Below are positions 1 through 64,000 of a stretch of 64,000 nt of DNA, one piece after another. Source of the stretch: an uncultured Candidatus Saccharibacteria bacterium (GTDB lineage Bacteria > Patescibacteriota > Saccharimonadia > Saccharimonadales > Saccharimonadaceae); contig CAZMQX010000001.1 of the NCBI GenBank assembly GCA_964568745.1, forward strand, positions 13,408-77,407, written 5' to 3'. Every line of letters starts with the position of its first letter. Position 1 is the first letter of the stretch. Under the pieces are notes generated by a model, which was given only the letters and a program-made list of their open reading frames with translations, did no database searches and was not told the DNA's origin. Both the position numbers and the translations under genes were made by a program.

Positions 1-17
1 GGACAGATAAATAATAA

Positions 18-2129
18 ATGATAAAGGAGTATATGGCTGACATTAAAGATTTAAGCAAGCTACGCAATATCGGGATCATTGCCCATATTGATGCTGGCAA
101 GACGACGACTTCAGAGGCGATTTTGTATCGCACAGGTCTCAAGCACAAGATCGACCTAGTTAAGGGTGGGACTGGCGGTGCTGATACCGACTGGATGGAG
201 CAGGAAAAAGAGCGTGGTATCACGATTACTTCAGCCGCGGTGACAGTTTATTGGAAAGACCATCAGATCAACATCATTGATACGCCGGGGCACATCGATT
301 TTACCGCCGAGGTAGAGCGGTCTCTGCGCGTTCTTGATGGCGCCGTAGTCGTATTCGATGGCAAGATGGGTGTAGAAGCGCAGTCTGAGACTGTGTGGCG
401 CCAAGCGACCAAATATGGCGTGCCGCGCATCTGTTTCGTTAACAAAATCAACCAAATCGGTGGCGATTTTTACAAATCACTCGATTCTATCCATAAGCGT
501 TTGTCTAAAAATGCTGTGGCGATCCATTTGCCAATTGGTTTTGAAAAAGACATTTGTGGCGTAGTGGATCTTATCGACATGAAGGCTTACACCTACAAAG
601 ATTATGCCGACCACGAATTGACCGTCGGTGAAATTCCAGCCGATATGGTCGAAAAAGCCAAAAATGCTCGTTCAATGCTGATTGAAGAAGCGGTGCAAGC
701 CGACGAAGCTCTGATGGAGAAATTCTTTAACGAAGGCGAGGACGCGATCACAGAAGATGAGCTAAAAGCCGCTCTCAGAAAACGCGTACTCGATGGCGAT
801 TTCTTCCTCGTGACTGGTGGCGATGGTCGTGGCGTGATCGTTGAGAAGGTTCTTGACCTGATGACCGACTATCTGCCTTCGCCTCTTGACCGCGATCAAG
901 GTCAAACAGTTGGTACAAATCCAAAAACTGGCGACCAAGTCGTGCGAAAGGCAGACAATTCTGAACCTTTGACGGCTTTGGCATTTAAGATTGCGACTGA
1001 CCCATTTGTGGGTAAGTTAATCTTTATTCGCGTCTACGCCGGTAAGCTCAAATCTGGAGACACGGTTCTAAACGCTTCGACTGGAGACAAAGAGCGGATC
1101 GGTCGTTTGGTACGTATGCATGCCAACGATCGCAAGGACATTTCCGAGATTGGCGCAGGCGACATCGCGGCTGTAGTCGGGCTCAAGAATTGTACCACTG
1201 GTACTACCCTTTGCTCTCCTTCTGCGCCAATTTTACTCGAATCGATTGAATTCCCAGATCCACCAGTGTCGATTGCGGTCGAACCAAAGACCAAAGCCGA
1301 CCAAGAGAAAATGGGCATTGGCCTCTCAAAGATGGCTGAGGAAGACCCGACTTTCCGCGTCCACACTGACGAGGAGACTGGTCAAACCATTATCTCCGGT
1401 ATGGGCGAGTTGCACCTAGAAATCATTATTGATCGTTTGAAACGTGAACACAATGTAGAGGCTAACACCGGTGCTCCACAAGTGGCTTACCGCGAAACTA
1501 TTCGTGGTACTGCCGAGGCGCAGGGTAAGCATATCAAGCAGTCAGGTGGCCGTGGTCAGTATGGTGACGTATGGATCAAGTTTGAGCCAAACGAGCCAGG
1601 GAAGGGCTTCGAATTCATCGATCAGATCAAGGGTGGCGTGGTGCCGCAAGAATATCGCAAGCCAGTACAAAAAGGTGTCGAAGACACTTTGGCGGGTGGC
1701 GTAATTGCTGGTTACCCAGTAGTAGACATCAAGGCTACTTTGTATGATGGTTCCTACCACGATGTAGATTCATCGGAATTGGCCTTTACATTAGCGGGGT
1801 CGCTTGCTACGCGCGAAGGTATCAAGAAAGCTAATCCAGTACTACTTGAGCCCGTAATGAAGCTCGAAATCACTACTCCTGAAGAATTCATGGGTGATGT
1901 GATTGGCGACATTAATTCGCGTCGCGGCCGTATCGATGAAATGGAGGATTTGAATGGAGGAGCTAAGCTGATCAAGGCTTTCTGCCCTCTGGCAAATCTC
2001 TTCGGTTATACTGGTGATCTTCGTGGTATGACCCAAGGTCGCGCGGCGTCTTCGATGGAACTCTATGCTTACGAGGAAGTTCCGCCGAATGTAGCGCAAG
2101 AGATTATTGAAAAGAGAAATTCGAAATAA
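18..2129 (+). CDS. fusA: Elongation factor G
   Basis: 703 aa; AHIDAGKTT, RGITI, DTPGH, NKIN GTPase motifs; HIKQSGGRGQYG. True start may be the ATG at 33. Confidence 0.98.
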   Translation: MIKEYMADIKDLSKLRNIGIIAHIDAGKTTTSEAILYRTGLKHKIDLVKGGTGGADTDWMEQEKERGITITSAAVTVYWKDHQINIIDTPGHIDFTAEVERSLRVLDGAVVVFDGKMGVEAQSETVWRQATKYGVPRICFVNKINQIGGDFYKSLDSIHKRLSKNAVAIHLPIGFEKDICGVVDLIDMKAYTYKDYADHELTVGEIPADMVEKAKNARSMLIEEAVQADEALMEKFFNEGEDAITEDELKAALRKRVLDGDFFLVTGGDGRGVIVEKVLDLMTDYLPSPLDRDQGQTVGTNPKTGDQVVRKADNSEPLTALAFKIATDPFVGKLIFIRVYAGKLKSGDTVLNASTGDKERIGRLVRMHANDRKDISEIGAGDIAAVVGLKNCTTGTTLCSPSAPILLESIEFPDPPVSIAVEPKTKADQEKMGIGLSKMAEEDPTFRVHTDEETGQTIISGMGELHLEIIIDRLKREHNVEANTGAPQVAYRETIRGTAEAQGKHIKQSGGRGQYGDVWIKFEPNEPGKGFEFIDQIKGGVVPQEYRKPVQKGVEDTLAGGVIAGYPVVDIKATLYDGSYHDVDSSELAFTLAGSLATREGIKKANPVLLEPVMKLEITTPEEFMGDVIGDINSRRGRIDEMEDLNGGAKLIKAFCPLANLFGYTGDLRGMTQGRAASSMELYAYEEVPPNVAQEIIEKRNSK

Positions 2130-2150
2130 TCCACGCAATATATGAGTATA

Positions 2151-2180
2151 AAAAATCCTCGGCTTCTGCCGGGGATTTTT
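2151..2180. terminator. Bidirectional intrinsic terminator
   Basis: aaaaatcctcggc-ttct-gccggggattttt between the convergent fusA and lipoprotein genes. Confidence 0.85.
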
Positions 2181-2187
2181 GAGGGGA

Positions 2188-2832
2188 TTAGTGCGCAATG
2201 CGACGTAGCTCGCTAAGCGTTGCTTTCTTATCGATAGGTACGAGGTCGTTCATCTCGACGTCTGTGAGCTCGAAATCAGGCGTAAAAAAATGCGGTACGC
2301 CCGTGAATGTCGTGGTTTTATCGCAAGCATAGTCCCAGACGCCGTCGGCGTCGAGATCACACGCTGTGAAATAATCTAGATCCTTATTAAACCACGACTT
2401 GCGCTCAGACCAATTGATCAGAACACCCGTAACTTGGATAGATTCGCCAGCTTTATGCGCGTTAGCGACATCGTCTGAGGTGGCCAGCCAACACATCAAC
2501 TGGTTGTATATCAAGTCACGCCATTCTTTACCTTCTCCGTCAAGACCGATTTGTCTTGGCTCTGACACAAAACGTTCTTCTGAGCTGGTCTCGAGCCGGT
2601 ATATGACTGTTACGAGTTGGTCTTCCTCGATCGAATCGCGCACCAGCGTAGTGGCAAGACTCGCTGATCCCCAAAAATCAGCGTCATTAATTTCGCTCAT
2701 TAAGCTATCGATTACTTGGGTCGTGTTGCCTGGTTGAGCGGCCGCTGATTTTTGAGGACTCTCTTCGTCGCAAGAGGCTAACGTCAACAGATAGATACCT
2801 AGCAGCATCAGAAGTAAAAAGTGTTTTTCCAT
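2188..2832 (-). CDS. Predicted lipoprotein of unknown function
   Basis: Hydrophobic N-terminus ending in lipobox LASC; DLDADG (DxDxDG, Ca-binding-like) motif; SD-like GGAGG upstream and a TGCTATAAT promoter on the minus strand near 2883-2891. Confidence 0.7.
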   Translation of the reverse strand: MEKHFLLLMLLGIYLLTLASCDEESPQKSAAAQPGNTTQVIDSLMSEINDADFWGSASLATTLVRDSIEEDQLVTVIYRLETSSEERFVSEPRQIGLDGEGKEWRDLIYNQLMCWLATSDDVANAHKAGESIQVTGVLINWSERKSWFNKDLDYFTACDLDADGVWDYACDKTTTFTGVPHFFTPDFELTDVEMNDLVPIDKKATLSELRRIAH

Positions 2833-2916
2833 TTTAACCCTCCTTAAAGTACTTTTGCCCTATGTGAGCAAACTATTTTATCATTATAGCACACCTTGGC
2901 TTGAAAATTGTCTGCA

Positions 2917-2945
2917 TTGACTTTTATCGTATTTTGTGCTATAAT
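2917..2945 (+). promoter_or_regulatory. Near-consensus sigma70 promoter with extended -10
   Basis: TTGACT (2917-22), 17-nt spacer, TG-C-TATAAT (2940-45). Confidence 0.75.
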
Positions 2946-2950
2946 AGTAA

Positions 2951-3082
2951 GTGGACGACTATCCAGATTATTAATAAATCACTCCAAAAAGACGCGGATA
3001 GAATGGAAAGAGCGAAAAGGGTGATGTCCGCTATCATATACGCAACCAAATTTAGATTTAGTGGCCCGAGAGGCCGTTTTTT
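2951..3082 (+). ncRNA. Candidate ~130-nt small RNA or tuf leader
   Basis: Lies between the 2917 promoter and a weak terminator (ggcc-cgaga-ggcc + T6, 3061-3082); nested helices 2950-56/3026-32 and 2978-84/3019-25; family not recognised. Confidence 0.35.
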
Positions 3083-3098
3083 CATACTAATTTCACTC

Positions 3099-3127
3099 TT
3101 TACAATTTGAGCAAAATAGTCTAAAAT
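3099..3127 (+). promoter_or_regulatory. Probable tuf promoter
   Basis: TTTACA (3099-3104), 17-nt spacer, TAAAAT (3122-27); SD AGGAG before the tuf ATG. Confidence 0.55.
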
Positions 3128-3194
3128 AGTAGAGTAGAGTTTTGGAGCTGGTTTTTATTAGCGCTCCAAACATTAATAGAAAAAAGGAGAAAGA

Positions 3195-4379
3195 ATGGCA
3201 AATTTTGACCGTTCCAAACCACATATCAATGTGGGGACCATGGGTCACGTCGACCATGGTAAAACTACTTTAACGGCTGCGATTACTAGCGTACTCGCGA
3301 AGAGGCTTCCGTCGGACGTTAATAAACCAGTCGCTTATGACCAAATCGATAACGCTCCTGAGGAGAAGGCTCGTGGTATTACCATTGCCACCTCTCACCA
3401 AGAGTATGAGTCAGAGAAGCGCCACTACGCACACGTAGACATGCCAGGCCACGCTGACTACATTAAAAACATGATTACCGGTGCTGCTCAGGTAGATGGC
3501 GCTATCCTCGTGGTAGCTGCGAATGATGGTCCTTTGCCACAGACTCGTGAGCACGTACTTCTTGCTCACCAGGTGAACGTGCCAAAGATCATTGTCTTCC
3601 TCAACAAGATGGATCTAGCTGATCCAGAGCTAGTTGAGCTAGTCGAAATGGACGTCAGAGAGCTTCTCAACAAATATGGCTTTGATGGCGACAATGCTCC
3701 GATCATCAAGGGTTCTGCAACTAAGGCCTTAGAGGGTGACAAGGAAAACGAAGACGCTATCATGGAACTCGTCACTGCGATGGATGAGTACTTCGATATT
3801 CCTGAACATGACCTCGACAAGCCGTTTCTCATGCCGATTGAAGATGTATTCTCGATCAAGGGTCGTGGTACAGTTGCCACTGGCCGTATTGAGCAAGGCG
3901 TGATTAAACTGAACGACGAAGTCGAAATCGTTGGTCTAAAAGACACTCAGAAGTCTGTCGTGACTGGTATCGAAGCCTTCCACAAGACTCTTGACCAAGG
4001 TCAAGCCGGCGATAACGCAGGGTTGCTCCTTCGTGGTATCGAGCGCGATCAGATTGAGCGTGGTCAGGTGATTGCAAAGCCTGGTTCTATCACTCCTCAT
4101 ACTGAATTTGAGGCACAAGTTTATATCTTGAAGAAAGAGGAAGGCGGTCGCCATACTCCATTCTCCAAGGGTTATAAACCACAGTTCTACTTCCGCACCA
4201 CCGATGTGACTGGCGAAGTCGAGCTCCCGGCTGACAAAGAGATTGTTATGCCTGGCGATCAAGTTACCTTCAAGGTTAAATTGCTCGCTCCGGTGGCTAT
4301 GAACGATCAAGATCGTTTCGCTATCCGCGAAGGTGGCAAGACTGTTGGTTCTGGTGTTATCACTAAGGTTATCAAATAG
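3195..4379 (+). CDS. tuf: Elongation factor Tu
   Basis: 394 aa; [36 protein letters not shown]. Confidence 0.99.
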
Positions 4380-4394
4380 TCAGATTTGATCTTC

Positions 4395-4422
4395 AAAAAA
4401 TCTCCCGAATGGGAGATTTTTT
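4395..4422. terminator. Bidirectional intrinsic terminator
   Basis: aaaaaatctccc-gaat-gggagatttttt. Confidence 0.9.
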
Positions 4423-4431
4423 GGTTTACCA

Positions 4432-5550
4432 CTATTTATTGAAGTCCACCTTTTTGCGACTAAGTTGCGGCAAGAAGCGAATCAATAAGGAAAACGCTGA
4501 GACTCCGATGATAGATACCGGAATCAACATGGCATTAACTTCGCCAGTTGGGGTCCCAGTATTCGGTACTACGATGCTGGGGTCTTCTTTGGCTTCTGAG
4601 ACTCTTTCATAGTATTCAATCCCGCTACCAGCGCCACTGGCAAAGCCAAACACTATATTAAGACCCTCAGTCTGCGTCTTGGCGGCCAAACGTGTGTAAA
4701 TATTACTGATGTTTTGGGTCGCGATCACCTCACCCGTAGTGGGGTCATATTCAGAATAAATATAATTGCCATCCTGAACGTACATGTTCCTTAGCGATGA
4801 ACCGTTGTTCGGCTGAAGGTTGGCCATATCAACTGTATACATATTCTCTGGAACGAGCGGGTTTTCTGTACTAAGGATCTTAAATGACTGGGCGGCATCA
4901 ATATCCGTGAGGCCGAAGTATAATGAATCTGACTGATATGGCTCCTCTGTCTCATTTTTGTAGAAATTAATAGTTAGATCTAGGAACAGTTTATCGCCAC
5001 TAGTTGGATTAAAGTTGCTTGTGTCGTAGTCTGGTTCTGTACAGGTTGCATCGTTTATATATTTGTACCCCGCCATAAATAGTATTGCTATTATTTAGGA
5101 TAGCGATTGCTGCGCCATTGGCCGAAGATGCCGCCCTATTTTCGGACTTCGTCGACACATCGCTGCCACCACTCTCAAGATAAATATCATTGATCGTGGC
5201 TACCGCTGAGTAAGATGCATTGCTAAATACGACTTCATAATCTGAGTTTGCGCTAGACGACGATGTCGACATGAGCATAGGTTCGGGGGCATTGTTGTAG
5301 ATAAAATAATGGGCCTTTTTGCATTGATTTAGATCTTTGATGTAGCCATCGCTCCATTTTGTAGGATCTGATGGCATAGCTACAACATCATCTCCATTTA
5401 GTAATGGTTTTATAGAGTCCATCACGGATTGATCGATAACCTGTACGTTGCCGGATCCTAGTGGTGAACCGCCAGCATATTCGATGTATTGTTCCTTTTT
5501 TGTTTAATGACCTTGCTACTAGTTTAGTATAGATGTTGCTTATGGTCTTG
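4432..5550 (-). pseudogene. Frameshifted, 5'-truncated sortase-anchored surface protein
   Basis: C-terminal VPNTG (4555-69) + hydrophobic helix + basic tail SRKK. ORFs 5009-5425 and 4432-5076 join as ...NTIYGGYKYIND... if one base of the G4 run (C4 at 5068-71) is removed. In-frame stop at 5504-06; no signal peptide found. Confidence 0.65.
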
Positions 5551-5667
5551 TCAAGACCTTTTAGTTGATTTTTGGGGAAGAGTGTTATATAATATAGGTG
5601 TAATAAATAATAATTATCGAGCCCGAACAACTCGTGTCTTAGAGGTTATCGGGTAAGAAAGGAAAGA

Positions 5668-5994
5668 ATGGTAGAAAAAAAGAAAGAGGAAGGCCTCAAA
5701 ATCAGAATTCGTTTGAAGGCTTATGATCACCGCGTGATCGACCAAAGTGCAAAGCAGATCGTGGACACCGCAATCAGGACTGGTGCTTCCATTAGTGGAC
5801 CGATCCCTTTGCCAACTAAACGTTCCACTTTTACCGTAGTGAAGTCACCGCATGTCTATAAGACTGGCGGCGAGGCGTTTGAGATGAAAGTCCACAAGCG
5901 TTTGATCGATATTTCGAATGCTACGCCGAAGACGATTGAGAGTCTGCAGAATCTGTCTTTGCCGGCAGGTGTAGACGCCGAGATAAGGATGTGA
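5668..5994 (+). CDS. rpsJ: 30S ribosomal protein S10
   Basis: [29 protein letters not shown]. Confidence 0.98.
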
Positions 5995-5996
5995 AT

Positions 5997-6024
5997 AAAC
6001 CCCTGAGTATCTACTCAGGGGTTT
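5997..6024. terminator. Bidirectional intrinsic terminator
   Basis: aaacccctgagta-tc-tactcaggggttt immediately after the rpsJ stop. Confidence 0.9.
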
Positions 6025-6026
6025 TG

Positions 6027-7220
6027 CTATTTCTCATTGTATGCTAGTTGCTTGGAAACGGCGGCTTCGAGTCGACCATTTTGCCTCTTGCGAACATAGA
6101 CAGCATAGTTTTTGACTCCTACAAATCCGACGATCAGCTCATCGGAGATATTAGAGCTTAATACACTATTGTTTCTAGCACCAAATGAGAAATCGCGTTT
6201 TAAGAATTTTTCGTGCTTAGCGTAATCTTCCGCTAACTCTTTGACGCTTTGGCTGTCTGATAGCTTGGCAACTACTACGATTGGCTTGTCGTCGATGGTC
6301 GTAAAGATGATAGCATCATCTTCGGCATCGCTGACCGAGAGATCCATGCCCTCAGCTGCATAAAGAAGAGATCTCCGACATCTAATACGTTCAAACGTGC
6401 CTTCACCGAGACTGGCGTTCTTGTGATGCGGGGTTTTCTCAGAAATCTCATAAAGAGATTTGAAAGTACCACAATCTCGCCAGGTGAAGGATCCGACAGC
6501 AATTTTGCACTTCTTGAATTTCGTGAAAAATTCGTCGGTGCCCATACCGCGAACGTCCGCTTCGTCTATGGTCTTTAACAGAGTACTCGCTTTCCAGACA
6601 GCAATGCCGGTGTTGCAAGCCGTATCGTCACGTCGCATGAGTTTATCAGCCAGTTTTGTAGCAGGCTTCTCAATAAACTCATTGACAATGTAACAGCCAT
6701 TATCGCCATCTTCATAGATCGCGTGACCGCAACCCATCGCGGTGACTAAGTCATTGACTTTGACCCCGATGAGTACTGGGTAATCGTTTTCGGCTTCTTC
6801 CAGAGCGACCTTGATAGTATATTCAAAATCGTCATCAGTCGCTTCAAGATATTGATCTGCCGGGGTGCAGATAATCTTGGCATCTGGATCGAGTTTTGAG
6901 ATATACTTCGTTGCTTGATACATCGCCCCAGGATAACCCCAATCCGGTGCGATCTGAAAAATGTCTTGGGAAAGAACACCTCGAGGCATTGTCTGGGTCT
7001 TGGCTAACTCAACTTGACTATCACTAGTGGTAACCACCACGACATGATTTGGTTTGATGCCAAGGCCAACAAAGTTACCTATAGCGGCTTGGATGAATGT
7101 ATTGTCCCGATCAAGCTGACAAAACTGCTTTGGCTTGTCTGGATTACTGATAGGAAACAATCTAGTTCCTTTTCCTCCTGCGATAACGGCTAGCCATGTA
7201 TTGTTGTCCACTGGAACCAC
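6027..7220 (-). CDS. Mannose-1-phosphate guanylyltransferase-like sugar-phosphate nucleotidyltransferase
   Basis: IAGGKGTRLFPIS..PKQF, PADQY, FIEKP, NTGI, WRDCGTF match ManC-type NTP transferase motifs. Confidence 0.8.
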   Translation of the reverse strand: MVPVDNNTWLAVIAGGKGTRLFPISNPDKPKQFCQLDRDNTFIQAAIGNFVGLGIKPNHVVVVTTSDSQVELAKTQTMPRGVLSQDIFQIAPDWGYPGAMYQATKYISKLDPDAKIICTPADQYLEATDDDFEYTIKVALEEAENDYPVLIGVKVNDLVTAMGCGHAIYEDGDNGCYIVNEFIEKPATKLADKLMRRDDTACNTGIAVWKASTLLKTIDEADVRGMGTDEFFTKFKKCKIAVGSFTWRDCGTFKSLYEISEKTPHHKNASLGEGTFERIRCRRSLLYAAEGMDLSVSDAEDDAIIFTTIDDKPIVVVAKLSDSQSVKELAEDYAKHEKFLKRDFSFGARNNSVLSSNISDELIVGFVGVKNYAVYVRKRQNGRLEAAVSKQLAYNEK

Positions 7221-7338
7221 CTCCTAGACTGACAATTTGAGAAATAGTTATAAAAGTGCAAAATAGCCTTGATCCAGGCTATATCTATCATTATAACACA
7301 CTTTCGTAAAATACGCAAGCTGTGTTATAATGAATGCT

Positions 7339-8607
7339 ATGAGCGTGGCTAGTTTTAAGAAACGTTTTTACTTCATGGTGGCAAATTATTTTAGATTTTT
7401 TGCGAATATTGTCCTCAGACGCTGGAAACCACGAATCATCGCTGTAACGGGTTCGGCCGGAAAAACTACCATGATGATGATGCTAGAGCATGAAATAGGC
7501 AAAAAAGCACACTATTCACATAACGCCAATTCAGCTTTTGGGGTACCTTTTGATATTTTGGGGCTTAAGGGCATTCGTGGTTCAAAGGTCCGCTGGATTT
7601 GGCTACTTATCGCTACGCCCTTTAAGGCACTGTTTACTTGGCGAAGAAAAGAGTTTTATGTGGTTGAAATCGATGGGGAGCGGCCACACGAGGCAGAATT
7701 TTTGGCTAAATGGTTAAAACCTGAGGTGACTATTTGGGTGTCAATCGGCCTGTCCCATGCAGTGCAATTTGAAAAAGAAGTCGAGAATGGCAAATTCAAA
7801 AACGTGGGAGATGCCATCGCTGCAGAATTCGCCAATTTGCCAGTCAACACTTCAAAACGCGTCTATATTGACGCGAGTTCGAAGATCATGCAAGAGGCAG
7901 TACAAGGAATCGAGGCCAAGGTAATACCAATCCGCAAGTCAGAACTCAAAAAATACGTCGTTTATCCGGATTCAACGGATTTTACCTATGGTGATACAAC
8001 TTATCATTTTGATCACCCAGAGCCAAAAGATGTGGCATTTAATCTATTTGTGTTAAGAGATCTGATGAAATACTTAAAGCTCAGATTTAATCCTGATTTT
8101 ACGGGCCTCAAAATCGCTCCTGGGCGTAGCTCGCATTTTAAGGGCGAAAAAGGAATCGACATCGTGGATAGCAGTTACAATGCGCACATGATCAGTATGG
8201 CCTCAGTGCTCGATATGGCAAAGCGCATGCACGCCGAACATAAGTGGCTGGTAATCGGAGATGTGGTGGACCAGGGCTCAATGACCGAAGACGAACATGT
8301 GCGGCTTGCCAAATTAATTGCCGAAGTCAATCCCGAAAAGGTAATTCTGGTGGGCAAACGCACTAAAGAATTTACTGCTCCCGAGCTTAAAAAACTTGGA
8401 ATATCGGCGGTGTCGACTACGGATCCACGCAAAGCGCTTGAATATATCAAAAAGCGGATTCGGGGGCGAGAGACGTTGATATTTAAGGGTAGTCAATACC
8501 TGGAATGGATCATCGAAAAACTATTAGCTGATCCGACTGACGCTAAAAAGCTTTGTCGTCGCGAAAAGGCAGCTGTAGCTCGACGCAAAAGCTGGGGGCT
8601 AAATTGA
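7339..8607 (+). CDS. Mur ligase family protein (MurF-like)
   Basis: AVTGSAGKTT P-loop, DSSYNA, LFKGSQ. Start moved to ATG 7339 because ATG 7330 overlaps the TATAAT box. Confidence 0.85.
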   Translation: MSVASFKKRFYFMVANYFRFFANIVLRRWKPRIIAVTGSAGKTTMMMMLEHEIGKKAHYSHNANSAFGVPFDILGLKGIRGSKVRWIWLLIATPFKALFTWRRKEFYVVEIDGERPHEAEFLAKWLKPEVTIWVSIGLSHAVQFEKEVENGKFKNVGDAIAAEFANLPVNTSKRVYIDASSKIMQEAVQGIEAKVIPIRKSELKKYVVYPDSTDFTYGDTTYHFDHPEPKDVAFNLFVLRDLMKYLKLRFNPDFTGLKIAPGRSSHFKGEKGIDIVDSSYNAHMISMASVLDMAKRMHAEHKWLVIGDVVDQGSMTEDEHVRLAKLIAEVNPEKVILVGKRTKEFTAPELKKLGISAVSTTDPRKALEYIKKRIRGRETLIFKGSQYLEWIIEKLLADPTDAKKLCRREKAAVARRKSWGLN

Positions 8608-8626
8608 TGACTGAAAGGAGGTTTTA

Positions 8627-9307
8627 ATGGCAGATCTATACATAGTACATGGCTGGACTTACACCGTAGAGCCGTGGAAGGCGACGATTGAGATGCTGCG
8701 CGAGAAGGGGCTTAGTATTAAAATGCTTAAGGTGCCTGGACTGACAGAGCCGTCGCAAAAAGAATTTACGATCGAGGATTATGTGAAATGGGCCGACCGT
8801 GAAATACCCGATGGAGCGATTGCGTTAGGCCACTCTAATGGTGGACGGATTCTTCTTAACCTCTGCGCTAAAAATCCTGACAAGTTAAAATATCTAATTT
8901 TGCTCGATGCGGCCGGTATTTACGAGCCTTCTAAACGTAAAATATTAGTAGAAAAGATTGCCAAAGTTGGCAAGCCGCTAAAAAAGATTGCGGTGATCGA
9001 CAAAGCCTTTCATCGTTTAACTGGTTCAACCGATTATTCGCGAGCTCCCGAAAACATGAAAAGGACGCTGGCCAATATGCTAGAGTCAGACAAAGACTTG
9101 GACCTAAGCAAGGTCGAGACCAAGACCTTTATCTTATGGGGTAAGAAAGATACCACTACACCGCCAAGACAGGCGACTACTATGTACGAAAAATTGCCGA
9201 ATGCTGAGCTTAAATTCTATGCGAACTGGACACACGCGCCTTATATTTCTGATCCTGAAGGACTGGCGAGGGCGCTTCGCACCTTGATCGAAAGGATGAA
9301 AAAGTGA
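8627..9307 (+). CDS. Alpha/beta hydrolase
   Basis: HGW oxyanion motif, GHSNGG nucleophile elbow, WGKKD, C-terminal His (THAP). Confidence 0.85.
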   Translation: MADLYIVHGWTYTVEPWKATIEMLREKGLSIKMLKVPGLTEPSQKEFTIEDYVKWADREIPDGAIALGHSNGGRILLNLCAKNPDKLKYLILLDAAGIYEPSKRKILVEKIAKVGKPLKKIAVIDKAFHRLTGSTDYSRAPENMKRTLANMLESDKDLDLSKVETKTFILWGKKDTTTPPRQATTMYEKLPNAELKFYANWTHAPYISDPEGLARALRTLIERMKK

Positions 9308-10524
9308 AGAGATACTTCCTAGGGATGGCAGCAGGATATCGATGGAAAGATATCTTCCGACATACTTTTGCAGTGGGCGGTGAAAAAGATAGGGATTTGC
9401 TTTGTCAATATCTAAACAAACGCTACGGGGGCGAGACGATACTTTGTAAAAACGGGCGCTCGGCACTTGGATTGGCGTTAAAAGCGTATTTCGAGCCTGG
9501 TGACGCCGTGATTGTTAACGGTTTTACGTGCTATGCTGTATTTGAAGCGATAAAAGCGGCTGGGCTTACACCGATATTCGTGGATATATCCCAAGAAGAT
9601 TTGAACTTTGATGTAGTGGCACTCGGCAAGCTCAACACGTCTCATTCGGGGCCGCGTCGCTCGCGCCCGTCGCCACGGGGCTCGCGCGCTAAATCTCGCG
9701 CTGCCGCGCTCCGAAATGCCCCGAACGAGACATTATTGAGCTTGCCGATACGAGGCATCATCGTACAAAATTCCTTAGGGAATCCAGCAGACATCGTCGC
9801 GATCGAGAAGCTCGCAAAGAAATACGATTTAACGATCATCGAGGACATGGCGCATTGCGTTGGAGTAAAATACGCAGATGGACGCGAATGCGGCACTGTG
9901 GGCGTAGCGGCGGCTTTTTCGTTTGGGAAGGACAAGGTGATCGATACGGTCTCTGGTGGAGCTGTAGTATTCAGGGAGCCTGCTAAGCATAAGATTGAAT
10001 TACCTAATTTGAGACCTAGGCCGTCAGACCATTTACGAGCAAGATTCTATCCGCTTTTTGGAGGAATTTGCAGAAGTTTGACCGCTGTACATTTAGGTGG
10101 TCTCTTGATGCGTGGATTAGTAAAGATTCATTGGGTGGAGAAATCCGCCGACAATCGTTTAGATTTTCGACGAGTGATCTCGGGATTTGAAGCAAAACTG
10201 GCTTTGAGGCAGTTTGAAGCGCTTTCTCATAACAAGAAACAGCCAATACGGGAGTTCTGTTTGATCAACAACCGCAATGAAGTGCTAAAAAAGCTGGCCA
10301 AAGCGGGATACTATCTAGATGGGTTGTGGTACAAACAACCTGTTTCGCCGGAACGCTACTATAAAAAAGTACATTTCCCAGAAGAAAAATGCAAGACAGC
10401 GGTATATGTTGCAAAACACATTATTAATTTACCAACAAACTATGGCGAAAAGGCCACTAGAAAAGCAAAGCAGATAATCAAACCATATCTGGTGAAAGGA
10501 GGTAGTGTTGAACAGCCTAGCTAG
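9304..10524 (+). CDS. DegT/DnrJ/EryC1/StrS-family PLP aminotransferase carrying an in-frame palindromic insertion
   Basis: NGRSAL, FTC..V, IIEDMAH, FSFGKDK (PLP lysine), GGA; ~42-aa atypical insert GKLNTS...TLLSLP. Confidence 0.8.
   Translation: MKRYFLGMAAGYRWKDIFRHTFAVGGEKDRDLLCQYLNKRYGGETILCKNGRSALGLALKAYFEPGDAVIVNGFTCYAVFEAIKAAGLTPIFVDISQEDLNFDVVALGKLNTSHSGPRRSRPSPRGSRAKSRAAALRNAPNETLLSLPIRGIIVQNSLGNPADIVAIEKLAKKYDLTIIEDMAHCVGVKYADGRECGTVGVAAAFSFGKDKVIDTVSGGAVVFREPAKHKIELPNLRPRPSDHLRARFYPLFGGICRSLTAVHLGGLLMRGLVKIHWVEKSADNRLDFRRVISGFEAKLALRQFEALSHNKKQPIREFCLINNRNEVLKKLAKAGYYLDGLWYKQPVSPERYYKKVHFPEEKCKTAVYVAKHIINLPTNYGEKATRKAKQIIKPYLVKGGSVEQPS
9623..9748. repeat. Palindromic element E1 (family A), in frame in the DegT gene
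   Basis: 13-bp perfect inverted arms tcggcaagctcaa/ttgagcttgccga, inner gtctc/gagac and ttcggggc/gccccgaa; 73-bp core (9649-9721) identical to 11539-11611. Confidence 0.92.
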
Positions 10525-11512
10525 CGCGGAAGAATGGCAAAAGGTGGTCAAAAAGCACCCGGAAGCTAATTTTTTGCAATCACCTACTTACGGTAAAATG
10601 CATACGATCATCGGAGAAAAAGTCATTTTGGAGGATTTTGATGGGGGAGGTTGGGCGCTGATGATTATACATGATGCTAAACGTGGTAGATATATGGAGA
10701 TTCCGTGCGGGCCATTGCTAGACTGGGGTGACTTGAAGCAAACGAAGAAGATATTTGGCCTAATCCGTGATATTGCTAAAAAAGAGCATTGTGTATTTGT
10801 GAGAGTAAGGCCGCAACTTCCTGCCACTTCTGATAATCTTCAGCTTTTGGCCTCACTGGACCTTAAAAAAGCGCCGATGCACCTTGCGGCAGAGCATACT
10901 GTAATGATTGATCTCACCAAGACAGAAGAGGAACTACTTGCGGCGATGCGCAGACAAACACGCTACGAAGTGAGGCGAGCCGATAAGCTGGGCATTCGCG
11001 TGTCGAGAGACGATTCAAAGGATTGTTTCCGAGAATTTCATTCCATACAGGTTGAAACCGCTAAAAGACAAGGGTTTGTGCCACCAAGCCTAAATACTCT
11101 GTTTGCTGAGCGTGAGGCTTTCTTAGGTTCAGCATGGATTTACAAGGCAACGACCGACATAGATGGTGTACAAAAGCCGATGGCTTATGGGTTAATCATC
11201 GGCGATGGGCTTGAGGCCGACTATTACGAAGCGGCGTCGACAGATCTTAATCGCAAACTGCCCGGAGCGTACGCTTTATTATGGCAGGCGATGCGTGACC
11301 TCAAAAAGGCTGGCTATCAGCGTTTTAATTTGTGGGGGATCGCACCAGCCGGACAGCCAAATCACCGTTACGCCGGAGTGACTACTTTTAAGACTGGTTT
11401 CGGTGGTGAAGTTGTAGAATACGTGCCGGCGCATGACATGGTGATTTCACGGATGCGGTATCTAAAAGATTTAGTGGTAGAAAAAGCCAGGAAGAAACGG
11501 AGGCACCTATGA
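10505..11512 (+). CDS. FemAB/FemX-family peptidoglycan aminoacyltransferase
   Basis: NFLQS, GPLLDW, RVRP, MRRQTRYEVRRA, NLWG, FKTGFGG; GTG start with SD AAGGAGG. Confidence 0.88.
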   Translation: MLNSLASAEEWQKVVKKHPEANFLQSPTYGKMHTIIGEKVILEDFDGGGWALMIIHDAKRGRYMEIPCGPLLDWGDLKQTKKIFGLIRDIAKKEHCVFVRVRPQLPATSDNLQLLASLDLKKAPMHLAAEHTVMIDLTKTEEELLAAMRRQTRYEVRRADKLGIRVSRDDSKDCFREFHSIQVETAKRQGFVPPSLNTLFAEREAFLGSAWIYKATTDIDGVQKPMAYGLIIGDGLEADYYEAASTDLNRKLPGAYALLWQAMRDLKKAGYQRFNLWGIAPAGQPNHRYAGVTTFKTGFGGEVVEYVPAHDMVISRMRYLKDLVVEKARKKRRHL

Positions 11513-12645
11513 GCCAGATGAAAAATTCATTGAATCTCGGGCCGCGTCGCTCGCGCCCGTCGCCACGGGGCTCGCGCGCTAAATCTCGCGCTGCCGCGCT
11601 CCGAAATGCCCTCGATTTCAATGAATCTTTCCATCTTGAGTCTGCTTCCGATCGTGCTTCCTGGGATAGTTTTATCACTTCGCATTCAGAGGCAAATTTC
11701 TTGCAGTCGTGGGATTTTTATGAATTCCACAAGGCGCGGGGCAAGAAGGTTGTACGGCGCATCGTAATGCTTGACAATAAAATTGTCGGAGCTTATGCCG
11801 GAGTGGTAGAAACTGCTAAACGCGGGCGATATATGGCGATTGCCGGCGGGCCTATTCTTGATTGGCGCGACAAAAAACTAGTCAAGTTAATTTTTGATGA
11901 TATCCACGAGGAAGGAAAAAAGGCAGAGTGTGTGTTTGTGCGCATACGGCCACAGCTTGAGTTGTCCGACCAGTCTCTTCGTTTGATGGCAGAACTAAAA
12001 TTGAAGAAAGCACCGATGTATTTGTCGGTGGAATATGCTGGTGTACTAGACCTCAAAAAACCTGAAGAAGAGATCTTGGCCGGAGCATCGCAGGGTTTTC
12101 GTCGCAAGCTCAGAAAAGCCCTGAAAAATGACATAGAGATCACGGCAGATACGTCTGATGTTGCAATAAATGAATTCTGTCGTCTCGAAAAGTTACACGC
12201 TGAACGTCAAAAATATGTGGCTTTTTCCTCAAGTTTCCTGACGAAACAATTTGAGGCCTTTCGTGATGGGAACGAGATATTGATCTACACGGCACGAAAG
12301 GACGGTGAGGTCCTGGCGCAGAATTTCATGATTTTTTATGGACCAGAAGCGAGCTATCATTATGGCGTGTCATCGGAGCTTGGCACAAAATACTCTGCGG
12401 CTCCACTTCTACACATAAAAGCGATGGAGGAAGCCAGAAAACGCGGTTGCATACGCTATAATCTCTGGGGGATCGTGGAGCCAGAAGAGAAATCTCATCG
12501 TTTTTATGGAGTATCCGAGTTTAAACGCTCATTTGGTTGCGAAGAACTGCGCTATACGCCAGCTCACGATATGATCCTAAAACCAACTGCTTATCAACTA
12601 ACCAAAATAGTTGAAACTGCGCGCAAGAAAAAACGCCATGTATAA
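11509..12645 (+). CDS. Second FemAB/FemX-family aminoacyltransferase, N-terminal palindromic insertion
   Basis: NFLQSW, GGPILDW, YNLWG, FKRSFG; ATGA overlap with the upstream paralogue. Confidence 0.88.
   Translation: MSQMKNSLNLGPRRSRPSPRGSRAKSRAAALRNALDFNESFHLESASDRASWDSFITSHSEANFLQSWDFYEFHKARGKKVVRRIVMLDNKIVGAYAGVVETAKRGRYMAIAGGPILDWRDKKLVKLIFDDIHEEGKKAECVFVRIRPQLELSDQSLRLMAELKLKKAPMYLSVEYAGVLDLKKPEEEILAGASQGFRRKLRKALKNDIEITADTSDVAINEFCRLEKLHAERQKYVAFSSSFLTKQFEAFRDGNEILIYTARKDGEVLAQNFMIFYGPEASYHYGVSSELGTKYSAAPLLHIKAMEEARKRGCIRYNLWGIVEPEEKSHRFYGVSEFKRSFGCEELRYTPAHDMILKPTAYQLTKIVETARKKKRHV
11525..11626. repeat. Palindromic element E2 (family A), in frame near the FemAB-2 N-terminus
   Basis: 10-bp perfect arms attcattgaa/ttcaatgaat; core identical to E1. 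Confidence 0.92.
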
Positions 12646-12685
12646 AGATTTGTGATATAATAAGCATAAGTAATAAAGGAAAGAT

Positions 12686-13306
12686 ATGGCAAAAATTAAT
12701 CGTAAATATATTGATAAACACTGGCTGGTATTTATTTTTAGAGGATCACTTGCGGCACTATTTGGGGCGTACGCTTTGTTTGCGGGTATGTCTGAAATGG
12801 GGAACATGATTGCGATTGTAAGCATACTGTTACTGCTTATGGGTATCATTGATGCAGCTTCGGCACTTTACAGCTCTAGCAAAAAACACGGTTGGTTTAA
12901 TGCTGTGCTTGATGCGGCTGTGGATGTAGCCGCCGCTCTCATGCTTTTGTTCTTTGCTCGCGAGGATCTAATGCTATCTATGGTGGTACTTTCGGTCTAT
13001 ACAATCATTTCTGGGATTATTGATATCTTTCATGGATTTCTATCCACGGTTGACCCGACAGATCGCTTTATTCGCGTGTTTGCAGGGTGTTGTGGTTGTG
13101 TAATTGGTATTGTGATATTTAATGCTGGTGATTTTGAAATATCTACATTCGTGAGATTCTTTGGTGCCTACATGCTAATCGTTGGTGCAACGAGTCTAAT
13201 TTATGGTGTGCATAACCGCGCTCAAAACATTGAAGACAAAGTGGCCAGGAGTCAGGCGGCCAAGAGAACTAAGAAGACTAAAAGTACTAGCAAAAAGAAA
13301 AAGTAG
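12686..13306 (+). CDS. DUF308/HdeD-like membrane protein
   Basis: Six hydrophobic segments in two repeats, W..FIFRG start, basic tail. Confidence 0.7.
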   Translation: MAKINRKYIDKHWLVFIFRGSLAALFGAYALFAGMSEMGNMIAIVSILLLLMGIIDAASALYSSSKKHGWFNAVLDAAVDVAAALMLLFFAREDLMLSMVVLSVYTIISGIIDIFHGFLSTVDPTDRFIRVFAGCCGCVIGIVIFNAGDFEISTFVRFFGAYMLIVGATSLIYGVHNRAQNIEDKVARSQAAKRTKKTKSTSKKKK

Positions 13307-13361
13307 ATTTTGACTGCTCGGACCTGTTCGCTTTCTATCTTTTTGTGATATAATTTAGGTT

Positions 13362-14225
13362 ATGAAAGCAATTATCACTGATGCTGGTTTTGCCAGTCGC
13401 TATTTACCTATCACTAAAACAATTCCCAAGGCTATGATACCGATTGGTAGTAAGCCCGTAATGCAACTGTGCGTAGAAGAATGCGCTGAGGCGGGGATTG
13501 ATGAGATTATCATCGTTGCTACGCCAAATACAAAGGGCAAAGAAATCTACGACGATTATTTTCACAATCCGTCAGACAACGTCAAAGCGCTCCTAGAAAA
13601 GCAGGGCAAAATGGAGAGGTTTGAGCCGGTCGAGAAAATCATGCAATTCCCAAAGATCACCGTGATCGAGCAAGACGCAAGTTTGCCTTATGGTAATGGT
13701 TCGCCGATCGTTTCAGCACGCAAGTTCGTCGAAAACGATAAGGCTTTTGTCGTATTATATAGTGACGATTTAATCTTAGGCGCAAGCGATGTAAAAACCT
13801 TGATTGACAAATACAACGAAAACCCTGAGGCTAAGGCCGTGATCGCAACCCAAGAGATGCCTGAAGACACTTGGCATAAATACGGAATGGTAGCCTTAAA
13901 AGAAAATGGGACGCTCAGCCATATCGTAGAAAAACCCAAAACTCCAGATCAGAGCCCAAGTAACCTAACGAGTTACGGTCGCTATTTGTTGACACCCGAA
14001 GTATTTGACTACTTAGTGCCCGCTAATACAGGATTAGATGGGGAATTGTGGACTGTTGATGCGATCACTAAGCTCGCCGAACATGGTGATGTTGTCGTGG
14101 CGCATAGCCAAGGTAAATGGATCACTACTGGCGATCCAAAAAATTATTTCTTGGCACATCTAGAGTTTGTCATGCGCCAGACAGATTACGCCGATGATGT
14201 GCGAAAATTTGTAGAAGGTGTATAA
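13362..14225 (+). CDS. galU: UTP--glucose-1-phosphate uridylyltransferase-like
   Basis: AGFASRYLPITKTIPKAMIP, PYGNG, VEKP, YGRYLLTP, TGD. Confidence 0.75.
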   Translation: MKAIITDAGFASRYLPITKTIPKAMIPIGSKPVMQLCVEECAEAGIDEIIIVATPNTKGKEIYDDYFHNPSDNVKALLEKQGKMERFEPVEKIMQFPKITVIEQDASLPYGNGSPIVSARKFVENDKAFVVLYSDDLILGASDVKTLIDKYNENPEAKAVIATQEMPEDTWHKYGMVALKENGTLSHIVEKPKTPDQSPSNLTSYGRYLLTPEVFDYLVPANTGLDGELWTVDAITKLAEHGDVVVAHSQGKWITTGDPKNYFLAHLEFVMRQTDYADDVRKFVEGV

Positions 14226-14251
14226 TATAATTATAAATAGGAGGTAAAAAA

Positions 14252-14554
14252 ATGAATGTAGCGGAATGGATTATAGTAGCGATATTAAGCACAACACTGC
14301 TTTTGCTTTTGATTCTAGCGATTATTCTACTAGTTAAACTGATTAATCTCAGTAAAGAAGTTGAAAAAGTGGTGGTAGAGGGCCAGGATATTGCACGAAA
14401 TGCCAACGGCATCGTGTCTAATGTAAAGGGTATGACCTCATTTGGGGGGACGATCGAGATGTTTATCGACCGCTACATCACTCCTAAGCTCAAAGAAAAA
14501 ATCAAAGAATCCAAGGCTAAAGAAGCAAAAACTAAAGAAAGGAGCGAAAAATGA
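14252..14554 (+). CDS. Single-TM protein (DUF948/YoxC-like)
   Basis: N-terminal TM followed by a coiled segment; directly upstream of a YtxH-like gene. Confidence 0.55.
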   Translation: MNVAEWIIVAILSTTLLLLLILAIILLVKLINLSKEVEKVVVEGQDIARNANGIVSNVKGMTSFGGTIEMFIDRYITPKLKEKIKESKAKEAKTKERSEK

Positions 14555-14886
14555 CAGCCAAAAATAAAAGTGGAGCTGGTAAGTTCTTTCTCGGCGCGGC
14601 TCTGGGCGCATTGGTGGGAGCGGTCGCAAGTAAATTTATGAAGTCCAGTGCTGAAGACGAGGATTTTGAAGATCGACTTGAAGACGTAGAAGAAGATATC
14701 GCAGATTTCAAAGAAGATGCAGCGGAACGGTTGACAAGCGCAAAAGGCGCGGCCGAGAAAAAGGTGGAGGCAGCCAAGAAAAAGGCAGAGAAAGTTAGCA
14801 AAACTGCAGCAACGGAAGCGAAGAAGGTCGGTAAAGATATTGAAAAGGGTGCTGAGAAAGTAAAGAAGACCATCAAGAATGCCTAA
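14551..14886 (+). CDS. YtxH-like protein
   Basis: KFFLGAALGALVGA then a charged helical K/E/A-rich tail. Confidence 0.7.
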   Translation: MTAKNKSGAGKFFLGAALGALVGAVASKFMKSSAEDEDFEDRLEDVEEDIADFKEDAAERLTSAKGAAEKKVEAAKKKAEKVSKTAATEAKKVGKDIEKGAEKVKKTIKNA

Positions 14887-17800
14887 GGCTGTCAAATTAA
14901 AGCCAAGTGATTTTGTCCATCTGCATAACCACACGCATTATTCGCTTTTGGATGGTTTAACTAAGGTGCCAGAACTTGTACAATTCGTCAAGTCTGACGG
15001 AATGGAAGCTGTGGCTGTGACAGATCATGGCACGATGTCAGGGCTCGTTGAGTTATATAAGGAATGTAACGCTAATGGCATAAAACCTCTACTCGGTCTA
15101 GAAGCCTATGTCGCAGCGCGCAAGCTAACCGACAAAGATCCAGCGCATGACAAGCAACGCTTCCATGTGACTTTGATTGCCATGAATAATAAGGGCTACG
15201 AAAACCTCTGTCGAATTATGAGCAATGCCGAGGAGCATGGCAAATATTATAAGCCCCGTACTGATCATGATGAACTCAAAAAATATAACGAGGGAATTAT
15301 CTGCCTTTCTGGCTGTATGGGGTCAGAAATATCAGAGGCGATCCGAGCTGATGATGATGAGCGAGCACTGGAGCTAATCGATTGGTACAGAAACGTATTT
15401 AAGGATAGATTCTATCTTGAAATGCAAGATCATGGACACCCCAAATCCAGTACGCACTCTGCCGAGCAGAAGAAGGTCAATGATTGGCACATGGCACACG
15501 CTGAAGAACTTGGATTGCCTCTAGTCGTAACCTGTGATGCACACTATCTAAAAAAAGACGACCAAGACGCACACGAAGTGTTGCTCTGTATCGGCACGGC
15601 GGCAAACCTATCCGACACTAATCGTATGACGCTAAAGGATTTTGATCTACATGTGATACCGGCCGAGGAGATTATTGAACATTGGCAAGATACTTGTCCA
15701 GAAGCGGTTCTGAATACCAAAAGAATTGCTGACAGGTGCAATGTGGACCTAGAGCTCGGTCGGATTTTGATCCCGAAATTCCCCGTACCAGATGGAGAAG
15801 ACGAGAAAACGTATCTGGATAAGCTAGTGTTTCAGGGTTTGGTTTATCGATATGGCGGCAAAAAACTTGAAGATACCGCAAAAATAAGCATTAAGGAGTG
15901 TCGCAAGATATTGGCTGATGTGGATAAGGACCGCGACGACGACCACAAGGTTTTACCGCGTATTGATTACGAATTGTCAGTCGTAGATAAAATGGGCTAT
16001 AACGGCTATTTCTTGATCGTGCAAGATTTTATCAACTGGGGCAAATCTCAAAGGATCGTGTATGGGCCAGGGCGAGGTAGCGCGGCTGGTTCGATATTGG
16101 CTTATGCCCTTCGCATCACAGAGCTAGATCCGTTGAAATACGACTTGCTATTTGAGCGGTTCTTGAATCCGGATCGCATCTCGATGCCAGATATTGATAC
16201 CGATATCCAAGACACAAGACGAGACGAAGTAATCCAATACTGTTCTGACAAATATGGCTCCGCACGTGTTTCCAACATCGCGACTTTTGGTAAAATGATG
16301 GCCAAAAACGCTGTGCGTGACGTAGCGCGTGTCCTTGAAGTGCCATACGCAGAGGCAGATCGACTCGCCAAAATGGTACCCGATCCGGTACAGGGCCATC
16401 ACGTACATCTTGCTGATGCGATCCGAGAAGTCCCAGATCTTAAAAATGAATATGAAACAAACCCAACCTCAAAAGAAGTGATCGACTTTGCCTCAAGATT
16501 AGAAGGGACAATTCGTAATCACGGCGTGCACGCTTGTGGTGTAATCATCGCTCCAGATGATCTAGTAAAATTCCTACCGCTTGAAGTCTCGGCGAAAGGC
16601 CCAATCGCAGCCCAGTTCCCAATGGGTCAGGTAGAAGAACTTGGTCTACTCAAAATGGATTTTCTCGGACTCTCTAATTTATCCGTAATCAATAATGCTC
16701 TTAGAATGATCCGAAAAGTTTACCATGACGACATAGATCTATCGGCCTTACCACTCGACGATTCGGAAACATACGCGCTTTTGCAACGTGCAGAAACTAC
16801 TGGTGTATTCCAGCTAGAGTCTGCCGGTATGAAACGATATTTGCGCGACCTCAAGGCTTCAACTTTTGAAGATATCATCGCTATGGTAGCGCTTTATCGT
16901 CCGGGGCCGATGCAATTTATCGACTCGTTCATTAAACGAAAGCACGGCGAAGAGCCGATCACATATCTTCACCCTGGTCTTGAAGGAGCGCTAAAGAATA
17001 CTTATGGTATTTTGATTTATCAAGAGCAATTCATGCAGATCTCAAGGACTTGGTGCGGTTTTACGGGCGGGCAGGCAGACACTCTCAGAAAAGCTGTTGG
17101 CAAGAAGAAGGTCGACCTGATGAACAAAGTAAAACCCGACTTTATTAAGGGCGCTGTAGAGATTGGCGGGGCCACCAAAGAGATCGCTGAGACATTTTGG
17201 GATCAGCTTCTGGAATTTGCGAACTACTGTTTCAATAAATCACATGCCGCTTGTTACGCTCTGATCGCCTATTGGACGGCGTATCTCAAGGCTCATTATC
17301 CAGACGCTTTTATGGCTGCGCTGATGACGGCCGACATGCGATGGACCGATCGACTCGCGATTGAAATCGCCGAATGTAAGCGTATGGGGCTCAAAGTTCT
17401 AGGTCCAGACATCAATCAATCGTATGGCGACTTTGGCATTGTTGGTGGCGAAAAGACGATCCGATTTGGCTTGTCTGGGATCAAAAATATGGGCAAATCT
17501 TTGGTGGAAGACATCGTGATCCCAGAGCGCGACAAAAACGGTCCATTCAAATCAGTTTGTGATTTCGCTAAACGCATCGATTCTACTAAATTCAACAAAA
17601 AATCTTGGGAAGCCGCGATCAAAACTGGCGCATTCGATAGATTTGGTGCAACGCGGTCAGATCTCTTGTTCAATCTAGAGGCGGTGCAAGCCTATGGATC
17701 AAAAATTCAAAAAGACGTAGGGTCAGGTCAGACCGACCTTTTCGGCATGATGGGTGAAGCTGGTGCCGTACCGGAAGTTGAGATCAAGCCAGCACCGGTA

Positions 17801-18604
17801 CAACACCCAGAAAAGGAGCAGTTATTATGGGAACGTGACCTAATGGGGCTTTATCTTTCTGCGCACCCATTGGACAAATACGACACCTACTTTGAAGAGC
17901 AAACCCACCCAATGAGTCTGATTGCATCAGAAAATGACGGTAAAATGGTGACGGTGGGCGGAATCATTACAAATGTACGATCAATTCTCACCAAAAAAGG
18001 CGACAAAATGGCCTTTGTCAAAATGGAAGACAAAATGGATGAAATCGAATTTATAGTTTTCCCATCAGTTTTTGCAGAATATGGTGGGAAGTTAGAGGTA
18101 GATAACGTAGTGAGAGTACGCGGCCGAGTAAATGCTAAGGACAAGGAAGGGCGCATAACCTCTGACGTTAAGCTACTAGCCGAACAGGTCGAACTGATCT
18201 CGGACGACGTACTAGGGTCATACGTATCTACTGGCACCAAATTAGCCGCCCCTGCTCCTGCACCATCAGAACGTGGACGTAGGCGTAGCAAAATATCAGC
18301 AGAAAGAGTCCAGAACGCCGTAGCTGAACCTATTATTCATGAAGCGCGCGTACTTAAAAATCCGCCAAAAGACCCCCGCAAGGAAAGATTATACATACTT
18401 ATTGAACACCCTGATGATACAGAAACCTTGTCTGCAATTCGCAGATTGGCGGATTTATATTTAGGTTTCCAAGAAGTAGTATTGGTCCTAAAAGACGGCG
18501 AAACAAAACGCCCGCTTCGCATGCCATTCAAGGTTGATGCATCGGAGGACTTGCTAGTGAAACTGCGCGAATTAGTCGGCGCTGAAGCGGTAAAGGTCTG
18601 CTAA
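14879..18604 (+). CDS. dnaE: DNA polymerase III alpha subunit
   Basis: PHP HLHNHT, GPGRGSAAGS, SMPDIDTD, KMDFLGL, FNKSHA, OB-fold. Confidence 0.98.
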   Translation: MPKAVKLKPSDFVHLHNHTHYSLLDGLTKVPELVQFVKSDGMEAVAVTDHGTMSGLVELYKECNANGIKPLLGLEAYVAARKLTDKDPAHDKQRFHVTLIAMNNKGYENLCRIMSNAEEHGKYYKPRTDHDELKKYNEGIICLSGCMGSEISEAIRADDDERALELIDWYRNVFKDRFYLEMQDHGHPKSSTHSAEQKKVNDWHMAHAEELGLPLVVTCDAHYLKKDDQDAHEVLLCIGTAANLSDTNRMTLKDFDLHVIPAEEIIEHWQDTCPEAVLNTKRIADRCNVDLELGRILIPKFPVPDGEDEKTYLDKLVFQGLVYRYGGKKLEDTAKISIKECRKILADVDKDRDDDHKVLPRIDYELSVVDKMGYNGYFLIVQDFINWGKSQRIVYGPGRGSAAGSILAYALRITELDPLKYDLLFERFLNPDRISMPDIDTDIQDTRRDEVIQYCSDKYGSARVSNIATFGKMMAKNAVRDVARVLEVPYAEADRLAKMVPDPVQGHHVHLADAIREVPDLKNEYETNPTSKEVIDFASRLEGTIRNHGVHACGVIIAPDDLVKFLPLEVSAKGPIAAQFPMGQVEELGLLKMDFLGLSNLSVINNALRMIRKVYHDDIDLSALPLDDSETYALLQRAETTGVFQLESAGMKRYLRDLKASTFEDIIAMVALYRPGPMQFIDSFIKRKHGEEPITYLHPGLEGALKNTYGILIYQEQFMQISRTWCGFTGGQADTLRKAVGKKKVDLMNKVKPDFIKGAVEIGGATKEIAETFWDQLLEFANYCFNKSHAACYALIAYWTAYLKAHYPDAFMAALMTADMRWTDRLAIEIAECKRMGLKVLGPDINQSYGDFGIVGGEKTIRFGLSGIKNMGKSLVEDIVIPERDKNGPFKSVCDFAKRIDSTKFNKKSWEAAIKTGAFDRFGATRSDLLFNLEAVQAYGSKIQKDVGSGQTDLFGMMGEAGAVPEVEIKPAPVQHPEKEQLLWERDLMGLYLSAHPLDKYDTYFEEQTHPMSLIASENDGKMVTVGGIITNVRSILTKKGDKMAFVKMEDKMDEIEFIVFPSVFAEYGGKLEVDNVVRVRGRVNAKDKEGRITSDVKLLAEQVELISDDVLGSYVSTGTKLAAPAPAPSERGRRRSKISAERVQNAVAEPIIHEARVLKNPPKDPRKERLYILIEHPDDTETLSAIRRLADLYLGFQEVVLVLKDGETKRPLRMPFKVDASEDLLVKLRELVGAEAVKVC

Positions 18605-18630
18605 TTATATCTATATGGTATAATTAGGGT

Positions 18631-19047
18631 ATGAAAAAGAAGAGAGTGTCTAGTAGTGTGACGGTCAATCGTAAAGCGCGGTTTGATTACGTGCTTGGCG
18701 ATGAGCTGACGGTAGGTATGGCACTTGCAGGGCCGGAAGTGCGTCTGATCCGCGATCATCATGTCCAGCTGAAAGGCTCTTATGTAACTATCCGAAATGG
18801 AGAATTATGGTTATATGGACTCACGCTCGGTGCAGATACTGCGAGAAACATCAAACTACTTGCCACAAAAAAACAAATTGCTACTCTTGAGCGAGAAAAA
18901 AAGGACGGATCGACCATTGTGCCAGTGCGTTTAAATGGCGGGCAGAGATACATTAAGCTCGTGATTGCGATAGGTAAGGGTAAGAAGAAATATGATAAGC
19001 GCGAAGCCATCAAAAAACGCGACATTGAAAGAGGTAGATATGCTTAA
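18631..19047 (+). CDS. smpB: SsrA-binding protein (compact, 138 aa)
   Basis: NRKARFDY, G.EV, KLL, GKGKKKYDKRE. Confidence 0.9.
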   Translation: MKKKRVSSSVTVNRKARFDYVLGDELTVGMALAGPEVRLIRDHHVQLKGSYVTIRNGELWLYGLTLGADTARNIKLLATKKQIATLEREKKDGSTIVPVRLNGGQRYIKLVIAIGKGKKKYDKREAIKKRDIERGRYA

Positions 19048-19855
19048 AATTTTTTCCTGGAATGTTAATGGTTTGCGCGCGGTAATTCGTAAAGGGGCCT
19101 TACAAAAATTCATCCAGGAATATCAGCCGGATATTTTGTGCCTGCAAGAGATTAAGGCGAAACCAGAGCAAGTGGAGTATGATTTTCCGGGATACAAGGT
19201 ATTTTGGAATCCAGCAGAGCGAGCTGGCTATAGCGGGACGGCTACATTAGTTAGGGAAGAATTATTATCATTGCTTTCCTCAGCTGACTTGTTCGCCAAA
19301 AATCAAGATAATTATGCTTCGGAAAGCAACGATAATAATTCTTTCAACATAGCTGTTGACGAAGGCAGGATTCTTACGCTTGACTTTGAAAAGTTTTATT
19401 TAGTAAATGTTTATGTGCCGAATTCGAAGCCGGATCTAGCGAGATTGAAATTGCGTGAGGCAGAGTGGGATCCGGAGCTGCTGCGGTACTTAAAAGAGCT
19501 AAAAAAGACCAAGCCGGTGGTGGTGTGTGGGGATTTTAATGCAGCGCATAATGAGATCGATATTGCGAGACCGAAGACCAATCATCATTCGGCGGGGTTT
19601 ACCGATGAAGAGAGAAAGGGAATCACAAATTACATTAAGGCTGGATTAGTCGATACCTTTCGCTATTTGCATCCAGGATCGGTCCATTATACCTGGTGGA
19701 GTCACTGGGGCCAAGCGCGAGCAAACAATATCGGCTGGCGGATCGATTATTTCTTTGTGTCTGAATCTCTTAAAAGTAAGCTAGTCTCAGCGGAAATTTA
19801 CGAAAACGTGATGGGATCGGATCACTGCCCGATTTCGATCGAGCTGGAGATCTAA
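19040..19855 (+). CDS. xth: Exodeoxyribonuclease III / AP endonuclease with an in-frame hairpin insertion
   Basis: SWNVNGLRA, LQEIK, GYSGTA, EGR, YVPNS, CGDFN, WRIDYF, SDHCP; start at ATG 19040. Confidence 0.93.
   Translation: MLKIFSWNVNGLRAVIRKGALQKFIQEYQPDILCLQEIKAKPEQVEYDFPGYKVFWNPAERAGYSGTATLVREELLSLLSSADLFAKNQDNYASESNDNNSFNIAVDEGRILTLDFEKFYLVNVYVPNSKPDLARLKLREAEWDPELLRYLKELKKTKPVVVCGDFNAAHNEIDIARPKTNHHSAGFTDEERKGITNYIKAGLVDTFRYLHPGSVHYTWWSHWGQARANNIGWRIDYFFVSESLKSKLVSAEIYENVMGSDHCPISIELEI
19255..19345. repeat. Palindromic element E3 (family B), in frame in xth
   Basis: 13-bp arm aagaattattatc/gataataattctt plus 9-bp ttgctttcc/ggaaagcaa separated by one mismatch; shares TCAGCTG(G)ACTTG and TTATGCTTC(A/G)GAAA with the priA element. 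Confidence 0.85.
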
Positions 19856-19857
19856 GT

Positions 19858-20637
19858 ATGGACTATTTTGAAAAAATTGAATCAAATCCATATAAAGACT
19901 TGATATGGAACTTGCCGGAGCAAAAGCAAGGGCTAGTTAATGTAGTTGGTGGTAGCGCGGGGAGTTTTCGCTCTGAGGTCAAGATCGCTGAGTACTTGAC
20001 AGAAAAGTATCCGGTGCATGAAGTGCGGGTAATAATGCCCGATTCGCTCAAGAACAAATTACCTGGCTTGCCCTTTTTTCATTTTTTGACATCAACGGAG
20101 TCAGGATCGTTTGCCGAAAGCCAAGAACTGGTCAATGTGTTTGATCGAGCCGATTTTAATTTGATGCTTGGCGATCTTTCAAAAAACAAGGTCACAGGAA
20201 AAGCCATATCGGATTCACTAAAAACGACTAGCCGCGAAACTCTGATTACGCGCGATACAATAGATTTAATCAATGATAATAACCCCGAACGAATACTAAT
20301 GAATGAGCAAATAATTCTAATGGCGTCACTCTCCCAGTTACAGAAGCTCCTAAGAGCGATCTATTACCCAAAGATGATTCTGATGTCACAATCGCTTGTC
20401 CAAGTGGCAGAGATATTGCACAAATTTACTTTGAGTTATCCGATCAAGATCGTCTCGCTTCATGACGGTCAAATCTTAGTCGCAAAAAATGGCTTAGTAA
20501 AGGCTGTGCCACTAGAAAAATCTGGCTACTCACCGATTTTGCTCTGGAGCGGGGAATTGGCTGCAAAAATTGTAGCAATAAATCTATACAATCCAAACGA
20601 TTTTATCGGTGCAACTATTTGTGCGATTTTTGATTAG
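19858..20637 (+). CDS. Divergent YjeF-C / carbohydrate-kinase-like protein
   Basis: K..GLVNVVGGS.GS start and C-terminal SGELAA resemble the NAD(P)HX dehydratase fold, but the catalytic motifs are degenerate. Confidence 0.5.
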   Translation: MDYFEKIESNPYKDLIWNLPEQKQGLVNVVGGSAGSFRSEVKIAEYLTEKYPVHEVRVIMPDSLKNKLPGLPFFHFLTSTESGSFAESQELVNVFDRADFNLMLGDLSKNKVTGKAISDSLKTTSRETLITRDTIDLINDNNPERILMNEQIILMASLSQLQKLLRAIYYPKMILMSQSLVQVAEILHKFTLSYPIKIVSLHDGQILVAKNGLVKAVPLEKSGYSPILLWSGELAAKIVAINLYNPNDFIGATICAIFD

Positions 20638-21268
20638 TTCTACTGGCTAACTTTTTTTCAATGTCTACCGCGTCGCGCGAAATATTGTGTCGGCGCTGTC
20701 GTAGGAAAAACCAAACGAAGACAAAGATGAGACAGCCAAAAATAAATAGGGAGTATTTGACTGGATCAGGCCAATTTGTCGCAAAGAGAATAATAGCATT
20801 GACAATGCCTAGAATTATGGTATAAATATATCTTCTAGCAAGAATGATCTTTTTTGCGAGTGGAAAATTACGCCGCGCGAGTGAATGTTTGGTGCAATCG
20901 TCGGGGTGACCTAGAATTTTGCCATAGACTAATAAATCTCCGCCTATAGCTGAAAGAAGATAATAAACAATAAAGATAAGTCCGACGACCCAATTGATTC
21001 TTAGGGTTAGAAAGAGCACTTGCGCGCCAGCGAGCGTAACGTCGGCCGCCATGTCAAATTTGGCGGCATATTTGCGGTATTTCGGTGTTTTGTCTTTGGG
21101 AAATGGCCATTTGCGTGCACAGGTGCCATCAAAAGCATCGGTAAGCTCAGCTATAATGAAGATAATAAAAGCCGCTTTGGGACCACCGCTATGCATCACA
21201 CAACCATAAAGCAAGGCGAGTGCCAGAATCAATCTAGATAAAGTTAATAAATCTGCTAGATATCTCAT
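20615..21268 (-). CDS. CDP-alcohol phosphatidyltransferase
   Basis: ADLLTLSRL and TDAFDGTCAR..G/A..D..AD signature; multiple TMs. Confidence 0.85.
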   Translation of the reverse strand: MRYLADLLTLSRLILALALLYGCVMHSGGPKAAFIIFIIAELTDAFDGTCARKWPFPKDKTPKYRKYAAKFDMAADVTLAGAQVLFLTLRINWVVGLIFIVYYLLSAIGGDLLVYGKILGHPDDCTKHSLARRNFPLAKKIILARRYIYTIILGIVNAIILFATNWPDPVKYSLFIFGCLIFVFVWFFLRQRRHNISRDAVDIEKKLASRTNQKSHK

Positions 21269-22500
21269 GCTTTCATTATAGCAGAATTAAATATCTTTTC
21301 TAATAATTTAATACGCTTAGAAATAAGTATCTCATCGCGGTGCGCAAGCATGACTTCAGACATCTTGGCGATGCAGTCTGGATGTTTGAAAATAGTATTC
21401 AAGGCTTTGGTCATTTCAGCGGGATTCTCGTTTTTGCTGATGATGTAGCTACCCTTAGGAATGACTTCTTTCATGTCTGGGTCACAGATAAATACCGGCA
21501 CCCCATGCGCTTCGGCTTCGATCAAAGTCATGCCGAAAGTATCGAAATTGTATGACACAAGTACGTCCAACTGAGAAGAAGCGATGGCGGACTGGACTCT
21601 TTCAAAAGCGGTGTTACCATGAAAGGTGACATTCATGTGGTGGCACTTGGCATAACGTTTGGCTCGAAAATAATCTCCGCCGCCGCCATAAACATCTAAG
21701 TGGTACTTACCATTGACTTTGGATAATGCTCTTAGGAAAGGCATCATGCGCTTTTCGGCGGAAACGCGAGAATGCCAGATAATCTTAAGTTCACCATCTT
21801 TTGCTAATGATTTAAGACTAACTTTATCTGGGAATTTGTCGTCGGGATAGCCATTTGGGAAAACTTTGATGGGGCTAACCACGCCGTAACGAATCAGTTT
21901 TTCACGGAAATGCTCTGAGGGCGTGAGTACCAAATCGGCAGCATTGGCATGACGCACCATTAATTCCCACATTTTAGCCTTGGCTAGACTGTCGGCATAG
22001 TAGTCGTCACGCTTGACTCTGGTTGAAGAAGACAAATACCAAGAATGAAACCAATTAATAAGAATAGCTACAATGGTGCGAAATCCTCTAGGTATAAGAT
22101 TGGTTTCACCCATATCCTCGCGCCCGTGCATGACTTGGATAGTCGGAATACCAAGTTTGCGGCCGAGGCGCAAGGCCGCGATTGAACAACCCGATTCGTA
22201 GTGCACATAGAAAATGTCGAATTCTTTGAGTTCGGGGTGTTTTTCTAGGAGCCATTTTTCGACGATGCCGGGGCGCCGAGACACGGGAGTCAGCCCGCGA
22301 AAGAATAGTTTGCAACTCGGGACTTGATAGATTTGTTTTTGGGCGAGATCTCTACGCTCAGATTCAGAGCGCGGGAAGCCGGTGCTAAAGATTAGTACTT
22401 CGTGGCCATCGTTCTCAAGGGCGGTTTTTTGGGCATTTATGGAGCTGACGATGCCGCCAGTTAAGTCTAAGTAGCAGTCTGAGAAAAATGCAACCTTCAT
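21265..22500 (-). CDS. GT4-family glycosyltransferase (glycolipid synthase-like)
   Basis: MKVAFFSDCY...GGIVSS, TPS, SRVSAEK, FDTFGMTLIEA. Confidence 0.85.
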   Translation of the reverse strand: MKVAFFSDCYLDLTGGIVSSINAQKTALENDGHEVLIFSTGFPRSESERRDLAQKQIYQVPSCKLFFRGLTPVSRRPGIVEKWLLEKHPELKEFDIFYVHYESGCSIAALRLGRKLGIPTIQVMHGREDMGETNLIPRGFRTIVAILINWFHSWYLSSSTRVKRDDYYADSLAKAKMWELMVRHANAADLVLTPSEHFREKLIRYGVVSPIKVFPNGYPDDKFPDKVSLKSLAKDGELKIIWHSRVSAEKRMMPFLRALSKVNGKYHLDVYGGGGDYFRAKRYAKCHHMNVTFHGNTAFERVQSAIASSQLDVLVSYNFDTFGMTLIEAEAHGVPVFICDPDMKEVIPKGSYIISKNENPAEMTKALNTIFKHPDCIAKMSEVMLAHRDEILISKRIKLLEKIFNSAIMKA

Positions 22501-22550
22501 ATCTTTATTTTACCACGTAGTGTGGTATAATCGAAACATTAACAATTATA

Positions 22551-22641
22551 ATATCGAGAAGGAGTGAGGGAACGGCCCTTTGAGCTCCTGCCAACCTACC
22601 GTTTTGGCAAGGTGGTAAATCCGACCAGAAAGGAAAGATAT
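22551..22641 (+). promoter_or_regulatory. SAM-I riboswitch (translational type)
   Basis: ATCGAGA-AGGAG-TGAGGGAACGGCCC-TTTGA-GCTCC-T-GCCAACC...AGGTGGTAAATCC...AAGAT matches the SAM-I core; P1 atatc/gatat overlaps the metK ATG; extended -10 TGGTATAAT at 22523-31. Confidence 0.88.
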
Positions 22642-23605
22642 GTTCTATAGAACTGCGGAGAGCGTTTCTCCGAAACACCCAGACAAATTGTGTGACCGAA
22701 TCTCTGACGCGATTTTGGACGCTTATTTTGAAAAAGATCCAAATGCTCGCGTAGCAGCTGAGACTTGTGGTGGACACGGCGTAGTCTTTGTGACTGGTGA
22801 AATCACGTCGACGGCTGACGATATCGATATCCCAGCGATAGTCCACAGAATCGCAGGTGACGATATTGAAGTTCATACCAAGATAGTAAAACAATCGCCC
22901 GAAATCGCTCAAGGCGTAGATACTGGTGGAGCCGGTGACCAGGGAATCATGATCGGTTTTGCCTGTGATGAAACACCAGAAATGCTACCACGCGAAGTGG
23001 TGCTAGCGAGACGACTCAACCAATACATCTATGACAAACATGCTTATGATGGCAAGACACAAATTACTTTGGCACCAGACGGCTCGGTGGATTCTATCGT
23101 GGCTAGTTTTCAGAATGTACCGCACGACGAACTAGAAAAAATCGTACGAGAATTCATTAAGGAACACAAACTTGAGGGTAAATTAGAACTCCATATTAAT
23201 CCGGCAGGAGATTGGAACCAAGGCGGTTTTGACGCTGATACCGGCTTGACTGGTCGTAAACTGATTGTAGATAATTATGGGCCACGCGTGGCGATCGGTG
23301 GTGGCTGTTATTCTGGCAAAGATCCATCAAAGGTTGACCGTTCGGCTGCCTATATGGCACGTCGAATTGCGGTAGATTACCTAAGGAAGCGTAAAGCTCA
23401 TGAGGTGTTGGTGCGACTAGCCTATGCGATCGGCTACGCCGAGCCGCTCGAAAAGACCGTGATCATTGATGGCAAGCCTGAGGAGATCGAGGGCTATGAT
23501 CTCACACCGAATGGCATCATCAAATACCTAGACCTCAAGCGGCCGATTTATGAGGAGACTGCTTGCTATGGACATTATGGCGAAGGATTCGACTGGGACC
23601 GCTAG
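22640..23605 (+). CDS. metK: S-adenosylmethionine synthetase (compact)
   Basis: ESVSPKHPDK.CD.ISD, GAGDQG, GLTGRK.IVD.YG, GGG..SGKD..KVDRS. Confidence 0.96.
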   Translation: MFYRTAESVSPKHPDKLCDRISDAILDAYFEKDPNARVAAETCGGHGVVFVTGEITSTADDIDIPAIVHRIAGDDIEVHTKIVKQSPEIAQGVDTGGAGDQGIMIGFACDETPEMLPREVVLARRLNQYIYDKHAYDGKTQITLAPDGSVDSIVASFQNVPHDELEKIVREFIKEHKLEGKLELHINPAGDWNQGGFDADTGLTGRKLIVDNYGPRVAIGGGCYSGKDPSKVDRSAAYMARRIAVDYLRKRKAHEVLVRLAYAIGYAEPLEKTVIIDGKPEEIEGYDLTPNGIIKYLDLKRPIYEETACYGHYGEGFDWDR

Positions 23606-24953
23606 AAAATATATCGCGATTGATTTAAAGTCATTTTATGCTTCGGTAGAGTGCGTGGAGCGTGGGCTGGATCCTCTGGAGGCTCGGTTAGTGGTAGCCG
23701 ACGTTTCACGCACCGAAAAAACAATTTGTCTTGCTGTGTCGCCCGCCTTGAAAGCCCTAGGCATTTCAGGACGAGCGCGACTTTTTGAGGTGTACCAAAA
23801 GGCAAGGGATTTTATTATCGCACCGCCTCGTATGCAAAAATATATTGAGGTGAGCCAGCGAATTTTTAGGATCTATGCTTCTTTTGTCGCGACAGAAGAC
23901 ATTCATGTTTATTCTATTGACGAAGTATTTATTGATGCGACTTCATATCTTAAAAATTACAAAATGACCGCACGTGAACTTGCGATGACAATGATCAAAA
24001 AAGTACTTGCCGAAACCGGAATTACAGCCACAGCCGGCATAGGCTCAAATCTGTATCTCGCCAAAATTGCGATGGATATTGAAGCGAAGCGCATGCGACC
24101 AGATGAGGACGGCGTAAGAATCGCTGAACTAGACGAAAAATCTTATCGAAGGAAATTGTGGGCGCATCAACCTTTGACAGATTTTTGGCGAGTGGGTGCC
24201 GGCTATGCCAGGAGACTAAAAAAGTACGGGATTAGTACGATGGGGGACTTAGCGCGCTTTTCGCTTGCTGGTTCGGATAAGCTGTATCACGAATTTGGCG
24301 TCAATGCAGAACTTCTGATCGACCACGCTTGGGGGTATGAGCCCACGACCATGACAGACATCAAGGCATATCGGTCAGAAAACCACAGTTTGTCGAGCGG
24401 GCAAGTACTATCTCAGCCCTATAGTTCCAGTCGAGCAAGAATAGTGATCGCAGAGATGGCGGACGAACTGGCCCTAAAGCTCGTCCGCGACGAGCTGATG
24501 ACCGATCAGATTGCGCTAACACTCGGACACGACAAGACTAACCTCAAAAATTATCACGGTAAAGTGGTGTCAGACCACTATGGTCGCATGGTCCCAGCTC
24601 ACGCTCACGGGACGATCAACTTGCCTAGTTTTACTTCTGCGTCCAATCAAATCACGACAAAGACTTTGGAATTGTTTGATAAAATCGTAGATCCGGATCT
24701 TTTGATACGCCGAATGTACATTGTGGCAAACCATGTTAGACCAGCTTCCCTAAAAAAGCAAGCGCAGCAATTAAATATATTTACTGATTACGAAAAACTG
24801 GCAGAAGATATTGCCCGCGAGAAGCGTCGTGCCAAGGCCATCCTCAAGATCAAAGATCGCTATGGCAAGAATGCGATTTTGAAAGGAGTTAATTTTGAGG
24901 AAGGCGCAACCCAAATCAAACGTAACCGACAAATTGGGGGACATCAAGCATGA
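23568..24953 (+). CDS. Y-family error-prone DNA polymerase (UmuC/ImpB/MucB/SamB type)
   Basis: YIAIDLKSFYASVEC, YSIDEVFID, TATAGIG.NLYLAKIAMD, DFWRVG; start overlaps the metK 3' end. Confidence 0.9.
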   Translation: MDIMAKDSTGTARKYIAIDLKSFYASVECVERGLDPLEARLVVADVSRTEKTICLAVSPALKALGISGRARLFEVYQKARDFIIAPPRMQKYIEVSQRIFRIYASFVATEDIHVYSIDEVFIDATSYLKNYKMTARELAMTMIKKVLAETGITATAGIGSNLYLAKIAMDIEAKRMRPDEDGVRIAELDEKSYRRKLWAHQPLTDFWRVGAGYARRLKKYGISTMGDLARFSLAGSDKLYHEFGVNAELLIDHAWGYEPTTMTDIKAYRSENHSLSSGQVLSQPYSSSRARIVIAEMADELALKLVRDELMTDQIALTLGHDKTNLKNYHGKVVSDHYGRMVPAHAHGTINLPSFTSASNQITTKTLELFDKIVDPDLLIRRMYIVANHVRPASLKKQAQQLNIFTDYEKLAEDIAREKRRAKAILKIKDRYGKNAILKGVNFEEGATQIKRNRQIGGHQA

Positions 24954-25144
24954 AATTTGAGAATAGTGACTATAATGACATCATCGATCTGCCGCATTTT
25001 CATGATCCGGCAAGACCATACATGTCCCGAAAAAAGCGTGCCGCGCAGTTCGCGCCATTCAAATCACTTGGTGGCTATCACGAATCAATTGATGACGTAG
25101 CTGATGAGGTTAACGACGTGGTTTGGGAGGATATTGAACGATGA
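24950..25144 (+). CDS. YolD-like partner of the Y-family polymerase (short)
   Basis: YNDIIDLPH...MS...RAAQFAPF, typical of proteins following Firmicutes-type umuC; ATGA overlap. Confidence 0.7.
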   Translation: MKFENSDYNDIIDLPHFHDPARPYMSRKKRAAQFAPFKSLGGYHESIDDVADEVNDVVWEDIER

Positions 25145-25191
25145 TCCTAAATTAAATAAAAAATGATCTTGGTCGCCTGCCAAGATTTTTT

Positions 25192-25278
25192 TGGTGGGCA
25201 AAGAGGGACTTGAACCCTCACAGTGTTGCCACTAGCAGATTTTGAGTCTACCGCGTCTACCAGTTCCGCCATTCGCCC
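25192..25278 (-). tRNA. tRNA-Leu (CAA)
   Basis: GGGCGAA acceptor, TGGTAGA D-loop, anticodon stem gtaga-CT CAA AA-tctgc, long variable arm, GGTTCAAGTCC, encoded CCA. Confidence 0.96.
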
Positions 25279-25325
25279 GTGGCTTAATTATATCATAAAT
25301 CTCCAAGTTATGCTATAATTAGACT

Positions 25326-26528
25326 ATGGATTCGACTAATGGTGGGCAACTTCAGACTGATCTACAGAGACAGGCCGCGGCTGCTTTAGCACGCAAGAAA
25401 GTGCTCGCAGCTTATTCTGATGCTAACAGAAATACTGCTTACGCTGCGGAGCCTGGTGTTGACAATTCTCGCATGAAAGATGAGCCAGTCACGCAAAAGA
25501 TTAATTCCGAATCGTGGAAAAAATATCACTCTGCTTGGCAAGATTATTACCAAAAATACTATAGCGAGTATTATTCCAGAGCAGCTAAAGACTATGTAGC
25601 AAAGGAAAGGTTAAAAGACGCTCGTGCTAAGGCCGAAGAGGAAGAGATCCTAGATTCGCTAACACGTTCAAGCGCAAAGCTCGGCAAGAATCCTGGTATG
25701 TCACTAGGAGCAAATTCCACCAACGCTGAAAATCTTAATGAGGATAACGTCAAGAATACTATACGACGGGTAATCCGCAAAAAAGCGACCGAAAGTGCCA
25801 AAAATACTAGACGCAAACGCCATCTGATACCAGTGCTAGCTGGGCTCGCCGTCGTACTTTTTATTTTGTTCTTGCAATATAATCGCCTGATCTTTGCGCC
25901 GATTATGGCCTATGTATCTCCAGGCGATACTCCAGCACAGGAAATAGACGCCGTTGACCCAACGATATCGCAGGCAGTTTCGCCAGACCCAAGGTTGATT
26001 ATTCCTAAAATCAATGTTGATGTACCGATACATTTCGGCATCTCGCTTTCAGAGGTAATGTCGGCGATGAATAATGGTGTAGCGCATTACCGAATTGCTG
26101 GAGCGAGCTCGTATCCAGGCGAAATCGGCAATACGGTAATCACCGGTCATTCTGCAGGAGATATATATAGTTCGAACCCATATAAATATATCTTTTCTGG
26201 TCTGGAACGCCTTGAAGATGGCGATTTAATCTATATCAATTATAATTCCGTACGTTATACTTACCGAGTAGTAAAAAAAGAAGTAGTGGATCCATCCAAT
26301 GTTGCAGCCCTGGTTGTAAACACCGACAAACCACTTTTAACATTGGTGACTTGCACTCCACTGGGGACTTCTAGATATCGCCTATTAGTGACGGCAGAAC
26401 AAATTTCGCCAAGCGTAGAGACCGCTGAAGAGGCGGAGCAATTTACCCCCATAGACGATTCGGAGAATTTGCCTTCAAATGAACCTTCGTTCTTTGAAGG
26501 GATATGGGGATTCTTGACTGGTCAGTAA
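25326..26528 (+). CDS. Sortase with a long N-terminal cytoplasmic extension
   Basis: TM helix, then GVAHY, ITGHS, TLVTCTP.G...R catalytic His/Cys/Arg. Confidence 0.9.
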   Translation: MDSTNGGQLQTDLQRQAAAALARKKVLAAYSDANRNTAYAAEPGVDNSRMKDEPVTQKINSESWKKYHSAWQDYYQKYYSEYYSRAAKDYVAKERLKDARAKAEEEEILDSLTRSSAKLGKNPGMSLGANSTNAENLNEDNVKNTIRRVIRKKATESAKNTRRKRHLIPVLAGLAVVLFILFLQYNRLIFAPIMAYVSPGDTPAQEIDAVDPTISQAVSPDPRLIIPKINVDVPIHFGISLSEVMSAMNNGVAHYRIAGASSYPGEIGNTVITGHSAGDIYSSNPYKYIFSGLERLEDGDLIYINYNSVRYTYRVVKKEVVDPSNVAALVVNTDKPLLTLVTCTPLGTSRYRLLVTAEQISPSVETAEEAEQFTPIDDSENLPSNEPSFFEGIWGFLTGQ

Positions 26529-27941
26529 TCAGTGTTCAACAATCCATTCGCGCATTAGATAATCGTCGCTAAAATAATACAACCATTTATTATCAGTGAT
26601 GCCAACAGGGAAATGGTCAGAAACATTTTTGGCAATAACACGACGATTGTACCCGTCAAAATCATACACTACCAATTCTCCGTCGCGGACGGTGTAGATC
26701 ATGTCGTTGTCTATCCAGCCAAAAGTTTCTCCTTCAATCTCCCACTCACGGACAACACTCGCTTCAAGGTCGAGCGTGGCAATATGAGCACCTGCACTCA
26801 TAATAATATATTCACCGTCATGGCCAACTTCTGCTGCAGAAGGCGTAAAACTTAAATCATAGCTATCAATTTGAGTGAGATCATTTTGGCTATAGACAGA
26901 GATGGAAAATCCATCTAGCACAGCAATATATTTCTGATCATAAAATTTACCGATTAGAACCTTAGCCGCCTGGCTAGTGGTGGCGATATTGGTAATTTTA
27001 TCATCGTTTCCTACTTTGAGATAGCCAATGTAGTTTTTGGCTTGATCGCCGGTGCCCCTGCTAGCCGAAAAAACAATCTCGTTTTCATAATGATCAAAAC
27101 AATTGATGTTTTCGACCATAATTGACGAAAGTTGTCTAGTGGCCACGTTAATTCGATGTAGATTTCCGTTTTGTATTGCAAGGATATTGTTGGAATTATT
27201 GTCTAGAATTTGCATTTTGCTAAAATTCCCGCCGAATTCTTTTGTAAGGTTAATGCTCTGATCGGGATTCTTGACGTCTAGCAAAACCCATTCTGTAGTT
27301 TGATCGGATACAACTTGAAAAAGGATATGATTACCATCGGAGTCCCAATTCGCGGTTTTAATTTTGCCGGTGAAGAGACCGCTGGAAGCAGATTCTGTCA
27401 GGCTCACTGTGGAGAAAACCGTCGCGACATTGATGGATTTTGACTTTAATTCATTTGCAGTGAGATCTAGATATTGCCACTTAGTAGTATTATTGACAAA
27501 AAGAGCGGCATCGTGATCGGCATTCATTGTCGCGAATATTGTGCCAGTAGCATCATGCATTTTACTGGCAGTACGATCTTGCCAAAATAGTCTGGGGTAA
27601 TGAATACGATATAAAAGCCCCTCTTTGATATCAATAGTCTTAGACCAACTATCATATCCTTCTTTTGTGAGCGAAATAGTATGCTCGCCACTAGAAAGAA
27701 CTTTGGAGGTATTGGTGCGTTGCAACCAGGCAGTTTTGTCATCGATCGTTACATCTGCACCGGTGGGCACAGATGATATCTGCAACATACCTTGACGCTC
27801 AACCTTGAAATCAGAGTTCAGCCAATAACCAGATACGACAAAGGCCAACACCACTACAGTGATAATCACCGCAAGAACCATAACTGACTCGGAAATTATT
27901 ACCTTAAGATTCCGCCATCGTTTTGCTCTATCTCTATCCAT
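26529..27941 (-). CDS. PEGA-domain membrane-anchored protein (possible beta-propeller)
   Basis: N-terminal TM, GMLQISSVPTGADVTID...GEHTISLTKEGY.W.K PEGA pattern. Confidence 0.75.
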   Translation of the reverse strand: MDRDRAKRWRNLKVIISESVMVLAVIITVVVLAFVVSGYWLNSDFKVERQGMLQISSVPTGADVTIDDKTAWLQRTNTSKVLSSGEHTISLTKEGYDSWSKTIDIKEGLLYRIHYPRLFWQDRTASKMHDATGTIFATMNADHDAALFVNNTTKWQYLDLTANELKSKSINVATVFSTVSLTESASSGLFTGKIKTANWDSDGNHILFQVVSDQTTEWVLLDVKNPDQSINLTKEFGGNFSKMQILDNNSNNILAIQNGNLHRINVATRQLSSIMVENINCFDHYENEIVFSASRGTGDQAKNYIGYLKVGNDDKITNIATTSQAAKVLIGKFYDQKYIAVLDGFSISVYSQNDLTQIDSYDLSFTPSAAEVGHDGEYIIMSAGAHIATLDLEASVVREWEIEGETFGWIDNDMIYTVRDGELVVYDFDGYNRRVIAKNVSDHFPVGITDNKWLYYFSDDYLMREWIVEH

Positions 27942-28044
27942 AATATACTGTCATTATAACATACTAATCTGATTTTAGCTCGGTTTTAGCTCTTGCGTTT
28001 TAATAAAAAAATAGTAAAATGGTATTAGGATAAGTGAGGTAATA

Positions 28045-28977
28045 ATGCAAAAATCCAAAAATGATACTATGCCAAGCGTAGCGCGTCGCAGAACTATGAG
28101 TTCCACGACTCTAAACCGCAAATATGTCAAACGCCCGTCTAAGGCTCAGCAGAAAAAAGTCGAAGACATCGCAGTTAAAGTACGGCGAGTTGAGAAAAAA
28201 TCCGACGATAAGTCCATATCAAGCCCACGGATTTCGCATTTTGCTGATATTTCAGCAGCAAGCCCAGTAAACAAAGTGACCATGAATGAAATGATGGATA
28301 CCAAAGAGGAAGTAAAAAGCCACCCCCTACACGATGCGGCTAAAGCTAAAATGAAAAAACGCGTAGCAGACAATAGTGAATCCGCAGGCAATAGGGCAAC
28401 TGCTAGCGAAATAAAAGAACAGGCAATCCAAAAAGCACTACGCGAAGCTAACGCTTCGAACAAAATGACTTCGGACAAATCGGGTAGGAAATTGCGAGAC
28501 GCTCACAAATTGCATTTTGGTGTGGGCAAAGTCTTTTTGGCATTATCTTGCGCAGCTGTAGCAGTTTTTGCTATCGTGTATTTCGTCAATTTGAGCATGC
28601 CGGATATTTCACTTAAGGTTGCGGCCATGCAGACAGGGATCGATGCTTCTTATCCGAGTTATATCCCTAGAGGATATCGGATCTCTAGCATCACTTCTGA
28701 AAATGGAAAGGTGACACTAGAGTTCGTAAACGACGATGGAGAAGCATTTTCTATAGTGGAGGAAAGCTCATCTTGGGATTCTAATGCATTGATGACTAAT
28801 TATGTGAAAGAGTCTTTTGGAGATGACTGCAGTGTGATACGCGAACAGGGTCTCACTATCTATGCCAACAAAAATAACGCCGCTTGGGTAAATGGTGGGG
28901 TGGTATACAAACTAAAAGTTACTACTGGCTCTCTAACCAACAAACAAATTCGCTCTATCGCGGTCTCGATGCAATAA
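28045..28977 (+). CDS. Membrane protein with C-terminal DUF4367-like domain
   Basis: Basic disordered N-terminus, one TM, PSYIP.GY and AAWVNGGVVY motifs. Confidence 0.55.
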   Translation: MQKSKNDTMPSVARRRTMSSTTLNRKYVKRPSKAQQKKVEDIAVKVRRVEKKSDDKSISSPRISHFADISAASPVNKVTMNEMMDTKEEVKSHPLHDAAKAKMKKRVADNSESAGNRATASEIKEQAIQKALREANASNKMTSDKSGRKLRDAHKLHFGVGKVFLALSCAAVAVFAIVYFVNLSMPDISLKVAAMQTGIDASYPSYIPRGYRISSITSENGKVTLEFVNDDGEAFSIVEESSSWDSNALMTNYVKESFGDDCSVIREQGLTIYANKNNAAWVNGGVVYKLKVTTGSLTNKQIRSIAVSMQ

Positions 28978-29010
28978 TAGTCCGCCATTATTCCAATGAA
29001 GCTTGAAGCG

Positions 29011-30450
29011 TCAGAGGCTACGAGCGACTTGATTTAGGCGGGCCAACGTAGCCTCTCTTCCGAGCACCGCCATAGTGAGATTGAGTGCTGGGCTAAAGGG
29101 TGCAAAACTGATAGCGATACGAATAAGGCTAAACAGCTCGGCTGGTTTTTTGCCAGTATCAGCCAAAAGTTCATTTAAGGCGCTCTGCAAATTATCAGCA
29201 TTCCATGAGTCTAGCGCAGTGAGTTTGGCTATGGTGAGTTTAAGTAGGGATTCGATCTCGGATTCGGATAATTTTTTGATGAATTTGTTTTCTAGTAACA
29301 TAGCAAGATCGATCATCGGCTCTGCGAAGAAGTAGGCGGTCATGCTCCTAAGGTCCGACAAGGTCTTTAGACGATCGTAGATGATCGAGAGGACCTGAAT
29401 TTTGTATTCATCGCTACTATCTTTGGCAACTTCAGGCCAAAATCCGTCTGTCTTGGCATAGAGCGACTCAACGCCCTCTTCATCGAAAATCTTACGGATC
29501 CACTGACCATTTAGCCAGAGCAGTTTAGTCTCATCATAACGCGCACCAGAATTCTGAATACGGTCGAGCGAAAAGGCTTGAATTAACTCGTCTTTGCTGT
29601 AGATTTCTTGCTCGGTGCCATCATTCCAGCCTAGACAGGCTAGATAATTAAGCATGGCTTCGGGGAGTACTCCGTCTTCACGATATTCAGTAACGGATTT
29701 GGCACCGTCACGTTTGCCAAGTTTTTTGTTGCCACTAGGCGCTAGGATGTGGGGAAGGGAAACTATCTTGGGCGGAGTAATACCCAGTGCTTCATAAATA
29801 GCTAAATAATTCGGGGTGCTGGATAGATATTCTACCCCTCGCATCAAATGAGTGACTCCCATCTCATAATCGTCAATAATATGTGCAAAATTATAGGTGG
29901 GGTAACCGTCCTTTTTGATGAGAATAATGTCGTCTAAGACTTCTGGGCCGGTGTGCATGTCGCCCATGATTTCATCATGCCAGCTATAGGCTTTTGGCTC
30001 TGCTTTGAACCTAAGTGGCAGACCTGGCTCCCATTCAGGCGGATTTTCAGGACGGTAATTACGGTAGAGAAAGGGGGTCTTTTTATCACTACATTCTTTG
30101 CGATAGACGTCTAATTGCTCTGGCGAGGTGGGGTCAGCATAAGCTCGGCCCATAGCGATAAGTTTGCGTGCCCATTCGTGGTAGATCTCCATGCGCTCGC
30201 TCTGGAAATATGGTCCATGCGGACCGCCCACGATGGGGCCTTCGTCCCAATTGATATCCAACCATTCTAGAGTGTCTTCGATCAGCTCGGTGGCTCCTTC
30301 GACATAGCGAGCACGATCGGTATCTTCAATCCTGAGGATTAGTTTGCCATTATTCTGGCGGGCAAGAAGATAGGGATAGATAGCTGACCGTACGTTGCCT
30401 ATGTGAATATAGCCAGTGGGGCTGGGTGCAAATCTCGTCACAATACTCAT
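29011..30450 (-). CDS. gltX: Glutamate--tRNA ligase
   Basis: RFAPSPTG.IHIG (HIGH), LRIEDTD, KLGKR (KMSKS-like); start at ATG 30450. Confidence 0.96.
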   Translation of the reverse strand: MSIVTRFAPSPTGYIHIGNVRSAIYPYLLARQNNGKLILRIEDTDRARYVEGATELIEDTLEWLDINWDEGPIVGGPHGPYFQSERMEIYHEWARKLIAMGRAYADPTSPEQLDVYRKECSDKKTPFLYRNYRPENPPEWEPGLPLRFKAEPKAYSWHDEIMGDMHTGPEVLDDIILIKKDGYPTYNFAHIIDDYEMGVTHLMRGVEYLSSTPNYLAIYEALGITPPKIVSLPHILAPSGNKKLGKRDGAKSVTEYREDGVLPEAMLNYLACLGWNDGTEQEIYSKDELIQAFSLDRIQNSGARYDETKLLWLNGQWIRKIFDEEGVESLYAKTDGFWPEVAKDSSDEYKIQVLSIIYDRLKTLSDLRSMTAYFFAEPMIDLAMLLENKFIKKLSESEIESLLKLTIAKLTALDSWNADNLQSALNELLADTGKKPAELFSLIRIAISFAPFSPALNLTMAVLGREATLARLNQVARSL

Positions 30451-30476
30451 AGATTTATTATAACATTGGTGAAGCA

Positions 30477-30502
30477 TAAAAAAAAGCCCCCAGATGGGGG
30501 GC
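30477..30502 (-). terminator. Intrinsic terminator
   Basis: gccccc-agatg-gggggc with an A-tract on its left (U-tract on the minus strand). Confidence 0.7.
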
Positions 30503-30505
30503 AGT

Positions 30506-31495
30506 TTATACTAGTTCGTCCTCTTCTTCGTCTTCGTCATCTTCTTTGCGCTTGGCTAGGATAAAGAAGAACATGCCAGTGGCCGCAGCGACCGAAGCAG
30601 TAGTGGCGAGACCAGAGACTAATGATGAGCCTTCACTTATCGATGAGCTAACATCCTCGATCACGCCCTGTGGAGCTTGATATCCGTCGTACGAACTTAC
30701 GTTGTTACCGTCGCTAACCTGGGTGGTGGTGGTCGAAGTAGCCGAGGAGCCCGAACCAGAAGTGCGTGAATAGGTATAGACTGTCGAGCCGTTAGCTCCA
30801 CCAGTTGGCGATGGGGTGTATTGGGCAACATTCTCGGTATTTCCTGGAGTGGCTGGATTTGTAGGTGTAACTGGGTTCGTGTTATTATCAATTACTCCAG
30901 TGACTACGCTAATAATAACCGTGCCGGCATAGGTACCGGCTACTTTATTGGCGTCAGCTTTAGCACCAAAGTAAACATCCTGAGAACCAGTAGAAGTACC
31001 GGCCGCGGCCGAAATTAAGGTGATCGGGCTTGAGCTGGTGCTGACCATCGGACGATAAGTGCCAGTATAAGAAGTATCGTCTAATGAATAACCCCAGTAA
31101 TTAGCTGGAAATGCGCTGCAAGCAGCGCTAGAACAAGTATAACTGCTGCCGCTTGTCAACGTTGGCAATGTTTCTGTGTTGCGAGTAGTATTAGTAAGAT
31201 TGGTTGTACCCTGCGAATACATAGACGCCGTAAAACCATTGGAATTATTTGTGGAAACATTGACATTGATGGTATTGCGCAAAAAAGTGTTCACATCACC
31301 TGTGGCCCAATTAGTAGGCGTAGTGACAGAAACAGAAAGGGTCTCCCTAACGTTTACCTCAAAAGTCGTGTCACACGTGGCATTGGCACATGTGATCGCC
31401 TCTACATGCTGAAAAATAAAAATAAACGAGATGCAGATTAGCGTACACGCGAGGCTGGTTAAACTTAGTGTGACCTTAGTTTTTGTCTTAAGCAT
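30506..31495 (-). CDS. Secreted/anchored Ser-Thr-rich surface protein (WxL/pilin-like beta domain)
   Basis: Signal peptide, NYWGYS and YFGAKA...AGTYAGTV motifs, C-terminal TM plus acidic tail; start at ATG 31495. Confidence 0.6.
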   Translation of the reverse strand: MLKTKTKVTLSLTSLACTLICISFIFIFQHVEAITCANATCDTTFEVNVRETLSVSVTTPTNWATGDVNTFLRNTINVNVSTNNSNGFTASMYSQGTTNLTNTTRNTETLPTLTSGSSYTCSSAACSAFPANYWGYSLDDTSYTGTYRPMVSTSSSPITLISAAAGTSTGSQDVYFGAKADANKVAGTYAGTVIISVVTGVIDNNTNPVTPTNPATPGNTENVAQYTPSPTGGANGSTVYTYSRTSGSGSSATSTTTTQVSDGNNVSSYDGYQAPQGVIEDVSSSISEGSSLVSGLATTASVAAATGMFFFILAKRKEDDEDEEEDELV

Positions 31496-31608
31496 GATTC
31501 CATTATACACAACCGTTTTGTTTTTTGCAATGTTTTTTTGTTTTTTCGGCAAAAAATGTGGAAAAAAGTTATGTTTTTTAGTATAATTAGATAAAAGTGG
31601 AGTTAACA

Positions 31609-32874
31609 ATGCAAAAAGATCACGTCAAAAAAACTATTACCCAAGAAGAGCTTGCACAGGCCTTTACTGGTGAGGTGGCTATGCCAGCCGAGAAGACCAA
31701 GAAAAAATCCAAGATCTCCGAGCGTACGTTGGCTATTTTTCTCATCGTCGGTGTGGTTCTGCTGACAGCAGGATGCGCGATGCTAGCATTTGGCATTTTG
31801 AATCTTGGCGAATCCGCGAGCGATGTCGAATACCCCGATCTCAAAGCCGAAAAGGACGCGCAAAAATATTACAGCCCTTTGACTGGCCAATCCATAGAGA
31901 CGGAGTCTGACGTTACTGCGCCGATCTATTGCATACAGACTCCAAACGGCACCGATGGAGCAAGGCCACAAGCAGGACTAAATCAAGCTGGTGTGATATT
32001 TGAGGCAATTGCCGAAGCCGGCATCACCCGTTTTGCGGCAATCTATCAAAATCCGACTTCATCAGTGATTGGCCCGATTCGTTCACTCCGTATTTATTAT
32101 CTTGAATGGGATACTCCGTTTGACTGCACCATTGTGCATGCGGGTGGTTCGGGAGATGCGCTAGCGGCGGTATCAGACGGTGGGTACAAGGACCTGACTG
32201 AAGATTATACCTACATGTACCGCGGGACTAGCGGTAGTAGATTATGGAATAATCTATTCACGACTGCCAGCAATCTAAAACGTTTTAGCTCTGATCGGGG
32301 GTATGATAAGTCTGAAGCCAAGGGCTTTGCACGAATGACACCAGATGAATCGCAGAAGGCACGAGTAGACGAGCAGGTGAGCGAGAAACTAGTCATCACT
32401 AAGCCCGCCAAAGGGAATACATCGGAGCTAAAACCTACAGTAACTACGATCGGTCTAAGATTTGGCGGGTTGCCTAATTATAATGTAGACTATGCTTATG
32501 ACGCTAATTCTAACACCTACCATAGAAGTTATCAGAGTGGGGTAGCGCACGAAGTCTATAATTGTCCGCCCGATGATCTCGGCGAGAAAAACCCTGAGAG
32601 TGTCTGCTCACTAGTGCAAATGGCGCCTACGGTAGTGGTAGCAATGGTTGTTTCAGAACACCGTGCTTCGGATAACTATCACGAAGATATCACCGCTATC
32701 GGTTCGGGTGATGCCTACATCTTTCAAAATGGTGGAGTGAAGCAGGGCACTTGGAAGAAGGCTTCCCGCGAGGCGCAAATTGAGTTTGTTAACACGAACG
32801 GGGAATCAATAAAATTAGCGCCTGGGCAGACAATTATTTCCGCGGTGCCAACCTATGGTAGTGTTGACTTTTAG
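31609..32874 (+). CDS. DUF3048-domain membrane-anchored protein
   Basis: One TM, SPLTG, ARPQAGLNQA..IFE..AE.GITRF, GPIRS.R, HAGGS. Confidence 0.85.
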   Translation: MQKDHVKKTITQEELAQAFTGEVAMPAEKTKKKSKISERTLAIFLIVGVVLLTAGCAMLAFGILNLGESASDVEYPDLKAEKDAQKYYSPLTGQSIETESDVTAPIYCIQTPNGTDGARPQAGLNQAGVIFEAIAEAGITRFAAIYQNPTSSVIGPIRSLRIYYLEWDTPFDCTIVHAGGSGDALAAVSDGGYKDLTEDYTYMYRGTSGSRLWNNLFTTASNLKRFSSDRGYDKSEAKGFARMTPDESQKARVDEQVSEKLVITKPAKGNTSELKPTVTTIGLRFGGLPNYNVDYAYDANSNTYHRSYQSGVAHEVYNCPPDDLGEKNPESVCSLVQMAPTVVVAMVVSEHRASDNYHEDITAIGSGDAYIFQNGGVKQGTWKKASREAQIEFVNTNGESIKLAPGQTIISAVPTYGSVDF

Positions 32875-32952
32875 GGTCGGTGTGCTATAATGAAAAAGTG
32901 CACCTAACCCCCCTTGGGTGCACACTTGGTATAAGGGGTATTGTTACAATGT

Positions 32953-33028
32953 GGCCTCGTCGTCTAGTGGTTAGGACGTCTGGTTCTCATCCAGAAAATC
33001 GCGGGTTCGACTCCCGCCGAGGTCACCA
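32953..33028 (+). tRNA. tRNA-Glu (CTC)
   Basis: GGCCTCG acceptor, anticodon stem tctgg-TT CTC AT-ccaga, GGTTCGACTCC, encoded CCA. Confidence 0.97.
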
Positions 33029-33112
33029 ATAAAAAAGGCGCCTATGCCTTATTTTTATTGGTGACGAGAAGGGAGAAACGAAGTTACTCCCGCCGAGGTC
33101 ACCAATAAAAAA
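33010..33112. repeat. Direct / inverted / direct copies of the tRNA-Glu 3' end
   Basis: 27-bp direct repeat actcccgccgaggtcaccaataaaaaa (33010-36 and 33086-112); 14-bp inverted arm gtcaccaataaaaa/tttttattggtgac between them. Confidence 0.85.
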
Positions 33113-33136
33113 AGAGGGCGCTTGCGGGGGGCGAAT

Positions 33137-34081
33137 TTAAAGCACCAAAGTAAAAGTTGTCTTTGCCCTATCGCTTTTACAATTTATGTTCCACCCATTC
33201 TGGTCACAAAGTGCTTTAGCAATGGCGAGTCCGAGTCCCGAGCCGTCTTTCGTCTTATCACTTTGATAAAATCGATCAAAAACTTTTTCTTGATCTTTAC
33301 TGGAGATTGTGGCACCATCATTTGCGACCATTATTTTGTTTCTTTCCAATGTCACTGTTATCTTTTTGTTCCCATACTTCGTGGCGTTATCCAGTAGTAT
33401 ATCTAGGACCTGCAGAATGTCTTGTTTTGGCAAAAACAAGGGCTTTGAGCCGTCGTTGTACTCAAATAAGATATCACCAGAAAATTTTGGTTTGAACATT
33501 TCGATGCGTTTTTTCAACTCGGCTTTTAGGTCCACTTCTTTAGATACACTTTTCTTTATGTTGCCGGCATCCATTTTTGCAAGCTGTAAAAGGTCTAGGA
33601 CCAATTTATTCGCATGATCGATCTCGTCTTCAATATTGGACTTCCATTTTCTATTTTCTTCATCCACATCTAAAGCTTCGACATTTGCCCCAATAACCGC
33701 GAGCGGTGTTTTGAGCTCGTGCGAGGCGTTGGCGATGAATAACTTCTGTTTGTCATAAGAATCTTTTACTGGCGCAATAATTTTTTGTGACGCAAAATAA
33801 GTGATCAGAAAAGTAGCCACTTCGATAACAGCCCCAACACAAAGCAAAGTGGCAAAAAGACGCGCGCTGCCATCTTCGCGATCGTCCTGGATGTAAGCTC
33901 TTAATTCCTGTTCATCGTAAGGCATAGGGGTCGGCATGCTGAGGTCCGGTTCGGAAAATGGCTTTGGCTCTGGGCGCGTCATCGACGAGAAAATCATAAT
34001 CAAAGTACCGGATAAAACAAGAATAATGGTAGTGACAACCATGGTGATGATGATTATGCGGTTTCTTAACTTCTTAAACAT
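33137..34081 (-). CDS. Sensor histidine kinase (CiaH-like)
   Basis: Two TMs, FIANASHELKTPL H-box, LLDNATKY, FDRFY, GSGLGLAIA. Confidence 0.93.
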   Translation of the reverse strand: MFKKLRNRIIIITMVVTTIILVLSGTLIMIFSSMTRPEPKPFSEPDLSMPTPMPYDEQELRAYIQDDREDGSARLFATLLCVGAVIEVATFLITYFASQKIIAPVKDSYDKQKLFIANASHELKTPLAVIGANVEALDVDEENRKWKSNIEDEIDHANKLVLDLLQLAKMDAGNIKKSVSKEVDLKAELKKRIEMFKPKFSGDILFEYNDGSKPLFLPKQDILQVLDILLDNATKYGNKKITVTLERNKIMVANDGATISSKDQEKVFDRFYQSDKTKDGSGLGLAIAKALCDQNGWNINCKSDRAKTTFTLVL

Positions 34082-34741
34082 TTATTTATCCGTTAGTTTA
34101 TATCCAAGGCCCCGAACAGTGATAATTCTTGCTTTGCTATGGATTTTCTTTAATAGTTTGCGGATTCTAGAGATGTAAGATTCTACATAATTATCCTCGC
34201 CGAGACCCATTTCTCCCCAAACTTTGGCGAGCAAATGCTCTTTGCTAATTAACACTTCTGGTGATTTTATAAATTCAGTGACAATTTCTGCTTCCTTTGC
34301 AGTGAGCTGCTCCCCATTTAGAGTCGCGTTTGTTTTATTTAGCACCAAATCGCCGTACGTGATATCTGAAACGTCAATATTTTTTGGACGGCGAACCACG
34401 GCTTTAATTCTTGCCACAAGTTCTGCGGTCTTAAATGGCTTAGCGAGATAATCATCGGCACCGTGATCTAAGTGGCTGATTTTGCTCTCCACCTCAGATA
34501 ATGCCGAAAGCATGATGACGGGTGTTTGGATTTTTTTCTCGCGCATACGTTTCAAAATATCCGTACCAGAAAACTTCGGTAGCATAATATCTAAAACAAC
34601 GCAGTCGTAAATATCGCTCATGGCGTTTTCTAGGCCATCTTCACCATTATCCACGAGGTCGACCGAGATGCCTTGTTTTTCTAGGTTGTATTTTACGGCT
34701 TCAGCCAAGAAAGTCGCGTCTTCTACATAGAGTACTCGCAT
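34082..34741 (-). CDS. OmpR-family response regulator
   Basis: VED, VLDIMLP, GADDYLAKPF, winged-helix TVRGLGY. Confidence 0.95.
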   Translation of the reverse strand: MRVLYVEDATFLAEAVKYNLEKQGISVDLVDNGEDGLENAMSDIYDCVVLDIMLPKFSGTDILKRMREKKIQTPVIMLSALSEVESKISHLDHGADDYLAKPFKTAELVARIKAVVRRPKNIDVSDITYGDLVLNKTNATLNGEQLTAKEAEIVTEFIKSPEVLISKEHLLAKVWGEMGLGEDNYVESYISRIRKLLKKIHSKARIITVRGLGYKLTDK

Positions 34742-34782
34742 AATTATTCTCCTTATTTAATTATAATATAATTCTGCGCTTT

Positions 34783-34836
34783 CAAGCTAAAACCAAGCTG
34801 AAAATACCTTCCGGTATATTTTAAGATTTTTTTCAG
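34783..34836. promoter_or_regulatory. Putative response-regulator boxes in the divergent promoter
   Basis: TTTAAG-5nt-TTTCAG (34820-36) and caagct repeated at 11-bp spacing (34783, 34794), similar to the streptococcal CiaR TTTAAG-N5-TTTAAG box. Confidence 0.45.
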
Positions 34837-34886
34837 GTAAATCGGTGATAATGGTGTTGTATAATAATTAAAAAGGAGGATTTCCC

Positions 34887-35162
34887 ATGGAAAACGATAA
34901 GATCAAAAACAAGGACATTGCGAAAGAAAAAATTATTCTTTTCGTAATTGGTGTGCTGGTTGGTGCTGTTATTTCAACTGCGGCATTCTTTGTCTATGCC
35001 AAGACTTTGGGGGCTGACAGCAGCGCCAATAGTTCATCATCACAACAAATGCCCGGTGGCACTCCGCCAGAAAAACCAAGTGGCAATAACTCCGGAAATG
35101 ACCAAGATGGCACTCCGCCGGAAAAGCCAAGCGACGATAATGACTCAAAAAGCGATAGTTAA
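34887..35162 (+). CDS. Small membrane-anchored protein with duplicated GTPPEKPS
   Basis: SD AAGGAGG, one TM, 23-bp imperfect direct repeat at 35058-80 and 35109-31. Confidence 0.75.
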   Translation: MENDKIKNKDIAKEKIILFVIGVLVGAVISTAAFFVYAKTLGADSSANSSSSQQMPGGTPPEKPSGNNSGNDQDGTPPEKPSDDNDSKSDS

Positions 35163-35175
35163 AGGGGGGGTCATA

Positions 35176-36522
35176 GTGAATAAGAAGGACAAAATAGCGT
35201 ATGCCGCTATAATCACCACCCTGACGGCGACCTTAGCAATGCTGTGGCTGTTGACTATCAATACAATAAACTCCGTCTATGAGGGTTCTAATGACAAAGG
35301 CGTGTCGCAGGTGCCGGGTGGTGGATCTTCATCTGTAGACTATTCATCGATCAAAGAGATTACTTCCGATGAGGTTGTCACGAGCGGCGAGTTTTCTTCG
35401 GCTAGTGCCGATGAGAACGTTATCCTTGCGTCTGGGGACATCACGGCGACTTTGTCGGGCATCACGGTCACTAAGACTGGCGATTCGGATGGTGGCGATA
35501 ATACTAGTTTTTATGGTACTAACTCAGCAATCATCGCTAAGGACGGCGCGAATCTAACTATCAAGAATGCCCGCATCACAACTAATGCTACCGGTGCCAA
35601 CGGAGTGTTTTCTTATGGCGGTTCGGCAACCACGAATAATTCGTCTTCAGACGACACTACGGTGAATATATCTGATTCGGTCATCACCACCAACAAAGAT
35701 AACTCCGGAGGTATCATGACTACCGGTGGCGGCATTATGAACGCGGATAATCTCACCGTCACTACGAGTGGTACTTCGAGCGCGGCAATTCGTTCGGACC
35801 GTGGCGGGGGGACGGTTACGGTAAATGGTGGAACTTACAAAACTACCGGCAAGGGTTCTCCGGCTATCTATTCTACGGCGGACATTACTGTAAAAAATGC
35901 CACGCTCACCGCAACGGCTTCTGAGGGGGCGATTATCGAGGGCAAAAACAGTATCACGCTTGAAAACGTTGATCTCACAGACACAAATAACGAACTGAAC
36001 GGACAGTCGACAACTTATAAGAATATATTTCTGTATCAATCGATGTCTGGCGACGCGGCTTCGGGTGAGGCGGTTTTTACGGCCAAGAACTCTACGATCA
36101 CCACCAATAAGGGAGACAACTTCTATGTTACCAACACCACAGCTACGATCAACTTGGAGAACAACAAAATCATCAATAACGACTCGGCTGGCAATTTTCT
36201 TAGAATTCAAGCTGATTCGTGGGGTAATTCTGGCAGCAATGGTGGTACCGTCACATTGAATCTAACCAATCAATCTGCCACCGGAAAAATTGTGGTAGAC
36301 TCAATTTCTACATTGACGATGAATCTTAAAACTGGGGCTTCATTCAAAGGCGTGATTAATAACGAAAATGCTGGCGAAGTATTTCTATCCTTGGATAGTT
36401 CTAGCACCATTACCCTAACCGGTGACACATATATAAAATCACTCACCAATGCAGACGCGAGCAATAGCAATATTCACACGAATGGCTACAAGCTATATGT
36501 GGATGGCGTATTGCTAAAGTGA
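35176..36522 (+). CDS. Secreted Ser/Thr/Gly/Asn-rich beta-helix-like protein
   Basis: GTG 35176 after a G-rich SD; TM/signal, repetitive ITT.G..S.AI turns. Confidence 0.7.
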   Translation: MNKKDKIAYAAIITTLTATLAMLWLLTINTINSVYEGSNDKGVSQVPGGGSSSVDYSSIKEITSDEVVTSGEFSSASADENVILASGDITATLSGITVTKTGDSDGGDNTSFYGTNSAIIAKDGANLTIKNARITTNATGANGVFSYGGSATTNNSSSDDTTVNISDSVITTNKDNSGGIMTTGGGIMNADNLTVTTSGTSSAAIRSDRGGGTVTVNGGTYKTTGKGSPAIYSTADITVKNATLTATASEGAIIEGKNSITLENVDLTDTNNELNGQSTTYKNIFLYQSMSGDAASGEAVFTAKNSTITTNKGDNFYVTNTTATINLENNKIINNDSAGNFLRIQADSWGNSGSNGGTVTLNLTNQSATGKIVVDSISTLTMNLKTGASFKGVINNENAGEVFLSLDSSSTITLTGDTYIKSLTNADASNSNIHTNGYKLYVDGVLLK

Positions 36523-36597
36523 TGAGGGGGCAAATTATAACATTGAACCCGAATCGTTGATTTTACGAGAGGTAATCTTTATGGTATAATATTTATT

Positions 36598-37989
36598 ATG
36601 AAGAGATTGCCTATCGTAGCGTTGATTGGTCAGACGAATGCTGGAAAATCGAGCATCCTGAATCGTTTGGCGCGCAAAAATATCGCCATTGTAGCACGCG
36701 AGGAGGGAACTACGCGCGATAATGTTGTGGCAACGATAGATGATAGTTTTATTTTGATAGATACTGCTGGTCTGAAAGACCCGTCTGATGATTTTGAGGC
36801 ATCGATCCAAGAACAGATCAGTGACGCGATCGATGCGGCCGATGTAATATTGGTCACATTGGATTCGTCGAAATATTTTGATCATCGTGACGCAAAAATT
36901 GCCAAGGATGCGCTCCGTTCTAAAAAGCCGGTTTTGCTCGTTTTGAATAAGTGCGACTTAGGCGAGTCATTGCCGATAGAAGAATTTCGCGCCCTCGGTA
37001 TTGCGCCAGAGAACACTTTTTATATTTCGGCGACGACTGGACAGGGTATTGACAGCCTGAAAAGGCAATTGGAATATGGTTTTTCTCGGGACGGCGTCGC
37101 TCCATCCCGTCGTCACGGGCGGAGCGCGCCTTCATCCTCGGTCGTAACCTCCGGACACCCTCAAAAAACATATTCCCAATTGCCTTTTTGTCAAACTCCC
37201 CTGAAAATCGCTCTGATCGGGCGGCCGAATGTCGGGAAGTCGTCGCTTTTTAATGCTCTGGGGAAGAAACAGCAGGCGATCGTGAGTTCAAAACAGGGAA
37301 CCACGCGCGATGTAAATCGTGTATCCGTGAAGTACAAGGGACGAGAGCTTGAGATTTTAGACACGGCGGGCCTGAGAAAGCCAGGGAAGCGCGAAGTGGG
37401 GATCGAAAAGTTCTCAGCGATTCGTACTTTAGCGGCGATTGAGGAGGCGGATATTTGTTGTCTTCTCGTCGATGCTACCGAGCCGCACGCTAAGCTCGAC
37501 CAAACTCTCGCTGGACAGATCGTTGAAGCCGGTAAAGGTATAATCATGGTGGTGACCAAAGTAGACTTACTGAAGTCGTCAGCTGAGGATTCGAATACAC
37601 TTCTTGATGACCTTGAGCGAGATTTTGACTTTTTGCCGTTTGCGCCGGTGGTATTGACTAGCTCTGAGACAGGGGAGAATGTCACAAGATTATTTGAACT
37701 AGCACTCCAGATAGACGAATCAAGACACCAAGAGGTCAAAACTTCAGAACTCAATAAGATCCTCGGCGATGCGATGGTGAGCCACCCGCCGGCTGGCCTC
37801 AAAAATACAAGACCAAAACCAAAATACATCGTGCAAACTGATACTTGCCCACCGTGGTTTGTGGTACATGGTCACGACCTAGGGTTGCTACATTGGTCGT
37901 GGAAGCGATTTTTGGAGCGCAAAATCCGTGAAAAATACCCGTTTATTGGTACTCCGATCATGTTTTCTTTTCGAAACGACCAAAAATAA
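36598..37989 (+). CDS. der: Ribosome biogenesis GTPase Der (EngA) with an in-frame palindromic insertion in the GD1-GD2 linker
   Basis: Two G-domains (GQTNAGKS, DTAG, NKCD; GRPNVGKS, DTAG, TKVD) and KH-like C-terminus. Confidence 0.96.
   Translation: MKRLPIVALIGQTNAGKSSILNRLARKNIAIVAREEGTTRDNVVATIDDSFILIDTAGLKDPSDDFEASIQEQISDAIDAADVILVTLDSSKYFDHRDAKIAKDALRSKKPVLLVLNKCDLGESLPIEEFRALGIAPENTFYISATTGQGIDSLKRQLEYGFSRDGVAPSRRHGRSAPSSSVVTSGHPQKTYSQLPFCQTPLKIALIGRPNVGKSSLFNALGKKQQAIVSSKQGTTRDVNRVSVKYKGRELEILDTAGLRKPGKREVGIEKFSAIRTLAAIEEADICCLLVDATEPHAKLDQTLAGQIVEAGKGIIMVVTKVDLLKSSAEDSNTLLDDLERDFDFLPFAPVVLTSSETGENVTRLFELALQIDESRHQEVKTSELNKILGDAMVSHPPAGLKNTRPKPKYIVQTDTCPPWFVVHGHDLGLLHWSWKRFLERKIREKYPFIGTPIMFSFRNDQK
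37060..37188. repeat. Palindromic element E4 (diverged family A), in frame in der
   Basis: 13-bp perfect arms aaaaggcaattgg/ccaattgcctttt; 79-nt core 37084-37162 shares blocks tctcggg, gcgtcgctc, cccgtcg, cacggg, gcgcgc, ctccg, ccctc with 11535-11613. Confidence 0.88.
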
Positions 37990-38074
37990 GGTTTTTTGTG
38001 GTAAAATATAGGTAAGGTGGGAGTACAAAGGTACTCTTTTTTAAGAGCACGTACTTTAAAAAGGAGGGGATAGC

Positions 38075-39733
38075 ATGTCAAACAATCGACCTATTTTCGT
38101 GCTTGACACAAATGTGATCATAGATTATGTCGATATAATCCCTGGTGAAGATGGTAAGCCGCCGGTCGAACCGACGATCGATTTGACCGATGCCCACATC
38201 GTGATTCCATCGGTAGTGGTCCGGGAACTCTCGAACTTCAAAAACGAGAAGACCGATCGAGGCAAAGCCGCGCGAACAGCTCTTCGTAGACTGCGGAAAT
38301 TGGCTGAGTACAACTATTGCACGATGCAAGAGTCTTATTCACTTGATGCTGAAATCGAGCCAATCAGCTGCTTCAAAGAAGACAGCTCCATTAGTATGGC
38401 TGAGCTCAAAGAACTGTTTGAGTCAGAGCAGCTGGTCTCGATCTTGCCCGTGCATAAGAATTTTCGCAAGGCTCTGCCGTTTCACCCATCAGACAGCGAT
38501 ATGGACGGTCAGATTATCCTGACTGCGCTAACTGTGGGTGCAATCCAAAACGGCTTGCCGATCGATGGCACCGCTGATACCATCACACTGCAGGATACTT
38601 ATTTTAACGACGTGATACTGGTAACAAATGACAATGGCTTGGCGATCCGAGCAAGGGAACGCGGTATTCAGACCGAGCGATATGGTTATAAATACCCCGA
38701 TCCGTACACTGGCAGGCGTGATGTTGTAGTACCAAAAGAGGTTTTTGATGAATTTTATAATTCACAGGAGATCTCGTTGGGGTTTTGGGAAGAACACATG
38801 CCGGACCAGCCGCCGCTAATTGCCAACGAATTTATCATCATGAGCCTGGCAGACGATGCGGAATATCCAAGTGGTTACGACCCGGGTGAAGATCCGTATT
38901 ATAGCTATATCGGCCGTTATGAAGTACGCGAAGAAGCGATTGTGCCACTCAGGTACATTCGGAGTTTTCCTGTCGGGCTTCACAATGCTGGGCAGGCAAT
39001 CTATGCTGAGTCGCTGATGGATCCACACATTGCCGCGGTACTCTGCACGGGACCGGCCGGTTCTGGCAAGACCTACATGGCCACGATCTACGGATATCAC
39101 GCCTGCAAAGAGGGCGAATTTATCGGTGTGACGGTGGTACCATGTGAATCGCGTAGCAAGCTTGGGGCGCTACCTGGAGATCTAGACGAAAAAATGGATC
39201 CGGAGGTTCAGCCGCTCAAGAATGCCTTGAGGAATTATCTTCTAACTGAGGATGCCAAGTTTAGAAAGGAGCTTGAAGCTCTTCGCAAATATGGCACTGG
39301 TTCAGATGGTAAGAAAAAAGCAAAATCTCAAGGCAGCGACGATGAAGCACCGGAGAAGCGATCGATCAAGGCAAAATTAGCCGACCGCGTGGATTTGATC
39401 TGGGATAATTGGTTTTCTAATATACCGATCGAACACGCGAGAGGGCGAGATTTTAGCCACGAATTAGCAATCTATGACGAATTTCAAGATCAAAGTATTT
39501 CTCAAGCGGATACACTGATCAAGCGCTTGGGCATGAATGGCAAGATCATCATCACCGGTGATATTGAGCAAATCCACGCGCCTTATATTGATGCAACTAG
39601 TAGCGGATTGGTTTACGCTTCAAAGATGCTGATGGATAGTCCATACGTGGCGCAGGTATGTTTTACCGAAGACGAAATTATGCGGCATCCGCTAGTCAAA
39701 ATGATTGCAATAAGACAGAAGTCAACAACATAG
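38075..39733 (+). CDS. PhoH2-like PIN + PhoH ATPase fusion
   Basis: VLDTNV PIN start, D..I, VTND..L.IRA, GPAGSGKT Walker A, LGALPGDL.EK, RGR, DEFQ, TGD.EQ, RH. Confidence 0.88.
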   Translation: MSNNRPIFVLDTNVIIDYVDIIPGEDGKPPVEPTIDLTDAHIVIPSVVVRELSNFKNEKTDRGKAARTALRRLRKLAEYNYCTMQESYSLDAEIEPISCFKEDSSISMAELKELFESEQLVSILPVHKNFRKALPFHPSDSDMDGQIILTALTVGAIQNGLPIDGTADTITLQDTYFNDVILVTNDNGLAIRARERGIQTERYGYKYPDPYTGRRDVVVPKEVFDEFYNSQEISLGFWEEHMPDQPPLIANEFIIMSLADDAEYPSGYDPGEDPYYSYIGRYEVREEAIVPLRYIRSFPVGLHNAGQAIYAESLMDPHIAAVLCTGPAGSGKTYMATIYGYHACKEGEFIGVTVVPCESRSKLGALPGDLDEKMDPEVQPLKNALRNYLLTEDAKFRKELEALRKYGTGSDGKKKAKSQGSDDEAPEKRSIKAKLADRVDLIWDNWFSNIPIEHARGRDFSHELAIYDEFQDQSISQADTLIKRLGMNGKIIITGDIEQIHAPYIDATSSGLVYASKMLMDSPYVAQVCFTEDEIMRHPLVKMIAIRQKSTT

Positions 39734-39757
39734 CTGACTACTGCTCCCACCTTTTTA

Positions 39758-39777
39758 TGCCCCGCTCTTGCGGGGCA
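39758..39777 (+). terminator. Probable terminator
   Basis: tgccccgc-tctt-gcggggca after the PhoH-like stop. Confidence 0.6.
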
Positions 39778-39819
39778 GTTCTATTTTGGACTTACTACAT
39801 TCTTTGATATAATAAATAT

Positions 39820-40329
39820 ATGAGATTAGTCGTTGGGTTAGGGAATCCTGGCAACCAGTATAATTTTACGAGACATAATACCGGTTTTTTGGTGCTGGAT
39901 TATCTCTTTAAGGTGCGGGGGTTGCAGTGGTCAGAAAAGCCGCGACTAGGAGCCCTTTGGGGACGAGATGGAGACGCAATTTTTATTAAGCCGCAAGATT
40001 TTTATAATAATTCAGGGCAAGCCGTGACGGCATATATGCATTACTACAAAATCCCGGCTTCGAATATCATGGTGATCTGTGACGATTTTAATCTAGAATT
40101 TGGCACTTTGAGGTACCGCTCTTCTGGTTCGGCTGGGGGGAATAATGGATTAAAATCAATCATCGCCGCACTAGGCTCGGAGGATTTTGCACGAATCAGA
40201 GTAGGGACAGGGAACGATACGCTCCGCAAACGTATTGGCGATACGGATTTTGTGCTTTCGAAATTTACGCCAGAAGAGCGATCGCTGTTGCCAGAAATAT
40301 TGAAATCGGCGACTGAGAGATTATGCTAG
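39820..40329 (+). CDS. pth: Peptidyl-tRNA hydrolase
   Basis: VGLGNPG..Y..TRHN.GF, KP..F.N.SG, GS.GG.NG.KS, R.RVG, FVLSKF. Confidence 0.95.
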   Translation: MRLVVGLGNPGNQYNFTRHNTGFLVLDYLFKVRGLQWSEKPRLGALWGRDGDAIFIKPQDFYNNSGQAVTAYMHYYKIPASNIMVICDDFNLEFGTLRYRSSGSAGGNNGLKSIIAALGSEDFARIRVGTGNDTLRKRIGDTDFVLSKFTPEERSLLPEILKSATERLC

Positions 40330-41253
40330 CCCCCAGTTGTTCATACCGAGGGGGTGGACGCGGGATTTGATCTCAAGGAGAGTGATGGTTTGATTAAAAA
40401 TTTCGGGTGGGAGATGAGTAGCGCGCATAATTTCTTCGCCAGAACGGAGGCCACTATTTAAGGCTTGAAGAATTTTGGTTTCGATATCGTTATCACCGAT
40501 GAGATGATTGGTTTTGAGATTTTTCTTCGCATAGTCTTCTGGGAAGAGTAGGCGAAGAACATCGTCTGGCTCAGTATAAGGAAGCGCGCCTTGCTGGATT
40601 AACTTGTTGCAACCCTGAGAATAAGGATTTGTGATATTCCCCGGGACGGCAAACACTTCCTTGCCTTGAGCGAGGGCATGAGAGGCAGTGTTTAAGGATC
40701 CGGATTTAACCGCGGACTCAACGACAACGACAACGTCCGAAAGCCCAGAAATAATCCTATTGCGTTCTAAGAAACTAGTTTTTGGAAATGGGGAAGACCC
40801 GGGGGCATATTCGGAGATAATCGCGCCGTTTTGCTCAACAATCTTTCTGGCGACTGGTTCATGGGGCTTTGGATAGATATCATCAATTGCAGTGCCAAGT
40901 ACCGCGACCGTGATGCCACCAGCATCGAGACAACCGCGATGTGAAATTGTATCAATCCCAAAAGCCAAACCGGAAACGATCACCGCACCACGCTTGCCGA
41001 GCTCGTAGGCGAGCTTATAGGCGACTTCCTCACCATATCTAGTATTATGACGCGAACCGACGATGGCGACGGTCTTGGGGCGCCCTGGAATGCTGTTTTT
41101 GTTCGCTTTTTTTGACATATTTTCTGGTAATTTTCCACGAAAATACAATGTTTTAGGCTTAAGCGCAATAGAGCTTAACACCTCTGTAAAAATGTGTTCT
41201 TGGGGCGATATTTGGTTGATTTTATCAAAAAAGTTGGTAAAAAGTGTTGACAT
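40321..41253 (-). CDS. dprA: DNA-processing protein DprA
   Basis: AIVGSR, VSGLAFGID, AVLGT, SEY, F..RNRIISGLS, SGSLNTA, FAVPG. Confidence 0.95.
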   Translation of the reverse strand: MSTLFTNFFDKINQISPQEHIFTEVLSSIALKPKTLYFRGKLPENMSKKANKNSIPGRPKTVAIVGSRHNTRYGEEVAYKLAYELGKRGAVIVSGLAFGIDTISHRGCLDAGGITVAVLGTAIDDIYPKPHEPVARKIVEQNGAIISEYAPGSSPFPKTSFLERNRIISGLSDVVVVVESAVKSGSLNTASHALAQGKEVFAVPGNITNPYSQGCNKLIQQGALPYTEPDDVLRLLFPEDYAKKNLKTNHLIGDNDIETKILQALNSGLRSGEEIMRATHLPPEIFNQTITLLEIKSRVHPLGMNNWGLA

Positions 41254-41275
41254 TTTATTTCTCCTGTGCTATAAT
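41247..41275 (+). promoter_or_regulatory. Perfect consensus sigma70 promoter
   Basis: TTGACA (41247-52), 17-nt spacer, TG-C-TATAAT (41270-75); the -35 overlaps the dprA start codon on the other strand. Confidence 0.85.
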
Positions 41276-41281
41276 TTAGTC

Positions 41282-41592
41282 AGTTGGTACCCAAAAAGGT
41301 ACCACACCGCACCTAAATAAGTTATAATTTCAGCTATACTACTTCCAGTATAGCAGAAATTGCGAGCTTTTGAAACCCTTTCGGACTTGGAATTTCTTCA
41401 TGGTTCTCAAGTTTATAAGTATTACCTCCACTTTGAAAGGAATCTTTCGAAGGCTTAGCAATCCCTCTAACCGGCGGGCCCCAGAACTAGTGTGAGGTGG
41501 GTTACGCTCCGGGGGTTACCCGGTATAGTAGTGAAGCGTTAGAGGGCCAAAATAGCCTCAGGTGATGCCCACCCTTACCTGAGGCTATTTTG
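41282..41592 (+). ncRNA. Candidate ~310-nt structured non-coding RNA
   Basis: Consensus promoter, at least four helices, its own 16-bp terminator; only a 31-codon ORF (41400-41495) without an SD. Confidence 0.5.
41548..41592 (+). terminator. Strong hairpin terminator
   Basis: 16-bp perfect caaaatagcctcaggt/acctgaggctattttg with a 13-nt loop. Confidence 0.85.
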
Positions 41593-41611
41593 TTGCTAAA
41601 AAAATAACTGG

Positions 41612-41637
41612 AAAAAACCCTGGCCAAAAAGCCAGGG
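41612..41637 (-). terminator. Terminator of the 41651-41986 gene
   Basis: A6 + ccctggc-caaaaa-gccaggg. Confidence 0.75.
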
Positions 41638-41650
41638 CAAGAATAAGGTG

Positions 41651-41986
41651 CTATTTGTCCAAAAATGACATCAGAGCGTCAACTATTGCTGGGTCAAGCG
41701 TGAGCTCTTGCTTGGACTTTGGATTATTCGGTAATTCCGAATCAAGACCTAATTTGGAGTACAGAGTGCTAAGGGCTCTTTTTTTCTTTTTTGAGAGTTC
41801 ATCTAACTGATTGTAGAGCTCTCGCTTGAGCATTTTAGTTGCTAGCCTGTAACGCTCCTGACGCACTGGGTCCTTGGGGTTCATAGCTAGTATAAGCTTC
41901 TCCGCTGTAAGATGCTCTTGATTTTTGCGAATGTAATACTCCGCTATAGCTTGACGCTTATTTGCGTTAGTGATATTAATGGACAT
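41651..41986 (-). CDS. Hypothetical basic helical protein (111 aa)
   Basis: G-rich SD upstream, own terminator, no recognised motif. Confidence 0.65.
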   Translation of the reverse strand: MSINITNANKRQAIAEYYIRKNQEHLTAEKLILAMNPKDPVRQERYRLATKMLKRELYNQLDELSKKKKRALSTLYSKLGLDSELPNNPKSKQELTLDPAIVDALMSFLDK

Positions 41987-42083
41987 TTCACTGCCCCCCT
42001 TTCTGTTGGATACTTATATAATAGCATAGAGATAGAGTTTTGTCAAGGTCGCTTATGGTTGACTGGTGTGTTATCATAGTTAT

Positions 42084-44348
42084 ATGGCAAAAAATTTGGT
42101 GATAGTGGAGAGTCCGGCAAAAGCCAAAACCATCGAAAAATATCTGGGCGCTGATTTCAAGGTGCTTGCTTCGGTGGGGCATATCCGTAAGGACACAAAG
42201 GTCGATAAGTCTACTTTTGATGTAACTTACGAGATAGACCCGGGACACACCAAAATTATTTCTGAACTAAAAAAAGAGGCCAAAGCGGCCGACAAAATCT
42301 GGCTCGCAACAGATGAAGACCGCGAAGGCGAGTCGATTTCTTGGCATCTATGCGAGGTATTGAAGCTACCAAAAGACACGGCTAGAATTACTTTTCATGA
42401 GATCACTAAGCCGGCGCTAGAACAGGCAATTGAACATCCACGGACAGTAGATATGGATATGGTGTCGAGCCAGCAAGCCAGGCAAACGCTAGATATGCTT
42501 GTGGGCTACGATCTTTCCGATATCGTGCGACGCAAGGTGCCCGGTGCGGTATCAGCTGGACGCGTGCAATCTCCAGCACTCCGGCTCATTGTAGAGCGCG
42601 AAAAGGAAGTCGAGAAGTTTGAAAGTAAATTTGATTTTAAAATAACAGGGAAATTTTTCAAAGACTCGGAATTTACTGCAAATTTGGAGAAGAATAGTCC
42701 GAAAGATGAAAAAACGACTGAAGCACTACTGAGGAAGCTGTCGGCGGAGAGGTTCACGGTAGTGGATGTAGAAGAAACAGACGGGGTGAAGGCGAACCCG
42801 GTTCCGTTTACAACGGCAGCTCTCCAGATTGAAGCAAATGCTAAGTTAGGATTTTCGTCGCGGACCACCATGAGTGCTGCGCAAGGCCTGTATCAGGCAG
42901 GGTTAATTACTTATCACCGCACAGATTCGTTGAATTTATCATCACAAGCGATATCGGCGATCGCGTCATATATTGAAAACAAATTTGGCAAGAATTATTT
43001 GAGAGTACGTTCATTTAAAACGAAATCGGCTTCGGCGCAAGAGGCGCATGAAGCGATTCGTCCAACTGATGTAACGAGAGTCGTAGCAGGGAAGAATGAT
43101 TATGAAAAACGGTTGTATCAGTTGATTTGGGCGCGGACAGTGGCGACGCAAATGGCGAATGCCAAGATCGCCAAAACCACTATTCATCTTTCGCATGATT
43201 TTGTGGCCAAAGGTGAAATGGTGGTGTTTGACGGATTTTTGAAAGTTTATGGCAAGTCAAAAGATACGGAATTGCCAAAATTGAAAAAAGGCGATTCACT
43301 TGATTGCCTGGAGCTTACCGCGAAACAGACTTTTAGCAAGCCGCCGGCTAGGTACACCGAAGGGTCTTTAGTGAAAAAATTAGAGGAATTAGGAATTGGG
43401 CGGCCATCAACCTACGCTTCGATTATGACCGCAATCCAGGCTCGTAAATACGTCGAAAAAGGCGAATCCGAAGGTCAAACTAGAGAGGTGGTGGAATTAC
43501 ACGCCAAAAAGGGTGCTATCAACCGTGAATTAATACAAGAAAAATATGGAGCCAACAAAGGTAAACTCGTCCCCACGCCGATTGGAGAGCTGGTGTCAGG
43601 ATTTTTGACTGACAACTTCAAAAACATTGTGGATTATAAGTTTACGGCAAATATCGAGAAAGACCTGGACCTCGTGGCAGACGCCAAATTGGAGCGCGTA
43701 AAAATGCTTCGAGATTTCTACGGGCCGTTTCATGATACAGTTTTGATGGCGAATGGAGTGGAACGCTATAACAATGCACGTTTGCTCGGTCATCACCCCG
43801 AGAATGGCAAACCAATCTATGCAAAAGTTGGCAAAAATGGTGGTTTTATCCAACTGGGCGACAACGAGAAGGAGACAAAAGAAAAACCGAGATTCGCGCC
43901 TCTACCAAAACGAAAGACCGTAAAGAGTGTGACCTTGAAACAGGCACTCCAGCAACTGGCTTTGCCGGCATTGCCACGAGTATTGGGAGAAGCTCCGGAC
44001 GGAACAGAGCTCATCGCCGCAAATGGACCTTTTGGTCCTTATCTAAAAGGCGGTAAGTACAATATTCCGATGAAAGATCTAGATCCGTATACGGTGACCT
44101 TTGATGAAGCTCTGCCTTTGTACCAGAAAAAACTCGACTCAATGATCGCAGATTTTGGCGAAATTCAGATTATCAATGGCGCTTATGGACCATACGTAAA
44201 GGGGCCGGGACGACGCAATAATGTCAAAATACCAAAGGACATCGATCCGAAGACGCTGACGGAAGATTCGGCGCGCGAAATGCTCAAAAATAAACCAAAA
44301 ACTGCTAGGCGCGGCGTGCGTGGTAAGCGTAAGAAAAGTACTAAATAA
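42084..44348 (+). CDS. topA: DNA topoisomerase I
   Basis: LVIVESPAKAKTI, ATDEDREGE, SAGRVQS, ITYHRTDS (catalytic Tyr), GIGRPSTYA, C-terminal G.FGPY repeats. Confidence 0.98.
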   Translation: MAKNLVIVESPAKAKTIEKYLGADFKVLASVGHIRKDTKVDKSTFDVTYEIDPGHTKIISELKKEAKAADKIWLATDEDREGESISWHLCEVLKLPKDTARITFHEITKPALEQAIEHPRTVDMDMVSSQQARQTLDMLVGYDLSDIVRRKVPGAVSAGRVQSPALRLIVEREKEVEKFESKFDFKITGKFFKDSEFTANLEKNSPKDEKTTEALLRKLSAERFTVVDVEETDGVKANPVPFTTAALQIEANAKLGFSSRTTMSAAQGLYQAGLITYHRTDSLNLSSQAISAIASYIENKFGKNYLRVRSFKTKSASAQEAHEAIRPTDVTRVVAGKNDYEKRLYQLIWARTVATQMANAKIAKTTIHLSHDFVAKGEMVVFDGFLKVYGKSKDTELPKLKKGDSLDCLELTAKQTFSKPPARYTEGSLVKKLEELGIGRPSTYASIMTAIQARKYVEKGESEGQTREVVELHAKKGAINRELIQEKYGANKGKLVPTPIGELVSGFLTDNFKNIVDYKFTANIEKDLDLVADAKLERVKMLRDFYGPFHDTVLMANGVERYNNARLLGHHPENGKPIYAKVGKNGGFIQLGDNEKETKEKPRFAPLPKRKTVKSVTLKQALQQLALPALPRVLGEAPDGTELIAANGPFGPYLKGGKYNIPMKDLDPYTVTFDEALPLYQKKLDSMIADFGEIQIINGAYGPYVKGPGRRNNVKIPKDIDPKTLTEDSAREMLKNKPKTARRGVRGKRKKSTK

Positions 44349-44409
44349 TTATTTTCATTTTTTGTAAAAATTATGATACAATAGTATGGAGAAATCTTGA
44401 ATTTGACAG

Positions 44410-44438
44410 TTGACAACTACGCATATTCATGATATTAT
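44410..44438 (+). promoter_or_regulatory. Sigma70 promoter
   Basis: TTGACA (44410-15), 17-nt spacer, TATTAT (44433-38). Confidence 0.7.
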
Positions 44439-44485
44439 AGTACAAATTCATAATATTAACGGGGGTGGAACAAGGAAAGATACTG

Positions 44486-45514
44486 ATGGATCAAAATGCG
44501 GAAATCCTAAAAAATGCAATCGCCGGAAGTCTAAAAATCATCGAACAGGATCGAGAAAGGGAAATCGTTTCAAGAAGATTTGGTCTTACTGGAGCTAAAG
44601 AAACTCTTGAGCAGATCGGTGAAATGCTATCGATCACACGAGAACGCGTTAGGCAATTAGAAAAAGCCATCCTGATCCGTCTTCAAATTTCCGCAGAAGA
44701 CAACCAAATACCCGAACTTGCTCCCGCTGAAAAGATCCTTGTACGTAATCTTACCGAGACCGGTCGCGTCTCCCGACTAGCAGATCTAGCTGATAAGATT
44801 TATGGTCGCAAGACGACCATGGAGGAGCGTACTGGCATTTACTTTATTGCTACTTTCGCCAAAAACCTAACTGTTATCGAAGAAAACGACCGCTACTACG
44901 CGGCCGTTGGCATTTCTGATTATGGTGATAGCCGTGTAATCAAGAGTAGAGTTGACGAGATTGTCAAGCTGATCAAAGAGAACAAACAACCTATGACTTT
45001 GGACGAACTTGACAACAAGTTAAATTATGAACACCCTGACCATATAAAAGCAATAGCGTCAATCTCAAAACAACTTGCTGCCTTAAATGGCATGTGGGGA
45101 CTTTCGAAATGGCCTTCTGTAAACCCCAAAAATATCCGCGACAAGATCTTCGTTATACTAGAATCGCGCAAGGAGCCAATGCATTTCTCGGATATCGCCC
45201 GCGAAATCAAAGAATCTAACTTCAAGCGCAAAAATGTCACCGTGCAAGCAATTCATAATGAGCTGATCAAGGATCCGAGATTTGTCCTGATTGGACGTGG
45301 AATTTATGCATTGTCGACCTGGGGCTACAAAAAGGGAACTATATCCGACATCATCAAATCTATCCTAGAAAAATCCTCAGAACCACTGACCCGCGAAGAG
45401 ATCGTCAAACAAACCCTACGAGTCCGCAAGGTCAAAGAGACCACCATTTTACTCAATCTTCAAAACAAGAAATTATTCAAAAAAGTCGATAAGAATTTAT
45501 ATACACTAGCATAA
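44486..45514 (+). CDS. Sigma70 region-4 + HARE-HTH (RNAP delta-like) protein typical of CPR
   Basis: RRFGL...ETLEQIG...ITRERVRQLE; P.HF.DIA; AIHNELIKD.RFVLIGRG.YAL..WG. Confidence 0.8.
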   Translation: MDQNAEILKNAIAGSLKIIEQDREREIVSRRFGLTGAKETLEQIGEMLSITRERVRQLEKAILIRLQISAEDNQIPELAPAEKILVRNLTETGRVSRLADLADKIYGRKTTMEERTGIYFIATFAKNLTVIEENDRYYAAVGISDYGDSRVIKSRVDEIVKLIKENKQPMTLDELDNKLNYEHPDHIKAIASISKQLAALNGMWGLSKWPSVNPKNIRDKIFVILESRKEPMHFSDIAREIKESNFKRKNVTVQAIHNELIKDPRFVLIGRGIYALSTWGYKKGTISDIIKSILEKSSEPLTREEIVKQTLRVRKVKETTILLNLQNKKLFKKVDKNLYTLA

Positions 45515-45532
45515 GTGTGATAAAATGATACT

Positions 45533-48352
45533 ATGGAAGCGATTATACATTTTATTCTTATGCCAATATTTTGGATCCCGGTGGTGGGTGTGCTCGCTTT
45601 TTTAACCTATCGAAATTACAAAAAACTCAATCGTATCAAAGTTTTGAACGTCGATTCGGTCTTGCTCATGCTTGAAATCCCGCGCACCAACGACAAAAAA
45701 GAGTTGGCTCAAGAACAATTATTTGCTAGTTTGCACGGAATTCTAAGAGATAAGCAAGAACTTAGAAACTCTGGTGGAGTACAAGAACATTTGTCATTTG
45801 AAATCGTTTCAACCGCCGGGCAAATCCGCTTTTATGTGTGGGTGCCAAAAGTATTGCAGAGTTTTGTAGAAGGGCAGATTTACTCTCAATATCCTACAGT
45901 GCAGATCTACAAGATGAATGAAGATTATGTAGATGGGCGCAAGAACTACCCTGTAAATTATATGACCGAACTTGGGTTAATCGAAGACGAGGCTCTACCA
46001 ATCAAAACTTTTGAAAGTTTTGAAGTCGACCCTCTGGCCGGTATCACGGGGACTTTGGCGAAACTCAGTCCCGATCGCTCTGAGGAGCTTTGGATCCAGA
46101 TTTTGACGAGACCGATTGCAGATGATTGGCACAAGACTACCACCGATAAATGGATCCGGCGGGTAAAGACTGGTACAAGATCGCTTTTTTCGGGCAGTGG
46201 GATCGACTGGACTTGGATCATCGAAGCATTTGCGGCGTTATTTAGACCACCTGCTGGCGGTACTAACTCAGATACAACGATCGAATTATCTGAACGCGAC
46301 AAGACACGGATCGCTAAAGCCGAAGAAAAGGCCACCAAACTCGGCTATGAAGTTAAAATCCGCCTGGCATATCTTGGCCAGAATGACACCGATGCTAAGT
46401 TGAACATGCAGGCTTTAGTTGGCACGTTTAAGCAATTCAATTCAACCAATCTGAATGGTTTTAAACAAATCGGTGGGACCTTTAATGCCGCAGATCTTGA
46501 TGCCTACAAGATGCGCCAATTCTCGGATCGTGGTTTTATACTGAATATCTCTGAGCTTGCTTCGGTGTATCATTTGCCTCATACTTCCGTCGAAACACCC
46601 AACATCGTCTGGGCGACTTCAAAGACCGCTGAACCGCCGGCTAAACTGCCGGTGTTGACTGGTGATACTAGCAACGATGAAAATGTCTCGGCTTTTGGCT
46701 TAACAAACTTCCGTGGCATCAATCATCAGTTTGGGCTACTGCGTCGCGATCGTTCAAGACATGTGTATATTATCGGTCAGACTGGGGCAGGGAAGAGCGG
46801 CATGCTAGAGCTTTTGGCACTTTCTGACGTATTTTATAATCAAGGCTATTGTATCATTGACCCGCATGGTGATTTTGCGATTGATAACTTAAAATTTATT
46901 CCGGAATCGAGGATCCGTGATGTGGTATATTTCAACCCGGCAGATACGGCATTTCCGGTCGCCTTTAATCCGCTTGAGGTGTCGGACCCAGCCAAAAAAC
47001 CGAATATCTGTTCTGAAGTAATCGGCGTCCTCAAGCGAATGTTTGGCGACTCATGGGGCCCGAGGCTTGAGCATATTTTGCGCTATACTTTGCTGGCTCT
47101 ACTTGATCGTCCTTCCACAACGCTACTCGATATCTCGCGTTTGCTCACGGACAAAGATTTTCGCAAAGAGACGCTCAAATATTGCAAAGATGTCACCGTC
47201 TTGCAATTCTGGAAACATGAATTTGGTCAATGGAACGAAAAACAGGTTAATGAATCGATCGCGCCGGTGCTAAACAAAGTTGGGGCCTTTACCGCTAACC
47301 CAATTATTCGCAACATCATCGGTCAGCCAAAGTCCTCTTTTGATATTCGTAAAATCATGGACGAGGGTAAGATCTTGGTCGTAAACCTATCTAAAGGTCT
47401 GATTGGTGAAGACAATGCTGGCATTCTTGGTGCATTCTTGGTGACGAAGGTCCAACTTGCGGCAATGTCTCGCTCCGATATACCACGAGTAGAGGATCGC
47501 CGGCCATTTTACTTATATGTAGACGAATTTCAGAACTTTGCGACTGATTCGTTTGCTGTGATCCTTTCTGAGGCACGAAAATACGGCCTAAATCTTACAG
47601 TGGCCAACCAATACGTTGCCCAGATGACTGATTCAGTGCGAGATGCAGTGTTTGGCAATGTTGGCACAACGATTTCGTTCAGAGTGTCTGCCGACGATGC
47701 GCCGATTCTAGTCAAGCAATTTGAGCCGACCTTTGAAGAATCTGATCTGATCCAGCTCAATAACCGTCATTTTGTAATCTCGATGATTATCGGTGGTGAA
47801 AAAGTCCCAGCTTTTTCAGCAACTACGCTTTCTATTCCAGAATCGCCGTCAGATAATTTTGAAGCCATCGTGGCGCATTCACGCGAATATTATGGTAGAC
47901 CGAGGCTCGAAGTGGAGCGTGAGATCCGTGAGACCATCGAACAAGCGGACAAATACAAGAAGAACTTAGCCGATTCTGGTCGACAAGAGCCAAAAATTAT
48001 CCTGCGGTCCGGGCTTAGCCCTAACACCGCCGAAGGTAAGGAGCGACTCGGTCTAAAGGATCTTGCGCGAATGGTTGAAGAAAACGGAGAGGGGAAGGTC
48101 CAATTTGTAAAACCAAAAGGGAAACGTGCCAATAAAAACCGCCAGCAGACCAAAAAAGGGAACCGTGCGTCGTCAAACAGCGGTAATTCCCCTGTTCGTC
48201 CAGAGGTGGAGTATCAAGAAAAGTCGACCGTCCCTATTAAACCATCCCACGATGCCGCCTCTGTTAATTCTCTATCTACCCCTGTTAAAGAGCCAGAGAA
48301 TTACGCCCCGAAAGATAACTCTGTAGATGGATTTCTATCTATAAAACACTAA
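45533..48352 (+). CDS. TrwB/VirD4-VirB4-like ATPase with N-terminal TM
   Basis: GQTGAGKS Walker A, IDPHGD, FNPL, LYVDEFQNF Walker B, SEARKY, ANQY, GNVGT. Confidence 0.85.
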   Translation: MEAIIHFILMPIFWIPVVGVLAFLTYRNYKKLNRIKVLNVDSVLLMLEIPRTNDKKELAQEQLFASLHGILRDKQELRNSGGVQEHLSFEIVSTAGQIRFYVWVPKVLQSFVEGQIYSQYPTVQIYKMNEDYVDGRKNYPVNYMTELGLIEDEALPIKTFESFEVDPLAGITGTLAKLSPDRSEELWIQILTRPIADDWHKTTTDKWIRRVKTGTRSLFSGSGIDWTWIIEAFAALFRPPAGGTNSDTTIELSERDKTRIAKAEEKATKLGYEVKIRLAYLGQNDTDAKLNMQALVGTFKQFNSTNLNGFKQIGGTFNAADLDAYKMRQFSDRGFILNISELASVYHLPHTSVETPNIVWATSKTAEPPAKLPVLTGDTSNDENVSAFGLTNFRGINHQFGLLRRDRSRHVYIIGQTGAGKSGMLELLALSDVFYNQGYCIIDPHGDFAIDNLKFIPESRIRDVVYFNPADTAFPVAFNPLEVSDPAKKPNICSEVIGVLKRMFGDSWGPRLEHILRYTLLALLDRPSTTLLDISRLLTDKDFRKETLKYCKDVTVLQFWKHEFGQWNEKQVNESIAPVLNKVGAFTANPIIRNIIGQPKSSFDIRKIMDEGKILVVNLSKGLIGEDNAGILGAFLVTKVQLAAMSRSDIPRVEDRRPFYLYVDEFQNFATDSFAVILSEARKYGLNLTVANQYVAQMTDSVRDAVFGNVGTTISFRVSADDAPILVKQFEPTFEESDLIQLNNRHFVISMIIGGEKVPAFSATTLSIPESPSDNFEAIVAHSREYYGRPRLEVEREIRETIEQADKYKKNLADSGRQEPKIILRSGLSPNTAEGKERLGLKDLARMVEENGEGKVQFVKPKGKRANKNRQQTKKGNRASSNSGNSPVRPEVEYQEKSTVPIKPSHDAASVNSLSTPVKEPENYAPKDNSVDGFLSIKH

Positions 48353-48359
48353 AAATCCT

Positions 48360-48411
48360 AAAGACAACTACAATCATTTTTATGCTTCAGAAAATAATCG
48401 TAGTTGTCTTT
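48360..48411. repeat. Intergenic hairpin carrying the family-B 3' motif; may act as a terminator
   Basis: 12-bp arms aaagacaactac/gtagttgtcttt enclosing aatcatttttatgcttcagaaaa, near-identical to priA 61705-61726. Confidence 0.75.
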
Positions 48412-48599
48412 CTGTGTATAGTTTTAATGTCGCACAATACAGATTTTAAGACATTACGGTTATGGTTTGAAGACGATTGAGTTATCGTCCTGATCAAGTC
48501 GAATATCTCCTGGCAGGGAGAGAACCGAGCAAATATAGAATTATTAAGTGATATGTCGAAGGTTATTATAACTTATTTTCGTTCGCGGTTGACTTCACG

Positions 48600-48684
48600 C
48601 CAGGTTAATTTTCACAACATTTCACTCAATCCTCACCAAAAAAGTGTTGGCTCGGATGAGGAAATGTTGGTAAAAATTAACTGG
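48600..48684. repeat. Long imperfect intergenic palindrome
   Basis: Nested ccag/ctgg, ttaatttt/aaaattaa, caacatttc/gaaatgttg, ctc/gag, atcc/ggat. Confidence 0.75.
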
Positions 48685-48927
48685 GTTCGTCAAATGCTCA
48701 TTAAAACAAGCTATGGTAACCCGTACAAATGAGGGGGCTTGAGTTATCTAATTATCTGACTTTTTGAGGCGATTTTGCCAATTTGACTTTTCCCCGTTTT
48801 ATTTCCCTATTTCGTTCCCTCCCCTGTTAATTTGCCATTTTTTTATTCTATTCTTTGTTGCATAGCAAAAAACAACCTGAACAAAAACCGAACAAAATAG
48901 GGGATTACCAGAACTGCGTTTGATTCC

Positions 48928-49518
48928 CTATTTCCAAAAGGCTTTACCTGGGGTACGGACATCTAGATATTCAAAATCGGTGATTCCCTGCGAGGTAAGA
49001 TACCGAATGAGCCGGTCGGTGTCTTCGACAGATACGGCTGTCTCGCGATCGATCGTCATCTTGATATATCCGGTGTAGCCATTAAGATAGAAATGAATTG
49101 TACGAATAGAACCAGATGGTACGACAACCTTGCTTGGCGTGTAGCCAAGGTCACGAAGATCGGCTTCGGCTTGACCGATGTAACTAGTCATACGGCCGGT
49201 AATCTGGTGAGTGGCGTCTTCTTCTACTATTTCGATCGTGGGTTGATAAATAGTGACGTCTGTTTCCTCACTGAGCGGCTCGGTTTTGCTGTCACTGACA
49301 AGTTTGATCGTAAAAATCCCTAGGACAATTGCTAACAAGATAAAACCGGCCGTGGTAATAGAGATACGAAGGAACTTTTTTTGTTTGTCCTTTTTACGGG
49401 CGGCAGCGCGTTCACGTTTGGTTTCGAGTTGTTCCCTGGCCCCACCAATAGTACGGCCCGACATGATGGTGGACTTACGGTTCATTTTGCGCTTTACGAG
49501 TTTTGGTTCTTCTCCCAC
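48928..49518 (-). CDS. Single-TM protein downstream of murG (degenerate FtsQ/DivIB-like)
   Basis: Basic cytoplasmic N-terminus, one TM, C-terminal YLDVR.PGKAF resembling the FtsQ end; dcw position. Confidence 0.5.
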   Translation of the reverse strand: MGEEPKLVKRKMNRKSTIMSGRTIGGAREQLETKRERAAARKKDKQKKFLRISITTAGFILLAIVLGIFTIKLVSDSKTEPLSEETDVTIYQPTIEIVEEDATHQITGRMTSYIGQAEADLRDLGYTPSKVVVPSGSIRTIHFYLNGYTGYIKMTIDRETAVSVEDTDRLIRYLTSQGITDFEYLDVRTPGKAFWK

Positions 49519-49523
49519 CGCGA

Positions 49524-50756
49524 CTAAGCCTCCTCCAAAATGATATCCGCAAGGCGACGGGCCGCATCTGAGCGGGCTTCTTCGGCTAGGCGATCGGCCA
49601 GGTCGGCACGAACACGTGGTGACTTGATCAGGCGACGAATTTCGTCTAGTAAGATCTCGGGGTGCTGGACCATTTTGGGATCATCTACTACGGAGACTGC
49701 ACCGGATTTCTCGAGGCGTTCGGCATTTTTGGTTTGGTGAGCACCAGGAAGGCGAGCAAATGGCACTAGAATGACTGATTTTTTAAGAGACGCGAGCTCA
49801 GCGATAGTGGTGGCGCCAGCACGTGAGACGACGACGTCGGCTGCACCCATGAGTTCGTCCATGGTAGTGTTGAATTCCCACATACGGAAGTTCGATTCAA
49901 GAGAGGCTTTGTCCCAGTTTTCGTATTTTTTGAGGTCGATCATCGACTCGTAGTGTTTGCGACCAGCAACCAAGCCTACTGAAGTAAATTTGAGTAGTTC
50001 TGGGAGAATAGCTCTGGTGGCTTCGTTGAGATTTTCGGAGCCTTGAGATCCGCCGGTGATGACAACTAGCGGCTTGTCTGGATTAAAAGAAAAGGCCTTT
50101 TTTAGTGAGATTTGTTTTGTGGGGCTCGTGGGCCTAAACTCGGCACCGACCGGGATACCGGTCCAGACGTAATTTGGGTGTTTTTCCTGTATTTCTTCTG
50201 GAATGGGCATACCAAAGGCCACTTTGGTCGCGCGTTTCATGAGCAGACGGTTAGCGAGGCCAGCTACGACATCGGATTCGTGAATGATATAAGGAATATG
50301 GAATAGCTTGGCGATGAGGCCTACTGGCAGAGACACATAGCCACCTTTCAAAAAGATGATGTTTGGCCGTGAAGATTTACGGGAGAGACGCCAAAAAGCT
50401 ACTACGAGGCCTGCTAGGAAGCCGAAGAATCCACAGATATTGCCAATGATCAAATCTTTAATGGTGAGGCCAAAGTGCACAAAATAATCTTTGAAGGTCC
50501 AGCCGGCGTAGCGATGAAATTTGCCAGCTGGCAAACGGCGTACACGAATGTATGTAGTCTTTTTGCGACGGGCTTCTTCGCCCCATGCAACTCCGAGCTC
50601 GGTGGTGAGCCTGGTAACATTTTTGTAATATTTGAAATCAGTCCAAAATTCTACTTCGGCACGTGGTTTTTGTTCTAATATTTCACGAACTACGGCGACG
50701 GCTGGCGTGATGTGCCCCCCCGAGCCGCCTCCGACTACTAATATCTTCATTTGCAA
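49524..50756 (-). CDS. murG: UDP-GlcNAc:lipid I transferase
   Basis: GGGSGGHITP, KGGYVS.P, HESD...GLAN, TGGSQGS, SRAGATTIAE. Confidence 0.95.
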   Translation of the reverse strand: MQMKILVVGGGSGGHITPAVAVVREILEQKPRAEVEFWTDFKYYKNVTRLTTELGVAWGEEARRKKTTYIRVRRLPAGKFHRYAGWTFKDYFVHFGLTIKDLIIGNICGFFGFLAGLVVAFWRLSRKSSRPNIIFLKGGYVSLPVGLIAKLFHIPYIIHESDVVAGLANRLLMKRATKVAFGMPIPEEIQEKHPNYVWTGIPVGAEFRPTSPTKQISLKKAFSFNPDKPLVVITGGSQGSENLNEATRAILPELLKFTSVGLVAGRKHYESMIDLKKYENWDKASLESNFRMWEFNTTMDELMGAADVVVSRAGATTIAELASLKKSVILVPFARLPGAHQTKNAERLEKSGAVSVVDDPKMVQHPEILLDEIRRLIKSPRVRADLADRLAEEARSDAARRLADIILEEA

Positions 50757-51912
50757 TTACCTCTCTACTAGTATAACACGAAATTTGCAAAACAAGCCCT
50801 AAAGCAAAGCTAAGAAAGACCATACTAGTACCGCCATAAGAGAGTAGTGGCAAGGTGATACCAGTTACTGGGACTAGGCTGGTCATTGCCATAATATTAA
50901 CTACGACTTGAGCTAAGGTCCAGGCAAATACGCCAACAACGATTAGGCGATCGTCGTTGTCGGACGTGCCGCCAGCGACTCTCAACATGCGAATAAGCAT
51001 AACACCAAATACGGCTAGAACTACGAAAAGCCCAAAAAAGCCAAAGGTTTCACCCATGATTGCGAAAACTGAGTCGTTGATAGATTCTGGTAAATAGCCT
51101 GTAGCTTGTACTGAGTTGCCGATACCAACACCAAATAATCCGCCTGTGCCAATCGCCAGCATGGCGTTTTCGACGTGATAAGTCGAGTCTGATGATTCTC
51201 CACCCTGCAAAGTGGAAAGCCAAGCATCTACACGCTCCATGCGGTGGCTAGAAGTAGCGACAGCCCCCACCGCTATCACGAGAACTAATGCTACCATGAT
51301 GAGATATTGTTTTGCAGGTACGCCGGCAATCAGTAACATGCCAAAAATGATAGAGATTAGCGCCACGCCTGTGCCGAGATCGCCCTGAGCGATCACGACC
51401 AAAAATAGTGCGGCGCCGCACACAACCAAGAGTGGTAACCAAAAATCTTTGAGATCGCCAATCTTACCTTTTTCCCTTTTGCGGGCAAGAAAATCGGCAA
51501 GGTAAATGACTGTGGCGAGTTTTAGAAGTTCAGCTGGCTGGAAACTGACTAAGCCAAGGTTGAACCAACGACATTCGCCAAGTTCACACTTAGCGAGACT
51601 AGAGTGCATGAGTGAGAGCAAAAAGAGCAGTGCCGACAAGGCTAGGGCGATAATCATGAGGGGTTTGGCGTATTTCTTGATAAATTTTAGTGGGATCCAT
51701 TTGAAAGCGGCAAAAAAAGCAACGAGAGATAAAGCAACCGAACGAAGCTGACCGACGAAAAAATAGTTGGGATCGTAATCTGTACCATAAGTGCTGTTTA
51801 GGACATTAGCGCGCATGGGGCCAATCGCATAGATAATGATCAGGCCAAGAGCCATGAGACCGAGCGTGGCAAACAATATTACTAAGTCTGATTTGTGCTT
51901 GCGAGTTTTCAC
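50683..51912 (-). CDS. ftsW: FtsW/RodA/SpoVE family peptidoglycan polymerase
   Basis: RWF, SFQPAEL.K, GDLG, GG.FG.G.G.S, YLPE...D, G.TLP..SYGGTS; GTG 51912 overlaps the mraY stop. Confidence 0.92.
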   Translation of the reverse strand: MKTRKHKSDLVILFATLGLMALGLIIIYAIGPMRANVLNSTYGTDYDPNYFFVGQLRSVALSLVAFFAAFKWIPLKFIKKYAKPLMIIALALSALLFLLSLMHSSLAKCELGECRWFNLGLVSFQPAELLKLATVIYLADFLARKREKGKIGDLKDFWLPLLVVCGAALFLVVIAQGDLGTGVALISIIFGMLLIAGVPAKQYLIMVALVLVIAVGAVATSSHRMERVDAWLSTLQGGESSDSTYHVENAMLAIGTGGLFGVGIGNSVQATGYLPESINDSVFAIMGETFGFFGLFVVLAVFGVMLIRMLRVAGGTSDNDDRLIVVGVFAWTLAQVVVNIMAMTSLVPVTGITLPLLSYGGTSMVFLSFALGLVLQISCYTSREVIANEDISSRRRLGGAHHASRRRSS

Positions 51913-52931
51913 AGTGCACCTCCGGTGGCGGCGATAAAGATGCCCATGATCGCGCATACACCGGCGATGATCCAAAAACGCATGACGATTTTAGCTTCGC
52001 CCCAGCCAATGGCTTCAAGGTGATGGTGAAGCGGAGCAGAAATGAAGATTTTGCGATGAAGGAGCTTCTTGGAAGCGAGCTGAAGAAGACTAGAACCTGC
52101 TTCCACCACAAAAGGAAGACCAATTACGGGCAGGAGCAAAAATGAATTTGTCATCATGGCGACCACACCAAGCCCGGCGCCGAGAGCGAACGAGCCCGTA
52201 TCGCCCATCATGAAACGAGCCGGTGGGACGTTGAACCAGACATAAGATAAGAGCCAGCCAACCACAGTAAGACAGAAACCAAATAGCATAATATTGCCCT
52301 GGAACAGCGCTATAACACCATAAGCAGCGTAAGCAATCATCGATAAGCCTCCAGACAAACCATCAAGTCCGTCGGAGATATTGACAGCATTACTTGTTGC
52401 GACTACGGCAAATGCGAAAATCAGAATCATCCAGACTTCACCAACATTGAAGTCGCCAATAAACGGCACCATGATGTCGGTCCAACCGAGTTTTACAGCA
52501 AAGAACCAGCCGAGGACTAAACCAACGAGACTTATAAGTAGGAATTTTACGGGACCGCGAAGACCAGCCGCGCCTCGGCCGGAGCCAAAGATATTAATAC
52601 AATCGTCAACCACTCCTACCAAAGCGCCGCCCAGAAAGCCTACTAGTGGTAGCCAAGTCTGCCCACGATCGAGATTAAAGGCCCAAGTAACGGCCGTGAC
52701 TGCCAGCACGCCGACAAGCCCAGCCATAGTAGGAAAAACTCGTTTGAATTTGTGAGCGTGAAGTTTGCGCATGATCGGTAGAGCTTTGCCATCTACTGTG
52801 GTAGTTTTTTGTTTTTTCCAAAATTTGTATTTATAGGCAAAGTGTGTATAGAATGGTGTTAAGATCATCGAGAAAAGAAAACCACCGAGTGCAAGTAATA
52901 GTCCGTAAAAAATTTCGTCATTGATGCTCAT
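51909..52931 (-). CDS. mraY: Phospho-MurNAc-pentapeptide transferase
   Basis: PTMAG, G.VDD, SNAVNISDGLDGL, FMMGDTGS, APLHHH.E..GW. Confidence 0.96.
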   Translation of the reverse strand: MSINDEIFYGLLLALGGFLFSMILTPFYTHFAYKYKFWKKQKTTTVDGKALPIMRKLHAHKFKRVFPTMAGLVGVLAVTAVTWAFNLDRGQTWLPLVGFLGGALVGVVDDCINIFGSGRGAAGLRGPVKFLLISLVGLVLGWFFAVKLGWTDIMVPFIGDFNVGEVWMILIFAFAVVATSNAVNISDGLDGLSGGLSMIAYAAYGVIALFQGNIMLFGFCLTVVGWLLSYVWFNVPPARFMMGDTGSFALGAGLGVVAMMTNSFLLLPVIGLPFVVEAGSSLLQLASKKLLHRKIFISAPLHHHLEAIGWGEAKIVMRFWIIAGVCAIMGIFIAATGGAL

Positions 52932-52938
52932 AAATATA

Positions 52939-54810
52939 TTATAATACTCCTGGTTTGATTTTCAAGTAGTCGATGAGATAATTTGAGACATCGTCAAATA
53001 GACCGCTTGCGATCTGGCCATCAAGATATTGACCCTCTCCTAGCATTTTTACCATGATGACGTATGACGGCATTTCACCATTTGGAGCTACGAAGCCGAT
53101 ATAAGTACCGACAGTCTCACTCATGGTGTCGTCGTAGGCGCCGTCTTTGATTACCTGAGCGGTGCCAGATTTGCCACCAATGGTATAGCCAGGGCGATCG
53201 ATGCCGGCTTTGACTTTGTAGTCGCGGTTGTTAATAAACATGTCACGCATTGCGGCAGAAGTCTCATCTGATAAAATTTTATCTTCGATCTTATTGCTCG
53301 ACGGGTCTTGCCGCGCCTTCTCCTCCCCCATTTTGCTATCGCTCAATGGGGGACCCCCTCCAGGCGCGTCACCCGTCGATGTAACACTTTTTGAGACAAC
53401 TTCTCCGTTTTCGTAATACCCTTTAATAATCGTCGGAGTGCGCCAATAGCCACCATTTACGACCGCCGAGTAAGCCGTGGCGGTCTGAATCATGGTGATG
53501 CCGAGGTTTTGACCAAATGTCATGTTGGCGTACACCGAATCACGCCCCCAACCTTCGTTTGGATCTGGAATAAAGCCTTCGGCTTCAATTAGCTCGATAC
53601 CCGTAGCTTGGCCTAAACGGAATTTATTGTAATAATAATCATAGAGCTTTTCCCTGCCCTGCTGGGTGATTTGATTCGAGTTGCCGCCGAGTAGTTTTAG
53701 AGCATAAATCGAGCCAGTATTCAGCGACCAATAGAGAGCGGTGCGCATATTGATGGTGCCATACAAACTAGAGCGTTGCTCAGCATTCTTGATCTCCCAG
53801 TCATCTACCACTTCGTAGCCTTGGTTAAAATACGTAGTATCTGGGCTCATGACGCCTTCATTAATTGCGGCCGAAAAGGCAAAACTTTTGCAGACGGAAG
53901 CTGGCTCGTATGGGACTTCGGTGACTTGATTGAGATAAGCTGAAGCATCGGTGACGTCACCATAGTTTGCTGGATTGTAATTTGGTAGATTGGCCATAGT
54001 CAATACTTCTCCAGTGTTTGGGTTCATGACTAATACTGATGCATGAGTGGCGGCGGTAGAATTAATGTGATTCATCGCAATTTCTTCGACGCCCTGCTCG
54101 AGTCCGCGGTCAATAGAGAGAACGAGATCTTTGCCGTCTTCGGCGGGGATCTTGACGTTGTCGCTGCCAATGCTCAGTGCAACTTTGTTGACATCGGCGG
54201 TAGATTTAATGGTGCCGTCCTTGCCAGCAAGTATGCTGTTTAGTGAACCCTCTATGCCATATTGGCCAAGGCCGTCGGCGTTCACAAAACCTAGCACAGT
54301 AGAAGCAAGCGTCCCTTCTGGATAAACTCGTTCGTTGGATTTTTTGAACCAGACGTTATCTAATTTTGCGTCGCTTAGCTTTTCAATGATGTCACGCGGG
54401 ACATTTTTGGCGACAATGGAATAGCGGAGTCCTTCTGTATTATACACTTCATCTAAATCTACGACGACATAATCTTTGGCGTAATTCTCGAGAGCTTGCT
54501 TGATGGTGTCTTTGTCGGTAACGGCAGGGTCAATAATAATCTGATATTTCGTCTGGTTGAGTACGATGGCAACTGGTTCGTTTTGATCCATCATGTATAT
54601 TTCCCCTCGCCTAGCCGTGATTGTCTCTAGAATGGTATGTTCTTCATCGGCCCTGGCGACCCATTGATCATGCTCAACAATCTGAATGAAAAAGAGTCGC
54701 ACCGTAATGATGGTAAGCGCGACTAACACGACGCCCCGTAATACCTTGAGGCGAGAACGTGGCGAGGCGGACGAGTTTTCGTCCTTATGATAATGATTAT
54801 TCCGTGGCAT
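52939..54810 (-). CDS. ftsI: Class B penicillin-binding protein with an in-frame palindromic insertion
   Basis: RGEI, R.YP, GQYGIE, EPASVCK (SxxK), SLN (SxN), GKSGTAQ; ~28-aa atypical insert TGDAPGGGPP...DPSS. Confidence 0.9.
   Translation of the reverse strand: MPRNNHYHKDENSSASPRSRLKVLRGVVLVALTIITVRLFFIQIVEHDQWVARADEEHTILETITARRGEIYMMDQNEPVAIVLNQTKYQIIIDPAVTDKDTIKQALENYAKDYVVVDLDEVYNTEGLRYSIVAKNVPRDIIEKLSDAKLDNVWFKKSNERVYPEGTLASTVLGFVNADGLGQYGIEGSLNSILAGKDGTIKSTADVNKVALSIGSDNVKIPAEDGKDLVLSIDRGLEQGVEEIAMNHINSTAATHASVLVMNPNTGEVLTMANLPNYNPANYGDVTDASAYLNQVTEVPYEPASVCKSFAFSAAINEGVMSPDTTYFNQGYEVVDDWEIKNAEQRSSLYGTINMRTALYWSLNTGSIYALKLLGGNSNQITQQGREKLYDYYYNKFRLGQATGIELIEAEGFIPDPNEGWGRDSVYANMTFGQNLGITMIQTATAYSAVVNGGYWRTPTIIKGYYENGEVVSKSVTSTGDAPGGGPPLSDSKMGEEKARQDPSSNKIEDKILSDETSAAMRDMFINNRDYKVKAGIDRPGYTIGGKSGTAQVIKDGAYDDTMSETVGTYIGFVAPNGEMPSYVIMVKMLGEGQYLDGQIASGLFDDVSNYLIDYLKIKPGVL
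53298..53379. repeat. Palindromic element E5, in frame in ftsI
   Basis: Three nested perfect stems: tcgacgggt/acccgtcga (9 bp), cgcgcct/aggcgcg (7 bp), tcccccatt/aatggggga (9 bp). Confidence 0.88.
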
Positions 54811-55141
54811 ATCCAGTGACCGGTGCGTCTTCCATAGCCGCAGCGACAGTACTGGTGCGAGCAGTGGCGACAGAATTTAAGCGAGCTTTTTCAACGGCGA
54901 GGTCATCTTTTTTGGCATTCATTTCGATAATTTCAGATTCAACAGAGGATATTTCGTAATCAAAACTGGTGGCCTTGGTGCCTTCGGCTACATAGATCAA
55001 ACCGAATACAAGAGTAAGCATACTGACAATGACAATTTGAGAGATGGATCCGAGACTCCGTTTGGTGTGACGGACGGTATTGCGGTTGCGGACGAACGTC
55101 GTCGTGCCTTGCCGCCTGGTGACAAAAGTTTGATCTTGCAT
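54797..55141 (-). CDS. FtsL-like cell division protein
   Basis: Short cytoplasmic N-terminus, one TM, coiled coil ending EKARL; position between rsmH and ftsI. Confidence 0.65.
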   Translation of the reverse strand: MQDQTFVTRRQGTTTFVRNRNTVRHTKRSLGSISQIVIVSMLTLVFGLIYVAEGTKATSFDYEISSVESEIIEMNAKKDDLAVEKARLNSVATARTSTVAAAMEDAPVTGYATE

Positions 55142-55357
55142 TTGATTATTGTTCCTCGCTATATTGATGTTTGTTTTTATTTATTATTTTAATCCTGACA
55201 TAGACCGGGGGCTTATTAAAAGCAGAGCCAAAAGTAACTTTTAGTAGTTTCCCCGGGAAGGTCATACACTCCACACTCTCCGTGTGATTCTCCAATGGTA
55301 GGCCTTAAAGGGCCCATGTCGTCGTTAGACAATTGTTATTACCTAACGACGGGGGGT

Positions 55358-55423
55358 TTAGCGAAAGTGGACTTTCACAGTTTGTTTGCGCGACTTATTC
55401 GCGATGGCGATTTGTTTTGGCAT
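55358..55423 (-). CDS. 21-aa small ORF MPKQIAIANKSRKQTVKVHFR (possible leader peptide)
   Basis: Perfect SD AAGGAGG 4 nt before the ATG; followed by a hairpin-rich 200-nt region. Confidence 0.45.
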   Translation of the reverse strand: MPKQIAIANKSRKQTVKVHFR

Positions 55424-55457
55424 ATTGCCTCCTTTTTGTTTATTTATTTTTGTTTTA

Positions 55458-56336
55458 TCAATTCCGCTTTTGGCCTAAACGCAATTTGGCGCTTCTGGCT
55501 CGCGGGTTGATAACTAATTCATTTTCTCCTGCAGTGATGGGTTTTTTGTTGAGTATCTCGAGAGTTGATTCTTCGCCAAGGCTAGAATATTCTTTGAAGA
55601 ATTCCTTAACTAGGCGGTCTTCCAGACTGTGAAAAGAGATGATTCCAATTCGGCCATCAGGTTTTAGCAATTTCGGGAGCATAGGCAAAGTTTGTTCGAT
55701 CTGCTCTAGCTCGCGATTGACTTCAATCCTGATCGCTTGAAATACTCTTGTCGCTGGGTGAATTTTGCTGTAGCCGTGAATTCGTACACGAATTAATTCG
55801 GCTAGTTCTCTTGTGCTTTTAATGGGACGATGCGTTACTATAACTCGCGCAAACATTTTGCTTCGGCCTGCCGGTATTTCACCGTAGGTGGAAAAAATGT
55901 GCGCCAACTGATCTTCGCTGTATTTATTTACTACGTCTGCTGCTGTACTATCCTGCCTTCTGTCCATACGCATATCAAGAGGAGCGTCTTCTCTAAACGA
56001 AAAACCTCTTTCGCCCACATCCAGCTGCGGAGACGAAACTCCAAAATCCGCGAGTATCATGTCAAAAGTCTTTCCACACTCGAAAAGCTGTAGCACTGCA
56101 CTATAAAAATCTGTGTTTTTGATCTCGGTGTCGGGTGGAAATTTGCGCCTTAAATAGTCGGCCGCATATTCGTCACGATCGACCAAAACTGCGTCTTTAT
56201 AATTCTGTGTTACATCCAAAATCTTGCTAGCGTGACCTCCGAAGCCGGCTGTCAAATCTAGGTACGACTCTCCGCGCTTTGGGTTTAATCCTGCTAGGAC
56301 TTCTGATAATAATACTGGGATATGTAGTTTCTCCAT
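55458..56336 (-). CDS. rsmH: 16S rRNA C1402 methyltransferase
   Basis: HIPVLL.EV, DLT.GFGGH, DFGVSS.QLD, LDMRMD, HPATRVFQAIRIEVN.EL, SFHSLEDR.VK, NPRARSAKLR. Confidence 0.97.
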   Translation of the reverse strand: MEKLHIPVLLSEVLAGLNPKRGESYLDLTAGFGGHASKILDVTQNYKDAVLVDRDEYAADYLRRKFPPDTEIKNTDFYSAVLQLFECGKTFDMILADFGVSSPQLDVGERGFSFREDAPLDMRMDRRQDSTAADVVNKYSEDQLAHIFSTYGEIPAGRSKMFARVIVTHRPIKSTRELAELIRVRIHGYSKIHPATRVFQAIRIEVNRELEQIEQTLPMLPKLLKPDGRIGIISFHSLEDRLVKEFFKEYSSLGEESTLEILNKKPITAGENELVINPRARSAKLRLGQKRN

Positions 56337-56964
56337 GTATATATTATACACTGTTTTTTGCTTGAGACCGTTCATCTAGAAACTTCAGCGGGTTTGTTTC
56401 TGCTTTGATTTTTGTTTGTTCACAATGAATCCACCATGATCGATTTGCGTAAAGCAAGTCATAGATCATAGCCGTTGAGAGACTTATTGTGTTTTAACCA
56501 TATAGAGTTTTATTGGGAGGTGTGTTTTAGGGAAGGAACGCACGATTGTTTTTTCGCATCTCGCTTAATATTTAATGCGCGCGAAGCTCCTAGATGGTCG
56601 GTCTCAAACTTTGTTAATGTACGACTTTTTGTTTAGCGTTTTTGTGTTTTATCGCTTGTTATTAGTTTATGATATTTTGCCACAAAATGCAAGAGCTTTT
56701 TTGTACTTTTTTATGTAAATAGTTTTTCGCATGTGTGGAAAACCTTATCTGTTATTTTCCCGAACATACATTAATCAAAAACCGAACGCTAGAGGTCGCA
56801 AAACCCGAACAAATTCTTCTTGATTTTTCTTACATTTATTGCGCAATATAGCTAATGTTGGGTCCGCTATTCCCTGTCGCTCTACTATTCTTGACTAACT
56901 CGCTATGTTGTGGTATAATTAAGATATTGGCGTTACTTTTTGGTTTAAGAGAGGAGTGGGTTTT

Positions 56965-57294
56965 ATGAGTAATGCTTGTACCTATAAAAGTTGTTGGGAC
57001 GAATTTGAATCAATCAGATTTGAATATCTTGAACTGAGAGCTGAGGCTACGAAAGCCGGTGAGACGCTGGCACAATTTGCTAGTATCGATACACTGGAGT
57101 TAATCCAGGATAGGCTTGAGACCTTGCTTGAGGAATCTGGGACTTTGCAGGTAACTGCTAGAGAGCACTTACAGAGTGCGGCTACGAGTTTGCTTCATAG
57201 CATCACGACAGTTCTTTGTGATGCTTATATGTTTAGAGCCGATTCGGCCGCTGATTTTGATTTATACGCTATGCAGGAGGTGGAAGTAAAATGA
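56965..57294 (+). CDS. Hypothetical helical protein (paralogue 1)
   Basis: SD GAGGAG, ATG 56965; aligns by eye with the next ORF. Confidence 0.7.
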   Translation: MSNACTYKSCWDEFESIRFEYLELRAEATKAGETLAQFASIDTLELIQDRLETLLEESGTLQVTAREHLQSAATSLLHSITTVLCDAYMFRADSAADFDLYAMQEVEVK

Positions 57295-57584
57295 CGAAAC
57301 TTAATTCTGACAAATATGTTGAGCTGATGGAAAGGTTCGACACTGCTCGTAATGGTTATAGAGCACTTGCAAGGGGCGCGGAAGCATCACACATGATGCT
57401 GGAACAGTATGTTGATGTGGCAGATCTATTAGAACTCAAAAATACACTTGATGCAATCCTGGTAGAAGCCAAAGAAAGACTGAGGGACTACGATGAATAT
57501 CTCGAGGTCACAAGCGCGGCCGTTTCACTCGCAAACGCGGTTGAGTCTACGATGTATCTTGCGAGATACGTTTCTAATAAATAG
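57291..57584 (+). CDS. Hypothetical helical protein (paralogue 2)
   Basis: ATGA overlap, SD GGAGG, terminator downstream. Confidence 0.7.
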   Translation: MTKLNSDKYVELMERFDTARNGYRALARGAEASHMMLEQYVDVADLLELKNTLDAILVEAKERLRDYDEYLEVTSAAVSLANAVESTMYLARYVSNK

Positions 57585-57608
57585 TCTGTAGCCAAATCCC
57601 AACAAGAG

Positions 57609-57640
57609 ACCGGCGCAAATTTTTCAAAGCGCCGGTTTTT
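57609..57640 (+). terminator. Intrinsic terminator
   Basis: accggcgc...gcgccggt + T-tract. Confidence 0.75.
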
Positions 57641-57681
57641 ATTTTTCGTGATATAATGGATAAAAATAAGTGAGGTAAGCA

Positions 57682-58659
57682 ATGGATAATTCAGAATTCG
57701 ATGTGTTTCTGTGGGCGAACGAGATCGATGAAGTCAAAAATAACGTTTCGGCAGAGCTCTTTTTGTTTAACAAGAACTATACGCCATTCAAAATCAAATA
57801 TTCAGACAAGCTGACTGGGGCAGTGAAGGCAATGTTCATGCAAGAGGCGATCTCTTACATCATCACCGAGGCCGACAAAGGATTAGAGTGCCGAGAGTAT
57901 GAGCGTGCCGATGGTGAAGAAAAAGTGATTTATCGAACCCTCGTGTCTAAAGTCGGTCGCGCCGAGACTTTGATTCATTTGATTGAAAATGAATATAAGG
58001 ATATCGATTATTTCTCTGAAAACGAATACGATTTCAAAAAAGTTAAAGGCATCATCGCGCGTTTTACTTATCCGGGCGAAGACGGTATAAAAGCATTTTA
58101 TATCGCAAAATTATTGCCGGCTTCATCGGCGCTAAAAGGCACCTCGTCTTGGGAAATCAATGGCGAGTCGTTTGAACCGTTCTCTGCCGAGATCGCGCTC
58201 AAGATGCCAGATGACAACCAAGTTGCAATCGTTGATGGTAACATCGTCGTGTTTAATCAAGCGAAATTCGAAAATCTGTTTCAGTACGATTACAAATCAC
58301 AAGTAATAGCAGAGGCAAAGGCTAAGGAACTCTGCGAGAAGTACAAGCTATCATTTGCTGAAGGCTTGACGCTTGATGCCCTGCTTGCCGATAAAAAACC
58401 GATCCTTAAGAAGGTTCAAGCGATGGATATTGCCGAAGAAATGCCGCAAGATAAGCTACTTGATTACGCCGACGAGATGCAACTAGAGCTGATGACCGAC
58501 GATGATGGCTCGATCATCATCATGGACGATAAGGATCTCACGATGTTTGTGAATTTATTAAATGAGGACTACTATGTGTCGCCAGTCAATGGTAAACGCT
58601 ATGAGATTAAGTCCAAAAAACTACTAGGCGAGCCGGATGGTGAACCACCACGAGGATAA
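57682..58659 (+). CDS. DUF4868 / KwaB-like protein
   Basis: 325 aa acidic protein; VFNQAKFENLFQY and C-terminal FVNLLNEDYYVS....YEIKSK resemble DUF4868. Confidence 0.6.
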   Translation: MDNSEFDVFLWANEIDEVKNNVSAELFLFNKNYTPFKIKYSDKLTGAVKAMFMQEAISYIITEADKGLECREYERADGEEKVIYRTLVSKVGRAETLIHLIENEYKDIDYFSENEYDFKKVKGIIARFTYPGEDGIKAFYIAKLLPASSALKGTSSWEINGESFEPFSAEIALKMPDDNQVAIVDGNIVVFNQAKFENLFQYDYKSQVIAEAKAKELCEKYKLSFAEGLTLDALLADKKPILKKVQAMDIAEEMPQDKLLDYADEMQLELMTDDDGSIIIMDDKDLTMFVNLLNEDYYVSPVNGKRYEIKSKKLLGEPDGEPPRG

Positions 58660-58670
58660 CGTTTTTGGGA

Positions 58671-59207
58671 TTAATTATTTAATTCGAAGTAGGTGCTATC
58701 TACGAAGTTGGATTCGCCGAGAGTCTGGAAGGTTTTCTTCAAATCTTCTTTTGCCGCAGTGATTGAATCACCAGGGGTGAGATCGGATTCGATCTTGGCA
58801 TAGTAGCCGGGTTTGCCTTCGACTTTGTCGAGATAGATGTAATTCCCCTCTCCCATCTTGAGATCTTGACGACGACGAGATACCTCGGCGATGGGCTTGA
58901 AGCCGAGTTGCAAGATGATATTGACTAAGGTCTCGTAATCTTTGATCACGGTCTCTTCGGTGATGTCGATGCCGGAATCTTCGATATGACGCTTCAAGAT
59001 GAAGCTGTATTTGGCGGGTTTATCAACGGCGCGCATTTCGGTACGCATAATAAGACGCGGGAAGTTGGCGTGAGGTTTGTAATTGCGCGGCACATAAACA
59101 CGATCGTGTTGCCAATAAGTTGATGAAAAATTTAGTTCAATGTCGGCGAGTTTTTGCACGAAGTTGTCGTGACTGTTCAACTTGCATTTGACGATGGCTC
59201 TTCTCAT
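58671..59207 (-). CDS. CYTH-domain-like protein
   Basis: Q.DRVY, LIMR, LGF.....VSRRR, IYLDKVE; the usual ExE motif is degenerate. Confidence 0.6.
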   Translation of the reverse strand: MRRAIVKCKLNSHDNFVQKLADIELNFSSTYWQHDRVYVPRNYKPHANFPRLIMRTEMRAVDKPAKYSFILKRHIEDSGIDITEETVIKDYETLVNIILQLGFKPIAEVSRRRQDLKMGEGNYIYLDKVEGKPGYYAKIESDLTPGDSITAAKEDLKKTFQTLGESNFVDSTYFELNN

Positions 59208-60823
59208 AAGAATATTATATCACATATCCGAGCTTCGAGGGATTTGACGCCGTTAAAATTGTTTTCGGTAAATCTGACTAAAGGCTCGATGCGATCAAAG
59301 TCGGGGTCGATTTGGAGCCATTTTTCAGGAGCAAAGAAAGCGAGGCATTTTAGTATTTTGCCGTGATGATCACGAAGATCGAGGCGGAGATGATTGCGAT
59401 CGGCACCCATGCGAGTGATGTTTGCAATCTCTACATTCTTCAAGCGAAAGATCGGTTCTTCGTTCCCTGGACCGTAAGGTTCGAGTTTTTTAAGCTCATC
59501 CAAGAGATTGAGGTTTAACTCAGAAAAATCGGTGATATCGAGATCAGCATGGCACAAAAAGTATTTTTCTTGATCTTTAAGATGGAGGCTGCGGTAGTAT
59601 TCATTAATTTTTTCGCGGAATGCGTAGAGATTTTTGCCCTCTAGCCTAACGCCGGCGGCAGCAGCGTGACCACCACCGCTAATTATAGTATCTTTAGCAA
59701 AATTCAGAGCATCGGCAAGGTTAAAATCACCGAAGCTCCGGCCAGAACCTTTGTATATGCCATTGCCCAGCTCGGTCAGAACAAAGGCAGGCTTTTGGTG
59801 TGCTTCGACCAATCGCCCTGCAACGATACCAAGAATCCCTTCGTGCCAATGGCCAATCGCGATGATGACTGGATCATCGCTGAGGCCTTGCTTTTCAATG
59901 TCACTGATGGCGGAAATCTGCTCGGTTTTACGTTTTTTATTTAATTGTTCGAGCTTTTCGGCAAGAGAGGCGGCGATGGGTGCTGAATCGGCACGGAGTA
60001 GATCTAGCGACAAATCGGCGGTCTCAAGACGGCCGGCGGCGTTAAGCCGTGGACCGATCTGGAAACCGATAGATTCTGAGTTTAGATTTTTGAGGCCGGC
60101 CCTGCGCATCAGCTCGATGAGGCCGGGGCGGCGAGTTTTTTCGAGAACTTTGATGCCATAGAATCCGAGGCGACGGTTCTCCCCTGTCAAAGTCATACTA
60201 TCGCAAATCGTACCGAGCAAAACAAGGTCAAGAAGCCATTTTTCTTGGCCGTTTTTGATTAGCCCTTCACTTACAAGAGCTTCGGCGAGCTTAAAAGCGA
60301 CGCCAACACCGGCAAGATTCATCAGTGCATCGGTCGGGGCATCTTTGCGGTGAGGATTAATCACGGCGATAGCTTCAGGCATCTCGTCGGCAGTTTCATG
60401 GTGGTCGGTAATAATTGTGTCGATATGTTCGTGGTTTAGTTCGTTTACGATGTCGTGATTGCGAGAACCACAGTCTACAGTAATGACAAGTGTGGCTTTG
60501 TTAGTTTTGGCACGCGTAATGAGACGTGAGCTCATGCCATAACCATCGGCAAAACGATCAGGAAGCATGATTTTGATATCTTTTGGATCTAAACCGGCAA
60601 GGACAAGAGCTTGCTCCATCACGGTACTGGCGGTAACACCATCGACATCATAGTCACCATAAATGAGGATTTTTTCGTGAGATTTTATGGCTGTTTTGAT
60701 ACGATCAATAGCCTTCGTCATGTCTTTTAGCAAAAATGGGTCGATGCGATCTTCGTATTTGGGGCTTACAAAATCTTGGTCCAAACCACGGTTTTTGATG
60801 AGTTGTATAAAAATGTTGCTCAA
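59204..60823 (-). CDS. recJ: ssDNA-specific exonuclease RecJ
   Basis: IYGDYDVDG, RFADGYG, ITVDCG, ITDHH (DHH), GPRLNAAGRL, SGRS, GGHAAAAG. Confidence 0.96.
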   Translation of the reverse strand: MSNIFIQLIKNRGLDQDFVSPKYEDRIDPFLLKDMTKAIDRIKTAIKSHEKILIYGDYDVDGVTASTVMEQALVLAGLDPKDIKIMLPDRFADGYGMSSRLITRAKTNKATLVITVDCGSRNHDIVNELNHEHIDTIITDHHETADEMPEAIAVINPHRKDAPTDALMNLAGVGVAFKLAEALVSEGLIKNGQEKWLLDLVLLGTICDSMTLTGENRRLGFYGIKVLEKTRRPGLIELMRRAGLKNLNSESIGFQIGPRLNAAGRLETADLSLDLLRADSAPIAASLAEKLEQLNKKRKTEQISAISDIEKQGLSDDPVIIAIGHWHEGILGIVAGRLVEAHQKPAFVLTELGNGIYKGSGRSFGDFNLADALNFAKDTIISGGGHAAAAGVRLEGKNLYAFREKINEYYRSLHLKDQEKYFLCHADLDITDFSELNLNLLDELKKLEPYGPGNEEPIFRLKNVEIANITRMGADRNHLRLDLRDHHGKILKCLAFFAPEKWLQIDPDFDRIEPLVRFTENNFNGVKSLEARICDIIFL

Positions 60824-60835
60824 TCTATACCCCTG

Positions 60836-61126
60836 TTAGCCAATAGTTTTACTGGGTTTGCTGCCTTTTTGCGATTTGATGACAATGGACTGAAGTTCTT
60901 TTAGAATCGGGAAAGATTTGTTGGTCTGATAGATCTTGTTGTTGCCTTTTTTGGTGACGATGAGGAAACCGCCTTTCGCCATGCGTTCGAGCTCGCGCTG
61001 GATATTGCCTGGGTCTTCTTTGATGAGTTTAGCTAAACCTCTGACGTGAGTCTTAAAATCTGGGTACTTGGCAAAGACAACCAATATTTTGCGACGCACA
61101 CGTGACGTAACAAATATTTCTAACAT
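60836..61126 (-). CDS. Winged-helix (ArsR-like) DNA-binding protein
   Basis: S.VRRKIL..F, VRGLAKLI.ED.GNIQREL, GN.K.Y..N. Confidence 0.75.
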   Translation of the reverse strand: MLEIFVTSRVRRKILVVFAKYPDFKTHVRGLAKLIKEDPGNIQRELERMAKGGFLIVTKKGNNKIYQTNKSFPILKELQSIVIKSQKGSKPSKTIG

Positions 61127-61239
61127 ATTACCTCGCTTAATTCCTTTTATTATAGCACGATTTCGGTAATAATTACAACATTATTACATGGAGATTGACA
61201 GCAATTTATTCGCGATTCACTTCGTGCTATAATTGTAGT

Positions 61240-63318
61240 ATGTTTTATGAGGTGATACCGGAGGGGAAAGTGGAGGAGCTGACGTATTCGAGCGATGATT
61301 CCCTTTTGCCGGGGCAGGTGGTGTTGGTACCGGTTGGACGGCGAGTGGTACCAGGGATGGTGATTAAAAAAGTTGCGCAACCGGATTTTGCCACGAAAAA
61401 AATTTTGCAAGTTTTGTATTCAAAGCCGCTGCCGCAACATCTTCTAAAAACAATTGGCTTTATTCATGATTATTACATGGTATCATCGGGTTCAGCAGTG
61501 TCATTAGTACTGCCCAGAGGAGTACAGAAGAAACGCCGAAAAACCGAACAGATGTTCGGTACTATGCAGGATGTGGCTGTGTCTGTTTTTTCTTCAGCTG
61601 GACTTGAAAATTCAGAAACGTCATACGCAGGACGGCCGGGAGAACCGCCCGCCTCGCGGGCGAACCTCTCGGCGTCGTCTGGAATATACGTTCCTGAATT
61701 TTCAAATCATTTTATGCTTCAGAAAAAACAGATTCAGCCATATATCCCACTTAATACCTATCAAAAAAATGCCCTAGAAGGCCTTTTAAGGGCGCCAGGA
61801 GCCACGAAACTACTGCATGGCGTTACTGGTAGTGGTAAAACTAATATATACCTCAAAATGGCTTTAAATGCCCTTAGACAGCAAAAATCAACTATTCTTT
61901 TAGTGCCGGAAATTGCTTTGACGAGTCAGCTTGTTCGGGTTTTCCAGGATTATTTTGGGCCACGAGTGGTAGTGATGCACTCTAAACAAACAGAGGCAGA
62001 GCGGCATTTGATTTTTGAATCGATTCTGGCATCCAGAGAACCGCTAGTGGTGATTGGGCCGAGGTCGGCGCTGTTTGCTCCTCTATCTAATTTGGGGTTA
62101 ATTATCATCGACGAAGAACACGAAAACGCCTATTACCAAGAAAATTCGCCAAGATATTCTACAATCAGAGTAGCGAGTTTTATGGCAGATAAGTTAGGCT
62201 GCCCTCTGATATTGGGCTCGGCTACTCCAGACATTTCAGATTATTATTTGGCTCTAAAACGCGGTTCGTTGGTGCAACTACTCAAAAAGGCGAAAAATGC
62301 CGCTATAAAACCAGATATTGAAATCATTGACTTCAAAAACAGGGAGAATTTTAGCAAAAATAAATATTTTTCTAATCCCCTGTTAAAATCCATACAATCA
62401 AATCTAGAACAGGGGCGGCAGACGCTAATTTTTCACAACCGCAGAGGCTCTGCACCACTCACAATTTGTGAAAATTGTGGAGAGGAGATTCTGTGCCCAA
62501 ATTGTTTTTTGCCACTAAACTTGCATGCTGATCAATACGAGTTACATTGTCATACGTGTGGTTTTACAGAGAAGGTGCCAGCGGGATGCCCAAAGTGCGG
62601 AACGCCTGGATTAGTCCATAAAGGTTTTGGGACAAAACTACTAGAATCAGAGTTACATAAACTCTTCCCAAAGGCGGAAATTCGGAGATTCGATGCAGAT
62701 AACAAAAAAGACGAGAGTTTAGACGCTGTTTATTCAGAAGTAAAAAATGGCGAAGTGGATATAATAATCGGTACTCAAACGGTGGCAAAAGGACTAGATT
62801 TACCAAAATTGGCTACGGTAGGAGTAGTACAGGCAGATGCGGGGCTTTCGCTACCTGATTATATGGCGGAGGAACGAGTTTTTCAGTTGCTCACCCAGGT
62901 AATTGGAAGAGTAGGTCGTGGTCATCTAAAAGAAGCGAAGGTTTTCATCCAAACTTTTCGGCCGGAGCATCCAGTTTTGCAGTTTGCGGCAAGTGAGGAC
63001 TATTTGGGATTTTATGATTATCTAATACAGAGGCGACGTAAAGCCGGTTTTCCGCCGTTTCGATTTGTAATGAAACTTGAAATCACTATGAAAACAGAGG
63101 CAATAGTGCTGAAAAAGGTGCGAGAGCTAGTGTCGCGATTGTCGCAAGATGCTAGACTAATCGTTTCTCCACCGCAACCAGGATTTCATGAAAGAACTGC
63201 CAAAGGTTACACCTGGCAAATCATCGTGCGAAGTAAATCACGAAAAGCATTGATAGAAATATGCGAGAAACTAGACAAAAACTTCCGAGTGACTTTAGAC
63301 CCACCAGGGTTACTATAA
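61240..63318 (+). CDS. priA: Primosomal protein N' with a ~60-aa in-frame palindromic insertion
   Basis: G..V.VP.G.R, LHGVTGSGKT, IIDEEH, GSATP, NRRG, CxxC x4 zinc module, KGLD, Q..GR.GR; start at ATG 61240. Confidence 0.96.
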   Translation: MFYEVIPEGKVEELTYSSDDSLLPGQVVLVPVGRRVVPGMVIKKVAQPDFATKKILQVLYSKPLPQHLLKTIGFIHDYYMVSSGSAVSLVLPRGVQKKRRKTEQMFGTMQDVAVSVFSSAGLENSETSYAGRPGEPPASRANLSASSGIYVPEFSNHFMLQKKQIQPYIPLNTYQKNALEGLLRAPGATKLLHGVTGSGKTNIYLKMALNALRQQKSTILLVPEIALTSQLVRVFQDYFGPRVVVMHSKQTEAERHLIFESILASREPLVVIGPRSALFAPLSNLGLIIIDEEHENAYYQENSPRYSTIRVASFMADKLGCPLILGSATPDISDYYLALKRGSLVQLLKKAKNAAIKPDIEIIDFKNRENFSKNKYFSNPLLKSIQSNLEQGRQTLIFHNRRGSAPLTICENCGEEILCPNCFLPLNLHADQYELHCHTCGFTEKVPAGCPKCGTPGLVHKGFGTKLLESELHKLFPKAEIRRFDADNKKDESLDAVYSEVKNGEVDIIIGTQTVAKGLDLPKLATVGVVQADAGLSLPDYMAEERVFQLLTQVIGRVGRGHLKEAKVFIQTFRPEHPVLQFAASEDYLGFYDYLIQRRRKAGFPPFRFVMKLEITMKTEAIVLKKVRELVSRLSQDARLIVSPPQPGFHERTAKGYTWQIIVRSKSRKALIEICEKLDKNFRVTLDPPGLL
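61569..61747. repeat. Palindromic element E6 (family B with a nested GC-rich hairpin), in frame in priA
   Basis: tggctg-NN-tctgttttttct/agaaaaaacaga-NN-cagcca (18 of 20 bp), ttgaaaattcag/ctgaattttcaa (12 bp), aacgt/acgtt, apical cgcccgc-ctc-gcgggcg. Confidence 0.9.
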
Positions 63319-63416
63319 CGTAAACTTTTATCAGAATGTGCTGCAACTCAAAATTAACTATATTTGTAATTATGTGATAAAATAAGCATAAGTGTTAAAT
63401 TAAAGGGAGGTTTTTT

Positions 63417-64000
63417 ATGTGCACAGGCGCTAGGTTTAGCGACGATCAAGGTAATATGTATTTCGGACGAAATTTGGACTGGTCTACTCCCTATGGGCAG
63501 AAGGTCGTGATTACACCACGGGGGTATAAGTACAAATCGGCATTCTTAGGTGAAATGTCTAATTCCCCAGCGTTGATTGGAATGGGGATTATCGCCGAGA
63601 ATACGCCATTATATTTTGATTGTGCGAATGAATGGGGGCTGGCGATTGCAGGACTAAACTTTCCTGGTTATGCGGCCTACGAGGCTGATGCTGTGGAAGG
63701 CAAGACTAATGTGGCGGCTTATGAATTCCCTCTTTGGGTGGCTTTGAATTTTAAGACGGTAGATGAAGCGGAAAAAGCCTTGAAAAACGTGGCGATTGTT
63801 TCTAAACCCATCAATGAGCAATATCCGGTGTCACAGCTTCACTGGATTATTGGGGACGCGAAGCGATCAATTGTGGTAGAATATACCGCTCAGGGTATGG
63901 AGATCTTCAAGAATGATGTGGACATTCTGACCAACCAGCCAGGATATGGGTGGCACAAGGAGAATTTGCGCAATTACATGAATCTCTTCCCGCAGATGCC
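63417..64000 (+). CDS. bsh: Bile salt hydrolase / choloylglycine hydrolase (Ntn hydrolase), runs off the window end
   Basis: Translated by hand: MCTGARFSDDQGNMYFGRNLDW...YFDCANEWGLAIAGLNFPGYA...YEFPLWVA...LHWIIGD...LTNQP...NLRNY; catalytic Cys2, Arg18, Asp21, Asn81; SD GGGAGG. Confidence 0.9.
   Translation, partial: MCTGARFSDDQGNMYFGRNLDWSTPYGQKVVITPRGYKYKSAFLGEMSNSPALIGMGIIAENTPLYFDCANEWGLAIAGLNFPGYAAYEADAVEGKTNVAAYEFPLWVALNFKTVDEAEKALKNVAIVSKPINEQYPVSQLHWIIGDAKRSIVVEYTAQGMEIFKNDVDILTNQPGYGWHKENLRNYMNLFPQM

What the first reader, a model, noticed from the sequence alone, without database searches (positions are those of the whole stretch)
41247..41592. Perfect promoter driving a ~310-nt structured, apparently non-coding transcript
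TTGACA-17-TGCTATAAT is the best promoter seen in the window. It points into a region with helices tggtacc/ggtacca (41285-304), gctatact/agtatagc (41333-54), cttNgaaag/ctttcNaag (41431-52) and a 9-bp ccctctaac/gttagaggg closing an 84-nt GC-rich domain (41463-546). The region ends in a 16-bp terminator. The convergent gene has its own separate terminator (41612-37), so this one needs a plus-strand transcript to explain it. I could not find the hallmark motifs of tmRNA, RNase P, SRP or a T-box. A 31-codon ORF (MVLKFISITSTLKGIFRRLSNPSNRRAPELV, 41400-95) lacks an SD. The -35 overlaps the dprA start codon, so the two could interfere.
Basis: partly seen in the sequence, partly recalled or inferred. 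Interest (0 to 1): 0.65.

Follow-up and report, generated by a model that had tools for sequence, protein, structure and literature searches.

The report
Saccharibacteria RNA with anti-ribosome-site loop
This is a real, previously undescribed ~310-nt structured non-coding RNA gene found in almost every Saccharibacteria genome searched, and one of its loops mimics the end of 16S rRNA and matches the ribosome-binding site of the small heat-shock protein gene, which suggests it represses that gene.

Summary
Window 41247-41275 carries the only perfect sigma-70 promoter in the window. It is followed by a ~310-nt unit that ends in an intrinsic terminator. The 31-codon ORF is broken in 26 of 28 relatives.

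The helices covary: 45 of 103 pairs show double changes, against 27±2.6 in shuffles.

No Rfam 15 family matches. RNase P RNA and tmRNA lie elsewhere in the genome. Ffh and FtsY were not found, so it is not SRP RNA.

A covariance model finds one copy in 142 of 151 genomes of the order (Saccharibacteria). It also finds 36 genomes of other orders of the class, and nothing in the rest of the phylum sample. The gene is almost always divergent from dprA, whose start codon lies in or next to the RNA's -35 box.

An invariant hairpin loop (41421-41429, AUUACCUCC) equals the organism's 16S 3' tail. Across the order, this loop plus its stem is complementary to the Hsp20 gene's ribosome-binding site. The match is up to 17 nt (median 11.5 nt, against 5 nt for 16S).

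Best reading: a trans-acting anti-Shine-Dalgarno repressor of hsp20 translation. Expression and function are untested. Earlier scan notes flagged the same unit in other genomes.

The parts
41247..41275 (+). Sigma-70 promoter of the RNA gene: -35 TTGACA at 41247-52, 17-nt spacer, extended -10 TGcTATAAT at 41267-75. The transcription start is inferred near 41282.
   Evidence: 12/12. (only perfect match in the window). An equivalent TTGACA-17-TGCTAAAAT is present in 25 of 29 distant loci.
41251..41265 (-). dprA start codon (ATG, 41253-41251) inside the -35 box, and the dprA Shine-Dalgarno AGGAG (41265-41261) inside the promoter spacer. The dprA 5' leader must therefore be antisense to the 5' part of the RNA gene.
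   Evidence: Sequence. The Pfam DprA domain starts at residue 11 of the 310-aa ORF. In 24 distant loci the dprA start lies in or within about 40 nt of the -35 box in most, and up to about 100 nt away in a few.
41285..41304 (+). P1, the 5' hairpin (UGGUACC / GGUACCA).
   Evidence: Six of 9 pairs carry compensatory changes in the genus alignment (helix 1).
41305..41326 (+). Conserved single-stranded linker ACACCGCACCUAAAUAAGUUAU. The order-wide form is GYACCUUAUACCCCC.
   Evidence: Invariant columns. It may double as the dprA promoter or leader on the other strand (inference).
41327..41360 (+). P2, a variable-length hairpin (AUUUCAGCUAUAC / GUAUAGCAGAAAU).
   Evidence: helices 2-3 (10 of 12 pairs with double changes). 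Lengths vary and one relative carries a >200-nt insert.
41361..41460 (+). P3 domain. The long-range helix P3 (41361-75 with 41445-60) encloses P3b (41377-82 with 41435-40), hairpin P3c (41383-41414, conserved loop UUCUUCAUGG) and the anti-SD hairpin.
   Evidence: P3 is 96.5% paired with 5 compensatory pairs. P3b has 5 of 6 pairs with double changes (helices 5-7).
41417..41433 (+). Anti-Shine-Dalgarno hairpin: stem AAGU/ACUU (41417-20 with 41430-33) and loop AUUACCUCC (41421-29). The loop is identical to the organism's 16S rRNA 3' tail and complementary to the hsp20 ribosome-binding site.
   Evidence: Invariant in 29 genus sequences. The order form is AAGUUGUUACCCUCCACUU. Other orders have CUAAA-(n)CACCCUCC-UUUAG, so the stem covaries.
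41463..41546 (+). 3' three-way-junction domain. P4 (41463-71 with 41538-46) encloses P5 (41473-41508, which contains GGUGGGU at 41497-41503) and P6 (41509-23).
   Evidence: P4 is 100% paired with 3 compensatory pairs in the genus and across the order. P5 pairs never break, but they show no double changes.
41549..41592 (+). Intrinsic terminator hairpin with a U-tract. The inner stem AGGU/ACCU (41560-63 with 41577-80) closes the invariant loop GAUGCCCACCCUU (41564-76). GCCCACC in the loop can pair with GGUGGGU (41497-41503), a possible pseudoknot.
   Evidence: The stem covaries (helices 13-15, helix 4: 14 of 16 pairs). The loop core GCCCACCC is invariant across the order. No second genomic site is complementary to the loop in 5 genomes.
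41400..41495 (+). It is not a gene.
   Evidence: Start lost or frame broken in 26 of 28 homologs.

Best explanation
**What it is.** Window 41282-41592 (+) is a stand-alone gene for a ~310-nt structured non-coding RNA. Transcription from a consensus sigma-70 promoter and ending at an intrinsic terminator is inferred from the sequence; no expression data were available. The gene is an ancient single-copy gene of Saccharibacteria, present in nearly all genomes searched of the order and in part of the rest of the class. It is always placed head-to-head with dprA.

**Most likely mode of action.** It acts as a trans-acting antisense regulator.

1. A weakly closed hairpin presents a loop that copies the 16S rRNA 3' tail (AUUACCUCC here; UGUUACCCUCC in most of the order).
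2. The loop, together with the opened stem, base-pairs with the Shine-Dalgarno-to-AUG region of the single hsp20 (small heat-shock protein) mRNA.
3. This pairing out-competes the 30S subunit and holds hsp20 translation down until the block is relieved by heat, stress or RNA turnover.
4. The rest of the molecule (long P3 helix, three-way junction, terminator loop that can kiss GGUGGG) would give a stable, compact scaffold or bind a partner that is still unknown.

**Shown versus inferred.**
- Shown: the promoter and terminator motifs, the conservation, the covariation, the non-coding nature, the 16S-tail identity and the conserved complementarity to the hsp20 site.
- Inferred: that the RNA is expressed, that it pairs in vivo, the direction of regulation (repression) and the trigger.

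I put about 0.95 on it being a genuine new structured RNA gene and about 0.5 on the hsp20 anti-SD mechanism.
For: **Gene anatomy.** It has a perfect promoter and a covarying terminator. The G-U pairs in P3 fit the + strand only.

**Structure.**
- In the genus, 88.9% of cells are paired, against 37-52% for slid controls. 45 of 103 pairs show double changes, against 27.1±2.6 in shuffles.
- Across the order, 93.9% are paired and 29 of 39 pairs show double changes, against 15.9±2.0.

**Non-coding.** The ORF is broken in 26 of 28 homologs.

**Distribution.**
- blastn: 31 of 36 genus genomes.
- Exact core motif: at least 114 species genomes, nearly all titled Saccharibacteria, TM7 or Nanosyncoccus; a few carry other bin labels.
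- Model R2: 142 of 151 genomes of the order, nearly always one hit each.
- Other orders of the class: 36 of about 105 genomes.
- Rest of the phylum sample: 0 of about 144.

**Loop and 16S.** The loop equals the 16S tail, GGAUUACCUCCUUUCU (the same tail is seen in two other families).

**The hsp20 match.**
- The exact 15-mer GUGGAGGGUAACAAC, the reverse complement of the order's loop, occurs only twice per genome in three families. One site is the RNA gene; the other lies directly before the AUG of an Hsp20 gene (Pfam PF00011).
- In 24 genomes, the longest contiguous complement of the hsp20 site to the cognate RNA has a median of 11.5 nt (range 6-17), against 5 nt to the 16S tail. Median duplex energy is -23.3 against -10.7 kcal/mol.
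- Conservation of the hsp20 5' region begins where the complement begins.
- The motif UGGAGGGUAAC-N0-9-AUGGC is in 57 of 151 genomes of the order, against 0 for the reversed control. About ten of the listed matches are the antisense of the RNA gene itself.
- A control 15-mer from the terminator loop has no second site in 5 genomes.

**Compensatory changes.**
- In G104 the RNA reads UUUCUA and the hsp20 site reads AGAA, two adjacent double changes.
- In the own genus the RNA lost one C (CCUCC) and the hsp20 site lost one G (GGAGG).

**No cis control.** The hsp20 leader has no stable structure of its own (z = 0.15), so a cis thermometer is unlikely.
Against: - **No expression data.** The run finder was unavailable.
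- **Weak match in this genome.** The hsp20 match is only 9 bp, an A.A mismatch, then 5 bp. It is not among the top 25 sites in a genome-wide RNAduplex scan.
- **Uncompensated lineages.** G312, G182 and G100 keep CCCUCC opposite GGAGGAUAUC, and G042 matches over only 6 nt.
- **Other orders.** In other orders of the class the loop motif is kept, but the hsp20 site matches only at Shine-Dalgarno level, 5-7 nt. hsp20 therefore cannot be the ancestral or sole reason for the RNA.
- **Size of the RNA.** A 300-nt RNA with a conserved three-way junction and an invariant terminator loop is more elaborate than needed for one antisense contact.
- **Limited covariation.** Because both partners are highly conserved, most of the complementarity is a shared ancestral state rather than repeated covariation.
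Confidence: 0.5

Rival explanations
1. It is a housekeeping RNA that works as part of a ribonucleoprotein or as a protein or ribosome decoy, in the manner of 6S, SRP or Y RNA. The 16S-tail-like loop and the C-rich terminator loop would be protein- or ribosome-binding sites, and the match to hsp20 would be secondary.
For: - It is near-universal and single-copy in the order, with a consensus promoter.
- Long covarying helices have variable inserts next to invariant junction and loop sequences. That pattern is typical of RNP RNAs.
- The loop motif is kept in orders where hsp20 shows no extended match.
- The invariant terminator loop has no antisense target.
Against: - No partner is identified.
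- Era, the known binder of the 16S 3' tail, is not detected in this genome.
- No protein gene co-localises except dprA.
- The 15-17-nt match to one specific ribosome-binding site is not expected for a pure protein decoy.
Confidence: 0.25
2. Its main role is local. It would be a divergent, overlapping transcription unit that controls dprA (DNA uptake and recombination) through promoter interference, or through antisense pairing between its 5' part and the dprA 5' leader.
For: - dprA is divergently adjacent in 28 of 29 distant loci of the order and 8 of 10 loci from other orders.
- The dprA start lies in or near the -35 box: within about 40 nt in most of 24 distant loci, up to about 100 nt in a few. 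Its SD lies in the promoter spacer. Any dprA leader is therefore antisense to the RNA gene.
- The downstream neighbour is not conserved.
- An extended -10-like TGTTAGAAT / TGCTATACT lies on the minus strand in P2.
Against: - Most of the conserved, covarying structure (P3, P4, terminator loop) lies 100-300 nt from dprA and has no role in such a model.
- Saccharibacterial gene order is said to be generally stable (from memory, not checked here), so synteny alone is weak evidence.
- One locus has a different arrangement (L181).
Confidence: 0.12
3. It is a very divergent copy of a known RNA (SRP RNA, 6S RNA, tmRNA, RNase P RNA, HEARO/omega RNA, or a riboswitch or leader).
For: SRP RNA and 6S RNA are not detected anywhere in the genome by Rfam models. 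Motifs GGUG, UGUAAU and CCCACC loosely recall an SRP Alu domain (from memory).
Against: - No Rfam hit for this copy or for 20 distant homologs.
- RNase P RNA (214 bits) and tmRNA (99 bits) are elsewhere.
- The Ffh M domain and the SRP54 GTPase domain are not found in the genome, the order or the phylum sample. Loss of SRP is already reported for related Parcubacteria (PMC4508563).
- The 5' and 3' ends form separate local hairpins, not a 6S-like rod.
- The downstream gene is variable and often convergent, so it is not a leader.
Confidence: 0.04
4. It encodes a small protein (the 31-codon ORF or another).
For: An ATG-started 31-codon ORF exists at 41400-95.
Against: It has no SD. The start is lost or the frame broken in 26 of 28 homologs. 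Substitutions follow base pairing, not codons.
Confidence: 0.01

Closest known systems
C-rich-loop, anti-Shine-Dalgarno regulatory RNAs of Gram-positive bacteria (Staphylococcus RNAIII hairpins 7/13/14; RsaE/RoxS)
   Same: It is a stand-alone gene with its own promoter and terminator. An unpaired C-rich hairpin loop (CCUCC) is complementary to the Shine-Dalgarno region of a target mRNA. The predicted outcome is a block of 30S binding. Like RNAIII, it is a large multi-helix RNA.
   Different: - No sequence or profile relationship (Rfam search negative).
- It is conserved across a whole class rather than a genus or family.
- The loop copies 9 nt of the 16S tail.
- Complementarity to one target runs to 15-17 nt.
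- Only one conserved target has been found so far.
- It has a conserved three-way junction and an invariant terminator loop of unknown role.
Cis-acting RNA thermometers of small heat-shock genes (ROSE, fourU, Synechocystis hsp17 leader)
   Same: The controlled gene is an Hsp20-family gene, and the principle is masking of the Shine-Dalgarno/AUG region by an anti-SD sequence.
   Different: Here the anti-SD sequence lies in a separate RNA encoded elsewhere in the genome. The hsp20 leader itself shows no stable fold. Temperature dependence is not shown.
Large or medium orphan structured bacterial RNAs of unknown function (raiA motif RNA, OLE, ROOL, GOLLD)
   Same: It is a complex conserved secondary structure with invariant junctions and loops. 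It is lineage-restricted, was found by comparative genomics, and has no established biochemical function.
   Different: It has no homology to them and is smaller (about 300 nt). It has a concrete predicted antisense target and is restricted to Saccharimonadia.
6S RNA / SRP RNA
   Same: It is an apparently housekeeping, single-copy RNA with a strong promoter, in genomes where neither 6S nor SRP RNA is detectable.
   Different: It does not have the 6S rod with a central bubble. It has no SRP domain IV and no Ffh or FtsY partner.

Membership tests
SRP RNA (Rfam RF00169 / RF01854) | Match to the covariance model (domain IV, GNRA tetraloop, symmetric loop) | tested here: not met
   No hit in the own genome even at E<=10, and none in 61 relatives.
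SRP RNA (Rfam RF00169 / RF01854) | Presence of the protein partner Ffh (SRP54 GTPase plus M domain) and the receptor FtsY | tested here: not met
   PF02978 and PF00448 are not found in the own genome, in relatives or in the phylum sample. The single FtsY fragment, in G008, sits next to smc and has no homolog here.
6S RNA (RF00013) | Model match, and a rod-like fold in which the 5' and 3' ends pair around a central bubble | tested here: not met
   No RF00013 hit. The 5' end forms local hairpin P1 and the 3' end forms a local terminator.
tmRNA / RNase P RNA | Model match at this locus | tested here: not met
   Both are found elsewhere in the genome: C15:418-772 (99 bits) and C15:5993-6330 (214 bits). 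ARAGORN finds no tmRNA in the window.
Any Rfam 15 family (including HEARO, T-box, riboswitches, raiA, OLE) | Covariance-model match at gathering score | tested here: not met
   Searches (this copy; 20 distant homologs): no hit.
Trans-acting anti-SD (C-rich loop) regulatory RNA, as a functional kind | Own promoter and terminator, with no conserved downstream gene on the same strand | tested here: met
Trans-acting anti-SD (C-rich loop) regulatory RNA, as a functional kind | Unpaired C-rich or anti-SD motif displayed in a loop | tested here: met
   The CCUCC loop is closed by AAGU/ACUU. The stem covaries with CUAAA/UUUAG in other orders.
Trans-acting anti-SD (C-rich loop) regulatory RNA, as a functional kind | Conserved complementarity to the ribosome-binding site of a target mRNA, beyond chance | tested here: met
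   hsp20 site: with the control. It is met across the order, weaker in the own genus, and not met in other orders.
Trans-acting anti-SD (C-rich loop) regulatory RNA, as a functional kind | Expression of the RNA and an effect on target translation | not testable with these tools
   The sequencing-run finder was unavailable. This needs wet-lab work.
Cis RNA thermometer (ROSE / fourU) | Located in the 5' leader of the heat-shock gene, which folds to mask its own SD | tested here: not met
   The RNA is encoded on another contig than hsp20. The hsp20 leader folds at -3.3 kcal/mol, z = 0.15.

The most novel reading that the evidence does not exclude
Saccharibacteria carry a class-specific, essential-like structured RNA that acts as a free-standing copy of the ribosome's anti-Shine-Dalgarno tail. 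It would be a trans-acting 'SD clamp', possibly a trans RNA thermometer or stress sensor built on the three-way junction and terminator-loop pseudoknot. It would gate translation of hsp20 and perhaps other strong-SD mRNAs. It would also be transcriptionally interlocked with the competence gene dprA. If so, it would be the first functional regulatory RNA defined in the Candidate Phyla Radiation and a new way of controlling small heat-shock proteins.
Probability: 0.3. Interest if true: 0.85.

Novelty: new variant of a known kind. Interest (0 to 1): 0.72.

Why it matters
No regulatory RNA has been validated in Saccharibacteria. A 2022 TM7x transcriptome preprint states this (10.1101/2022.03.25.485537), and I found no description of this RNA in the held literature.

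This is a near-universal, single-copy, strongly promoted RNA with a rich covarying fold and a concrete, testable target (hsp20). Saccharibacteria are now genetically tractable by natural transformation (PMC10633639). Loop and ribosome-site mutants could therefore test the model directly.

If the model is right, it shows that SD masking of a small heat-shock gene, known so far only in cis, can be supplied in trans by a mimic of the 16S tail. The finding also gives Rfam-type annotation a new family covering hundreds of CPR genomes.

Tried and rejected
**SRP RNA.** Rejected. There is no model hit, and no Ffh or FtsY in the genome, order or phylum. This absence is already published for Parcubacteria.

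**6S RNA, tmRNA, RNase P.** Rejected.

**Binding of Era to the 16S-tail-like loop.** Era was not detected in this genome; only Der and other GTPase domains were found.

**Cis leader or riboswitch of a downstream gene.** Rejected. Downstream genes differ and are often convergent.

**Small protein.** Rejected.

**Trans target of the 5' linker.** A perfect 17-nt complement lies in codons 6-11 of a secreted-protein gene (own genome, C12). The match is not kept in most genus orthologs, so it is not the conserved function.

**Trans target of the terminator loop.** None found.

**Pseudoknot GGUGGG:CCCACC.** Both motifs are almost invariant in the order, and GGUGGG moves position between lineages. There is no covariation, and some other orders lack the loop motif, so this is unresolved.

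**Genome-wide RNAduplex scan in the own genome.** It did not single out hsp20.

Full report
**1. Observation**

The window carries TTGACA-17-TGcTATAAT at 41247-41275 on the + strand (12/12). It is the only perfect match in the window and one of 12 in the 643-kb genome.

The next ~310 nt fold at -114 kcal/mol, z = -5.3. They end in an 18-bp hairpin with a U-tract (41549-41592).

The local helix at 41431-52 is present, but a long-range helix takes its place in the fold that covaries across relatives.

There is no tRNA or tmRNA here. No Rfam 15 family matches at gathering score, and nothing useful appears at E<=10.

**2. Organism and housekeeping RNAs**

The window lies in a 643-kb, 28-contig genome that is 93.75% complete. 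Exact matches to the RNA core occur in at least 114 species genomes. Nearly all are titled Candidatus Saccharibacteria, Nanosyncoccus or TM7 HOT-351; a few carry other bin labels. They come from gut, rumen and mouth.

RNase P RNA (214 bits) and tmRNA (99 bits) are on another contig. SRP RNA and 6S RNA are not detected.

The SRP proteins are not found either:
- No Ffh M domain and no SRP54-type GTPase in this genome.
- Only weak P-loop hits in 30 relatives.
- Essentially none in a 151-genome sample of the phylum.
- The one strong hit, in G008, is an FtsY fragment next to smc. It has no homolog here and is probably contamination.

Loss of SRP was already reported for Parcubacteria (PMC4508563). 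The RNA is therefore not SRP RNA.

**3. Conservation and structure**

blastn finds the unit in 31 of 36 genomes of the genus at 69-92% identity.

In a 29-sequence full-length alignment (A1), invariant blocks alternate with variable helices. The structure has these parts:
- P1, a 5' hairpin.
- A conserved single-stranded linker.
- P2, a hairpin of variable length.
- P3, a 15-16-bp long-range helix. It encloses P3b, hairpin P3c and a small hairpin with an invariant loop.
- P4, a 9-bp helix closing a junction that holds P5 and P6.
- The terminator hairpin, with an invariant 13-nt loop.

Counting pairs on A1 gives 88.9% standard pairs, against 37-52% when partners are slid. 45 of 103 pairs show double changes, against 27.1±2.6 in shuffles. 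The covariation score is 0.196, against at most 0.094 for slid controls. P3 is 96.5% paired with 5 compensatory pairs, and P4 is 100% paired with 3. Several G-U pairs in P3 fit only the + strand.

The 31-codon ORF loses its start or frame in 26 of 28 homologs.

**4. Distribution**

| Search | Result |
|---|---|
| Model R1 (genus 3' domain), order | 54 of 151 genomes |
| Model R2 (rebuilt from R1 hits), order | 142 of 151 genomes; 123 of 131 high-quality; 115 of 120 genera; nearly always one hit per genome |
| R2, phylum sample outside the order | 0 of about 144 |
| R2, other orders of the class | 36 of about 105 |

On the order-wide alignment, which was fitted to the model, 93.9% of cells pair and 29 of 39 pairs show double changes, against 15.9±2.0. 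Twenty distant homolog loci have no Rfam hit.

A near-consensus TTGACA-17-TGCTAAAAT promoter precedes the RNA in 25 of 29 distant loci.

I found no description of this RNA in the held literature. A TM7x transcriptome preprint says no small RNAs are validated there. Earlier first-stage notes of this scan flagged the same unit in other genomes, without follow-up.

**5. Context**

dprA lies divergently upstream in 28 of 29 distant loci of the order and in 8 of 10 loci from other orders.

In the window, the dprA ATG (41253-41251) sits inside the -35 box and its AGGAG sits in the promoter spacer. Pfam places the DprA domain from residue 11 of this 310-aa ORF. In 24 distant loci the dprA start lies in or within about 40 nt of the -35 box in most, and up to about 100 nt away in a few. 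The dprA leader must therefore be antisense to the 5' part of the RNA gene.

Downstream genes differ in identity and orientation, so the RNA is not a leader. In the window, the two convergent small ORFs downstream have no Pfam match.

**6. The loop**

The hairpin at 41417-41433 has a weak stem (AAGU/ACUU) and the loop AUUACCUCC.
- The own 16S rRNA ends in GGAUUACCUCCUUUCU. Two other families have the same tail.
- Most of the order has AAGUUGUUACCCUCCACUU.
- Other orders have CUAAA(A)-nCACCCUCC-UUU(U)AG. The stem covaries while ACCCUCC is kept.

**7. A conserved target**

*Discovery.* I searched five complete genomes for the reverse complement of the order's loop, GUGGAGGGUAACAAC. Apart from the RNA gene itself, exactly one further exact site appeared in three genomes of different families. 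In each case it lies directly before the AUG of the same gene. That gene is an Hsp20/alpha-crystallin protein (PF00011, 66.8 bits). Hsp20 is single-copy in 140 of 151 genomes of the class.

*Strength of the match.*
- In 24 genomes, the longest contiguous complement between the hsp20 site (-30 to +6) and the cognate RNA has a median of 11.5 nt (range 6-17). The same site matches the 16S tail over 5 nt.
- Median duplex energies are -23.3 and -10.7 kcal/mol.
- The consensus site is (A)(A)GUGGAGGGUAACAACU-AUG.
- Upstream of that stretch the leaders are unrelated.

*Spread across the order.* The strict motif UGGAGGGUAAC-N0-9-AUGGC occurs in 57 of 151 genomes of the order, and the reversed control in none. 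About ten of the listed matches are the antisense of the RNA gene itself, and a few genomes match only through that site.

*Control.* A 15-mer from the terminator loop has no second site in five genomes.

*This genome.* The ortholog is at C16:42-548 with the site UAAGUGGAGGAAAUAUGG. It pairs with AAGUAUUACCUCCACUU over 9 bp, an A.A mismatch and 5 more pairs, covering the SD and the AU of the start codon.

*Compensatory changes.*
- In the own genus the RNA lost one C and the site lost one G.
- In G104 two adjacent positions changed on both partners.

*No cis structure.* The hsp20 leader has no stable fold of its own.

**8. Limits**

- In the own genome, a genome-wide duplex scan does not rank hsp20 among the top 25 sites.
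- Three genera of the same family, and G042, are poorly matched.
- In other orders only an SD-level match remains.
- The terminator loop GCCCACC(C) and a GGUGGG motif are both kept, and GGUGGG changes position between lineages. There is no covariation, and some orders have other loops, so the pseudoknot stays a hypothesis.
- Era, which binds the 16S tail in other bacteria (from memory), is not detected here.
- No expression data could be obtained.

**9. Verdict**

This is a genuine, undescribed, class-restricted structured RNA gene. The best-supported mechanism is antisense masking of the hsp20 ribosome-binding site by a loop that mimics the 16S tail.

Part of the molecule remains unexplained. 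A possible second, local relationship with dprA is also open.

Noticed in passing
whole genome G000, relatives and a phylum sample (not in the window): The Ffh M domain, the SRP54-type GTPase domain (Ffh/FtsY) and SRP RNA are not detected in this genome, in 30-60 relatives, or in a 151-genome sample of the phylum. Control genomes all score. Loss of SRP is already published for Parcubacteria (PMC4508563). Here it appears phylum-wide in the sample.
   Followed up: partly
G000:C12:~489-505 (minus strand; locus L204/L205): A perfect 17-nt complement to the RNA's 5' linker (ACACCGCACCUAAAUAA) lies in codons 6-11 of a secreted or membrane-anchored protein gene (MKKIVIYLGAVLMVG...). It is partly kept in two close relatives and lost in other genus members. 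It is probably a young or chance match.
   Followed up: yes
G000:C19:~3440-3560 (locus L314): A second small orphan unit. It has TTGACA-17-TGCTAAAAT, about 85 nt containing CUGGAGGUAAUACGU (12 nt complementary to the anti-SD loop of the RNA studied here), then a terminator, upstream of a G5/RpfB-like gene. There is no Rfam hit at E<=1. It could be a small RNA, or a decoy for the loop.
   Followed up: partly
L008:1877-1926 and 2610-2649; L011 and L019 downstream of the RNA; G037:C8:21097-21572; G152:C1:124580-125055: Some genomes carry extra copies of the terminator-type hairpin with the GCCCACC loop just after the RNA gene. Two genomes have two tandem copies of the whole 3' domain.
   Followed up: no
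L174 (P2) and L176 (between P3 and P4): Two distant homologs carry inserts of roughly 190-230 nt inside the RNA gene. Their nature is unknown; a mobile element or an expansion domain is possible.
   Followed up: no
G002, G011, G022 and G001 contig ends: In several metagenome-assembled genomes the RNA gene is cut by contig ends, mostly within query positions 140-240 (P3c to the anti-SD hairpin). This suggests strain-level variation or an assembly problem there. It may explain apparent absences in complete genomes such as G150 and G025.
   Followed up: no
whole genome G000: No Era GTPase with a KH domain is detected. The best TIGR00436 hits are the two GTPase domains of Der (window about 36616-37692) and other GTPases.
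   Followed up: partly
window 41651-41986 (-) and 41988-42248 (-): Two small convergent ORFs (111 and 86 aa) downstream of the RNA have no Pfam match. They have their own terminator at 41617-41638 (minus strand).
   Followed up: partly
window 22548-22644 (+): A SAM-I riboswitch (61.9 bits) is present. tRNA-Leu is at 25192-25278 (-) and tRNA-Glu at 32953-33028 (+).
   Followed up: no
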